Of a stretch of DNA of 64,000 nucleotides, positions 1 to 64,000 are shown in pieces. The notes under the pieces were generated by a model. The model had not been told where the DNA came from. It was given only the letters and a program-made list of their open reading frames with translations, and did no database searches. The stretch lies in NCBI RefSeq assembly GCF_016432865.1, contig NC_067400.1:558124001-558188000 (forward strand), in the 5' to 3' direction. Positions within the stretch are counted from its first letter, which is position 1; every line of letters starts with the position of its first letter. The translations under genes were made by a program, and so were the position numbers. The stretch is from Antechinus flavipes (taxonomy: Eukaryota).

Positions 1-109
1 AGACACAGAGAAGGGGAGAGAGATGGGGAGGTGAAAGGGAAGTCGGGCCCTCTGTATGTGTGTGGGGAGGGGGTCTTTCTGTATATATCTGTGTATATAT
101 ACATATGTG

Positions 110-114
<5 letters not shown>

Positions 115-147
<33 letters not shown>
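115..147. repeat. (AC)n microsatellite
   Basis: Perfect AC run. Confidence 0.95.
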
Positions 148-148
<1 letters not shown>

Positions 149-337
149 TTGTAAATACCTCCCTGAGGGTAGAAAAAGGCGACTTTGGGTATTTGTGTGT
201 ATACTTTTCCTCCGCATGCATCCTTTTGTTTCTTGTGTGGAGGCCCTGGGTCTGTGGGAGAAAGCCCTTCCCTTGTACATGTCGGGTCTGGAGTATCTCA
301 TTCTTCTTACCTTTCTGATCTCCCCTCAACTTCCTAG

Positions 338-1923
338 GTATGTCAGAGCTGGAGGCGTCTTCGGAGGTGGAGGCCCAAGCGCACCTGATAGCTGCACACT
401 TTGAGCCTCGCTGTTTTGGAGTCAGTGAAGGGCCCCAGGCCTGGTTAGTAAAGAAGAAAAGTAGGGCCCTATGGGCATCTCTACACAAGGCCCAAAACTC
501 CTGGGAGCCTTCTGGACTGCCTAGTGCCCAAATGCAGGCCCTCCATCAGATGGAGCATCGGCTGAAGCATCGAGTGTCCCAGGCTATCCGGAGACTGAAA
601 GCACTGCAGGCCATGCTGACCTTGAGCTCTCCTAGCCAGTCTTTTGGGGGGAGCTCCTTCAAAGGGCTGCAAACCCTGGAAGGCTTCTTGGAGGGGGAGG
701 CTACAGCATTAAGTTTACTGATGCTCGAGCTCCATAGTGATCTGAGCTGCCTGGAGAGCCAGCTGGCCGGGGGCCTTCCCTGCTCTTCCCCACGATGTGA
801 AAAGGTGGCCATAGCTCTGCGGGCCGGCCGGCTGCCTCCTCCCTGGCGGCGTCACATGTCTGCTGGGCCCCAGCCTCCCTGGCTCTGGCTGCACCAGTTG
901 TGGCACCGGGGACAGCTGCTAACCAGATACTTAAATCTATGTGCACAGCTGGATCTGGGGAGGTTTGAACAGCAGAATCGCTCATTTCACCTGTCTGCCT
1001 TCCATCATCCCAGAGGGTTATTCCTGGCTATTCGCTGGGAGGCTAGTCACAACTGGATTACTCCCTACAACACTCTAAGTTTAAGGATAAGTACAATTCC
1101 TGGCCGTGGCCATCCACCCCCGTCCTGCCCTGCCTCCTACCCTGGGGCCCACCCTCACTTCCAGCTTAAACCCAGTTTTATTGCCCTCTCCCGTGACTCA
1201 CCCCAAAGACAGGAGCATGGCAGACCCAGATCTGTTCAGCAGAGTCATAGTCTTGACCTCCGGAGTGACTCTGAAGCTGGCCTTAGACCTGATTCCAATC
1301 GAGGCTCTATAAACAGATATTCTATCTATAGCCAACTTGGTGGAGGCACTGGCAGCAGCTCCAGGCCCAACATGGGCCACTTCCTGGGTACCAATTTTGT
1401 CTTTGGTCATAATTTCAACACTGCCATACCTCGACAAGGGATCCAAGGAATCAGTCTTCACTTTCGGGTAGGTATTCTCAAGTTCTGTTCCTCCCTTCTC
1501 CTCTTCAACCCATAAGCCTGATTCTTCCCGTGCCCTTCCCTGATGCCTCCCAGGTCATAATTGTGTCCTTAGGTGGAATGTGGACCCACACCCTCAGCTT
1601 CTGAGGATGGCCTTCTAATAATGGGACTGCTTCTCCATCATGCCGAATGGAATCCTGAGGCCATGGCCCTGCAAGATGGACACTCAGGCAAGCCCAGCCC
1701 TCTGCCCCCTGTTAGCGTCAATCCCCACTTCGTTAACCAAGAGCCTCCCTTGCCTTTCTCTCCTCTGCCTTTCTATCACTGTCCTGTCTACCTGGGAGGA
1801 CTTGTGGGCCACTCAAAGCTCGACAGTGCCCACCTCTTGTTCCACCTGCCACTGCCCACCAAACTCTGTCCTGACATCTGTGTTCAGCGGAGGGTGTATG
1901 TGTGTAGTCCACCCCTGACTTGA
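338..1923 (+). CDS. DNHD1: Dynein heavy chain domain-containing protein 1, last two coding exons (5' partial): join(338..1467,1573..1923)
   Basis: Acceptor ttcctAG|338; ORF runs to SLHFR|GTAGGT (1468); acceptor ccttAG|1573 gives VECGP...HHAEW...CPVY...HLPLPTKL...VQRRVYVCSPPLT*, which matches the DNHD1 C-terminus; synteny with RRP8/ILK fits. Confidence 0.88.
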
Positions 1924-1934
1924 GCCAATATCTG

Positions 1935-1940
1935 AATAAA
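1935..1940 (+). terminator. Poly(A) signal AATAAA of DNHD1
   Basis: AATAAA 12 nt after the stop codon. Confidence 0.75.
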
Positions 1941-1969
1941 GCATGGAAATGGCTAAAGGAGTGGGGTGT

Positions 1970-2311
1970 TGTAATATCCACTCTAGCTCTCTGGAGGGTC
2001 TCTGGATAGGCCTTGGTCTTTAGGTAGAGAAGTGATGAAGGAGGAGAGCCACCACAAGGCTGGTATAGAATGTAGTCCCATATCTTCTCTGTGTCTGTGT
2101 CTGAGACTCTTCTGTGTCTCCCAGCCCTTAAATACCTAAGTACAATTACATCACCACAGCATACTGAGCATCCTCCAACTGCTCATTACATCATTATCAC
2201 GTTAAGTATATGTTTAGAGAACCATTATCTCACAGTGAGTAGGTGCTTACCTATAAAAGCACCCTGCTATCCTTGATTCAAGCATACTTTTTCAGATTCC
2301 TGCCCACTATA
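1970..2311 (-). mobile_element. 3' LTR of provirus
   Basis: Homologous to 7990-8330; begins TGTAAT on plus; directly adjacent to the PPT. Confidence 0.85.
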
Positions 2312-2327
2312 TCTCCCGCCTTCTTTT
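2312..2327 (-). other. Polypurine tract (AAAAGAAGGCGGGAGA on minus strand)
   Basis: Purine-rich 16-mer abutting the 3' LTR. Confidence 0.8.
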
Positions 2328-2868
2328 GTTTTAGAACACAGGTGGTCACACCCTCCCTGACTTCTCAGAAAGCGAGATGAAAACACCAAAGGGAAATGGG
2401 GAATTAAACCAGATATTTTTTTAGCGGGTTTCTTAAGAATCTCACTTGAAACAGGTATACATAAATCCATCAGTATGGGAGGTATTATGCAAGCACATAG
2501 TAATACAACAGGCTAGTAGTGATGTAACACACATTATTCAACATAGTGATACAACAAACAATATGAATATACATGTCTAAAAGTCCTAGAAGGAGGGTAT
2601 GTAAATAACAATCACACATACGCCTCCTTCAGCAACCAAGAGATAGTCTGAAATCAATGTACTGTCAATTACTTCATGTATCAAAGAATCCAATGATTCC
2701 TGCAGATTTTGAAGCCCTGCAATACTCATTATGTATCAGAGAATCCAGTGATTCCTGCAGATTTTGAAGTCCTGAAATAGTCTCATTAACAATTTTTGAT
2801 GTTCATGAGTCAATTGCCATACACACTGGGTTAACAGCCATGCTTTTTCAGTGGCACATCCAAGTTTC

Positions 2869-5390
2869 TTAGGTCTTCTTCATTTCAAGGGTCTGCTCCA
2901 TCTCTCTCTGATGGACAAGGCGAATATGGCTCGTTGGCACCCATCTGATTCCTTCTCCTTCTGTAGAGATACAAGCAAACCCTGTTCCCCAAGCAATTAA
3001 CCCGTCGGGTCCCTTCCATTCATCATTTTCTGGATTTCTCCACATCACCTGGCAATTATCTAAAGATAGTAGAGCTGCTTGCACTGGGCCCTTCTCTAGT
3101 GGATTATAAAACCTGTCTGCTGGAGCAAGTGCATCTTTGTCAAAAATCAAGAAGTTAATAGTATAAAGACTAAATCTACAAGTTCTCTAGGGTTACCTGT
3201 GGCTTCCCTTCTTTTGTTATTGGAGGAATGTCTTGATGTCTCTGTTTCTCCCCTCTACTATTGCCTGTCCTTGAGGATTAAAGGGTATGCCAGTGGTGTG
3301 TAAATCTTATACTGTGCACAAAAGTGTGCAAAATGTTTAGAAGTATATGCAGGTCCATTGTCTGTTTTTTTTTGCTTGTGGCACACCCATAATGGCAAAT
3401 GCTTGTGTGAGGAATTCAGTGACTACTCGGGCTATCTCTTTTGCTGCTGGTATTGCAAAAGTGAATCCTGAAAAGGTGTCTACCACAACATGGATAAAAG
3501 ACAGACGACCAAAAGATTTATAATGGGTCACATCCATTTGCCAAATTTCATTGGGTCTCAAACCATGAGAGTTCTTCCCTGAAGGGAGTATAGGAGCATA
3601 GAAAGGAATGCAAGCTGTACAGGCTTTTACTATGCTCCTAGCTTCCTCTCTTGTTATTCCAAATTGTAAACATAAAGCTCGAGCAGCCTGATGATATTCA
3701 GAATGAGATGCCTGGGCTTCTTGAAATAAAGGATTATTGGCCAACATGGTTAGAAGGCTATCTGCCTTTGAATTACCATAAAAAATAGGACCTGGAAGTT
3801 CACTATGAGAGTGGACATGCAAGATGTAAATCTTAGCTGGATGCATTCTCACTTGTTCTTGAAGTTCCTTAAAGAACTGATATATATTACAGGCTACAAA
3901 TTTCATTTGGGTTCTTTGTACCACACCTACTGAATAGGCTGAATCAGATATTAGCATCTCCTTGATAATAAGTAAGAGCTAGCATGATTGCATACAATTC
4001 ATTCTGCTGAGTGGATGGAAAATGAGTTCTGGCTACTCTTATGGTTAAATCATGAGAGTATACAGCACAAGTGTTATATTTGGATGCATCTGTAAAGATA
4101 GCTTGTCCTTTAAGAGGAACCTTAGAAATCTTTTCTTCAAAAATCCATTGCAATTATGCAATAGTCGAGTTATCTTTAAAGGAGATCTGTGTGTAAAATT
4201 TGGAGTCGTGGCCAATAAAATTTGCCACTCTGGGATGTTTTCACAGCATGCATTAATTTGTGCATTGGTATAAAAGGTGTATATCTTGTCAGGTCTTATC
4301 CCAGATAATTGTACTACTCACTTAATGGCCTTTAATAAAATCGTAGCCACAAGCACTGGGTAAGGAGTAAGACTTTGTTCTGGTCGTACTGGGAGGGTCA
4401 CCAACTCTAGCACATTGTCAACTAGATAAAGAACTGTTGTGGGTGCCTCTCTTGTAGCTGATATTTCTAAGCGTTTTGGAGTAACTCAACCACATTGCAT
4501 AAAGCCAGTTCAACTTCTTTAAAAGCCTCTTGAGCTGCTTTTATAAGCTGACATGGTGAGTTTAAACCGGTGTCTCCCCTTAAGATGTTGTAATTGGTTG
4601 TAATTGATGGTAGTTAAGCCTAACACTGGACGCATCTATTGGATATCTCCTATCGATTTCTGAAAGTCATTTAAGGTGTTCAACTTCTCTGTTCTTAAAG
4701 AAAGTTTTTGTACTATAAGCACCTTAAGATATATTTCATATCCTAAATATTGAAAAGGAGCGTGTCTTTGAATTTTTTCTGGAGCTATATGCAATTTGTA
4801 GTTCCTTAGTGTTTCTATGGTCTTTTGTAGACATTTGCTCTTCAGGCACATCCCAATATACTGTCCTTGTAATGTAATAACCAAACTTTTGGTAATGCTT
4901 TTACTGGAGTAAGAGCAGCAGCAACATACATTTGACACATAGTAGGGCTGTTTTTCATTCCCTGTGGCAAAACTGTCCATATCTTTTATAAGGCTCAGCT
5001 AAATTAATGCTGGGTAGTGAAAAGGCAAATCTTTTCATAACCTCCTTATCTAGAAGGATAGAATAGAAACAATCCTTAATGTCTATAACCCAAAGAGGTC
5101 ATTCTCTAGTTTCCATCTGTTCATTTACTTTTCTTAAAACAGTCAACATCCTTCATTTTCCAGATTTCTTTCTTACAACAAAATACAGGGGAATTCCAAG
5201 GACTTAGAGAAGGTTGTAAGTGTCCTTGGTCAAGTTGCTCTTGTATTATATCTAATAAGACCTGAATTTTTTCACTTTGTAAGGGCCACTGTTCTACCCA
5301 CACTGATGTATCAGTTTTCCATTGAATAGGAACAGGTGAGAATGGAAGCAGGCCTTCAATAGCAGCCCTGCCTAAAGAGCTGAAATACTC
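2869..5390 (-). pseudogene. pol: ERV pol (RT, RNase H, integrase), disrupted by frameshifts and stops
   Basis: PVWVEQWPL-like start; [12 protein letters not shown] (~4944-4976); YMDD decayed to YKDS (4860-4871); RNase H AIFTDAS, QQNELYAIMLAL, SDSAYS; integrase HHCC (HSEYH..CTAC), WQMDVTHY, TDNGPAY, WKGPD. Confidence 0.9.
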
Positions 5391-6020
5391 ATTTGTAATC
5401 CTAACTGCTGTAAAATGTCTCTTCCCCACAGACTAATGGGGATTTTATTTACTACAAAAGGAGTTAAAAAACTCCTGTTTCACCTTCAAATATCTCAAAG
5501 GGGTAGTGCTAACTTCAGCTGCTATTGATCCTCCTAAGCCAGACATATAAGTGTCTGCTTTAATCTTTGGCCAGTGATTGCATCAGCTAGCACTTCTAAT
5601 GAACTGTACGATCTGCACCTGTATCTACCAATCCTTCTAATGGTATGCCATTTATATAGATAGTGAGCATAGGATGGTCAGCTGTAACTTCTGCAGTACA
5701 GAATATTCCTGGATTCTGTTGCTTGGAATCAAAATCTGGGCAACTATCACCAGATTGCATATTAGGAGTCTTTATCAATAAATCTGATGTTACTACTTCT
5801 CTTGGATGATAAATCACATTGTCTACCTGTATTAGTGACTGGGATATTAGCTACACATTCCCCAGTTTCTCACATCAGTGTATGGATGAACACTGTTTTC
5901 TAAGTACTCCCAGGAAGTGAAATGGTCAAGCCTGCTGTGCCTGGAGGCAAGGGATCCATAGGCCGAACAGGGACAGATTTCACTTCTTCGAGGGTATCTC
6001 AGTAGTCCCAGCTGCATACA
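5370..6020 (-). pseudogene. pro: ERV pro: dUTPase-like N-terminal remnant plus aspartic protease
   Basis: GLVDTGAD active-site motif (ORF 5596-5817) and ISLWGRDILQQLG motif; upstream LYAAG..IP..EVKSVP..PLPPGT(A)GL resembles a retroviral dUTPase. Confidence 0.75.
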
Positions 6021-6023
6021 ACT

Positions 6024-7808
6024 CTATTCTCCCCAATTGTAATTCCTTTCTCCCATCAGGTTGCTTCCTGGCTGATTGATTGTGTAATCCCTTTTTCCCA
6101 TCAGGTTGCTTCCTGGCTGATTGATTACATAATCCCTTTCTCCCATCAGATTGCTTCTCAGGTGATTGCTTCTCAGGTGATTGATCACATTGGAGTACTG
6201 AACTTCTAAAGACTCTCTGGGTGTAGCATCAGCTGCCATCATGCCCCAAGTTTTCTTTTTTGCCTGGGGCCCTGGAGCTGAGCCCTGCATCCCGTTTCCC
6301 TGAGTCAATCTACATTCTGATGCCCAATGTAAGCCTCTGTTGTATTTTGGACATGGGATTTTGGGTCTTGTTCTCCCACCCTGTTTTCTCACTGTCTTTA
6401 TGCCAACATTGAGCTTTCAGATGCCCTACTTGAAAGCACTGACGAATCTCTCTGGAAGTCCCTTGCCAAAAAGGACCTTGTCTTCCCATGTTTGGATCTT
6501 AGGAAGTCTGCATTATAACCTGGGTATAAGAGGTATTTGTGCCCACTGTGGCACAGCATCTTATGATCTCCTCTAAAGGAGCATCCTTGTGTAGTCCTAG
6601 TATAATTCTTCTACAATCCTCATTAGCATTTTCTCTAAGTTATCTTATAATTTCTGTTGCTGCATTTTCACCAATATTTCCTATGACAGCGGTCTGCAGA
6701 TGTCCCCCCAATCAGCAAAGGGTTCATTTGGACCTTGCTCTATTTTTGTGAAAGCTTCCCTCTATCTTGTCTTCCTGGGATGGTGCTCCATGCTTTGATA
6801 GCAGCAGAAGCAATTTGCTCATATGCTGCTATAGAGTAATTAATCTGTGCTAAAGCATCTGCATAAGGACCTACACCTGCTAGTTGATCAGAGGTGACTG
6901 GTATATTAACTCCAAGTTGCCTATTTTCTTGGGCTTGTATCATATAGCATTCACTATACTCAGAAAGCCACAACAGGTTTTGTCCAAGTTCTAAATATGT
7001 CCTTGCTATAGACTTCCAATCATTAGGGGTTAAAATTTCAAAAGCCAAATTCTCTAATATCTTAACATAAGATGATGTAGACCCATAAAGAGTGCAAGCC
7101 TTTTTTAGACCTTTCATTATTTCCAGATTAAAAGGAGTGTTAACTTTTTTCTTGACCTGAAGAATATATGCTTCTGTTCTCAAATCAGATGTATCCTGTC
7201 CTTCCTCTTTAGCTTTAATTAGTGCCTTTTGTAATTGTGTCATAGGAGGTGGGCAAAGCTGCTGCATGGATGGTGCTGATGGTGTCACTAAGAAGCACCC
7301 ATGAAGGCGAAACTGGAGGAGGATTAGGAGATGGGGAATTCCCTAAGGGTGCCTGCTTGGGTGTAACTAAGCTGTGAAAGTGAGAAGCACCACACCCCTT
7401 AAATTATCAACACTGTACTTCTTTCTTGTTCAGTTCTCCATGCTTTTCAGCTGCTTTGTCAGTACCATCCCCCTCCTGCTCTTTCTCCTCTCACTTTCTT
7501 GCTTGGCAGTCCACCTTAAAACTTTTCCTTTTTTTAGAACTTGTGGGATTCTTTAAAGCCAATTGTATTATATTGTATTTAAGGAATGTTTCCTCAGGAA
7601 TTGAATCAGGACTCGTAGGTTTGTAATATTCAATTAGTTGTTCTCTCACTATTTCCCACCTATCTGGCTCTAATTTTTCTTCCTTAGACAAGGATATGTG
7701 CACTCAAGAGTCCAGTTATCTGCTTCCAAATTACCAACACACCTTGCTTCTTTATTAACTAAGCATGCTACATGGTGGGGGAGGCTCTTTTCTTAGTATT
7801 TGTCCCAT
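6024..7808 (-). pseudogene. gag: ERV gag (MA-CA-NC), disrupted
   Basis: ATG at 7808 reads MGQILRK; capsid fragment 6740-7288; two decayed zinc knuckles (CFQ---VGHLKAQC and CPKYNRGLHWASEC). Confidence 0.85.
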
Positions 7809-7968
7809 TTCAGCTGAAAAAAAAAAAAAAAAAACAATTTAGCCCTGACCAAAGTTTCCTGCTTGTCTATTTTTATATTCACCCTATTTCCGGGTCACAG
7901 GGACTTCTCCACGATTGTGTCAGTCAAACTGATTTGTGCCCTGCTTTGCAAGGCCCTGTGTTTCTGGG

Positions 7969-7986
7969 GCCTCACATTAGGTGCCA
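7969..7986 (-). other. Primer binding site, degenerate tRNA-Lys type (TGGCACCTAATGTGAGGC)
   Basis: 3 nt from the 5' LTR; differs from the Lys1,2 PBS TGGCGCCCAACGTGGGGC by four transitions. Confidence 0.75.
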
Positions 7987-7989
7987 AAA

Positions 7990-8330
7990 TACAATGTCTA
8001 GGCTAGCTCTCTGGAAAGTCTCAGGATGGGCCTTGGTTTTTCAATGGAGAAGTGATGAAGGCAGGAGAGCCACTATGAGAGTGGTCAAAGATGGAGTCAT
8101 CTTCTCTGTGTCTATGCCTGAGATTCTTTTGTGTCAGTTGCTGAGAGACATAGTCCGAGTCTTCCCAACCCTTAAATACTTCAGTATGATTATTATCACT
8201 ACAGCACACTGAACATGCACCAACTGCCCCATTACATCATCACATTAAGTATATGTTTAGAGATTGAGTGCTTAACGATAAGCACCCTGCTGTCCTTAAT
8301 TCAAGTACATCTTTTCAGAGTCCCTCTACA
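7990..8330 (-). mobile_element. 5' LTR of provirus
   Basis: Ends ...CTACA on plus (TGTAG on minus); followed by TSD; homologous to 1970-2311. Confidence 0.85.
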
Positions 8331-10009
8331 GGGTGTGTGCATTCTCCTGTGAACACTTCCATTCATACATGTTTGGCCTGCTCTTGAGGCAAAGGGAAAA
8401 GGGGATGTCATGAAAACGCCCCCTTTCCCTCTTCTAGCAACAGTTATTTTGGTCTTTACATCTGGGGTTTGGCTGGTTTGGAGAAGGGAATAAAAAAAAA
8501 ACACTGAACTGTTGAGGGGCTGAAGCCAGACTCTGGAACAGGATCTAAAAGCTCATCCTACTCAGTCCTTCTCTCTCTGGTATGCTATATGCCTCTTAAG
8601 GATACCTGTCTAATCAGAATGCCTTTCATCAAGCTAGAGCTCCCCAGGTTCAAGAAGGACATATTTACGTAAAGCACTAACAGTGACAGGCCTCAAAGCA
8701 GACACACACTGATTGTACGACCTTGGACAACCCACTATTTCAGTGTCTCACTTCACTCAGCATCAGTTCATGTAAGTCTTTTTAGGCTTTCCTAAAATTA
8801 AGTCAGGTAATTCTTCACTGATGTAGATTATAGAACTAAAGAATCTCAATAATCCAATGATAATTAATTTTAAAAATTAAAGACCTTCAATTTATAGATC
8901 ATTTATTATAGTGTTTACACTGTTGCAGTGTTCAAATGTAGACAAATATTGGCTACAAGGTTCCTTAATGGAGGTTTATATTTTAAGCTGAGAAACGCAC
9001 ACATATACCCAAGATTTTCAACAAAAGATTTGTTCTTTGAATCTGATTAAACAATTGTTTTTATGACATCTTAAAGATCAGCTTTCATACATCTGGCCCC
9101 TCTTGGTTATTGTTGCCACAACCTTTTGTCTGGATAGTCATTACCTTGGACTCTAGTAACCTAGGAGTCTAGTCCAAGGTTCTTTGCTGAAAAATGATAG
9201 CAAGGAAAGGGAGACAATTCCTCAGGAGGTAGGGTTCAAAAACACAGCATATTAGAAGTGAAAGGGAATTTACATCAACTGGTCCAATAACTTCTGTTTA
9301 TATAACTTATATAAGCCCAGTTAAGGGATATCTTCACAGTAACACAGGGAGCATGTGGCAAAATTGGGAACCCAAAATAGTGTTTTGAATGAAAAATGCA
9401 TTACTATATGCTAAATACTTTGACTACACCACAGCCACTTGCCCACCACAGATTATGTGTCAGTTCATATTAGAAGGTATTGGGGTGGGAAGCACATACA
9501 CTGATTGGAGAACTTGGGTAGCAGAATTATTGAGTATAAGATCACATAGAGTTCTGAGTAATGATTATCGCCTACTATGAACCACTGTGCTAGGAAAGCA
9601 AAGGCAAAAATGAAAGTCTATGTCTTTAAGGAATTTATAATAATGGGATGATATAGCATATTCACAGAAAAATAAAGTGAGATATAAAAATATTTTAGTG
9701 AGGATAGGGGTACTGAAAATTTGAAGTGATTTCTTACATCAACAGAATGTACAGACCAATGAATTGTATGTATAAACATACCACAAAAGAACAAAAATTC
9801 CCAGTTAAACACCAAATTGGAAATTTGGAAAATTACAAAAGACAACTATCAAATTAGTAAAACCAGAAATTGGTTTTATGGAAAAAACCGCCACATACCA
9901 CTGGTTAGTGATTATTTTTCAGGGCCAGTGCTCTATCTGGGACCCAACTACCTGCTTCTAGTGATTTTTTTTTTAAAGATAAAACCCTGCCCCCACAAAT
10001 CATTACTAT

Positions 10010-10790
10010 CAAAAATGGAAATTGTGAAATATACCATTAATGAAAGTGAAATCAAAGCAATTATTAGAAGTTATTTTGCCCCAATTAAAATCAATAATTT
10101 TAACAAATGAAATAGAAAAACACTTGTAAAAATATAAACTGCGCAGAGAAAATTATTTAAAATTTATTTAGAAAAAATAAAACTAAGGAGCATAAGAAAA
10201 CAGCAGGACCAGATGGATTTATGTGAATTCTACCAACATTTAAAGATAAATTCCAATGCTAAATAATTTATCTGGAGTAATAGGCAAAGAGTCCTATCAA
10301 GCTTTTATGAAGCAGATATGATGCTGATAACTCAGGAACAGAAACACAAAAAACATAACCAATTTAACGAATATGGATACAAAAATCCTAAATAAAATAA
10401 CTAGTAGGCTACAATATATATACAATATACATTATAATCAAGTGGGATTTATATCAGGAATACAGGGACAATTTAAGATAAAAGTAACAAAAGGTACATC
10501 AAACAGATACAGAAAAAACCTTTGACAGAATATAGAATTTATTCCTCTTGAAAATACTTGAAAGCATAAGTGTAAATGGATTTTTCCTTAAAATGATAAG
10601 CATCTACTTAAAGCCAACAGAAAGCATCTCTAATGGGGATAAGCTAGAAGCTTTCCCAAAAAGATCAGGAGTGAAACAAGGATGCCCATTATCAATATAA
10701 TTTAGAAATGTTAGCAATAGCAATATGGGAAGAAAAATTGAAACCAGAATGGGCAATGAGATAATAGTCTTTTTGCAGATACCATTTGGA
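10010..10790 (+). mobile_element. Old LINE-1 ORF2 (RT region) fragment
   Basis: Degenerate motifs GCAGGACCAGATGGATTT (PGPDGF), GGAGTGAAACAAGGATGCCCATTATCA (GVKQGCPLS) and TTTGCAGAT (FAD). Confidence 0.75.
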
Positions 10791-10865
10791 ACAATTAAAA
10801 TCAGCTATAAAGAACCTACGAAGGAAGATTGCTCCAGAACATCTCCACAAAATTCAGAAAAATAG

Positions 10866-11373
10866 TGTGTTCTCTTCTTTAAAATATAATGCTCTGTAGG
10901 AACAGGTTTCTTGGGGAGGTTTTCTGGAGGCAGCCTTAGTTTCCATTCCAAGTAATAACTTCAAACGCAGCCAGTTGATAAAATCCAAACGTTTATTTTA
11001 TCCTTCCAAGTCTTGTCTCATTCCTTGGGCCCGGGTAGCTTTCTTAGAGGCCTATCTTTCAATGGAGAAGCGAAGTCGGAGAGCCTGCCACCATGGTGGT
11101 GTGAGATGATATGAATGAATCTGGTTCTGCCTACAAGAGTGGGCTTCTTCTGAACTGACTCATTTCACTAACTCAGCTCCTTTTTATGCTCTTTTAGAGG
11201 TGTGAATTCAAAGATTGATTCTTCTGAGAGTGGGATTGTGGGTTTCTGACTTGTGAATCTCCCAAAAGTGTGAACTCCAATGAGTACTTAAACACATTAG
11301 TGAGCTAGAGAATTTGCTAATAAATACCATGTAAATTAGGCAACTGACTTATCACTTTGTAAAGTTTCTAACA
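10866..11373 (-). mobile_element. Solo LTR (508 bp) with 6-bp TSD AAATAG
   Basis: TG...CA termini; AAATAG at 10860-10865 and 11374-11379; minus-strand AATAAA; shares TCAATGGAGAAG...GGAGAGCC with the proviral 5' LTR. Confidence 0.75.
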
Positions 11374-12979
11374 AAATAGAAGTACACATATAATAGTTTT
11401 CCACATCAAATCATGGTCTTCTTTAGTAAATAGTGGGGAAGGAGGGAAAGAATTTGGAATTTAAAATGTAACCCAAAAAAAGGAAAATAAAATTTTAAAA
11501 AATAGCTCATTTATATAGTACTTGGTAATAGTTTATCAGACTGTTTCCCAACCCTGAGATGGGCAATATAAAGATCAGAGCCTTTCCTTACAAATAAATC
11601 TAGGTGAAGTAGACTGCCTAAGACCATACAACTAATTTATGGGCCAAGACTCTTAAGGTCTTCTAAATTAAAGTTAAGGTTCCCTCATCATACTGATGCT
11701 ACTTAACATTCTTCATTAATTTTATACTTCAACTTTCTCTAAAAAAATAAAATTAAGGATAAATATAGGGCTGTACAAGTTTAAAATAACCAGTTGCACC
11801 AATACAGAAGAGAACATTTGGAACAGTTTTAGGGAAAAGGCATGGGGATTTTCGTGGATTACATACTCAATACGGATTAATGTGAACATGGAAGCTAAAA
11901 AAGACTAATATTTGTATTTAGCTCTATATGTAATATTTTAGGACTGAAATGGTTAAGCTGAATTACAATTCAGCGGACTGAGACCAGAATGACTGGACAA
12001 AATAGACTATAACAGAAGGACTGATTAAAGTAACAATTTTTATCTTCTCAGAAAAGCATTAAGGGGGGATTTCTAGTCCTGTAGTAGAGGGATTAGAACT
12101 ATTCAGCTTGGCCCCTGAAAGCAGAAGTAGTAGACTCTTCATTACTAGGTATTTGACCAGAGCTGGGTGACCACTTTGTTGAGATTGTAGATTGATATTC
12201 AGGTATGAGTTGGATCAGATAGTCTCTGAGGTCCCTGCTAACTCCTGAGATCTTGAAACTCTTTAAGTTAAATCATGTAAGGCTGGTACCTGGAGAACCA
12301 GTTTGGGGGAAGGGGAAGAGAAGAATTATTAGGGCTTCTGGCCTTCAAATCATCTAGACCACTTTAGAATACCCAGGCCATGCCAACTTCCATCTGTGCC
12401 AGTATAAGAATTCCTACCTCCTCCTGCCAGCCTGATCTCCATGATGTGGAAAACTTCTGATTCAAAGAGAAATGACCTTTCCTTTGATCTCAGGCATCTC
12501 ATTTCTAGCTGTGCCTGTCCCATGAGAGAAGAGGAAAAAGAAAGTTGATGGGTAGTGGGATTTCCATCTCTAGGGGTGTGGGTTTGATTTTTCATCATTT
12601 CCTGCCCAATTTCCAGCCTTCAAAGGGAAGAATAGTAAAATGAAGGCTCCCATCAGACCAGCTACTATGGGCCTTTCCTCAAACACTGCACTTGTTTCCA
12701 ACTCAATCTCCAATCTTTTTTGGGAAAAGGAGTGGCACCTTCCTTTTAAATCATTATCCAAATTCCATTGCCCATACTCCACCATCAGATTCTTCTCAAT
12801 CCTCCCACCCCAAAGTTCCAACTAAAGACTCACCCCTTTATGCTTGTTCTATAAGCAATGATCTCTTCATCCTAAATCTCTTCTTCCATTCCTTTCATTC
12901 CTCCTCCCCACTCCCAGCATATAGTCTCCTTATCTTCACCTAACTCACTGGTAGAGTCAGAGGAGTTAGAATAATCTTA

Positions 12980-15075
12980 CCTCCCACTAATACCACTTCC
13001 AGATTTTCCCTCTCATAATTCACCACGCAGTAGCTCTATATACCACCCAATCAAAATCCTAGAAGCTGTTTTCTATAGACTTCCAGGTCTCTCCCCTTTC
13101 TCAATAATTTTGGTATAACAGTTTTTCTTTCTTGTTCTTATACTAGGAGACTTCAACATAGATACTGGTTCTCAAATACTTTAGACATTGAGTTCCTTAA
13201 TCTACTCAATTCTCATGACCTGCTCCTCTATCCCAGCAGTCATATCTTTGAGCTTGTCATTACCCACAAATGTACTGCCTACATGTTCAAAAGTTCCTAA
13301 ATCCATAATCTATTAGTTTTCCACTAACCCTGCTTTTAGTCCCCTGATTCCCCAATAATCAGCTTCTGCCCTTTCCAAACCTTTTCATCCCTTGTCGAAT
13401 CTCAAACCTCTACTCATCCCCCCATCCTCAGTTGAGAATCTTGCCTCTTACAAGAAAAACTGATTTTGTCATGAGCTCTCTTCTCTAGTCTTTCTCTTAT
13501 GTTATTCTTATGCTTTCTGTCACTATTTCCTCCACTTTTTTTCCATGTAAAGTTGCCTTACTCTTTACCAAAGCTAAATCTATCTGCTCAAGTGATCTTG
13601 GTAACATCCTACCTCTTCCTATATCCTGCCCCTTCTGTTATTCCCACTCTAGTATTTTTCAATCTCACCCTGTTTACTGGCTCCCTTCTTAATATCTACA
13701 AATATGATGATGTCTCTTCCATCTTTAAAAAATGTTCACTTGACTTTTCCATCCTGGATAATTTTTGTCCTCTCTCTCATGCTCTTTGTATTTAAACTTC
13801 TTGAAAAGGCTATCTTGGATTTACAAATAGATACCTCCTCTTTCTCTCCTCTCGTTCTCAGCCCCTTACAATCTAGCTTCAGATTTTATCATTCCACCAA
13901 AACTATTTTCCAAAGTTAACCAAATGATTTTGTAATTGTCAAATCCAGTGGCTTTTCTTAATCTTCATTCTCTTCAATATCTCTGAAGCTTTTGACACTG
14001 TTGATTACTCTCCTCCTTAAAAAACTCTCTTCTCTGTAGATATTTGGGACATCATTCTCTCCTGCTTCTCCTATCTGACCACTTTTATCTCCATTGCTGA
14101 AATCTCTTTCAGACCATGTCTTCTATCCATAAGTATTCTTCAGGATTTTCACTCAGGTCTTATCTTCTCCCTTTATACTACTTTACTTGATGATCTTTAC
14201 AGATCTCATGAATTGACCAACTCTTTATTCATTTTTAATTTACCTATCCTACCTTAAACTCTGTTGACTTCTAATTTTGAATCTCTAATCGTCTTTGAGA
14301 TATTTCAAAGTGGTTGTCCATTTAGACATCTTACAGTCAACATGCCCCAAAAGGAAATCATTATATGTTCTCTTCCTCCCTCTTAGCTTCTCTATTACTG
14401 TTATCTCCCCACTTCAATCCATTCCGCCATATCTAAGATATTTCTAAGGCCTGTCAAATCACCTTTGCAACAACTCTCAAATATGCCCCCTTCTGTCTTT
14501 TCCTATCACTATGGGGCTGGCTCTCTCATCACATACCTAGATTATTACAAAAGCCTCACATGTAGACTACTACAACACCCTGTTGAAGGACCTGTCTACC
14601 TCATGTCTCTTCCCCACTCCAACTCATCCTTTTAGCCACCAAAGTGATTTTCCTAAAATATAGGTCTGACTTTGTCACTCTCCTATTCAATAAGCTCTAG
14701 TGGCTACTTTTTGCCTCCAGGATCAAATACGAAATCCTATTTGGTGTTTAAACTACTTCATAATCTAACCCTTTCCAGTTTTCTTATACCTGACTCCTCA
14801 ACATATACCATTTAATTAAGTGACACTGGCCTCTTTGTTCCATGAACAAGATATTCTACCAGGTGCTCTTAATTCTGGTACATTCCTTCTGTTAAGTGTT
14901 TTCTATTTACTCTATATGGAGCTCGTTTGTATATATTTCTTTGCACATTGTTTCCCTTATTTGTGAACTCTCTAATAGAGGGGATTATCTTTTGCCTTTA
15001 TTTATTTATTTGTTTTTTTTTTTTTTTTGGGGGGGGGGGTTAATTTCCCATCACTTAGCCTTGTTTGGTATATTG
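12980..15075 (+). mobile_element. LINE-2 fragment
   Basis: Pyrimidine-rich decayed RT (LQSGFR..HSTET..SNG..LILLDLS.AFDTVD-like at ~13860-14010) and L2 3' end (GTCTGACTTTGTCACTCTCCT..., GGATCAAATA). Confidence 0.75.
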
Positions 15076-16139
15076 TAGGTGTCTGTTTAAAACTAATCTG
15101 TGATAGGCTGAGAATTCTTAGTTTGTATTCTGTTGCCTATACTATGGCTGTTTTATATTTTGCTGTTGCAAAAAATGCCCATTTATGATATGTGCTTTTG
15201 TCCTTTCTAATGATTCAAGGTTATAGTTATGGAAAGTAGATTTGTTAGAAGCCTTCTCCAGGTTAGCAATGCTTTCCCTATCCCCTAGAGCAGTGGTTCT
15301 CAAACTTTTGTTTTCACTATCTTTATACTATTTAAAAAACTACTGAGGATCTGTCTGAAGAATTTTTGTATTGATATTTGCCATATTAGAAAAAAAAATA
15401 ATTTGAATTTGCAGACCTTCTGAAAGGGTTTCAGAGAATCTCTGGACTTGACTTTGAGAACCACTACCCTAGAGCCTAATGCAGCTGGAATTCCAGTACC
15501 CAATTATCCCTCACAGCAGGCATGGAAATTAAGAGACAGATCACTGAGCTGCTGTCAACTAGCCAATCAAGGGTTAAGAAGTTCACTAAGGAAAATGGGG
15601 AAAGTGCATTAAAAGTGGGGTGATCAGCCCAGCTATGTCATTTTCCTTCCTGTTCCCCTAAAGTCACCACATCTGTCACTCATTTTTTTCATGCTATCCA
15701 TTCTTTCTTGCACCTTCTTCCCTACCCCCAAGATTCCTCAGTAAACTCAAACCATTTAAAACTCCAAATGCATTCCTAATTGACTATGTCAACATGATCT
15801 CTGTGGATAATGAAATGACCCTCTGGGTACACAGGGAGCACAGATGAATGCCATCTCTTGCCCTTGGCATGACCACAGTCAAGCCATAAATAGCAGTTCT
15901 TTTTTTGACAGTTTTCTTTAAAATCACTAGGTTGGGGCTGAATATCCTATCAGCAGAGACAGGAAGTGTAAGAGGGGCAGATTTTGCGATGGCTGGGGTC
16001 CTGGTAGGGAATAAACTCTTAAACTAGATTCATGAACAACACTGGACAACATGCAACGTAGATGCGTGTGACTTGGACCCATAAAGCCAATTCTGATTAC
16101 CAGAGAAGTAGTCAAAGGTACAAACAGTAACAAAAAACA

Positions 16140-17070
16140 AGTAATGCAGACTATTAACAATCACATAAAAGAATATTCCAAACCGTTATTGGTAAGAGAA
16201 ATGCAAATTAAAACTGCTCTGAGGTTTTACCTCAATCCCAGTAAATAGGCAACAGTAATAAAAGATGGAGAGTCAACACTGAAGAGGCTGCAAGAAGACA
16301 AGTGTAAGTATGGCCAGGTTTGACCATTCTAGAAAACAATGTTGAAGCATACCCCAAAATAAGACAACAGCTTGTGCCCTTTCAATCAACAATCCGCTGC
16401 AAGAAATAAATCCCACAAAGATCAAAAAAAGGCAGAAAGGATCACATATACCAAAATGTTCCTAACAGTACTTACTGTGACAGCAAAATGCCAAAACCAA
16501 AGTGTATACCCATTGATTATTGTTTAGTCGTTTCAACTCTTCCCAACTCCTTCTGGGGTTTTCTTGGAGGAGATACTGGAATGTTTGCCATTTCCTTTCC
16601 CAGATTATTTTACAGATGATGAAACTGAGGCAAGCAGGGTGAAGCGACTTGGGCAAGATCACACAGCTAGACTAATTGGGCAATTAGGGGCTCAGTAGAT
16701 TGGGCCTGAACTCAGGAAGTCTTAATCTTACCTCGGACTCTTACTAGCTGTGTGTCCTGTTTGCCTTAGTTTCCTCATTTATAAAATGAAGAAAATGACA
16801 AATTGCTCTAGTATCTACAGCAAGAAAATCACAAATGGGGTTACATGATTGAAAAACAATAGAACAAGAAACTATATATGAAAATAATGAGATGAACAGT
16901 GCCCTTTTGATGGAAAGGGGATATACAAGGATGGAAATACTGGCAGAATGTCTTAAGCATTCATGGGTTTTGCCATCTTTTTTCCTTTGCCAAAAAAGAA
17001 ACTAGGGACTTTGATATATTCAGAAATGACTAACATAAAAATAAAAGGAATCAATTATAACTTTTAAAAA
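16140..17070 (+). mobile_element. Old L1 3' remnant interrupted by two Mar1/MIR-type SINEs (~16515-16680 minus, ~16680-16870 plus)
   Basis: AGAGAAATGCAAATTAAAAC L1 motif; CORE-SINE motifs TTTTACAGATGATGAAACTGAGGC and CTTAGTTTCCTCATTTATAAAATG. Confidence 0.6.
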
Positions 17071-17397
17071 AAAAAAACACAAGTGTTTTTGAATTCTGCC
17101 TCTCCTAGTAATAAAAGATCCTTTGATATGTGACAATCAGCTGGCATTAGGTCCTGAGAGGTATTCTCTAGGTTCTGGGTCACACAGATTGAGGACCTTC
17201 CCTATAGGTCTAGCTGTCCTTCCTGTCCACTTGGCCCATGTAGGGGCCTCTTATCTCATACATGCAGTTACAATTGGGTCTGTTCCTGTTTCTATTTTAT
17301 TCCAAGGAGCTGGAAATTTGCTGAAACCACAGATCATGCAAGAAGTCAGGAAGGATAGTAGCTACAAAAAGAGTCAGGAGTCAAACTCCAACACAGC

Positions 17398-17403
17398 TTT
17401 ATT
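17398..17403 (-). terminator. Candidate poly(A) signal of RRP8
   Basis: TTTATT on plus, ~410 nt downstream of the stop; another at ~17295. Confidence 0.5.
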
Positions 17404-17815
17404 TCTTCAATGAGATACGAAAAACTGGAGGGGCTGCTATTCATCTCCCTTCCCCCATCCTATTAGTTCAGAACCTGCATGGTTCTCAGATCTCACCCAA
17501 GATCCATTTCTTACTTCATTGATGAGGAGAAGGCAGCCCAAAGAGATGAAGTTGATCATTCTTACTATTGTTTCATAGTTCAAGTCAGGGCTTGAACTAT
17601 GGATTCTCTTTGAAAATCCCCCACCTTGTTGCCCAAGTCCTTCTGTACAAGTCAATTCAATCTTCATAAACTCCTCATCTGCTGCCCTGGTCCATGTCCT
17701 ATCACAATGCTTCTGTGCACAAGCTTCTGTACTATCAAGGAGCCTTCATGACTGGGTAGTAATGGTAGCTCAGTCCTGAGGCATCAGGGTGGAGACAGAA
17801 AGATGACAGACTGAG

Positions 17816-18443
17816 TCACCGGCGTTTATACAGACATGGTCTCAAAGTCAGGCCTGGAAGGGGACCCTGAGCCTTGGGAGGTCCTGTCTTGTGGAAGTTT
17901 AACAGGTAGAAGTAATTGTTGGTCAAGTCCTGAAAGGAGAAGAGATAGACACAGCTAGAGAACATTAACTTCTCCTATGGCCCCCTTTTCCATTTCCTTG
18001 TTGTTTAGGTGAGATGGAGGGGGGACGGTGAGAAAGGGTCAACAATCAATCATTGCTATGAGAGGCTGGCTCTCTTTCCTAGCTATCAACTCCTTAGGGC
18101 CCAACATCTTGTCTAATTTCTACAAATAGGTAGGGCAACTTAGTGAATATTATCCCTTCATATACTTGTCTAGCCTATGGGACAAGGGCTCAGGATGTGG
18201 GGGGGAAAGGGAGAAGGGCAGAAGGCATATCCCTATTACCTTGGAGACAAGCTTGAAGCCCAGCTGGGCTAAGGCTCCCAAGAAACTCCTCATATCCACA
18301 AACCGGCTGGCTACCTCAGCTATTTTCAACAGGCCTCTGTAGGGAAAGAAAGGACATGAAAGGAGGAGGAAATCATGGCAGAGTTGGATAGGGCAGAGGG
18401 GTACAAGAGAGTAGTGTATTTAAGTGAACAGAGTGTGTGCATG

Positions 18444-18481
<38 letters not shown>

Positions 18482-21400
18482 AATTATCAGTGCATAGGCA
18501 ATGTATGAAGCACTCAAATAAGCAAATGAAGAAAACAGACCAGGGAAGATGTAGAAAGCATTTGGATGAAGAGTAATAAAGGAATAAAGCAACACTGTCA
18601 TCAGAGTACTCGGACAAAAAGATTGCATGCCTGGCACAAAGATATGCTTATGCTAAGGTAAGGGATTTCAACTTTCTAAATATTTACTAAAGCTTTTTCC
18701 TTGCCAAAAAAGACTGAAAAACTGATTTACCGTATCATAGATTTAGAACTGGAAGGTGACTTTAGTCATTGCTAATCTCCTCAAATACTTTTATCATTTA
18801 AAAGGAAACAACCATGGAAGCTGCCATTCCCAACCCAATTCTCATCAACAAGAAAACTAGTTGCTTAAGTAAGAATTGCTCTCCTCAGATATCTCAATTC
18901 TCATGCAGGCACTTTTTTGGTCATTTTTGGGTTCTCTACCACATCATTCTCTACCTCCTTCTCTCTCAGCTTTCTTTTGTGTATTATCTTTCCCTATTAG
19001 AGGTAAACTCCCTAAAGGCAAGGATTATTTTCTTTTTTGTATTTGTGGCCCTAAAGCAGAGCACAAATGCTGAAGCAGCATTTTACTGTTCACTGACTGT
19101 TGAAAAGAAGTGACCATTCTACCTTAAGCTCTAGAAACAATAGGATAGATTTTCAAGTCATAACTGTGGATAAATTGATCTGAATCTACAGATGATAGAA
19201 CCCTATGACTTGGAGACTCTTTAAGGAACATTATCATGAGTAGATACTGGAGAACAGAATTATAAAACACAAACACAAATGATTCTCAGGATGAAAAAAA
19301 AAAAAGGCAAACAGCCTACCAAGATCAATGTAGATGCATAGTTGATCAAGCAATGTAGTTTTTAAATATAAATGCAAAGATGCAAGTTAGAAGCAAGGAT
19401 AGATTCCTTCAAGATATTTTGTATTTTCTTCTATTTTTTTTATACTTTTGATTTTGTTTTATTATTTCTTGATGTCTCATGGAATCACTAGCTTCAACTT
19501 GACCAAATTTTAATTTTTGAGGAGTTAAATACTTTCTTTAATCAGGTTTTGTACTTTTTTTTACCATTTGATCAATTTTTTTTGATGATGTTTGTCCTTT
19601 GTTTACTTTTCTTTTTTCTCAACAGTATTTTATTTTTCCAAATTCATGTAAAGATAGTTTTCAACATTCACTTTTGTAAGATTTTGTAGTCCACATTTTT
19701 TCTTCAATATGATAAAGGTTACACATACATAATATGATAAAGATTATATATGTATGTATATATACACATATATACATATAGTACTTTTGAACATATTTCC
19801 ATATTTGTCACATTGCCCAAGAAAAACCAAACCAAAACCAATTCTGATTTTTAAGCAGTCTCTTTAGTATTTTTATGCCTTTTGTCAAGTAGGTAATTCT
19901 CCCTTTATAATTTGCTTGCATTATTCTAATTTCTTTTCCCAAGTTTTCCTCTCCTCCTATTATTTGATTTTTTAAATCCTTTTTTGTTCTTCTAAAAAAT
20001 GTCTTTCTTATATGTGATTGCATATACATAACCTATATCAAATTGCTTACTGTCTTAGGGAGGGGGAAGGAGAAAATTTGGAATTCAAAATTTTATAAAA
20101 AATGAATGTTACTCTAGGAGCGGTTGGGGAAAGGGAGAGAAAAAAATTTACAACACAAGATTTTGCAAGTGTGAATGTTGAAAATTATCCATCCATATAT
20201 TTTGAAAATAAAATGCTTTAATTAAAAAAAAAAGAGCAACAATAAGAAATCAAGGTAAAAAATGAATGTTAAAAATTATCTTTACATCTAATTGGAAAAA
20301 ATATATTTTAAAATTATTATCATTATTTAGCTCTTGTAGAATATCGTTGGACTTGTGTCCAATCTGCATTTTTCTTTGACATTTTGTTTGTAGATGTTTT
20401 TCAAATTATTGTCTTTTTCTGAGTTTGTCTTAAGCTTCCCAGTCACAATAGGAATTCTTTGTTGTTGTTTGCAGTTTTTCCAAACTACTTCTTGATTTTG
20501 GACTCTATAATTAGCTCAGCTTAACTGGCCAGATTTGGGGGATAGTGGGGTGGGATTGGTCCTTTAGCTTTCATAGCTTGATGTGAAGGCCTTTAAGTTT
20601 TTGGTGCTTCCCATAGCATGAAATTTGGGGAGAGGTATGATCACTGCTCTCCTGGTCTGTACTCTAGTCCTTTTCTAAGTAGGGCCCTTGTTTTCTCAAG
20701 TCTTACTAAGTTGCCCTGGGCGGGAAAAATGACTCACTGCAGTTTTTTCTGCTCAGAATTCTGTTTGATATTTTCTGTTATCATTTTGTAGGAGGGTTTT
20801 CAGGGAAGTCTGGTAGTTGTGACCTTTCACTCTGCCATCTGAACTTCATCTTCATATAATACAAGGGCAGATTCTTGAGTGGCATAATCCCATAAGAAAA
20901 ATTTCAGGAGTGCTAAATTTAGTATGAATTTAAGCTAGTGATGAATCCAAGGTATGACAATGTGGCTTTTTAAGCTATACTGGGAACAAAAGAAAGATCA
21001 AGGAATAGGAACACTTTTTTGGGGATGACTAAAATGAAGAAAATATGAGAGACATAGATTAGGGAAGTGAAAAGAATAATGGCTTTGAAGTCGGAAGTCC
21101 TGAGATCTAATCCCAATCCTATCTGTATAATCTTAAGCAAGTCATTTCTGAAACTTAATTTCTCCAACAATAAAAACAAGACACACTTGATCTCTAACCG
21201 CTAATGTTATCTTTCCCAAATCATGTCAAACTAATCATATTTTTTTTTGGACAGTGTTACTAAATAAATCAAGGAAAGCTATAGCCTTAGAATTTTAGAA
21301 CTGAAAAGACCCTTAAAGATTACAAAATTATGTGACTTGCCAAGGACTGAATCTAAACCAATCTTGAGCATCTCTCCTAATTTCACTTGGCATTGAGCAA

Positions 21401-24400
21401 GTTCTTTCATGATATTATGGATAAAATGATAAATTTTAAGCTGGATGATGGATTCCAAAGTACTTGAACAATCCAAAATGTCGATGTGAACTAGGGGAAT
21501 TCTCAGGTGTAATGTTTAAAAGACCTGCCCTTTGGCTTTATATTAGTAAATATTTTTTGTCAATGGTTTAGACAGCACACTGATTAGATTTACACATGAT
21601 ATGAAATGAGTGAAGATAGCTAAGCATTGAATTACTAAGTAAAGACCCAAAGAGAATTATGTTAATCAGAAAAATGGCCTGAACCTAATAAGATGAAACT
21701 TAAGAAGGATAAATGTAAAGCAATACATTTGAAAATTCAAAAATCCCACCACATAAATAAGGGACTGGGGAGGTATAAACATAAAACCATGAAAAAGACT
21801 GTGGCGGTTGGTGGACTGCCAGTTCAACAGGAGTCCACATTGTAACATGGTAGGTGGGAAAACTAAGGGGACTGAAGGCAGCATTAAGAAAGGCAGAGGA
21901 CATGGACCCACACTTAACACCATATACCAAGATAAGATCAAAATGGGTCCATGACCTATGCATAAAGAACGAGATTATAAGTTTATCTCTCAGACTTGTG
22001 GAGGAGAAAGAAATTTGTGACCAAAGATGAACTAGAGACCATTACTGATCACAAAATAGAAAATTTTGATTACTTCAAATTAAAAAGCCTTTGTACAAAC
22101 AGAACGAATGCAAACAAGATAAGAAGGGAAGCAACAAACTGGGAAAACATCTTCACAGTTAAAGGTTCTGATAAAGGCCTCATTTCCAAAATATATAGAG
22201 AACTGACTCAAATTTATAAGAAATCAAGCCATTCTCCAATTGATAAATGGTCAAAGGATATGAACAGACAATTTTCAGAGGATGAAATTGAAACTATTAC
22301 CACTCATATGAAAGAGTGTTCCAAATCATTATTGATCAGAGAAATGCAAATTAAGACAACTCTGAGATACCACTACACACCTGTCAGATTGGCTAAGATG
22401 ACAGGAAAAAATAATGATTAATGTTGGAAGGGATGCGGGAAAACTGGGACACTGATGCATTGTTGGTGGAGTTGTGAACGAATCCAACCATTCTGGAGAG
22501 CAATCTGGAATTATGCCCAAAAAGTTATCAAATTGTGCATTCCCTTTGACCCAGCAGTGTTTCTATTGGGCTTATATCCCAAAGAAATACTAAAGAAGGG
22601 AAAGGGACCTGTATGTGCCAAAATGTTTGTGGCAGCCCTGTTTGTAGTGGCTAGAAACTGGAAAATGAATGGATGTCCATCAATTGGAGAATGGCTGGGT
22701 AAATTGTGGTATATGAATGTTATGGAATATTATTGTTCTGTAAGAAATGACCAGCAGGATGAATACAAAGAGGACTGGCGAGACTTACATGAGCTGATGC
22801 TAAGTGAAATGAGCAGAACTAGGAGATCATTATACACTTCAACAACGATATTGTATGAGGACATATTTTGATGGAAGTGGATTTCTTTGACAAAGAGACC
22901 TGAGTTTCAACTGATAAATGACGGACAAAAGCAGCTACACCCAAAGAAAGAACACTGGGAAACGAATGTGATCTATCTACATTTTTGTTTTTCTTCCCGG
23001 GTTATTTATACCTTCAGAATCCAATTCTCCCTGTGCAACAAGAGAACTGTTCGGTTCTGCAAACGTATATTGTATCTAGGATATACTGCAACATATCCAA
23101 CATATATAGGACTGCTTGCCATCTAGGGGAGGGGGTGGAGGGAGGGAGGGGAAAAATCGGAACAGAAATGAGTGCAAGGGATAATGTTGTAAAAAAATTA
23201 CCCTGGCATGGATTCTGTCAATATAAAGTAATTATTAAATAAAAATTTAAAATAGAAAAAAAAAATAAAAATTAAAAATAAAAAATTTTTAAAAATTAAA
23301 AAAAAAAAAAAAAAAGAAAGGCAGAGGAATTTCCTTAACTGTCAGAAGGGTTGAATCTGATCATCTCTACAATCCTTTCTGACTCTAAATTCATGCTATT
23401 ATGGTAATGTCTACATGGACTCCAATCAGGTCACAACCTTAATACTGTGTTCAGTTCTGAGGGACCCCATTTAGGAAGGACACTAACAAGCGTTAATCAC
23501 CAATAGGTTACATATAGGAATTAGAAAGAAAGAGTCCTCACACAGACCCCACCTCCAAGAGGTCCTCATACCCTGGTTTCAGCACTCGGTTTGCCTCCTT
23601 CAGGAAATCACTCAGATTTGTTCCCATCAATGAAAGGCAGAAAACGGCAATGTCCACAGACTCATCCTTGAGGGGTACCTGGAGTCAGGGGGGAGAGAGG
23701 GGAAACTATGAAACTCAAGCCCTATTACCTCAATCAAAAACATAAATTCCTAAAGAAAAGAAATATGGGCTCCCGAAAGAGGAGTTCTTACATATGGAAG
23801 GAAAGGTTTCCAGGGAAACTTAAAGGCTTAAGGAAGGAAGTGGTAATTTCCAGTAGTAGGATAAAGCTTTCATGGGTGAAATGAGGGATTATATAGGAAA
23901 GATCAGGGATTCTTGAGCTAAATAAGGCCTTATATGACTTTCCTTTAGGAAAGTAGGTCTGAGACAAGGAGATGAAAGTTTATAGAAAGCCATGAGGGCT
24001 GACATGAGGAAATGACACTTTATAAAAGGTTAAAGACAATTATGAGAAAGTAGAAGTTTCCAGAGACAGGTGAGAGTTTTTCAGGGAAGACGATACCTTC
24101 TATTAGAAGTTGACAACTTAGATGGCAAAATAAAGATTCACAGAGAACTGGACTCTCACCTGGGCCATGTCACATACTGTGACACGGGGGTCAAGTGCAG
24201 CAAGGTCAAAGCAGTGAACGGTGTTCCTGACATTAGAGGCAAGGTGACAGTCTCCACAACCAAAATCTGCCACAACTAGGGATGCTGGCCTACAAAGACA
24301 AACAGGCAAGAGTCAGAGGACTATCTGACTATCAGTTGTAGTGATCTCCTAGGGATCTGCTCCTAGCTGCCCTTAAGGGGCCCTCTTAAGGGGCCTTTTC

Positions 24401-27400
24401 TTACTCACTGCTGTTTCAAATCTTTCACAATTCGGTCCACAGGCTTCAAGGGCCATCGCTTTATTTGGTTCTGAAAGCCACGATGGTAAAGCTCAAAGGC
24501 CTCAGGGTCTTCCTGGAAAATATGGCTTGCGGCACTGCTGGTTACAGAATAAAGCTGCTCATTGAGGAAACGGAAACGAGCTCCTTCAAGCCGTAGCTTC
24601 ATCTTTTCCCGCAGCATCCCACCCCGGTCCAGAGATAATCTTGACTCCTTTGCTTCCAATGCTGGCTCACACTCCTCTGTCAGTTCAGGGGCCCTCTCCT
24701 GTTCAGGAGCTGCAACACTTTGTGGCTTCAGGGGCAGAAACTTATTCTTTTGTCTCCTTTTATTTTTCTGACGGTTTCTCCACTGTTTCCGGCTTAGCCT
24801 TGGTTCTGTGGTATTCCTATCTTCCACTGGTCTGTAAGTGGTCCTCGTGAGGGCTGGGTCCTTCTGAGGAAGCACAGGGACCAGATCACTATTACCTGGG
24901 ACTCCAGAGCCTGTAGGGGTAAAATTTTGGAAGACTTTTGGTTGGTAGAGAGCCAGGGTAAATTGCCTCAAACCCCAATATCTGAAAGGTCAGCGTCACC
25001 ATTCTCTAGCTCAGAGGCAGGTTGTTTCCAAGGATGAGAAGTCAAAGTCCTATCCTCCAAGGGTAAGGCTATTAAAAGAAAAGCATACAGGTACAATAGC
25101 TAAACTGGCAACCACAGACGGCATCAAGAAAAATATCACAGATAGAGAGGCTGAGGAATTCATAGGAAATAATAATGAGAAAAAGGACTAGGTATAATTC
25201 TCCTGGGCCCAGACATATGCACTGATATCCAAGTAGAGATTATTTTAAAAAAGGGAAACTAAAGCTTATAACTCAAGAAAGTAAATATACTTCAAAAGTA
25301 TCACTGAGACTTGCTGGGATGTGACTGATACTTAGAATGCAGCAATAGATGGAGTTCAAGAGTAACAGAATGGATAAGAAACATTAAGAAGACAATCACT
25401 TGTATAGAATTTAAAAAAAAAAAAAAAAAAAAAACAGGGGAAGAAAGTGTGCCATGCAATTTTTGTGGGAAATGATGGAGGAAGCCCCAGGAAAGAGACT
25501 GTTGGTGATGATAGAGACTGAACAGCCAAACGGAAGAAACACAGGACAAATTTGAGAACAGACCACAAGCTCAGCAAAGCAGTATTGGTAGAGATATGAT
25601 GGGGCATACCAGAGAGGGATGATTTGGCAATGATGGGGAATTTTAATTATCTGGATATATAGTGAAACTCTCTTTTTTGCCCAAAGCAAAGCAACTAACA
25701 GAAAGAATATAAGGTGCTTGAGGGCAGGAACTCATGTTTTCCTTTTCTTTACACAAGTAATTCCATTTTAGGATAAGTCTTCATTACAAGTATAAATGGG
25801 CAGTCATACCTAATGCTTACCTTTTGTCTTTTTTGGCTTGTAACAAGTTAAGTAATAAATACTTTTAATGATCTGAATACTAAACTGTAATCAAATAAAA
25901 TGTCTTCTGCAACAGTTTTTTTTTTTTTTTTTTTTGGTCTCAGTGTCACCAAAGCCTACTATAGTACCTGACATATAGTAGGTATTTAAATATTTAGTGA
26001 TTGATTGGCAGATGATGGATCCTGAGCTTGTTGAGCTGCTAATTTTATCCTTGGAATTATACCAACACAACACAAAGGATTTCAATAAAGAGATATAGGG
26101 AGCATTGTCTAAAAAGATGAATATAGATATACCATATACACTCAACTAACAACAACAAAAAAATTATTGGACTTCCAGAATGATAGCCAAGTGAGTGGTT
26201 ATGGTTAAGGCCAGCACATTTGTCACTATCTTAAACCACAATAATTATGCAAATAAAACAGAACTATAACAACAAAAATAGAAGGAAAAAAGAAAACTTT
26301 AGAGAAAATCCAATTCAGAAAATGAAAAATCAAGTGTTTCCAATAAAATGATTAAATACTGTAGGAGAAATGATAACTAACAAACTTAAGAATCACAGTC
26401 GAATAAAAAAAGATGAGGGAAATCAGAAGAGACTGAAAAGATAAATGAGACCAATATGAATACTTTCTCATCTTTTATAAGAAAAAATTGTAAGAAAGAT
26501 CTGGATATTGATGAACACATGAGAAGTGAAAATAGCTAGAGCTAGAAGGATGTAGTCCAATTCCCTCATTTTGCAGATAGGAAATTGAGGCCCAAGGAGG
26601 TTAATAACTTGATTTAGATCACAGAGGTAATAAATGGTAGACCTGGAAACTGAACTCTGATTCCCCTAGCTTTAAGTTCCCTTTTCTATGGAAACATATT
26701 AAGTAACAAATGACTGAAATGAGTAGAAAATACAAAAATATAAAATTTCACTGTTTGTTGATTATACAAAAGCATTTTATTCAATAAATTAAAAAGTAAA
26801 ACAGGGTACCTTTAAAGCATGTCAAGATTATAAATAATTCCATGAACTATATCCCAATTGTTTCAAAAGTTTCAAAGGATATGAACAGTTTTTAGAGGAA
26901 AAAATTGAAGTTATCAATAGCCACATTTTAAAAAAGATATTAGGAGACACCCCATTTTCCAGAGCTAAGACTGTGTCCCGAGCTTGACATAACAATCCTT
27001 TGGATTCACCCTCTGGATGATCTCAGCCATGGCAAAATCCTAGATTTAGTTCGCTGTAATACTTTGAGCAGTACCAGATGTTCTTTGGGCCTAGACAAGT
27101 ACCTGAAGTACCCATGTCATGAAGCGCTGCTCTGAGTCAACCGTATCACATTATTGCCCCTCATTGTTGGGGCTACAGCTTAGTCGGCGGCCATAGGTAT
27201 TAGTACTGAGATCCTGACCTGCTCATTGGGGTAGGGTTCCAGAATATGTGTCCTTGAGGACAAGTCATGTCCCTCACTCTGAAATTAAACTTTTGTTTCA
27301 TTCCAGACAGACTCTCCTCTCTAGCTTGTTTTGTTCAGCTCCAGCCACTCACAAGTTAGAAACCTGTGGATTTACCTCCCATCAAATTGGCAGAACTAAT

Positions 27401-28478
27401 GAAAAGGAAAAACGGAAAATGCTGGAGGAGCTATGGGAAAACAGAAGCATTAATGTATTATTAATACACATCAATGCATTGCTGGTGGGGCTGTGACCTG
27501 GTGCAGGCATTGTATAAAGTGATTTAGAACTACTGCCCACAAGTTATTAACCTGTGCACACCTTTGACTCAGCAATACCGTTATTAAAGCTATACCCTAA
27601 ACAGACCAAAGAGGGAAGAAATTGATAAATTCAAAACTATTCCTAGCAGCTCTTTTCATAGTAGTAAGGAGCTGGAAACAGTGTACTCAGAGGAGTAGGG
27701 GAGTGACTGAATAAATTATGGTATATGAATGGGAAAAAATATCATTGTGCTTTAAAAATGAAGAAAGGAGGATTTCACTGAAACCTAGGAAGACAAATGA
27801 CGAGTGAGATGAGCACAACTAGGAGCAATTTATGCAACAGCAATGATATAGTAAAGACAACTTTGAAAGATTTGGGAACTGGGATCAACACAGTAACCAA
27901 ACACTTCCAAAGGACTCATGATAAAACACGTTGTTCACCTGCTGACAGAAAGAGGATAAACTCAGAATACAGACTGAGATATATTTTTCTGACATAACCA
28001 GTGAGGGAATTGGTTTCATTTAATTATAAGTGTTTGCAATCTGGAATTTCAACAAGGTAGGTATTATAGGAAAGAAAATAGGCAGGCAAGGAGGATCTAC
28101 TAGAAAATCAAACTTTCTTTTCTTTTACAAGGCAATTGGGGTTAAGTCACTTGCCCAGGGTTATGAGGCTAGGAAGTATTAGGTGTCTGAGGCCGGATTT
28201 GAACTCAGGGCCTCTTGACTTCAGGGCCTGGCTGCCCCATAAAATTTTATTAAAAAAAAAAAAAAAGGTAAAAAAGAATGTTGTATATAGGAACAGCAAT
28301 ATTGTTCAAAGAATAATTGTGAACAATTAGGTTATTCTGAATACTATACTCATATCAACTACAACGGACCTATGAAGAAACTCCTCCAAAAAAAAGAACT
28401 GATAGATGTAAAACCGTAATTTGCATACTTCTGTTTATCAGTTATGGTTTTATAAATTATGGTTTTACATCTATCTAC

Positions 28479-28517
<39 letters not shown>

Positions 28518-31500
28518 TCAAAATAGTGGTCTGTATAGGAAGATGGGGAAGGAAAACAGACAGTTTGGAATTTAAAATGCAACCAAAAATTAAATGTAGT
28601 TAATTTTTAAAAATCATATCATTCTTTGATAGATGACAACAAAGAGATCAATGTTAAATGAGACATAAAATAAGATCTGTGCTCATCAAAGTTGTTTGAG
28701 ATTATTATGGAAGATGTTACATATAAAAACTAATTTGAAGAGGAATTCCCAATAGATGGCAAGCTTTTCCAGCTGTTCCTGTTTCTAAAATTTGTTGTAT
28801 CAAGGCTCATAATACTACAGAGTTTCTTTAATATTAAAAACATTCATAAGCACTTAAAAAAAGATAAGAATAACAATCCATATAGGAAGAATCAAATTAT
28901 GTCTACATCAGGGTTAAGGCAACTAGAAATGGATCCTTGCCGAATACAAAATGACTTAAAAAAACAAATTAACATAATCTATACTGTATTTCATTTTAGT
29001 TTATTAATTTTCCCCAATTACATTTTTATCTGGTTCAGGCTACAGAAGAGAGTTTTGCTGTTTAAATTTGAGAATTCTATGGTTTAAACTACCATGTGCA
29101 GCCGAAAAGGTAGCCATTCCATCAGTATGCATGTATATGTATAATAAAATCCAAACTATTTATTGCAAATGAACAAATAAGGTGGTCCCAGAATTTAACA
29201 ACAGGAAGACAGTAAGCTGAATATCAATGGGTAAATCATACATGCAATGATTTCAATGATCTGTCACTGTTCTAGGACTCCATAGCTTATCTTTTATAAC
29301 ACCAATATTTTCCTAGAGATGCTATATGGGTGTTATGATCATAGAACACTGCAATCTCTGAAACATCAAAATTCTGACCACCCCTAAGAGCAAAATGGAG
29401 AGAAGCCTAGTAAACTTATGTAGCCTACACAAATTACTAATGATGACATTCAGTAAGTGTAGAATAAAAGATATTCAAAAAATATAACAGAAAAAGATTG
29501 TTAGTTCACTGTGGTCAGTTAGCCAGAATAAAGAAAAAAGAAACCCAGTCTGAGTACTGCTGTAATGTAGTTTGGAGACATTGGTATCTAAGGCCCTGGG
29601 AGAAAGGCAAAGAGTTAAAAAAAGGAAATCTGAGTCCTGACTGAGGGCTGCTGTCCCCTGTACCCAACTCTGTGTGTCTATATCTATCCCTATTCCCACA
29701 GAACTAGGGGCTGTACTTGCTGATTCAGTCTGACAAGAAGTATTTATTATATACTTATTATTATATATTATATACTATGTATAGGATCTTGTGGTCTTCA
29801 ATAGGGATACAAAAACAAAAGTCAAATGACTGTCTGCTATCAAAGTTAAATCCTATTGGGGAGGAGAACTGACAGGATCAGGATGGGAATAAATTTTGGG
29901 AGTTCCTTGAACTTGGCTAGGAAATCCTGATCTAATCCAACCCATGGTAAAAGGAATTCCCTTTAAATTATACCTGACAACTTACATGAACTGATGCTAA
30001 GTGAAATGAGCAGAACCAGGAGATCATTATACACTTCAACAACGATATTGTATGAGGATGTATTCTGATGGCAGTGGATTTCTTTGACAAAGAGACCTAA
30101 CTCAGTTTCAATTGATAAATGATGGACAGAAGCAGCTACACCTAAAGAAAGAACACTGGGAAACGAATGTGAACTATCTGCATTTTTGTTTTTCTTCCCG
30201 GGTCATTTTTACCTTCTTAATCCAATTCTCCTTGTGCAACAAGAGAACTGTTCGGTTCTGCACACATATATTGTATCTAGGATATACTGCAACATATCTA
30301 ACATATATAGGACTGCTTGCCATCTAGGGGAGGGGGTGGAGGGAGGGGAAAAATCGGAACAGAAATGAGTGCAAGGGATAATGTTGTAAAAAAAATTACC
30401 CTGGCATGGATTCTGTCAATATAAAGTTATTATTAAATAAAATAAAATAATAAAAAAAATTATACCTGACAATAAATCACCTAGCCTCTGGGGGAAAATC
30501 TCCAAAGAAGCAGAACACAACATTTCTTCTGGAAAGCATATTCTATTTTTGTATATCTATAAGCATTAAGAAGTTTTTCCTTGCTAATTTCAAACTTAAA
30601 TCTTTTCTCAACAACTTCCACCCACCACTCTATCTTCTGGGGCCAAACAGGCCAAATCTAACCACTCTGAAGACTATCTGTGTGACCCTTCTGGGTTTTC
30701 TCTTCTTCAGAATAAATTTCCTTCAAACTTACTCTCATCTGGCATGGAGCTTCACTCTCCTGTTGTCTCCTTCTTCTATCTCATCAGTGTGATAGCCAGA
30801 CTTAATAATAGTTGAGATGAAATCTGACTATGACAGAAGGCAGAAAGAAGATAAGAGGACTCCCTTTTTCCTTGAAGTCATACCCCTCTTACTGTCAACG
30901 TTTAGAGAAAAGCTTCCAGTGTACAGATTGCCCCTAAGAGAGGCTGATGAGAATGCATATGTGTGCGTTACAAAGGATAAGGATGAGATGCAATCTGGAC
31001 CATTGGAAGAAGTAGGCATATTGATGAGAACCCAGATCTATTACAGTATCATTATTATGATTTTGGGGAAAAAAAGAACAAATATGATTAAATGGGAAAT
31101 TCTTCTCCCTCCCTTGCTCCCAACCTTTGCTCTCTCCTTTCTTAATTTTTACTCTTTGAACTGGTAGCTTTGAATTTTCTTCCATAAATGGAGCCAGTTT
31201 GGGGGTCTTCTTCCTCTTTTTTCTCTTCTCCTCCTCAAGGTCAGAATCTGAGTTGGAGTCATTGCCCTCTTGGTTAGGAAGAGGATAAGGCAGTGCTGCA
31301 GCCTGGAGTGCTTGTAATGTAGTTTGGAGCTGTTTACGGCTGAAGCCCTGGGGGAAAGAAAAGAGTTAAGGGAGAGAAGGAAATCTGAATCCTTAATGAA
31401 GGTCTCTGCCCCCTGCACCCTGTTCAGTGTGCCTACCTCTATCCCTACTCCCACTGAGAAAAGCAGAAGTTCCCTCAATTAGGAACTAACTAATTGATCC

Positions 31501-34500
31501 AGTTTAACAAGAAGTATTTATGAGACACCTTCTATGTACAGGGCCCTGTGGTGATCAACAGAGATAAAACACAAAAATGAAATGACTGCTTTTCATCAAG
31601 AGGTTATATCCTAGAGGAGATGGAGTTACACCTTACAAGTTAAGTAAGTATATACAAAGCAAACACAAAGTTATCTTTTAACAGAAAGCACTAACAACTG
31701 AAAGCAGGGGAGTTTGGATCAAAAAATACTTTAGGTTTGAGCTGAATCTCTAAAAAGATGAAGGTGAGAAGGAAAAACATCCCAGGTGCTGGGACAGGCA
31801 GCCTGTACAAAATCTTACAATGGGAAATGGAATGCTAGGCATAAGTAACAGGAAGTAGGTTAGTTCAGGCAGAATGTACCATGTATGAGGGCAAATAATA
31901 TGAAAAAGATACTCTTGGAATCAATGAAACATTTAAAAAATTGAATAAACTGAATATATAACATGTTTAAAAAAACTATATTGTTTTCAATTTCATATTT
32001 TTCCTCATTGTCTTTTTACATGGTTACTTGTTAAGTTCTTAATTAAAAAAGAAAAAAGAAAGGCTGGAGTCCATCCATCAAAGTATGGTTCTGAAACATG
32101 AAGGCTTGATTTCTTCTCTGATTCAGGCAGAGAGAGCTAGAAGGCTCACTGGAGATCTTATAATCATAGGATCATGTATTTAGTGCTGAAAGAGACCTGA
32201 GGTCGTTTGATTTAGTCCTCTGATTTTAAAGATGGGGAAAGAGAGACCCGAACAGGCTCAGTGACTTTGTAATAAGGGATAGAGATAGGATTTGAAACAA
32301 AATCCTATGACTTCAAGGCCAATCAATACCCTTAATCCAACTTCCTTATTTTAGAGAACAGGATACAGAGATCCGCTGAGAGGATACTAGCAGACAGGTG
32401 TTACACAAGCAGGGGATTCCAAAACTGAGATTCAATGCAGGGGCTTTAGCCTAAAACCACTCATTCTCATCCACCAGGTTGCTTTCCCTTTTAAGTTAAG
32501 TTTAAGTTAAGAAAATGAGGGCAAAAATGCTTACAACAGGCTGTGAAAGAAGAGCACTTCAGACGTTTAATTATGATCATTATATTCTATGTTTCGTACA
32601 TATCCCAGGTTTTTGTGCTCACAACCTTAGCCTGAAATGCCTGTTGCCACAGCCATCCCCCTATCAACTAGTTACTGGTTGGGATCCTGGTCATCTTTCC
32701 AAGGCAAATTCAAGTTTGCATCTTCTTCGGAAAGTCTTTCCTCATCTTTCCAAAATTGTCACTCCTCACTCCAAATCTTCTAGCACTAATCTGTGACCTT
32801 CCCTGAGTCTTAATGCAATCTTGCGAATCTTGGAATTGCCTTTTCTCAGTCTCCCTTAATCTCAAATCACCCCTAGCCATGTCCACTACTCTTTCTGAAG
32901 AGCATTCATTAATCTTCTCTGATTTGTCTGGTCACTTATTCACCAGAGACCCTCCAAGATCCATGTTGTGCTTCCTAATCATGAGTCCCCTCCTCCAAAT
33001 CTCTGACATTTTCTCCTCAGGTGATATAACAAGACCCATGGCCAGAACTGTCATCTTTTGGTCTTTCAGCAAAATGTCAATTTTGGGCAGAAGTTATCAT
33101 CTTTCAACCCCACCTAGCTACATAGAAAGTGATCCTTTCTAGCTACGACCTTGGGGCACCTCCAGCAACATTTAATTCCTAAGTTAGAAATGGACATTTG
33201 TGCAACAAGTATCTCTGATAAAGGCCTCATTTCTCAAATATATAGAGAATTGAGTTAAATTTATAAAGATGCAACTCATTCCCCAACTGATAGTAAAAAG
33301 GATATGAACAGTCAAGTTTCAGATAAAGAAATCAAAGCTATCTCTAGTTATATGGAAAAATGCTGTAAATCAAAGCTTCTCAAACTATAGGTCTCAAAAT
33401 TATGGTTTATTATCAATAAATGTTTGATATGTATACCTATTTTATATATTTTTATATGTCCCAGATAAGTAATATAAATTTCTTGGGTGAAAAGGATCAT
33501 AAGTAGAAAAAAAAAAAAAAAAAGGAAAATGTTGGATGTTGCAGGGGATATGGGAAAATGGGACACTAATACAATCATTCTGAAAGAGCAATTTGGTACT
33601 ATGTCTAAAGGGACAGAAAATTATACACACCCTTGTTCCATCAATACCCCTACTAAGTCTATATTTCAGACATCTAAAAAAAAAAGGGGGGGGGAAGGAA
33701 CTATTTGAGCAAAAATATTTACTGCAGCTCTTTTGTGGTGGCTAAGAACTGAAAAAAAGGCTTAGTAAGCTGGGGAGTATGATTGTAATGGACTTTATTG
33801 TACTACAAGAAATGATAAGCAGGATAATTTCAGAAAAAGAACCTGGGAACACATGAACTGATGCATATTGAAATGAACAGAACCAGAATATCTTACACAG
33901 TAACAGTAACTGTGAATGTAGTAATTCTCTACAATACAATGATCCAAAAGAATCCCAAAGGATGAAGCATACTATTTTCATTTTCTTTCACTTAAAAAAA
34001 AAATCTTCTTGTACAAAATGCCTAATATGGAAATGTTTTACATAATTGCCCATGTGTAACCTACACCTATATCTGATTGATTATGGTCTCAGGTAAAGAG
34101 CACGGGAGGAAGGGTAAAAATTTGGAACTCAGAACTTTAAATAAAAATGTTAAAATAAAAAAAAAAAAAAGGGGGGGGGGGGGGAGAGATGGACAACAGA
34201 GACCAAACCCGGGCGTGAAAAGGAGGTATCCCTCGTCCCTCCACCCCTAGGTCCGGCCCCACTACCTAAGACAGGACCCGGTGGGGGGAAGCCGCAGGAA
34301 ATCGCCGCTCCCTCCCTAGAGGGGTCCCTAGAACTCAGGGCGAGGGGCACACGGACACTGGGACCCCGTGGATCCTGGCGCCCACCGCAAGGGCGGGAGC
34401 CATTGGGCCACACGGCCACGGAGCTCCTTAAGAAGAGGGCAGACTGACAGCCCCCGGCGGGGTTCCCACGGGCACCGGCGGAGCGGTAATATTAGGACAC

Positions 34501-34822
34501 ACGAGGTTCAAGAGGACCGAATGTGGGGGGGTCACACAAACACAGGGGGCGAGCCCCACACGCCGCTGATTCCAAGAATCGGGGGGGAGGGGGAGTGTCA
34601 TGCACACGCAGAGGGAGGGACACGCGGACACGAGGGGCTTAGGACTCACCAACACCCGGCTCACGAGAACCCTAGGGCACAAAAGAGAGGGGAAAGTACA
34701 CGCCCACGCGGCGGCAAACTTACCTTGGCGCGCGGCGCCGGCTTAACCCTAGCGCGCGGGATCGGGGGAGTGCGGGCGGCCGGGGCCGGGGGCTCCTCCG
34801 CCCACTCAGGCTCCTCGAACAT
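17816..34822 (-). CDS. RRP8: Ribosomal RNA-processing protein 8 / nucleomethylin (SAM-dependent m1A rRNA methyltransferase), 7 exons: complement(join(17816..17929,18240..18336,23572..23678,24160..24289,24409..24910,31125..31347,34724..34822)), ~423 aa
   Basis: MFEEPEW start; [12 protein letters not shown]; [10 protein letters not shown]; FCLSLMGTN; [12 protein letters not shown]; PCLYKRR*. All GT/AG boundaries are phase-compatible. The exon-2 donor (AAAG|gttggg at 31125) is weak and is the least certain boundary. Confidence 0.92.
18446..18479. repeat. (TG)n microsatellite
   Basis: Perfect TG run. Confidence 0.95.
20112..20256 (+). mobile_element. Very short L1 3'-end insertion nested in an older L1 3' UTR, 15-bp TSD
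   Basis: AAAAAATGAATGTTA at 20097-20111 and 20257-20271; G-rich L1 tail, AATAAA and A-run inside. Confidence 0.65.
21901..23313 (+). mobile_element. Young 5'-truncated LINE-1 (ORF2 C-terminus, 3' UTR, poly-A) with 15-bp TSD
   Basis: TSD AAGAAAGGCAGAGGA at 21886-21900 and 23314-23328; ORF2 peptides ([31 protein letters not shown]); TT|AAGA endonuclease-type target. Confidence 0.93.
26820..28110 (+). mobile_element. Old L1 3' remnant, split by an unrelated insert at ~26940-27480
   Basis: TCAAAGGATATGAACAG..., CTTTGACTCAGCAATACC, AATTATGGTATATGAATG and AGTGAGATGAGCACAACTAGG L1 3' motifs. Confidence 0.55.
28110..28237 (-). mobile_element. WSINE1-like tRNA/CORE SINE
   Basis: GGGGTTAAGTCACTTGCCCAGGG...TCTGAGGCCGGATTTGAACTCAGG...GCTGCCCC. 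Confidence 0.75.
28481..28513. repeat. (AC)n microsatellite
   Basis: Perfect AC run. Confidence 0.95.
29515..29699 (-). pseudogene. Degenerate intragenic duplicate of the RRP8 intron1/exon2 junction (pseudo-exon)
   Basis: Colinear similarity to 31305-31454, including the exact 17-mer TGTAATGTAGTTTGGAG; acceptor cag|GGC kept at 29595; in-frame TGA at 29515-29517. Confidence 0.75.
29981..30456 (+). mobile_element. Young L1 3'-end insertion, same subfamily as 21901-23313, 16-bp TSD
   Basis: TSD AAATTATACCTGACAA at 29965-29980 and 30457-30472; near-identical to 22782-23250. Confidence 0.92.
33200..34155 (+). mobile_element. Older L1 3' fragment
   Basis: TCTGATAAAGGCCTCATTTCTCAAATATATAGAGAA, AAGGATATGAACAG and 3'-UTR tail motifs. 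Confidence 0.7.
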
Positions 34823-34862
34823 GGGGGATCCGGGACCACGTGCGACACGGCTATAAACCAGG

Positions 34863-35000
34863 ACCAACGAGAGGAGGCTATGGGCGCCCAGAGCGACCGC
34901 TCCGCTCGCCGGGCACCAACGAGAGGAGGCTGTGGGCGCCCAGAGCGGTTGCTCCGCCCGATAGAGACCAGCGAGAGGAGGCTGTGGACGCCCAGAGCGG
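34863..35000. repeat. 52-bp tandem repeat, ~2.6 copies
   Basis: ACCA(A/G)CGAGAGGAGGCT(A/G)TGG(G/A)CGCCCAGAGCG starts at 34863, 34915 and 34967. Confidence 0.9.
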
Positions 35001-35597
35001 CGGCGTGGCGAGGGGCGGGGCCAGGCCGGGATCCGAGGCGGGTGTGGCAGGGCTGGCGGAGGAGGCAGCGGCCGGAGTAGGAGGCAGCTACGGTTGGACC
35101 TGGCCCCTGGAGCCCCGGTAAGGAATCGTGCGAACTTGAGGCGGGGGCGGGGCCACGAACCCATTTTATGGTTTAGGAAACCGAGCCCGGAAAGTGGCAC
35201 TGAATTGCCCGCGCTCGGCGGGCCTGGATAACGGGCGGGCGGAGTCCCCAGCCTAGTCCCAGAACGCTGTGCAATTCGGGCCGGTCGCTACTTTCTGTGG
35301 GCTACAGACCCCTCAACTGTCAGGTGGGGCTCGGGGCAGTCTGTGGCGGTGCCTCCCTTCACCCTTTTCTGGAACGAGGGAGTCTCTGGAGAGGGGAAGG
35401 GACAACGCCCAGGAGCGACTCCTGCCCTTTCACTGCGGGAGGGCCTCCTCCCGACTCTTCTGTGGCAGACTAGTGGCTCTCCCCCCGCGGGCCCGAACAT
35501 TCCCACGCGCACAGCCGCTTCCGAGGTCACGGTGGGTGCGTTGCTGCTGCAGGGAGAAGTCAGCGCCCGGGGCCCACTCAGCCTCGGCGGGGCTCTG

Positions 35598-35652
35598 CCG
35601 GGGAAGTCCGAGGCTGCTCCTCCGGGGAAGTCCGAGGCTGCTCCTCCGGGAA
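35598..35652. repeat. 24-bp tandem repeat, ~2.3 copies
   Basis: CCGGGGAAGTCCGAGGCTGCTCCT twice plus a partial third copy. Confidence 0.9.
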
Positions 35653-36031
35653 GGATAAGCTTGTTTGGAGACGAGTGCATTGACTAAGCGGGGTGCGGGG
35701 TGGGAGGGACGTGGAAAAGCCTTCTCCCTGTAGCTCACGCCTGTAAGCCGGGCTGTTCTCTGGGAGCGTGTCGGCTGTTGTCTGTCTCAGAGGAGCGAGG
35801 AGCGCCTGGAGAGGTCCACCGGTATGACTATCCCCAGCCGGGTCATCCTCCTCTGCTACTTTCCCCGTCCTGCTGCTGGCGCAGCATCTTGGACAAGCCA
35901 GGCAGCGAAGATGGCTCTGACCCACTGGGACCGAAAACAGGGGGGAAAGGCTTTTCTTTTGGGGGGGTGATAACCGGAGTGCCTCTCCCCCCTCTCCTCC
36001 TGACTCCCTAGGGCCCGAAGCAGCTGCTGTC

Positions 36032-39000
36032 ATGGACGACATTTTCACCCAGTGCCGGGAGGGTAATGCTGTGGCTGTGCGTTTGTGGCTGGACAACACA
36101 GAAAACGACTTGAACCAGGGGTGAGGGGCTTTGAGGGGCTGGGCAGGGAACAGTTAACTGTGGCTTTGGTATCTAGGCACAGCCTTTTCTTGGGCAGGGC
36201 TTAGTTTCTGTGATCCGTACCAGGGCCAAGTGGATAGGGCTGGTGATGTTGGGGAGGGGGAATGTATTTGGCAAAAATATCGGGAGAGGGCTAAATAAGA
36301 CTATGACCCTAATTCTTGCCATTAGGACCTCAGGTGGGTGCGTAAGGAGTTGAAGCCCTAGAACAACTCTGAAAAGCAGAATGTGAAAGTTCTAGGAATT
36401 CAGAGCTAGATATTCATTTCTAAGGTCTTAAATCTACAATATTGCATTTCTCTTTTTGCCAGGATTAGTGTAGTGGTAGATAAAGTACAACTGGATTTCA
36501 GTATAGCCTCTGATGGCTTATTAAGCTGTCTTTGGAAGATAGAGTTGTGAGCTCTAGTTCCTAGTTCTTGAGCCCTGAACTAGGAACTTTGCACAGATTC
36601 AGACCCAGAGAATAGTAGGTCAGTGTTAACGGGGTGGGAGGTCTCTAGTGGAGTGACCCAGGCACCTTTTGACTTTTGCTGTTTCAACATTTTGAACATT
36701 GACTTGAGGAAAGGTGTAGGTAGCATGTCTGTCCTGTTAGTTTCATGTCAACTACAAATAGTGATAGCTAAAAAACTGGACAGGGCAATTGGGACAGCCG
36801 GGTGGTACAGCGGATAGAGTACCAGCCTTGAAGTCAGGAGAACCTGGGCACAAATCCAACCTCAGACACTTAACAATTCCTAGCTAAGTGACCCTGGGCA
36901 ACTCACTTAATCCCAGTTGCCTCACAAAACAAAAATAAAAACAAGAAACAGAACAAGATCCCAAATCATACTATTAAGCTAAGGTCAGATCAAATCTAAT
37001 AGAAAATTTCACAGAGCTGTTCAAACATGTAGTCTTATTTTTGGTTTAAAAATTTCAGTTGCACAAGTACCAATTGTGAATGTACAGATCAACAATTCCT
37101 GTGGAAAAATTCTGGGGATTTTAGTGGAATACATATTGAATATGAGTTAATGTGACAATGTAGCCAAAAATGTTTACTGCTTCCCAGGTCTCATTCAGAG
37201 GCATTCATTCAACATACATTTTTTTCAGTACTTAGCCTGTGCCAGGCATTAGCAATACAAAGATAAAAATGAAACAATCTGGGACAGCTAGGTGTCACAG
37301 TGGGTAGAACACCAGCCCTGCAGTCATGAGGACCTGCCCTCAAATCTAGCCTCAGACACTTAAACACTTCCTAGCTGTGTGATCCTGGGCAAGTCACTTA
37401 ACCTCAATTGCCTCAAACAAAAAAGAAAAGAAAAGAAATAAATCCCTCCTCTCGAGGAGCTTCCATTCCACTTAGAGAAAGGGGAGGTTAACATACATAA
37501 ATATCAATCTAAAGTGAATATAAAGTGGTTGGAAAGGGCACTAATGTTAATGATTAGAAAGGGATCTAGTCACACTTGAACTGAGCAGGAAAAAAATAAG
37601 CAGGATGTTCTAGGAGTCTTAGGTGAGGAGAGAGTTCATCTGACTCATGGCAGACAAGCCTGTGTGTTAGGGCACAGAAGCTGGAGATGGGGTGCCAAAT
37701 TTAGAGAATAGCAAACAAGTCACTTTGCCTGAAAATTAAGCATGTCTGAGGGAGAGTAATGGGAAGTCAGTCTGGATAGATCAGAGTATCATTGACAAGA
37801 GTTTCAAAAGCCAAATAAAAAACTATTATACAGTAGATTTAATCACTAAAGCTTCTTGAATAGAGGAGTGATAGGGTCAGACCTACATTTTAGAAAGGAC
37901 AATTTGGGGACTAGAGAATGATGAGACCCAATCTTTTTCAGTAGTCTGGGCAAGAGATGATGAGGGGCCAGAAGAGGGTGGTGATTATGTGAATGGAAAG
38001 AAGGGGGCAGATGTGAGAGAGATTGTGGAGGTAAACTCACAAGACTTGGAAATTGATTGGATATGGAGGTGAGGAACAATAAAGAATCAAAATGACTTGA
38101 GTGTTTGAACTAAGGTGGCCAAGAAAATGATAGAAATAGGGAATTTAGAATGAATTAGTTTGGAGAGAGAGATGAAATCGATTTTGGACATGTTTAGATT
38201 TCTGTAGAACATCTTATTAGGAGTATATGGTTGGTGATTTAAGACTGATTGCAGCTCAGGGAAGAGTAGGTCTAGCTATAATGATCTGAGAATCATTTGC
38301 TTAGAAATGATAATTGACTATATGGCAGTTGATGAAGTCACTAAGAAAGAATATAAAGAAAGGCAAAGACGAAGCCATGGGGACACTTAAAGTTAGGGGC
38401 CCAAACTTGGATAATGATTCAGCAAAGACAACTGAGAAAGAATGTCTACACAGAGAATCAGAGATATTTCAGGAAACTCTAGGGAGAAAATATTAAGGAG
38501 TTGGTTAGCAGCATCACAGATTAGCAGGAGATTAAAGATGACTGAAAGTGCCACTTGTTTTAGAGAAATTGAAAAATCTTTGATAATCTTGGAGAGAGCA
38601 TTTTCAGCCTAGTAGTGAGATCAGAAAGCTAGTTTGGAATGAGTTGAGGAGAAACATTAGAGGACATAAGAATAAATGAGTTTTTTTTTTTAAAGAATGT
38701 TATTTATGAAAAGGAGGAAAGATAAAGGACAATGACTTGAGGAAATGCCATGGTTAAAAAAATCATTTGGTTATTGAGGCTAAGGATATTTTTGTAGAAC
38801 AATAGCGAAGAATAAGCCAAATACAGTGAGATTGAAGATTAGGAATGGGGAAGATGAAGGATAGTGGGGGGGAATAGTACTGGTAGAGCACTGCTAGAGA
38901 TGACAGGGGAGGGGGTCAAAGGCACATGTTAGAGAAGTTGACCTAGAGTAAAGGAGGTGAGTAGGGAGGATCATATTAAGGGCTTTTTGAGTTATAGAAA

Positions 39001-42000
39001 AAGGGAAAAAAGAAGAGGATTGGAAAAACTGTCATGTGAAAAAGGGGATTAGGCTCAATGTAAGGAAAAAAATTTTAATTAGAACTACCTATAGCATGCA
39101 GTAGGAAATAGTTAAGTTTCTTATGTCTCAATATTATAAAGCAGATGCTGGAAAGCCAGTTGTTCAGGGTGTTTTAGAAGAAATTCCGGATCAAGGACTG
39201 GACTTAGAGCAGAGTCTCAGAATCTCAGGATTTGTATGTATACAAATATATTTGTAGCTGAAAGAAGCAAAAGGGAGCAGGCCAATAGCCGAACTAACTG
39301 GAGCCCCTGCTCCACCCCTCTTCCTAATGACCCAAACCCTTCAGGCCCAGCCACACCCCTCCTCCTCAGACTAGCCTGTCCCCAGTCCTTTAGAGTTCTT
39401 GCCCCACCCCAGTCCTGCCTCTCAACTCTGCTTGGGTTGCCTTCCTACCTCCAGACCTTGGTGGGAATTTCCTTATATGGCCATTTGACCAGAGGCCCTC
39501 TGCTGGAGGCAAGCCCCACCCTCAACAGCTTCTGATTTCCCTTTTAGTCCCTAGAGTTCTGCTAGAACTCTTAAGGATTCTCCAGTTCTAGTGACTATTG
39601 TCCCTCTTTTAGTCAACAGATCCTGATGTTTGACTTCTGCCAGTTTTTTATTTTGCCCTTAAACTCCATCCCCACCCCCATTAAAAATCAGTTTGTCGAA
39701 TTTTACATTTTTTTTCACTTCTGTGTACAAATTAATTTTTTTCCATTTAATAGATTAGGAAACAAGCTCAAAATTTAAATGACTTCCAGGCTTATACATG
39801 GACGTTTTATGAGTCCAATCCAATTTTGTTTCATCCATCACATTTTTCCTCTCCATCAACCCCTTAACCATGTTGTGACCCTAAATTGATTTTTCTGACC
39901 CTCTATCCTATAACACAGGAATGTTTTTATTTCTACAATCCACTTTTTAGGGTAGGGGCTGAAAGCACTTTGTAAAGTTTAAGGCAGTGTATAAATGTGA
40001 ATTATGATTTTATTTATTCCCATTTTCTAGGGATGACCATGGTTTCTCTCCATTGCACTGGGCCTGCCGAGAAGGCCGCTCAGCTGTGGTTGAAATGCTG
40101 ATCATGAGAGGAGCCCGAATCAACGTAATGAACAGGGGTGATGATACCCCACTCCACTTGGCAGCCAGCCATGGGCACCGGGACATTGTGCAAAAAGTAG
40201 GCAATCTTCCCTCTCCTTTATATCATCTAGATTGGAGCACTATTCAGAGGCATGGGACAATGGGATAGGGTTTGGCCCTTGGCACTGGATGAGGAAGGGC
40301 TCTTATCTGTACATCTACTGCCAGAAAACAAATTGATTGAGGAAGGGCTGGGGGGATACTGAGTTAATGGGATACACATATCTTTTGTTTTTTTTCCCAG
40401 TTGCTTCAATACAAGGCTGACATAAATGCAGTGAACGAGCATGGGAATGTGCCCCTTCATTATGCCTGCTTCTGGGGCCAGGACCAAGTGGCAGAGGTGA
40501 GGACTTCACTCATTTTGGGGAAGGAGACCACCTGATCTCCAAAGGTGTTATAGGAGAAAGTGGGTAGGGATGAGAAATGACCCCTTATGGTCATTCCTTC
40601 CCCAGGATCTTGTTGCTGGTGGAGCACTAATCAGCATTTGTAACAAGTATGGAGAAATGCCAGTGGACAAGGCTAAAGCCCCACTTCGAGAGAGCCTCCG
40701 AGGTGAGCCTTGGATCCTAAACTCACTGTCCAGCCCCCAACATTGTTTCCTCAGTGGAGTCCATCTGTGGGAGGGGGAATAGATTGGGGTCCAGCTTTCC
40801 TGTTGCTTACCCTAAGGGGCTGTGTCTCTCCATTGCTTTTCCTTCTCAGAACGGGCTGAGAAGCTGGGCCAGCCAATGGGCCGGATCCCATACAAAGACA
40901 CATTCTGGAAAGGAACAACACGCACTCGACCTCGTAAGTTGAATTAGTTTACTCTTAACACCCAACAACTCTTCCCTTAACGTTCTATTCCTTGGTAAAC
41001 TACATATCTACCCCCCAATTCCATTATCCTCAAAGGGACTGGCCCTGGACATCTTCCCCCATCCCCCTTCAGGGAACAGCCCCTACCTAGCCCCCCTGTC
41101 TAACACCCCACTCCTCTCAGGGAACGGCACCCTGAATAAACACTCAGGCATCGACTTCAAGCAGCTCAACCTGATGGTGAAACTCAACGAGAACCAGTCA
41201 GGAGAGGTGACCTGTAGACCCTTAAGAACCCCTTAGTTCCAAGCCCAGATCCCCTAACTGCCTTAGCCTTGGCCTCCTAACCACACCCCGTCTACCCCAA
41301 GCCTTCTGCATAGGCCAGGAACCCTGTATTGTGCTTTTTCCTCTCTAATCATTCCTCTACTTCGCTCAATGCATAGTGGGGGAAAACCTTGGATTTCCTG
41401 GAGAGAAAGTGGGTTTGGCTCCAGCTTTACTTCTTATTTTGCTGTGTGAATGAATTATTTGATCTCTCTAGGCCTTTACTTTCATCTATAAAATCAAAGG
41501 GGTTATAGAGATGATCTGAGGTCCCTACCAGCTCCAATTTCTTTGATCTTATCCTCCCTGACCCTAATCCCTAATCTGATCCTGCCTGTCCCAACCCAGC
41601 TGTGGAAGGGTCGGTGGCAGGGGAATGATATCGTCATCAAGATGTTGAAGATCCGTGACTGGAGTACAAGAAAGAGCAGAGACTTTAATGAGGAGTATCC
41701 TAAACTGAGGTGGGGGAGTTGGGGGCATGGGGAGGTGGGGGGGGGGGGTCAAAGGGACAGAGCAGCAGGTGAGTTCTGGCTTATTTTTGCAGGATCTTTT
41801 CACACCCCAATGTGCTGCCTGTGTTGGGAGCCTGTCAGGCACCCCCTGCCCCTCATCCTGTTCTCATCACCCACTGGATGCCTTATGGCTCCTTGTACAA
41901 CGTGCTTCATGAAGGGACCAGTGAGTTGTGGCATTGTACCCAGAAAGGGATGGGATGGGGGGGGGGAACAGAGGTGGGGGGTGGAAACAAGAACCTGCAG

Positions 42001-42843
42001 CCAGCTGTCTGGTCTGAGGGTTAACTCCTTTCCTTCTCCCAGATTTTGTTGTTGATCAGACCCAGGCAGTTAAGTTTGCTCTGGACATGGCAAGGGGCAT
42101 GGCCTTCCTGCACACACTGGAGCCCCTCATACCCCGGCATGCCCTCAACAGCCGAAGTGTCATGGTGAGACTTAAAGCTGCAATGGACTTGGTATATCTA
42201 ATCCAACTGTTACTTGAGCAGATTCCTCACTACAACCAGCCTTTGTTTTTTCCTCCCCAGATTGACGAGGATATGACTGCCCGTATCAGCATGGCTGATG
42301 TGAAATTCTCCTTTCAGTGTCCAGGGCGCATGTATGCCCCTGCCTGGGTGGCTCCTGAGGGTAGGGGGGGATGAAGGTAGAAGATAGCAGATTTACTGGG
42401 GAGGTGGGAGATAGGAAAAGAGTCAAGTTTCTTATCCCAATTCTTTCCCTCGACCCAGCCTTGCAGAAGAAGCCCGAGGAGATTAATCGTCGTTCTGCAG
42501 ACATGTGGAGTTTTGCCGTGTTGTTATGGGAACTGGTGACAAGGGAAGTACCATTTGCTGACCTCTCCAACATGGAAATTGGCATGAAGGTTTGGAGAAT
42601 GCAGGGGACATGTTTGGGGGGGAGGGAGGAGGGGAAGCAGAAGCAGATTTATGGGACAGATGTCCTGAACCTGGGGATTCTTGCTGCTTATAGGTTGCTC
42701 TGGAAGGTCTCCGACCCACCATTCCTCCAGGTATCTCCCCACATGTGTGTAAACTCATGAAGATCTGCATGAATGAGGACCCAGCCAAGAGGCCCAAGTT
42801 TGATATGATTGTGCCCATCCTGGAAAAGATGCAGGACAAATAA
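36032..42843 (+). CDS. ILK: Integrin-linked (pseudo)kinase, 12 coding exons: join(36032..36120,40031..40196,40401..40496,40606..40702,40850..40933,41121..41206,41600..41709,41793..41920,42043..42164,42261..42360,42459..42589,42694..42843), 452 aa
   Basis: [12 protein letters not shown] start; ankyrin repeats; [22 protein letters not shown]; LWKGRWQG; pseudokinase DVKFSFQ; ...ILEKMQDK*. Exon lengths sum to 1359 nt. Confidence 0.97.
36791..36935 (+). mobile_element. WSINE1-like SINE
   Basis: GGGACAGCCGGGTGG...CTCAGACACTT...GTGACCCTGGGCAACTCACTTAA...A-rich tail. Confidence 0.8.
37281..37437 (+). mobile_element. WSINE1-like SINE
   Basis: GGGACAGCTAGGTG...GCCTCAGACACTT...GGGCAAGTCACTTAAC...A-rich tail. 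Confidence 0.8.
37440..38990 (-). mobile_element. LINE-2 fragment in ILK intron
   Basis: Purine-rich reverse complement of the L2 3' region (GGGTCAGACCTACATTTTAGAAAG, GTAGTCTGGGCAAGAGATGATGAGGG). Confidence 0.7.
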
Positions 42844-43095
42844 GAGCCTTATGGGGGGAAAGGGGTACATCTATACCCCCTTCCTAGCAGCAGAACCCAG
42901 GGCCCTTCCCTCTCCTGGCAACGGTACAGCCACCTCAGCTCCCCCTCACCCCCCAGCTTTAGGGGCTACCTTCCCACCCCCCCATCTGCCAATCTTGGAG
43001 GAGTGGGGGTAGGCTCAGCTTTGTTTCACACCATGCCAAGCCCCACTTCTCAGTGTCTCCCCAATGTGGGAAGAGCAGCCACCTGCCTCAGTCAC

Positions 43096-43101
43096 AATAA
43101 A
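43096..43101 (+). terminator. Poly(A) signal of ILK
   Basis: AATAAA ~250 nt after the stop. Confidence 0.8.
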
Positions 43102-43103
43102 GG

Positions 43104-43109
43104 TTTATT
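43104..43109 (-). terminator. Poly(A) signal of TAF10
   Basis: TTTATT on plus, ~100 nt after the TAF10 stop. Confidence 0.75.
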
Positions 43110-43208
43110 ATGAAAACAGGCTGGTGTGGGAGTGGGTGGGGAAGAAGGAATGGGACTGAATGTGTACACACCCACACACACCCCCGGCCAGCCGGGGAAG
43201 AGGTGAGC

Positions 43209-45149
43209 TTAGGTGAAATAATGTGGCTTCTTGACATTAATGCCATATTCACTGAGTGCAGGGGTCAGGTCTTCCATGGTCAAGGTATACTTTCGGTCCT
43301 GGAAAAGAAAAATAGAAGAGCAATAACATGAGCAAGGGATGTAGTCTTGATTCTTGCATTAATGTCCCGAGGCAAAGACTTGAGTTTTTATGTATATAAA
43401 ATAGGGATGATAATTCCCATAGTTTTCACAGGACCACAGGTGTCTACTAATAGAAAGTTTCAAGCTTCATTAAGAGATCCAGGGGAACATTTGTCACATC
43501 ACCAGCCTAATGCCAATCTACTTACTTTGCTCTTGCTCCTGGAACTGCCTGAGGCAGTGCCCTTCATCTTGCAGTGCTGTAGGGCATCATTGGCAATGTC
43601 AGAGATGAACTTCTGGGCTGCCAGGGAGATGAGCCGGACACTGGGAAGGTAGAAGGAGTTGGCATATGGGGATAAAACTAGCCCTCCCTCAAGTTGAAGT
43701 CTGTACTTGGCATACAGAAAGGAGCTAGAGATGCTCACTAGATGCTGGGGACTGGATTTTCCTGTGCCAAATCACTTACATTCTGGGATCAGAGGCTTCA
43801 AAACCAGCACGATTCAGGTAGTAACCAGTAACAGCATCTGGAATCTGAGAACATGCATAAAACTTCAATCAGTCACTATGCTAAATACTAGGGATACAAA
43901 GAAAATCAAAAACAATCACATCTTTGAAACCAAATAGTTTATAGTTTAATCAACAAAAGTGTGGAGGGGGTATGTGCATAATAGAAAGGGAAGGGGAGGC
44001 CAAAAGTTGGAGATTTGGGTAAACCTTATAGAAAACAGCTCTAGAAATAATCCTTAAAAGAAATTAGAACCTTTGGGTAAATCTAGCTTTTGCTGAATGC
44101 TAATGCCCTTCAGAAACAAGGGAGAAAAAGACCTTCAGCCTAAAGATAAAAATGGATCTCGCCAAGGAAAAATTAATGACCGAAGGAATGGCAATAAATT
44201 GGCCAGCACAATCCTGCAGAGAACTGAAAAAAGGTTGTAAAAACAGTTATACGTACTGTGGGTGTGTAGTCTTCCAGTTGCATGAGGAAGTCCACCAGGG
44301 GTGTACTAGACACAACGGGCTTGACCTCTCCATTGGCAGCACCAGGCAGCACGTACACTCCGTTAGACATGGCACCTTCAGGGGGGGCTGTTCCCCCAGC
44401 TGCAGATACCGGGACTGGCAGAGGAGATAAGAGGAATTTCAAATGGATAGTAGAGTAGTGGAGAGAATGATGGCTAGGAAGCCAGCACTAAATGCAGGAG
44501 GGGCACCTGGCTGATCTGGAAACGGAAAGGCCTCACAACTAGGTCTTCCAGGCTCGCATTGCTCAGCTGTTCACCATTCTCTCGTTTCCTCAGCGCTCTG
44601 GAAGGCTCGCCGTCCTTCCCCCTCCCCTCCTCCCCCCCCACCACACACACACCCCCCTCCTCTTTACGGCCTTTCAGAGACAGAAGGGCCTTCGGTTATC
44701 CAGTCAGTACTCTGTGAACAAGAATCTCTTCTACGATAGAAACTGGTCCTCCAAGCTTCTCTTTGAGGCCTTCCTGGAGGGGTCGGGCGCCTTCCATCCT
44801 ACGACAGCTTTGCTTTTGTCAGCACTTGTTTTCCTTTAGTCGATGCCTCAAGCTGCGCCACCCACACGAGAGCCCCAGTTCCCCCTAGCTCTTCTCATCC
44901 TATACGGGTCCTGGCTCGCTCCCCCCGCGATCCCTGCTCACCCGAGGCCCGGCGGTCGGACGTGTCCCCCCGGCCAGGGCCGGGGCCTGCGCCTCCCGCG
45001 GGGCTGGCCTTGCTCTCGACTGTAGCGGGAGCCGGCGCCGGTGCAGGGGTCGGGGTCGGAGCAGGGGTGGGGGTGGGAGTCGGGGCCGGGCCCGGCGGGG
45101 CAGGGGCAGGGGCCGGGACCACCTCGGGGTCCGCGCCACTGCCACTCAT
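43209..45149 (-). CDS. TAF10: TFIID subunit 10, 5 exons: complement(join(43209..43298,43526..43640,43780..43844,44257..44414,44942..45149)), 211 aa
   Basis: MSGSGADPE; [40 protein letters not shown]; [25 protein letters not shown]; [15 protein letters not shown]...KKPHYFT*. Confidence 0.96.
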
Positions 45150-45560
45150 GGCGCCGGGCAGGAGGCGGGGAGCGGGGACGGAACCCGAGGCCGAGAACTA
45201 GGAGGACAGAACCGCTTCCGCTTCCGCTTAGGTTCACGTCTTTCCCTCCCCCTCAAGCGACTTCCTCCTATTTCCGGCTGAGGCCGCGCCCTCCGATCCC
45301 GTTGGCGTAACCGCGACGTCGAGTCCTACGGCTTGTATTCCTCTCCCACTGGCTCCGGCTTGGCGCGTCTCTTTCGCCCCACCCCACCCAGGATCATAGA
45401 GAAGTGCGAAGCTAGAGGGTCTGCAGAACAGCTGGCGTTGCTATGGAAACCGGTTCGTTTGTCTTCAGCCGACTGAACTTTCCTTTGGGCTCCCGGACCT
45501 CGGAGGCCGGGTGAGCCCACTCTTCGCCCTCTGTGATGCCGGTCCATGTTGAGGTCTCGA
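44800..45560. promoter_or_regulatory. CpG island / TAF10 promoter with ETS(GABP)-like CTTCCG tandem (45211-45226)
   Basis: CpG-dense; CCGCTTCCGCTTCCGC and TTTCCGG lie 60-130 nt upstream of the ATG. Confidence 0.8.
45437..45450. promoter_or_regulatory. RFX X-box-like motif GTTGCTATGGAAAC
   Basis: Close match to the GTTGCCATGGCAAC consensus, inside the CpG island. Confidence 0.55.
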
Positions 45561-47956
45561 GCACTCTGACTCAAGTCCGAGTTCATCTATTGCTTATTGG
45601 GTGGATGACCCGGTAATTAACCTCACTGGGCCTATTGCCTCATCTGTTAAAAAAAAAAAAAAAAAAGATGGTGGGCTAGATGATAGCCCTTCCCCCCAAC
45701 CCCTCAGTCCCCGGGTCTCTTCCGCACTAAGCCAATGAGTGACCCCTGGAGGCTGGGGGAGCGTCGGGCCGAGGCAGTAAGGCCTATGGGGCGTTGGGAA
45801 TCCCTGGATGCTGCTCCCACCCCGCCTGTGCTCTGCCAATCTGGGCAATGAGAAAGGCCATGACAAATGGCTGCTCTAAATTCAACAGCACTCTTTCCGG
45901 GAATTTTTATGAAGAGTAGCATCTACACGTTTAAGAAAGGGCAACGTGTTACCCATGGGTAAAGACCGTCAGTTCCCTCTACTTCAGTTATCTCTGCACG
46001 AGCCTACCCAACTACATCTCTTTATCTGGGAAACAGGGCTCCTCTATCTTTGCTTTTTCCCTTCCTGGATTTCTGGACTGACCTGATTTTAAGTGGCCCA
46101 AATTCTTTTCTTCTAGGAAACTTCCAGAAGCCAGAGGCTTCCCCCCTCCCCCACTTTGTGTCTAGGGGTGTCATTTTCCCTGACAGTATCCTCCCCCTGG
46201 TCCAAATTCCTTCTCACACATTGACAGAAGAGGCTTTTTTTAACTAGTGTTGAGTTTCTCATTCCTGGAGGCTTTCTGGAGAAAACGGGAAGCAGTGGAA
46301 TATTGGATTTGCAAAGCAGGAGACTTGGTCCCAACCTTAATTAGCTGTTTCAACCTGGATTTAAGTTTGTCTATCTGTATTTGACAAACATTTCCTTTAT
46401 TTTTATGTTGCTTTAACAAAGTGCATCCAAACTTTTTTTTTTTTTTTTTGCAATTGGGTGTCTACTTTGTAAAACCTTATATTCACCTTATTTCTGTACA
46501 TCCCTTTTTTGCCACTGTGGCAGCTATGTGATACAGTGTATAGAACACTGGGCCTGGAGTCAGGGAGATTCTTTTCCATGAGTTCAGATCTGGCTTCTTC
46601 TGAGTTCTTCTGAATTGGGTGACTGAAATTAACCCCGTTTGTCTCTGCTCCTTGTTTGTAATATGAACTAAAAAAGGAAATGGCAAACCATTCCAGTATC
46701 TTTGCCAAGAAAACTCACATGGAGTCATGAAGAGTCAGATACAACTAATTAACAATTTGCAAAACAGGCCTACCTATTTTACAATGTTATTGTAAATAAT
46801 GTGGCTGGATGACTTATCATAGATATTAATAGAGCTTTGTTTTTAACTCTACTGCTTTTGTCATATAATAGAAATATTATAACTATCTAAATTTGTCATG
46901 ATCCACTAATAGATTGCACCTAAAAGGGGGAGGAGGAAATAATTCCTCATTTAAACTTGTATACTGCTCCTGCCTTCCTTTTCTCCTACCAGTGCCTAGC
47001 CCAATATTCGACATAAAATTTTTAAGAATTGTGTTAACTATTCACACCAGTCAAAATGATTGCATGGGTGACACTTCTTCCTTCAATTCCATTTGCAATC
47101 AAGCTTATTTCTAACCTGTCCTAGCTAACAGTTTTTTAAGAGCATTTATGATAAAGGTTCAGGGCATCAGGTTCCTTCCTCATCTCTGCTCCATTTTCTA
47201 CCCTGGAGTTACCAACAGTAAAAATGAAAATGGAAATCTCCAGGACTTATTCTGACTCAGCAATAACAAGGAGTTAAGGATCAGGGCCCAAGGCCCATGA
47301 ATTAGCTCAAGTAGCAGACTAGTTAATAGATGCAAAACCACCTCCCTGTGAGCTTAATGGGACCTGGGGCCTCTCTGACAGCTTGTCCTGGTGAGGATAT
47401 TCCAGACTATACACATGTGTGACCTATTTAGGTCTCAATTTCCTTTTCTGAATTAAGATATTTAACTGACCTGCATGCTCTTCTTTCATTTAACTGACCT
47501 GCACCCAGAGTGTGCAGGACTCTGGTCTCTGAAGACCAAGGGAAACCGTGCTCTCTCTGTCCCTCAAGCAACTCAGAAGATGTAGAGAAAAGATCACAGG
47601 CTTTATTTTTTTTTCCGCAAATATAGACAACAGTAAGCAAATTGGGAAGGGGAATACTCATGGACAGATGAGGTCATCTATACTGGCTGTGATTGCCTGG
47701 GGCAGGTTTGGCTTCAATGGCCTGGCAAGGGAAACTGAAGAAATAAGAAGTAGGGGGAAGAATTAAGCCCTACAAATACTTTGTGAGGGGGTAGTGATGT
47801 TAATCAGTACCCATGAAAGTTGTAGGATTGGTTACTGCAGGAGTCAACTTAGTGTTCACAGCAAGGATGAGTCAGGGAATCAAGAGTACCTGCAGCAGGG
47901 TGGGATCAGGGTGTCAAAGAGGGTGGCATTTTCCAAGAACAGGGTAAGATCAAATC

Positions 47957-50900
47957 TCAAGGGTCTAGCAGGGCTTTCAAGAGGGCTGGATAGTTGGGAG
48001 TTCCCCAACCTGTGACTGGATCCCAACCGGGTTTGGAACAGAATCCCTGACCCTGCACCTCTTCATCCAGGCAAGCCTCATGGCAGCCTTGAGTCACCTG
48101 TGGTAAAAAGGGAAAGGGTTATACCTGAAGGCCTGCCCCCCCCAAATACCTCAAATCCTCCATATTCTCACTACAAACTTTGTCCTCACCCATTTAACAC
48201 CTTCATTTCCACCCTTGTTCTCCCCAACCCCTATCTCCACCCCCCAAACTCACATCAAATAGGCCACGACCCTGCATTGAGTATAGTCGAGGGTTGAGGA
48301 AACCCAGAGGGGGACGGCCATTCAGGAGTCGCTGCTCATTCACTAAGGACAAGAGCCCCCCAAAGACAGGGGTTGATGCCTGTGGAAGGAGGAAAGAATG
48401 CATATGACAAAGAGCAAAAGGAACAGGAAAAAGCAGCATGTCTTTCTACTTAACTGGCTAGAGTGGGGATAGTGTGTGATCCAAGGAAGAAAAGAGTGTG
48501 ATAGAAGTAGCAGTCATGATAGAAAAAGCCACGTAAGCACAAGGATGAAAATTGGGCTAGGGAAGTGACAGTGGTCTCACCGAAGTGCCAGATACCCAGG
48601 GAATGGGCACATGGTTGCTAACCACCCAGTAGCCATCAGAGAGTGCAGCTACATCAGGATAGGCCCGGCCACTTGCATTGTAGTAACTGGAGGGAGGCAG
48701 GTGAGTGGAAGAGCCCAAAAAGTGGGACACAGCTTCATCCTAAAGAGGGAGAACAGCCATGGGGACTCAGAGCCCATCCTGATTATTCCTCTAATGCCCA
48801 CAGGCCATTTATGTCTCTCAGACTAGGAATATCAAGAAGGGTCTTGTAGGACTGAATTCCCCTGGTGCTGGGGGGCAGGGTAAGTTATCACTCTCACACC
48901 TGGTACTGAGGCCTTGGGAAGATGTTACTGAAGCCGCCGCCACTGATGTAGTCGACAATCTCTTCTGTAACCATGAAGGGATTCCGGAAGGAAGTCCCAC
49001 CCACTGTTGTAACATAGGGGCTGTAGACATAGAGGTCTGGGAATTAGTACCTGGGGATTTAGGTCAGCAGAAAGGCTCAGGGCCCCAAGGATCGTAGGTT
49101 ACCCAGTCCCACAGATCCTGCGTCACAGGTTAGAAGGTTTCCCAAAGGTCACAGGTCAGGGGAGCCTCAAAAGTCACCATTAAGAGAAGAGAGCATCTCA
49201 GTTTGGTGTTACAGCTTGGGAACAAAGTAGCTGAGTGGTGGTGAGGAGGGTTACCTGGAGGCTGGGAAGCTGGGACGGAACAAGTGGCCCTTTGGTCCTG
49301 AGAAACACCCGGCACCGCTGTCCCCTGATAGAAAAAACAGCGACAGGTCTGAGGTTAGTTTTTGAAGTCAGGAGTTTAGAGAAGGGAGAAAAAATGAGGG
49401 ATTCTTTAAAGAGGCCTTAAGATGGGAAATGCAGGAAAATGGGCTGAGGCAGGAATATCAGTAAGAGATCAAGGTTAGGAATCAATCAATTGGACTTGAA
49501 GATGGAGTCTTCTATCAGGATCAGAAGTCTTGAGCATGAGTACCGGAAGCAAAGAGCAGGGTGAGCCCTCGAGCAGCGGCCTTCATGAGCTCAGAGTTGA
49601 CCCGGTGAAGGTAGGCAGTACTGAGCGAATCCTCATCATCCCCATAGCTCACAGTGTGCACCAATGGCAACGAAGACTCGTTACTGAGCAGGAGGAGCCA
49701 CTGCAGGAAAGGCTCCTGGGCCTCATGACGGCCTAAAGGTCAGAGAGAGAGGGCACTGTTTTCTCTACTCAAGTGGGGGGAGCCAGATGTGCCAGGGTCC
49801 CCTTTTTTTAACCTCTAGGGGCTGACCAGCCTCATAGTTATTTTTCATTCACCTCAGAAGGGGCTTTCTGGAAGCATCTCTTAGGCTCTGTTTCTCTACC
49901 CATGGTGGGGAGGGAGCCAGATGCACCTGGATCCCCTTTCTCCCCTCCTTTAACCCCACTCTGGGGGATAACACTAGTTACCTTTCATCCTCCTCAGAAG
50001 GGGCTTTCTGGAGGCATCTCTTAGGCTCTGTTTCTCTACTCATGGGGAGGAGGGAGCCAGATGCACCTGGATCCCCTTTCTCCCCTCCCTTAACCCCACT
50101 CTGGGGGATAACACTAGTTACCTTTCATCCTCAGAAGGGGCTTTCTGGAGGCATCTCTTAGGCTCTGTTTCTCTACTCATGGGGGGGAGGGAGCCAGATG
50201 CACCTGGATCCCCTTTCTCCCCTCCCTTAACCCCACTCTGGGGGATAACACTAGTTACCTTTCATCCTCAGAAGGGGCTTTCTGGAGGCATCTCTTAGGC
50301 TCTGTTTCTCTACTCATGGGGGGGAGGGAGCCAGATGCACCTAGATCCCCTTTCTCCCCTCCCTTAACCCCACTCTGGGGGATAACACTAGTTACCTTTC
50401 ATCCTCAGAAGGGGCTTTCTGGAGGCATCTCTTAGGCTCTGTTTCTCTACTCATGGGGGGGAGGGAGCCAGATGCACCTGGATCCCCTTTCTCCCCTCCC
50501 TTAACCCCACTCTGGGGGATAACACTAGTTACCTTTCATCCTCAGAAGGGGCTTTCTGGAGGCATCTCTTAGGCTCTGTTTCTCTACTCATGGGGGGGGA
50601 GGGAGCCAGATGCACCTGGATCCCCTTTCTCCCCTCCCTTAACCCCACTCTGGGGGATAACACTAGTTACCTTTCATCCTCAGAAGGGGCTTTCTGGAGG
50701 CATCCCTTAGGCTCTGTTTCTCTACCCAAGGTGGGGAGGGAGCCAGATGCACCTGGATCCCCTTTCTCCCCTCCTTTAACCCCACTCTGGGGGATAACAC
50801 TAGTTACCTTTCATCCTCAGAAGGGGCTTTCTGGAGGCATCTCTTAGGCTCTGTTTCTCTACTCATGGGGGGGAGGGAGCCAGATGCACCTGGATCCCCT

Positions 50901-53871
50901 TTTTCCCCTCCCTTAACCCCACTCTGGGGGAATAACACTAGTTACCTTTCATCCTCCACAAAAGGGGATTTCTGGGGCATCTCTTAGGCTCTGGTTTTGA
51001 GGGTTCTTGGAATGCCAATTTTTTGAATCTCTATGGGGAGGTGGCCTACCAGGGCTGCTGTAAACCCAGGTGGAGATGTTGGCTCCAGCGCTCATGAGGT
51101 ACTGTACATCTAGACTGGCTTCCAGTCCAGCTCGGCCATGTCCTTGTTGCCCAACTACTCGACTGACGGAGTTTTTGTGAGGGAAGCTCTTCCCAAAGAG
51201 TTTCATGAACTCTTCTAGATCAGCATCATGGAAGTACTGCTCTAGGAACTAGAGGGGGAGGAGAAATAGAATAGAAAAGGTCAGGGTCAGAAAAGGATGG
51301 GGAAATGTATTGACTTTCTCAAAAGAGTGTCACATATAGGAGGGAGCTCACCTGGGCACAAGCCTGGCTATTGTTGGGAGACCCAGCGCCCACATCCTGT
51401 GCAGTCAGGTTGTATCTCTCACGAATCACAGCTGGAGTCACCCCCATGTGCAGACTTAAGGACTCCTCTAGCTCCAGCTTTGGCCCTGGTCGTTGCTGTA
51501 AGGAGGAGGCTCTAGGGAACCGGTGGAGTCCACCCACTATGCATTAGGAGGAAATGGAATTAGCTTCTAGGCAGGATCCTATTTCCCTCCCTTCCCAATT
51601 TCCAGTCCCCAAACCAATTACCAAAGTCCACATGGGCAGCCAGGGCCCCAGGGAGGCTGTATGGACGTGGGGACCTCACAACACGGCCTCCCCCCAGTCT
51701 CCCAACAAAGCGATGGAACTCTGCCCCAGGAAGGAGCTGCTCTGCTTGCCTGGGGGTCAGAAGTCACAGAGCTGGGAGTCAGCAATTATTAGAAGAATCA
51801 GGGGGGTGGGGAGAACCTTTACAACCCCTTATCCCTCCTTGGGCAGCTAGTCCCCAACTCACTGGACAGTCATCTGGCAGGTCAGGAAGTCCTCTGTGAT
51901 CACTGTTTGGCAATCTTGGACTCCAACCGCTAGAAGCCATTTCTGCACAGTGCTAAGAGTGAGTGTTGATGGTCGGACCAATGCAGCTACATCTTCCAGA
52001 GACAGGTACTTCCCTATTGGGAAGAGGGGAAGAGTGGATTGAAGGAATTATCAGTAAATCTCATGGGCACAGATGTTATAGTTCACCCCAAGCTTTTGAG
52101 AGAGAACACTGAGGGTTGAAAGGGTCCAGATCCCTGGGGGATGGTAGCTTAGTTTATTACAGATCTTGAGCTAAAGATTTTTTTAGCATTTCCATTCATT
52201 AAACTTAGTCATCACAATTCTTTTCTAGACCTCTTACAAACATTTGACACCAAATCCAGTGCTTTTTCTATATCACAGTCCACTCCAACAAGATTTAGGT
52301 GGTTGTCCTTCATTTTTGAAGACACCCAAAATACTATGTTAGAGTTAAATTATGTGTCTATCCTCTGTAGCTGATCAGACCAATACAAGCTCAGAATGCT
52401 CTGCCTCAGGTCTGAGGCAATCCCTTAGGAACATTTGAAGTGGATTTTCTTACTCTCCACAACTTGTGTTTCTAATTGTGTTTTTGTGTCTTTGCTCATG
52501 TGTGCTTTTTCTGGAATTTGTATCTCTTCTTCTCCATATCCTCTAATTGCTGTCAAAATTTTTCCCACTCTTTACAGTATATCTCCACACCTCTTCCAGT
52601 TTTCCCTAGTTTCACTCAGAGTTTAGAAATGGGGGATCAGACCCCATTGTGCAGAAGATAGGGCTGGATTTATAAGCTTGAGAATTTATATAGGTAGAAT
52701 ACCTTTAAAAGTTTGGTCAGAGAATTCGAGATACAGAGAAAGGGATGGTTCAAGAGAGACAGGAAAAGAACCAAGAGACAAGTGTCACCAAAACCAATGG
52801 AGTAGAGTATCCAGGAGAAAGGTTTGGTTACCAGCTTTAAAAATTCCATTAGTCAAGAAATAAAACACAAGCCCGTTTGGTTTAGAATGTTATGTTGGGG
52901 TGGGGTGGGAGCAGAGCGAGAGAGCTGCTTAGAACCCCTGGAATTGGAGAAAAAAGGGATTATTATACAGCTTATACGACCTATGCAGTTCATTTTCTTT
53001 CACTCTATATTCAACCCCGAACACAGATCTTCCCTCCAATTGGTATTGCTATTCGCAGTCTATCTAGTGTCCCTCCATCCCCACCCCTACATACTTCCCC
53101 CCAACACACACACACACCGTATCGGGGGGAGCCAGGGTCGGATACATCGTGCACCAGCTTCTGAAGTTGCTGCAGGTTCTGCTGTCTCAGAGCGAAAGTC
53201 AGACTCAATGATTCAGTAGGACCCACACGGCCAATAGACACCCAGCCCGGCGGCGGCCTGGGAACATGGGGAAGGGGAGTGCGTGTGAAATTAGGGTTCC
53301 TTCTTTTTTTACAGGCTCGTATCAGATCTGGGGTGATGGGAAAAAGGGGAAAGGGGGTCTAAGAATGTTGAGGTTTAGGGACTTCCAAAAGGTCTGGTGT
53401 CAAGGATTCATACCAAGTGCTGCTGGGGAATGGCGGAGGAGCTGGGGGAAAAGAAGATTGGGAATCAAGATCAAAGAATGGCTGATGGGGGAATTTTAGA
53501 GGTAAATGGTAATAGTTTGGGAAGGGGAGAGGGGAGAGGCGGGTCGGACCCTCGCGGAAATAACAGTAGTTCTTAATATACTTTCCTCAAATCAACCACG
53601 TGAAAGAAGCGAGTAGTCTAAGAGTTGGTCTGGGGGGAGCAGGGAGGCTGGCCGAGGTCAGGGGCGGGCACTCACAGGAAAGGCTGGTCAGGCTCTGGGC
53701 CAAGGCCTCGGGCACAGACACACAAGGCGACGAGCAGCAGGAGCAGGGGCCCGGGGACGCTGCGGAACAGGGGGGAGGAAAGAGTGAGCGGGGCCGGGGA
53801 CATCGGAGAGCGAGCCCATCCCGAGCTCCCGCCCGGCCCTGGCCCGGAGCTCACCAAACCTCCGGCCCCAT
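47957..53871 (-). CDS. TPP1: Tripeptidyl-peptidase 1 (CLN2, sedolisin family S53), 13 exons: complement(join(47957..48097,48254..48379,48581..48739,48900..49020,49255..49324,49544..49732,51050..51248,51352..51536,51622..51749,51863..52013,53118..53257,53676..53759,53855..53871)), 569 aa
   Basis: Signal peptide; prosegment; catalytic GLEASLD (Glu/Asp), ASGDSG (oxyanion Asp) and GTSAS (Ser); [12 protein letters not shown]; 17-nt first coding exon; all phases consistent. Confidence 0.96.
49757..50993. repeat. Minisatellite in TPP1 intron 7, unit ~137 bp (137-140), ~9 copies
   Basis: Marker GCATC(T/C)C at 49874, 50014, 50151, 50288, 50425, 50562, 50700, 50837 and 50977; inner copies near-identical, outer copies diverged. 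Confidence 0.97.
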
Positions 53872-54110
53872 GGCAGGACCCTGGGAACAGAAGGAAGCCG
53901 GGACAGCGTGGGCACTTTCCCGTATAGATGTGGGCGGGTTGGGGGACGGACAAGGAGAGCCCCGCCCCTCCCTCAGACACGCGCAAACCCCGTGTTGGGC
54001 GGGTCCCCACAAACAAAATCAGACGGAAACCCCCACCCTCCACCCCGCTCCGCCCCGCACGTACCGCAGCTCCGCACCCACGTAAGCACACCAATAGGCA
54101 CAACACCCCC
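53560..54110. promoter_or_regulatory. CpG island / TPP1 promoter; E-box CACGTG at 53597-53602 (possible CLEAR-like site)
   Basis: CpG-rich across exons 1-2; GC boxes; the CCACGTGA motif is only a partial CLEAR match. Confidence 0.65.
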
Positions 54111-54146
54111 AAACAAAGGGAAGCAGCTCCAGGTACAAACAGTCTC

Positions 54147-54152
54147 TTTATT
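54147..54152 (-). terminator. Poly(A) signal of DCHS1
   Basis: The first minus-strand AATAAA I found after the DCHS1 stop, followed by GAGACTGTTTGT (GU-rich). Confidence 0.65.
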
Positions 54153-55624
54153 AAGGCTCCGGAGTGAGAATATTTGGCACTTTGGGTCTGGGTACGAGGG
54201 CAGCCTGAGCTCTCCCTCACCCAATAAATAAGGATCCGGGGCCTTGGGAGGGGGGATTCTGGGAGCAGCTGAGCCCCCAGGGCAGAACCCCTGCCCTGAG
54301 CTCTCCAGGGCAGAGATCGTTAGGTCTTACCCTTGCAGAGTTCCCCCTCTCTGAGCCCCCAGGACAGAACTCCTTCGCTAAGCCCCGTTCAGGTCGGAAT
54401 CCACCCCCAAACCTGGACTATCCCTTGGGCAGAGTTCCTACTCTAGATTACCCTTCCAAGGACGGTGTCCCCTCTATGACTACCTCTTCCCCCGCCCCTC
54501 CCCCTATTCTGTTCTCCCCAGTTCTGAGCTGAGGTCCCACTGACATCCTCCTTAGACCTCCGGAGACCCAGCCTGGCCTGCTCTTTACTCTTCTGGGCTC
54601 AAAGAAACAAGCTTCCTGCTTGAGGGGGGAGGAGGGGGAAATGGAGACACAGTGCGGGTGCTGTTAGGATCCGGGGTCAAGAAAAGGGGGGCCTCAGAGG
54701 CAGACGCTGCTAAGTCTATTGCCCAGTTCAGTTCTGGGGAGTGAAGTTTTGTAAGACGGGAAAACCAGCAAGGCACTGGTTATGGGAGGTGGCAGGACCA
54801 GGCAGAGGAAGGAAAAGAAAAGGGAGTTTGGGGAGAGGGGAGCACAAGTGTTGCTCCTGAGCCAATTCTGAGGCCCGAGGATGGTCACTGAAACAGGTCC
54901 GGCTGGGGAAGTATTGCTGAGGGGCCAGAATTTTCTGCATTCTGGTACAGGAGAGGCTCCAAGCAGAGGCTGGATGACGAGTCTGGCCATTTGGGAAGAA
55001 GGTTCGAGATCTAAGACTGGTAGTGCTCCTAACCAGGGGTATCTGGTGTTAGATCACAGATGTGGGGAATGTGTGTTTGTGTGCATGTTGGGCTTCAGGT
55101 TGAAGGTGGGAGAGCTAAGAAAAAGAGAGGGCAAGAAGGTATACATACTGGTGTAAACTTTGGGCTCTGGGGGAGATATATGATAAGCCAGGTCTGGGGA
55201 ACAAAGATTGGACTCTGGGGACCTGGGATATGCATATACTGATTCCTGGGGTCCAGGGGATGTAAGCTGGGCCTTCGTATATGTTGGGCCTCAAGAGTTG
55301 GATACGCCAGGGCCAGTAGGCAGGGTATATATATGCTGGGCCCTGGGCCCCAAGGGATATATATTCCGAGCCCTGGGGGAATCTAGGCTGGGCCTGTGAG
55401 GGCCCCTCTGTCAGGGGTGGTGACTGAGTTTGTGCTCTAGGAGGGGTATCTCTGGGGAGCCAGATAGTGTCCCCACCAGGGGGAAGCAGTGGACCCTGGA
55501 GTAATTTCTTGCCCCAACCTAGGGATGGGAGGAGATGGAACTGGGGAGAGGCCTCTAGGGGATAGGCCAGTGGGCTCATCCTGTGTCCTCACGATTACGC
55601 AGGGGCCCCTGGGAGCTTTCCAGT

Positions 55625-58600
55625 CTAGATATGTAGCTCTGCCTCATCAGGGGCCTCCAGGCCAGGCTCTGCACTCAGAGCTGAGGCAGAGGGTCCTTGT
55701 GCTACCCCAAAGGGGGAAACAACAGGGGAGCGGGCAGCCAGCGGTGATAGTGAAGGTGAAAAACTGGGGGACATGGCAGCTGAGGACAGGGATCCTTCAT
55801 GGCTAATGGGGGAGCGGTGGGTGGGCAGGAAGGGGCCGCGGACTCCCGGGCCTGAAGAGTTAGCTGGCTTAGGGGGTACAGACTTGGCCCCAGGGTGGGC
55901 CACAGCGGTAATGAGGGGTGGTGGGTCAATTCGGGGTGCAGGTGGGCAGGGCCGTGCCTCGTCCTTGAGCCGAGCAATCTCAGTGAAGACACTGGCCAGT
56001 GGCTGGAACTGGGGACACCAGCTCAGCAGGTAGTCCCAGTTGTAGCTGCCCCGGAGCTCCTCTTCTCCCGCCACAATGGCTGTGAGTGCCCCTGCCACGC
56101 AGGGCTTGCCGTCAGCTGGGAAACCATAGTCTCCAGGAGGGGCAGGGCTCAGGCCACAGCCTCCTAGGAAGGCCCCAGCAGTGCTGGCAGCTGGTGGGCC
56201 CTCCTCTCGGTAAAGCCCGGGCCCAGGGCCTGGAAGCAGCAGCCCAGCCTTTCGGCCCTTGTACCAGGCATCAGGTGGAGGTGGCTCACAGGATGTATCG
56301 CTCAGTCCGTCAGCATCAGCGTCTTGTTGGATGCCAGAGTCAGGGCCACGGGCAGCCAATGAAGAAGCAACGCTGGCCACTCGGGGGAACTCATTGATCA
56401 TCCGTATCTCGTCATCTTCAGCTGCCTCAGCAGAACCACGCCCACTGGAGTGGGAAGGGTCCAGGGAGCCACCGCGTGGGTAAGGACCGCCTGTGCTAGG
56501 CCCACCATACCCAGGCAACGTCTGGTGGTAAAGGTGTTCGGAATGTGGGGGACTAGGGGCCTCTCGGCCTGGTTTTTGCAGGGAGCTGGTGCTAAGAGGG
56601 GCAGGTGGAAGAGTGGACCCCGGGGCTGCCTCCGCCTTGTGAGCTCGAGCACGTACTAGCCCCAACACCAGGGCTGCTAGTGCCAGGACCACCACCACAC
56701 CCAGGGAGGCGGCAACAGCACCCACTAACAGCAGGTTGAGGTCAGGGGCTAAGCCTAGCGCCGTGTGGGTGATATCCACAGTCACAGGCACTGCAGCACT
56801 TCGGGCTCCAGGCAGGGGCCCTCGAGCCACCACCTCCAGCTGTAACTCCCGGGGTGCCTCCCGCCTCGCCCGGCCTACTCCCCCGGCTTCGCTGGCCCCT
56901 GCACCTGGTGCCTGGCTGTCCACTCGTAGGTACAGAGCACCTGTGGTCTGGTTGATCCCAAAATACGGGGAGGGAGCAGAAAGGGAGTACAGGACCACAC
57001 CATCCGCGCCTCCATCCTCATCTGAGGCCAGCACATGGCCCAGATTGTAGCCCCGACGGGCACCCTCAGGCACTTGAAAGTGGAATGAAGGTGCTAGGAA
57101 GACAGGATCATACTCATCTTCACCAGTTACTAGCACAGACAAGGTGACTGAGGCTGAGAGGTTCCCTGCATCTGCTGCGCCCACAAGCAACTGGAAGCTG
57201 CGGGTGTGCTCATAGTCAAAAGGGACTCTTGCCCGAAGTTCACCTGATGAGCCATTCAATGCAAACATGTCCCAGTGGGTGGCTCCCAGTCCTGGCCCTA
57301 ATCCTGGTTCTAGTAGCGTGTAGTGGAGCCGCCCAAAGGCCCCAGTGTCCTTATCCAGGGCATGGAGGGTGGTGACCAGTGTTCCCGGAGGCTGGTTCTC
57401 AGGCAAGCTGGCACTCAGAGTAAGCAGGGGAAAGGCAGGCCCGTGCTCGTTGACGTCCTGTACTTCCACCGTAACAGGCACCAGGGCAAAGTGGGCTCCA
57501 GGAGGGTCAGCTGCTTCAACCACCAGTTGATGCTGTGCTTGAGCTTCTCGGTCCAGCTGTCGTGCTAAGCGGAGGGCCCCTGAACTTTCATCCAGCTCAA
57601 AGTGGTGTGCGGGGTCCCCAGAACTGATGGTGAAGTAAATCAGACCGTGGGGGCCCGGATCAGCGTCAGAGGCTGCCACACGCAACAACTCAGTGCCCAC
57701 AGGAGTGTCCTCCGGCACAGCCACACGGTAATGGGGCTGGGCGAAGACGGGCGGGTTGTCGTTGACGTCCTGCACGGTGATGACGACCAGGACACTTGTG
57801 CTTCGTGGAGGCTTCCCTCTATCCGCTGCACACACCGTCAAATTGTACTCAGTGACGCTCTCAAAGTCCAGCGGCTCAAGCAGCACCAGACAGCCCAAGG
57901 CCTGGGGACCGGAGCCACCTTTGGACAAGTGCCTCTCCAGCTGGAAGGCCTGTCCGCGGTTGCCACTGATGATGGCATAGTCCAGTGTAGCGTGCGGTCG
58001 GCTCTGGTCAGCATCTGTAGCTTCCAGGATTAAAACTGTGGATCCTGGGGGCAGGTCCTCAGCAACAGTGATGTGGTAGTAGGGCTGCACAAAGCTGGGA
58101 GTGTAGTCGTTCTCATCCTGCAGCTGAATGTGGACTGTGGCCTGTGCTGTCCGTCCCGGGACCCCATGGTCGCGTGCTTCCAGCACCATATCCACTGTGC
58201 CCAAACCGCCCAGGCTCTGGGAGGCCGCTTGAATCATGAACAGGGTCCCTAAAGAGGGGGGATATGGGTATTAGTGGGAAGGAGAGTGCAGGTGGGGCCA
58301 GTAGTCAGGACAGGGCTGGAGGGAAGGAGGAGGATGAGGAAGAAACAGATTGGAGAATTTAGGGTGAGGGGGTGAAGGTTGGAGGTCAGCATGAGAGGAG
58401 AAATCAACTTTGTATGCACTACTGCACTCAGTAGTTGTGTGTTAAATATTTGATGAATGAATGAATAAAAAATGGAGCAGGGGAAACTGGAGAAGAGAGA
58501 GGAATCTGGAGGAAAGGCAGAGGGCAGGAAGGAACTAAGGAATGAGGTGGGGAGGGAAGTGCACCGTTGCTGGGGTCGATGTCAAAACCCTCTGCGCTGG

Positions 58601-61600
58601 ACACGAGGTGGTAGGAAATACGGCCATTGTCTCCAGAATCAAGGTCAGTGGCAGAGATGGTCAGGATTGCACTGCCCGGAGTTGTGTGCTCTGCCAAGGT
58701 CACCTGGGGAGAAAGGATGGGTGTGAGCATTATTGTGGGAGCAGCCTGGCCCTCTTCTTGCCCCAAGCTTCTCTTAGGTGCCTATCTATCCCAGGTGTGG
58801 GAGCCATAGCTAAGGCTCCCTAGATGGGGATGAGAGAGGGATGAGGAGCCAGCCTCATAGTTAATGGATGAAGGCAATGTGTGAGAACGTAATCTTTCAG
58901 TCAATGCTGATTCTAAGGGACTTTTTTTTTGCCCAGGACACCTACTGTCAGGGGCCACACTTCTTCCCCATCCTTGCACCACTTATTCTTCTATAAACCT
59001 TGTGCCCAAAAGAGGGAGTCATGAGGGTCCCATCTCCTCTTGTGGACTCTGCCTTTCTCTCTAGCGTGCTCCTGCTTCACAGCTACATTACAAGCCCTCC
59101 ATGCTGTCCTCTTTCCAGTTCACCTGATATAGCTGTCCCTTCAGGGTCCTCCTCCTAAGGGTGCAGTGCTCTTATGTCGAGCCCTACTGTGCTATTTTGA
59201 GGCCTCTGTTAAATGATCACTTCCCACATCTTTCAAATTTAGGGTAGTCGTCTGTGCCCACAAACAAGGATGTTCAAGAAAATGGAGTAACTTGAGGGTA
59301 TTTTGCAACTTTTTGCATCTTATCTAAAGAAAAACTAGTTGCTAATGGATTTCCTATGTTGTAAGAGTGTTTGTGTTTTACCCATGTGTTTCCTCAGTGG
59401 TCTTGGCCCTTTGGAGGGCTTGAGGATAGGGTTTACTTAGCCAGTAAACTAGTAGAGTTAGCTGGCTAACTCTGTACCCCCTCTGGCCAAGTCTGTACCC
59501 TAATGAATGTTGCCCCCCTCTTAGGTAAAGAGGATAGTGAGAAGTTCTTGTTTCCATGGCTCAAATCAGTAGCTGTGATTCTCTGGAAAAGTAGTCCACT
59601 AAGGAGGTTTTAGATTATTTCCACTTTCCCATATGATAAATAGCTACCATTTATATAGTGTTTACTACATGCCAGACACTAAGCTATGCCCTTTACAAGT
59701 ATTTCATTTGATACAGCAACCTTCAGGTATAGGTACTAGTTTTTTTTTTTTTTTGGCCGAGGCACTTGAGGGTAAGTGACTTGCCCACAGTCACACAGCC
59801 AGGAAGTGTTAAGTATCTGAGGCCAGATTTTAACTCAGGTCCTCTTGACTTCAGGGCTTGTGCTCTATTCACTACATCAACTTGCTGCCCCCAGATGTAG
59901 GTACTATTATTGATAAAGAAACTGAAGCAGGCAGAGCTTCATAACTAAAACAATGTAGATAATTGTGTTTTTGTGTTGTTACTTGATTACATTGTTAATA
60001 AATTGGATAGGTAGTAACTTCATTTATTTAATTCTAAGAGATTGGGAGTTTTGAAATAGAAAAATAGAGGTAACCACTTATGGGAAAAGACATTTCTTCA
60101 GTTTATTTAGAAAATAATATTTAATAAATTAGGATGGGCTTTTGATTTATTAATGTCTTAAGACATGTTACCATTTGATACATACATATGTATTTAAAAA
60201 AAAAAACTCTAAAATACTCAATAATTCTTAAGGATGAGAATGAATAAGTAAGTTATTCTTATAAGAATATATAATTCTTATTATATTAAGTAATTTTTAC
60301 TTAATTTAAGTTAAGTAAAGTTAAGTTAGTAAGAAGTTAAGTAGTAGACTGAAAGATGAGCTTCAGGTAAATGGGATCAATTCTGCCTAAGCCTTTTATG
60401 GAGTTTTACAACTATTTTTTATTGTCATAGGCAATTTTTTTCAATTTGTAATTGTAAATTATAATTATTACATTGTACTCATGAATGCAAAGTGTTTGAT
60501 AGTGCTGCTACTGAGAAAAGAGGATCCAAGAGAAAAGAGACTGAAAGAAATTTTGAATTGTCACCAAGAGACAATTCACTTATGAGAAAGGCCATAACTA
60601 ATTCCTGTAATGGAAAGAAATAGCTTATCTATAGGTGAGGCAAGGGCTAGATTTTCAGAGTAGAACAGGAAAATATCATGATTGAGAATATAGGTTTAAT
60701 CTCAAAAAAGAATTTTGTAGCTATCTTCTTAGAAGTAGAAAACCCTGTATCACTCGACACTATAAGTATCGTGGGAAGTGTGGGTCATATCTGTGAGTAA
60801 TTCTCTGCAGACTTGAAGTTCTCTGTCTTAGAGGTGAGGATATTGATAAAATGATGAAAAGTCTTCAAGGAGAAACATATGGTTTAGTGCAAAGCCAGAA
60901 AAATCAGAAAGTCTGATATGACACAATAAGAGAGTCTGCAAAGCCTACAGGATGATTTCAGTAATGATGAGATTCCATATATTACTTCCCACCCTTATTC
61001 AATGTGTAGGAGAAAAGCCAACAAAATTCATGACTTAACTAGATGCTAAACTAGATGCTAAGACTTGTACAGAAATGGGAAGTAACATCTGAGCTTATGA
61101 ATATGACTCATACAATTCTAGAGACACAGTGGATATCACTACAGTTCCACAAGATGATGAGCACAGTATACAAAATATACAACAGAAGTGCTATTGCCAA
61201 GAGTGATTCCCAATGATGAGTCCCAATCTTGACGAACTCTAGAGCATCCTCTTCTGTATGAACTAAAGAAACAGTAGGAATCACACTAATATAATGCAAT
61301 TTGGATGGCAAAGGTGACAAAGAACTTGTGAAAAGGAAGAATGAGAGGCAAGAGCATATTTTGTGAAAGCAAGAGACCAAGAGAACAAAGGTCAGAACAG
61401 TCAGATATAAGAGCAGCCCTAGCACAGTAATAAATACAGTAATGAGCAAAATAGAATATTTGAATCTTTTGTTGCAACAATAGCGTGGGTGAATCACATG
61501 AGTGATGAATGTACCCAAAAGAGGAATGTGGGGTTGGTTTGTGAGAGGCTGAATGCCAAAGAATCAGTGTCAGGAAATGAAGACAGGAACCAAAGATGGA

Positions 61601-63922
61601 GGTTGTCCCAGAACCTAGATTGGCATCAGGTGTGGGAGAGCGGTGAGAAGAGGGAGAAAATTCAGAATACACATTACAATTGAATTTTTAAAAGATCTAA
61701 CCAGAGAAGCAAATTGTCGTCTGTTATATAAGTGGATTAGACAGCCACAAGTATGACAAGCACTAGAAAGGAGAATTTTCACTTGGTTCAGAGCAAAGTT
61801 CTCTAACTAGCATCAAGAAACAAATGGGTAGTACACAAAGCCTGTGCTTTCTTATCAACAACTGAAGTAAGATAATAAGATTTTGCTGAAGAACTTGGGT
61901 GCTCAGAGACCACTGAAGAAACCTTATATTATTAGCTAGGATTTTACAGAGCACTTTAAGGTTCATAAAAATGTTCTCTCATGTAATCCTCACAACAACC
62001 TGGGGAAGAGAAATCAGAGAGAAGAGCTTCAAAGTATGCTAATGAGGCTGAAGAAGAAATGGAAATATGAGATAGCTTACATTTTTAGGAATTTTAGATC
62101 ATCATGTTTGGATATAAAGTGATAAGTCCTCAAGAGAATTGCTTGGTATAAGCTATTAAAAAGTCCTCTAAAGAAAACTGCAGTATTTTTCTTTTCTCTG
62201 CTGAGGTAATTGGGGTTAAGTGACTAGCCCAGGGTTGCACAGTCAGGACGTGATAAGTGTCTGAGGTCAGATTTGAATTCAGGTCCTCCTGACTTCAGGG
62301 CTGGTTTGCTATCCACTGTACTAACTAGCTGCCCCGAAAACTCCAGTATTGAAACATCAGCTCAAGAATGTTGAAACTAAACTTTGTGCACGAGCACAAG
62401 AAGCTCATGAAAAAGGTGGTGTTTTAAGTAAGGCAGATATTGCACATAGGAACCAAATTACCTTAGTCATGATTAAAGAGGACCCCAATTCAGACAAGGG
62501 GGAATCTTTCTTTCTTAGATCCTCAGCTATATAATCACCCATGGTAAAAAGATAAACCAAAGAATTTAAAAATAAAGGTAACAAGCCTATAACATCAACT
62601 AGCTAAGCTAAGTTGCAGACCCTCAGAGTTTTAGGAGACTTGAGAGACAATTGTGTCTAATCCTTTGCTTTTACAGTTGAGGAAATTTGAGGATGGAAAA
62701 GATTGACTTACTCAAAGTCATACACTGAATCAGTGTAGGAGTTTGGAGTTGGTGACAATGAGAGCACAAGGGACCCCTTACCCCGAGGTGTTTCTGTTTG
62801 GGGGATTCTGGGACAGAGAAGAGGCTCAGGAGAAGCCTAGGAAAGGCTATAGAGAAACAGAGGGTATGAAGGGAAAACTTTAGGCATCCTTGTAGACACT
62901 TGGGAAGAGGGATAAGTACAAACATACCTGATAGAGGCTTTGAGAGAAGGTGGGTGCGTTGTCATTGACATCCTCTACCTGTACCGTGAGGTTGGCGCTG
63001 CCCTCATGCTGCCCATCCCGGGCCAGCAGGTGCAGTTGATAACAGTCCATGTGCTCAAAGTCAAGGGGCTCTGTGAGGGAGATGCGGCCTCCGTAGCGTC
63101 CCACACTGAAGGGGCCCTGGGTCCCAGGCGGGTTCAGCACATACCACAGGGCGGGTCCTGAGTCCACATCGTTCCCCGTCACCCGAGCAATCTCTGATCC
63201 TAGAAGTGCATCTATAGCATACATGAGACATGGCACATAGGTGTGGGCCCCCATATATGGAAGCTGCCACAGACAAAGGACATGGACCAACCAGGACATG
63301 GGTAGAGACATTCACTCTCACAGATAAAGATACCACCACCACAACCCCCGGCTCACACTTACCCTCTGGTACTTGGATCTCCCAGGGCTGGGGGATGGTT
63401 GGTCGGTTGTCATTGGCATCAATGACCAGTACAGTCAGTGTGGCTGAGCCCACTAGGGGTGGGGACCCTCTATCTGTGGCCATCACCACCAGGCTGGGGG
63501 CACAAGGTCAGGAAGCAACCAGGTCAGGAGTCATAGGATGGGAAGAATGGAAAAGGTAAGGGCTTTTAGTGTAGTTGGACTTTCAGGGAACAGGAAGATG
63601 ATGGAAAGACACTGGGATAGGGAGAAACTTAGGAAGGATTCAGAGGGATGCTGTGAGACATGTAACATCAGGGCACAGTGGTGGGCTAGTGATTTTCGAT
63701 AGGTGACTGGGCAAGGGGGAGGAGGAACAGAGGGTGCATGGATTGGGGAAAGGAACTGAGTCCTCACCGAGTCTCTGCCCAGATCTCTCGGTCCAGGATA
63801 GCTGTGGTGGTAATGGTACCCATAGCTGGGTCTATGTGAAACAGTCCCCGAGTGGCCTGGGATGGAGCCAGGCTATAAGTGACTTGCCCGCCTGGGCCCT
63901 GGTCCAGGTCATCAGCCTCTAC
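55625..63922 (-). CDS. DCHS1: Protocadherin-16 / Dachsous 1, last five exons (5' partial): complement(join(55625..58248,58565..58703,62928..63199,63363..63493,63768..63922))
   Basis: Cadherin repeats (DxNDN.P, LDRE/LDFE, AxDxD); TM LLLVGAVAASLGVVVVLALAALVL; cytoplasmic GSYNWDYLLSWCPQFQPLASVFTEIARLKDE; C-terminal ELHI*. Confidence 0.96.
59740..59891 (-). mobile_element. WSINE1-like SINE
   Basis: Poly-T followed by AGTGACTTGCCCA...TCTGAGGCCAGATTT...GCTGCCCC; flanking TAGGTACTA on both sides. Confidence 0.8.
62186..62335 (-). mobile_element. WSINE1-like SINE with 13-bp TSD
   Basis: GAAAACT(G/C)CAGTA at 62173-62185 and 62336-62348. Confidence 0.82.
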
Positions 63923-64000
63923 CTGGGGATGTCAGGAAGACAGAATGGGGTCCTGATCTCATCTCAGACCCTGTCCCCAGCCTGTGAGTCTGATGTGGAG

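What the first reader, a model, noticed from the sequence alone, without database searches (positions are those of the whole stretch)
49982..50858. TPP1 intron-7 minisatellite is an array of frame-preserving candidate mini-exons
Seen: on the TPP1 sense (minus) strand each inner unit reads polypyrimidine (CTCCCTCCCCCCC)-ATGAG-TAG | 51 nt | AAG/GTAACT. An example exon is 50122-50172. Seven copies keep both sites (one is 54 nt), separated by ~86-nt spacers. Intron 7 is phase 1, and the cassette translates stop-free as [17 protein letters not shown]. The donor resembles this gene's real exon-9 donor (CAG/GTAACC) and is preceded by purine-rich GAGGATGAAAG. Inference: repeat expansion multiplied a latent cassette, so TPP1 could yield isoforms with 0-7 in-frame 17-aa inserts in the catalytic domain after ...YSSP, or the array could act as a splice-site decoy that tunes enzyme dose. 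Copy number is probably polymorphic. TPP1 is the CLN2 gene, and human intron-7 acceptor variants are known to be pathogenic.
Basis: partly seen in the sequence, partly recalled or inferred. Interest (0 to 1): 0.75.

Follow-up and report, generated by a model that had tools for sequence, protein, structure and literature searches.

The report
Repeated pseudo-exon minisatellite in TPP1 intron
In the yellow-footed antechinus, a 137-base piece of intron 7 of the lysosomal enzyme gene TPP1 has been copied about eight times, multiplying an exon look-alike that relatives carry once and that the Tasmanian devil leaves out of its main TPP1 message, so this looks like ordinary repeat growth and not a new way of making protein variants.

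Summary
Window 49848-50993 is a 137-bp x 8.3 tandem array (96% match) that fills 87% of TPP1 intron 7, which is phase 1 on the minus strand. Seven units carry pyrimidine tract-TAG | 51 nt (one 54 nt) | GTAACT, and the insert is open in frame.

The window is Antechinus flavipes: it is 100% identical to the NCBI locus.

Comparison with relatives explains the array. Opossum and tammar have no middle unit (introns of 286 and 245 nt). Devil and dunnart have one (361 and 347 nt). Only the antechinus has eight (1317 nt).

- The devil's single copy keeps both sites and 54 in-frame bases, yet devil RNA contigs join exon 7 directly to exon 8.
- The dunnart copy is 44 nt, which breaks the frame.
- The look-alike exon diverges at the intron rate (5.6%, against 6.2% for introns and 2.0% for exons).
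- The annotated antechinus protein is 569 aa with the normal junction, as in ten marsupial species.
- Human in-frame insertion at this junction (c.887-10A>G) causes disease.

Best reading: a young, neutral, G-quadruplex-prone intronic minisatellite that multiplied an old pseudo-exon. No antechinus RNA reads could be tested, so low-level inclusion is not excluded.

This scan has already reported several splice-site minisatellites elsewhere in this genome.

The parts
51050..51248 (-). TPP1 exon 7 (199 nt). It ends ...YSSP plus the first base of the Gly codon.
   Evidence: human TPP1 230-295, E=2e-31. joints at 51248|51352 and 49731|51049. P0185 reads the same residues.
49733..51049 (-). TPP1 intron 7: 1317 nt, GT..AG, phase 1.
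   Evidence: (joint that skips 1317).
50946..51049 (-). 'Lead': the old, degenerate first copy of the exon-like segment. It has no acceptor-like site and ends at the first GTAACT.
   Evidence: It is shared with devil, dunnart, tammar and opossum.
49848..50993 (-). 137-bp minisatellite, 8.3 copies, 96% identity.
   Evidence: Units are cut and aligned.
49843..50945 (-). Eight middle units: u1 50945-50808, u2 50807-50671, u3 50670-50533, u4 50532-50396, u5 50395-50259, u6 50258-50122, u7 50121-49982, u8 49981-49843. Central units are identical or differ by one base. The end units are degenerate.
50808..50858 (-). Pseudo-exon 1 (51 nt). Copies of 51 nt lie at 50671-50721, 50533-50583, 50396-50446, 50259-50309 and 50122-50172.
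49982..50035 (-). Pseudo-exon 7 (54 nt). This is the ancestral length, as in the devil and, apart from a 10-nt deletion, the dunnart.
49843..49895 (-). Eighth exon-like segment without a donor (GT changed to AA at 49842-49841).
   Evidence: donor score -20.8; devil and dunnart still have GTAACT here.
50073..50920 (-). Six G-quadruplex motifs (four G-runs of three or more, loops of 1-7) on the sense strand, one per unit in six of the eight units: 50920-50896, 50646-50622, 50508-50484, 50371-50347, 50234-50210, 50097-50073.
49733..49842 (-). 'Trail': the old last copy. It runs into the authentic pyrimidine tract and acceptor of exon 8.
49544..49732 (-). TPP1 exon 8 (189 nt).

Best explanation
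This is a young, lineage-specific intronic minisatellite.

History (shown). The ancestral marsupial intron 7 (about 250-290 nt) held one copy of a segment ending in GAAAG|GTAAC. The dasyurid ancestor duplicated about 140 nt. This created a middle unit that happens to look like an exon: a C-rich tract, TAG, 54 nt, then GTAACT. In the Antechinus lineage a variant with a 3-nt deletion (51 nt) was amplified to about eight units.

How it grew (inferred). Amplification probably went by replication slippage or unequal exchange, helped by the G-quadruplex-forming G-rich strand.

What happens in RNA. The whole array is removed with intron 7, and exon 7 is joined to exon 8. This is shown for the devil and agrees with the antechinus annotation, but it is inferred for antechinus RNA.

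Why the look-alike exons stay silent (inferred):
- Their acceptor has a C-rich, U-poor tract and no consensus branch site.
- It competes with a much stronger authentic exon 8 acceptor.
- It is predicted to pair with the upstream G-rich tract.
- The 51-nt size is near the lower limit for exon definition.
For: Structure and identity:
- Array and units.
- The window is A. flavipes, 100% identical to L002.
- Intron 7 lengths: 1317 (antechinus), 361 (devil), 347 (dunnart), 245 (tammar), 286 (opossum) nt. The middle unit is present once in devil and dunnart and absent in tammar and opossum.

No sign of use or constraint:
- The devil's single module keeps both sites and 54 in-frame bases. Yet RNA contigs carrying devil alleles join exon 7 to exon 8 directly.
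- No RNA contig lies on the module, although one run keeps a depth-7 contig of intron 9, about 1% of the main contigs.
- The dunnart module is 44 nt, so the frame is broken, and its upstream donor-like site is GT>AT. The antechinus trail donor is lost.
- Devil-antechinus divergence is 3/54 (5.6%) in the module, 6/86 (7.0%) in the spacer, 6.2% in other TPP1 introns and 2.0% in real exons.
- Within the array, the exon-like and spacer parts do not differ in variation (Fisher p=0.23), and two acceptor tracts are disrupted.
- XP_051843582.1 (569 aa) has the normal junction and is the longest product on record for the gene. TPP1 is 569 aa in all ten marsupial species of its 90% cluster; the two longer entries differ only at the N-terminus and one 442-aa devil entry was not aligned.

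Site quality:
- The pseudo-acceptor scores 7.2 bits, against a median of 10.4 for the seven verified TPP1 acceptors and 11.3 for exon 8.
- There is no YTNAY within 60 nt upstream, whereas five of the seven real acceptors have one at -24 to -44.
- The tract and the donor are paired in predicted folds.

Origin:
- G4 motifs occur in six of the eight units.
- The unit has no dispersed copies, no tRNA and no Rfam family.
Against: - By a rough matrix the donor (7.96 bits) is slightly above the median of the gene's own verified donors (7.3). The acceptor lies within their range.
- G-runs just downstream of a donor, and the purine-rich GAGGATGAAAG before it, are contexts that can enhance splice-site use (general knowledge).
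- All RNA evidence is from the devil, with one copy, and from assembled contigs, which drop rare forms.
- No A. flavipes RNA reads were available, so low-level inclusion or an effect on splicing efficiency in the antechinus is not excluded.
- The fold z-score for a single unit is not significant (-1.4).
Confidence: 0.8

Rival explanations
1. Leaky cryptic splicing. In the antechinus the eight-fold multiplied module is occasionally recognised. A small share of TPP1 mRNAs then carry one or more 51-nt in-frame inserts. These escape nonsense-mediated decay but encode impaired enzyme: splicing noise, not a function.
For: - Both sites lie within the range of the gene's verified sites.
- A GTAAC-type donor is used constitutively at exon 9.
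- Inserts would be in frame and stop-free.
- Eight copies raise the number of chances.
- Contigs cannot exclude rare forms.
Against: - No junction was seen in devil RNA contigs.
- No annotated or collected protein in the 90% cluster has a +17n length.
- The acceptor lacks a consensus branch site, is C-rich, and is predicted to be paired.
- Human data suggest such products would be harmful, so selection would favour silence.
Confidence: 0.12
2. Decoy array that tunes dose. The pseudo-exons bind U1 and U2AF without being spliced in. This slows removal of intron 7 or promotes its retention, so copy number sets TPP1 output.
For: - Decoy exons that promote intron retention are documented (PMC6097662).
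- Tandem repeats that shift splicing are common in humans (PMC10078293).
- The intron is now over 1 kb with many site pairs.
Against: - Described decoy exons are highly conserved. This module is not: it diverges at the neutral rate, its frame and sites are broken in relatives, and the array is absent outside Antechinus.
- No intron 7 RNA contig was seen in the devil.
- There is no evidence for a dose change, and nothing was tested in the antechinus.
Confidence: 0.05
3. Assembly artefact. The array, or its copy number, is a mis-assembly of a single unit.
For: - Short-read contigs break inside the array.
- Observed depth is about 0.77 of what the assembled copy number predicts.
Against: - Units carry distinct variants in an ordered pattern: a 54-nt unit, two units with changed tracts, single-base differences, and a 412-bp higher-order period.
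- Unitigs inside the array have 4.1-4.6 times the flank depth in a run of the same species.
- A relative about 2% diverged also enters the array from both flanks and holds a u7/u8-type piece.
- The best-holding run may be the source sample, so this is not fully independent.
Confidence: 0.02

Closest known systems
Intronic pseudo-exons (site pairs that look like exons but are not spliced in)
   Same: - Acceptor-like and donor-like sites of mid-range strength flank about 50 nt inside an intron.
- It is absent from the dominant mRNA in the devil, and from annotated proteins.
- Such pairs are frequent: 81 as good or better in the rest of this window on both strands.
   Different: Here one pseudo-exon has been multiplied seven to eight times by tandem duplication, and by chance it preserves the frame.
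Human F7 intron 7 37-bp minisatellite with repeated pseudo-donors (PMC1557585)
   Same: A minisatellite in an intron multiplies splice-site consensus copies that normally stay silent, and the most upstream authentic donor wins.
   Different: - The F7 array starts at the exon border and copies the authentic donor only.
- This array starts inside the intron and does not copy the authentic donor (CTG|GTAGGC versus AAG|GTAACT).
- It carries acceptor-like sites as well.
Decoy exons that promote intron retention (SF3B1 intron 4; PMC6097662)
   Same: Cryptic cassettes with both splice sites inside an intron of more than 1 kb.
   Different: - The described decoys are highly conserved and have junction reads and U2AF binding.
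- This module is young, not conserved, and has no junction evidence.
Splicing-associated tandem repeats (spl-TRs; PMC10078293)
   Same: An intronic tandem repeat close to splice sites whose length could in principle change splicing.
   Different: - Those repeats are mostly short motifs that act through RNA-binding proteins or branch-site spacing, and they were found through association with RNA data.
- No such association was tested here.
G-quadruplex-forming GC-rich minisatellites such as human CEB1 and CEB25 (general knowledge, not checked in papers here)
   Same: A G-rich strand with four G-runs per unit, and fast lineage-specific change in copy number.
   Different: - The unit is longer (137 bp) and only part of it is G-rich.
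- Instability was not measured.
Tandem exon duplication that produces alternative cassette exons
   Same: Tandem copies of an exon-plus-intron module inside a gene.
   Different: - The duplicated module is not derived from a real exon.
- It shows no coding constraint and is not in any annotated transcript.

Membership tests
Intronic minisatellite (VNTR) | Head-to-tail units of tens of bases with high identity | tested here: met
   137 bp x 8.3, 96%. Central units are identical.
Intronic minisatellite (VNTR) | Lies wholly inside an intron | tested here: met
   Array 49848-50993 lies inside intron 49733-51049.
Intronic minisatellite (VNTR) | Copy number varies between close lineages | tested here: met
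   One middle unit in devil and dunnart, eight in antechinus, none in tammar and opossum.
Intronic minisatellite (VNTR) | Copy number polymorphic within the species | tested here: inconclusive
   Array unitig depth is 4.1-4.6 times the flank, against 5.3-6 expected from the assembly. This could be a shorter allele or coverage bias.
Pseudo-exon | Consensus-like acceptor and donor flank an exon-sized stretch in an intron | tested here: met
   Acceptor 7.2 bits and donor 7.96 bits, within the range of verified TPP1 sites.
Pseudo-exon | Not included in mature mRNA | tested here: met
   - Devil RNA contigs join exon 7 to exon 8 directly.
- The A. flavipes annotated protein has the normal junction.
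- Antechinus RNA reads themselves were not available.
Functional alternative cassette exon | Junctions or cDNA that contain it | tested here: not met
   - None in devil RNA contigs.
- No +17n product in the 90% protein cluster.
- Rare forms, and antechinus RNA, were not testable.
Functional alternative cassette exon | Splice sites and reading frame conserved above the intron background | tested here: not met
   - The dunnart module is 44 nt.
- Donor-like sites are lost in the dunnart lead and the antechinus trail.
- Divergence is 5.6%, against 6.2% for introns and 2.0% for exons.
F7-type splice-donor minisatellite | The first unit spans the exon-intron border and copies the authentic donor | tested here: not met
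   - By TRF the array begins 56 nt into the intron.
- The first donor-like GT lies 105 nt into the intron.
- The authentic donor CTG|GTAGGC differs from the unit's AAG|GTAACT.
Decoy exon (intron-retention type) | Cryptic exon highly conserved across species | tested here: not met
Decoy exon (intron-retention type) | Host intron retained in a share of transcripts; U2AF bound at the decoy | not testable with these tools
   - Only assembled devil contigs were available.
- They show no intron 7 contig, although an intron 9 contig was kept.
Transposable-element or ncRNA-derived repeat | Dispersed copies, a tRNA-like head, or a match to an RNA family | tested here: not met
   - No significant copy elsewhere in the window.
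- No tRNA.
- The best Rfam hits score 15-24 bits against gathering scores of 70-83.

The most novel reading that the evidence does not exclude
In Antechinus the eight-fold amplified, frame-preserving pseudo-exon is recognised at a measurable level. It would give either a ladder of TPP1 isoforms with 17-residue inserts after Pro301, or copy-number-dependent slowing of intron 7 removal. A polymorphic minisatellite would then set the dose of a lysosomal enzyme whose loss causes CLN2 disease in humans.
Probability: 0.1. Interest if true: 0.55.

Novelty: new member of a known kind. Interest (0 to 1): 0.2.

Why it matters
The case gives a clean, dated series: no module in opossum and tammar, one in devil and dunnart, eight in the antechinus. 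It shows how tandem duplication can multiply a complete exon look-alike inside an essential disease gene while the annotated protein and, in the devil, the main mRNA stay unchanged.

It would make a convenient natural substrate for asking why pseudo-exons with decent splice sites are ignored. One-unit and eight-unit alleles could be compared in minigenes.

It does not, on present evidence, reveal a new isoform mechanism. Human data on in-frame insertion at the same junction argue that use of the units would be harmful.

Tried and rejected
- Pfam on single exon translations gave nothing. A PDB sequence search identified TPP1 instead.
- The first look-up of earlier findings near this place was blank.
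- Transposable-element or ncRNA origin was rejected: no dispersed copies, no tRNA, and no Rfam family near its threshold.
- F7-type donor minisatellite was rejected because the authentic donor is not copied.
- Assembly artefact is unlikely.
- Alignment A1 scattered three short exon pieces and was discarded in favour of A2.
- In one search the dunnart whole-gene baseline (21-25% 'divergence') is an artefact of badly chosen spans and is not used. Only the devil baseline and the direct unit alignments are used.
- MaxEntScan and SpliceAI are not available. The matrix scores come from frequencies I recalled from classical tables, and I use them only to compare sites within this window.
- I did not build or search a joined spliced TPP1 model. 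Exon pieces were used one by one by reference, as separate rows beside a database protein. After that, the database's own full-length proteins were used.
- The human intron 7 length (about 157 nt) was derived from coordinates printed in a paper's table, not from human sequence.

Full report
**What is there**

TRF reports one array at window 49848-50993, with period 137, 8.3 copies and 96% matches. It is the only large minisatellite in the 64-kb window.

The gene on the minus strand is TPP1. The translation of 51051-51248:- aligns over all 66 residues with human TPP1 230-295 (E=2e-31), including the catalytic Glu272 and Asp276 region.

Reading the sequence together with RNA-contig joints gives these parts:
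- exon 7 at 51248..51050
- intron 7 at 51049..49733 (1317 nt, GT..AG, phase 1)
- exon 8 at 49732..49544

The array fills 87% of the intron.

Cutting the array at each GTAACT gives eight units of 137-140 nt. In phase 1 the segment reads E + [16 protein letters not shown] without a stop. The eighth unit has lost its donor.

**Is it more than chance?**

I scored sites with a rough position matrix. Its frequencies are ones I recalled from the classical tables, so I use the scores only for comparison inside this window.

| Site | Pseudo-exon | Seven RNA-verified TPP1 sites |
|---|---|---|
| Donor AAG\|GTAACT | 7.96 bits | 2.6-11.6, median 7.3 |
| Acceptor | 7.2 bits | 4.7-11.3, median 10.4 (exon 8: 11.3) |

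The sites are plausible but not strong. The rest of the window holds 34 (+ strand) and 47 (- strand) acceptor/donor pairs, 30-250 nt apart, that score as well or better. Of these, 13 and 11 have a length divisible by three.

One such pair in an intron is ordinary. Seven copies of it are one event multiplied by duplication.

**Which genome, and what the relatives show**

I did not build a joined spliced protein model. The route to the full-length protein was:
1. A search of the representative library with exon 7 alone gave a full-length shark TPP1.
2. A profile of that protein plus five window exon pieces as separate rows (A2) was searched against the word-indexed protein collection.
3. This found XP_051843582.1, tripeptidyl-peptidase 1 of Antechinus flavipes, 569 aa.

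Its genomic locus L002 is 100% identical to the window's minus strand, so the window is the yellow-footed antechinus.

Loci for four other marsupials were fetched. Intron 7 compares as follows:

| Species | Intron 7 length | Middle units |
|---|---|---|
| Antechinus | 1317 nt | 8 |
| Tasmanian devil | 361 nt | 1 |
| Fat-tailed dunnart | 347 nt | 1 |
| Tammar wallaby | 245 nt | 0 |
| Grey short-tailed opossum | 286 nt | 0 |

Alignment shows a common lead and trail in all species. A single middle unit is shared by the three dasyurids, and only the antechinus amplified it.

- The devil's middle unit (L001 about 5841-5989) keeps the C-rich tract, TAG, 54 in-frame bases and GTAACT. The latent cassette is therefore older than the array.
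- Antechinus unit 7 keeps the 54-nt form. Units 1-6 share a derived 3-nt deletion.
- In the dunnart the segment is 44 nt because of a 10-nt deletion, so the frame is broken. Its upstream donor-like site is AT instead of GT.
- In the antechinus the donor-like site at the start of the trail is lost.

**Constraint**

Devil-antechinus divergence:

| Region | Divergence |
|---|---|
| Real TPP1 exons | 2.0% |
| Other TPP1 introns | 6.2% |
| Exon-like segment | 5.6% (3/54) |
| Spacer | 7.0% (6/86) |

The look-alike exon evolves like intron. Within the array, the exon-like and spacer parts do not differ significantly in variation (p=0.23). Two units have disrupted pyrimidine tracts.

**RNA and annotation**

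The run search found RNA only for 'organism A'. Two of those runs, from different studies, were laid on the window. Their contigs carry exactly the devil alleles at every listed exon 7 and exon 8 difference (one search compared), so this RNA is devil or indistinguishable from it.

In both runs the contigs join 49732 to 51050 directly. No RNA contig lies on 49770-50939. One run nevertheless keeps a depth-7 contig of intron 9, about 1% of the main contigs. The single-copy module is therefore skipped in the dominant devil mRNA. Contigs cannot exclude rare forms.

For the antechinus itself no RNA reads were available. Three indirect points apply:
- The only annotated protein reads ...[15 protein letters not shown]....
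- It carries no 'isoform X' label and is the longest product on record for the gene.
- TPP1 is 569 aa in all ten marsupial species of the 90% cluster. The two longer entries differ only at the N-terminus, and a 442-aa devil entry was not aligned.

**Why the units are probably ignored (inferred)**

- The pseudo-acceptor tract is C-rich and U-poor.
- No YTNAY branch consensus lies within 60 nt upstream, whereas five of seven real acceptors have one at -24 to -44.
- A GAG sits directly before the TAG.
- In predicted folds the tract pairs with the upstream GGGAGGGGAG...GGGG run, and the donor GGUAAC pairs with GUUAUC. The z-score is -1.4 for one unit and -2.65 for 2.3 units.
- At 51 nt the segment is near the lower size limit for exon definition.
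- The authentic exon 8 acceptor is about 4 bits stronger.

Points on the other side: G-runs downstream of a donor, and the purine-rich stretch before it, can enhance splice-site use. A GTAAC-type donor also works at exon 9.

**Why it expanded (inferred)**

Six of the eight units carry a canonical four-run G-quadruplex motif on the sense strand. That feature is known from unstable GC-rich minisatellites. The unit has no dispersed copies, no tRNA-like part and no Rfam match, so it is native intron sequence and not a mobile element.

**Would inserts be tolerated?**

The insert would fall between Pro301 and Gly302, which are human Pro295 and Gly296. In humans:
- c.887-18A>G is listed as likely pathogenic.
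- p.Gly296Asp is also reported.

Being in frame is therefore no evidence of function at this site. It argues that use of the units would be selected against.

**Assembly and copy number**

In a run of the same species, unitigs inside the array have 4.1-4.6 times the flank depth. The assembly predicts 5.3-6. The array is multi-copy in reads, but the exact number, or a shorter second allele, is open.

A relative about 2% diverged enters the array from both flanks and holds a u7/u8-type piece. The expansion may therefore predate that split.

**Verdict**

This is a real and neatly datable example of a known kind: an intronic minisatellite that multiplied a pre-existing pseudo-exon. The proposed function has no support.

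Earlier notes of this scan report several splice-site minisatellites elsewhere in this genome. This one differs in that it copies a whole pseudo-exon and not an authentic site.

Noticed in passing
window 55628-58237 (-): An 870-aa open frame with four cadherin repeats (E=1e-67) lies just upstream of TPP1. In the devil locus the neighbouring gene encodes a 3308-aa cadherin. This fits DCHS1 next to TPP1, as in human 11p15.4 (the synteny is from my own knowledge).
   Followed up: partly
window 340-1512 (+): A 391-aa open frame matches the dynein heavy chain C-terminal domain (E=1e-11). It may be the last exon of a DNHD1-like gene.
   Followed up: no
window 3340-3957 (-): A 206-aa open frame carries a retroviral integrase zinc-binding domain and part of the integrase core. 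It is a fragment of an endogenous retrovirus or LTR element. I only observed it.
   Followed up: no
window 34001-36000 and 54001-58000: Stretches with 57-63% G+C (CpG-island-like) hold two short GC-rich tandem repeats at 34862-35001 (52 bp x 2.7) and 35598-35650 (24 bp x 2.2).
   Followed up: no
L004 (opossum) intron 7, L001 (devil) and window 50945: The donor-like motif GAAAG|GTAAC, about 100-170 nt into intron 7, is old. It is present in opossum, devil and antechinus, and changed to GA in tammar and AT in the dunnart lead. It long predates the array.
   Followed up: partly
window 49733-49800 (-): The authentic exon 8 acceptor has its only consensus branch motif (CTGAC) at -8, which is too close. 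Its AG-free zone is only 21 nt. The real branch point probably lies in the last degenerate repeat unit, so the repeat abuts the functional 3' splice region.
   Followed up: no
L001 about 5915-5932 (devil): The devil's single unit has a longer C-run before the TAG (9 extra bases). This homopolymer tract is itself length-unstable between species.
   Followed up: no
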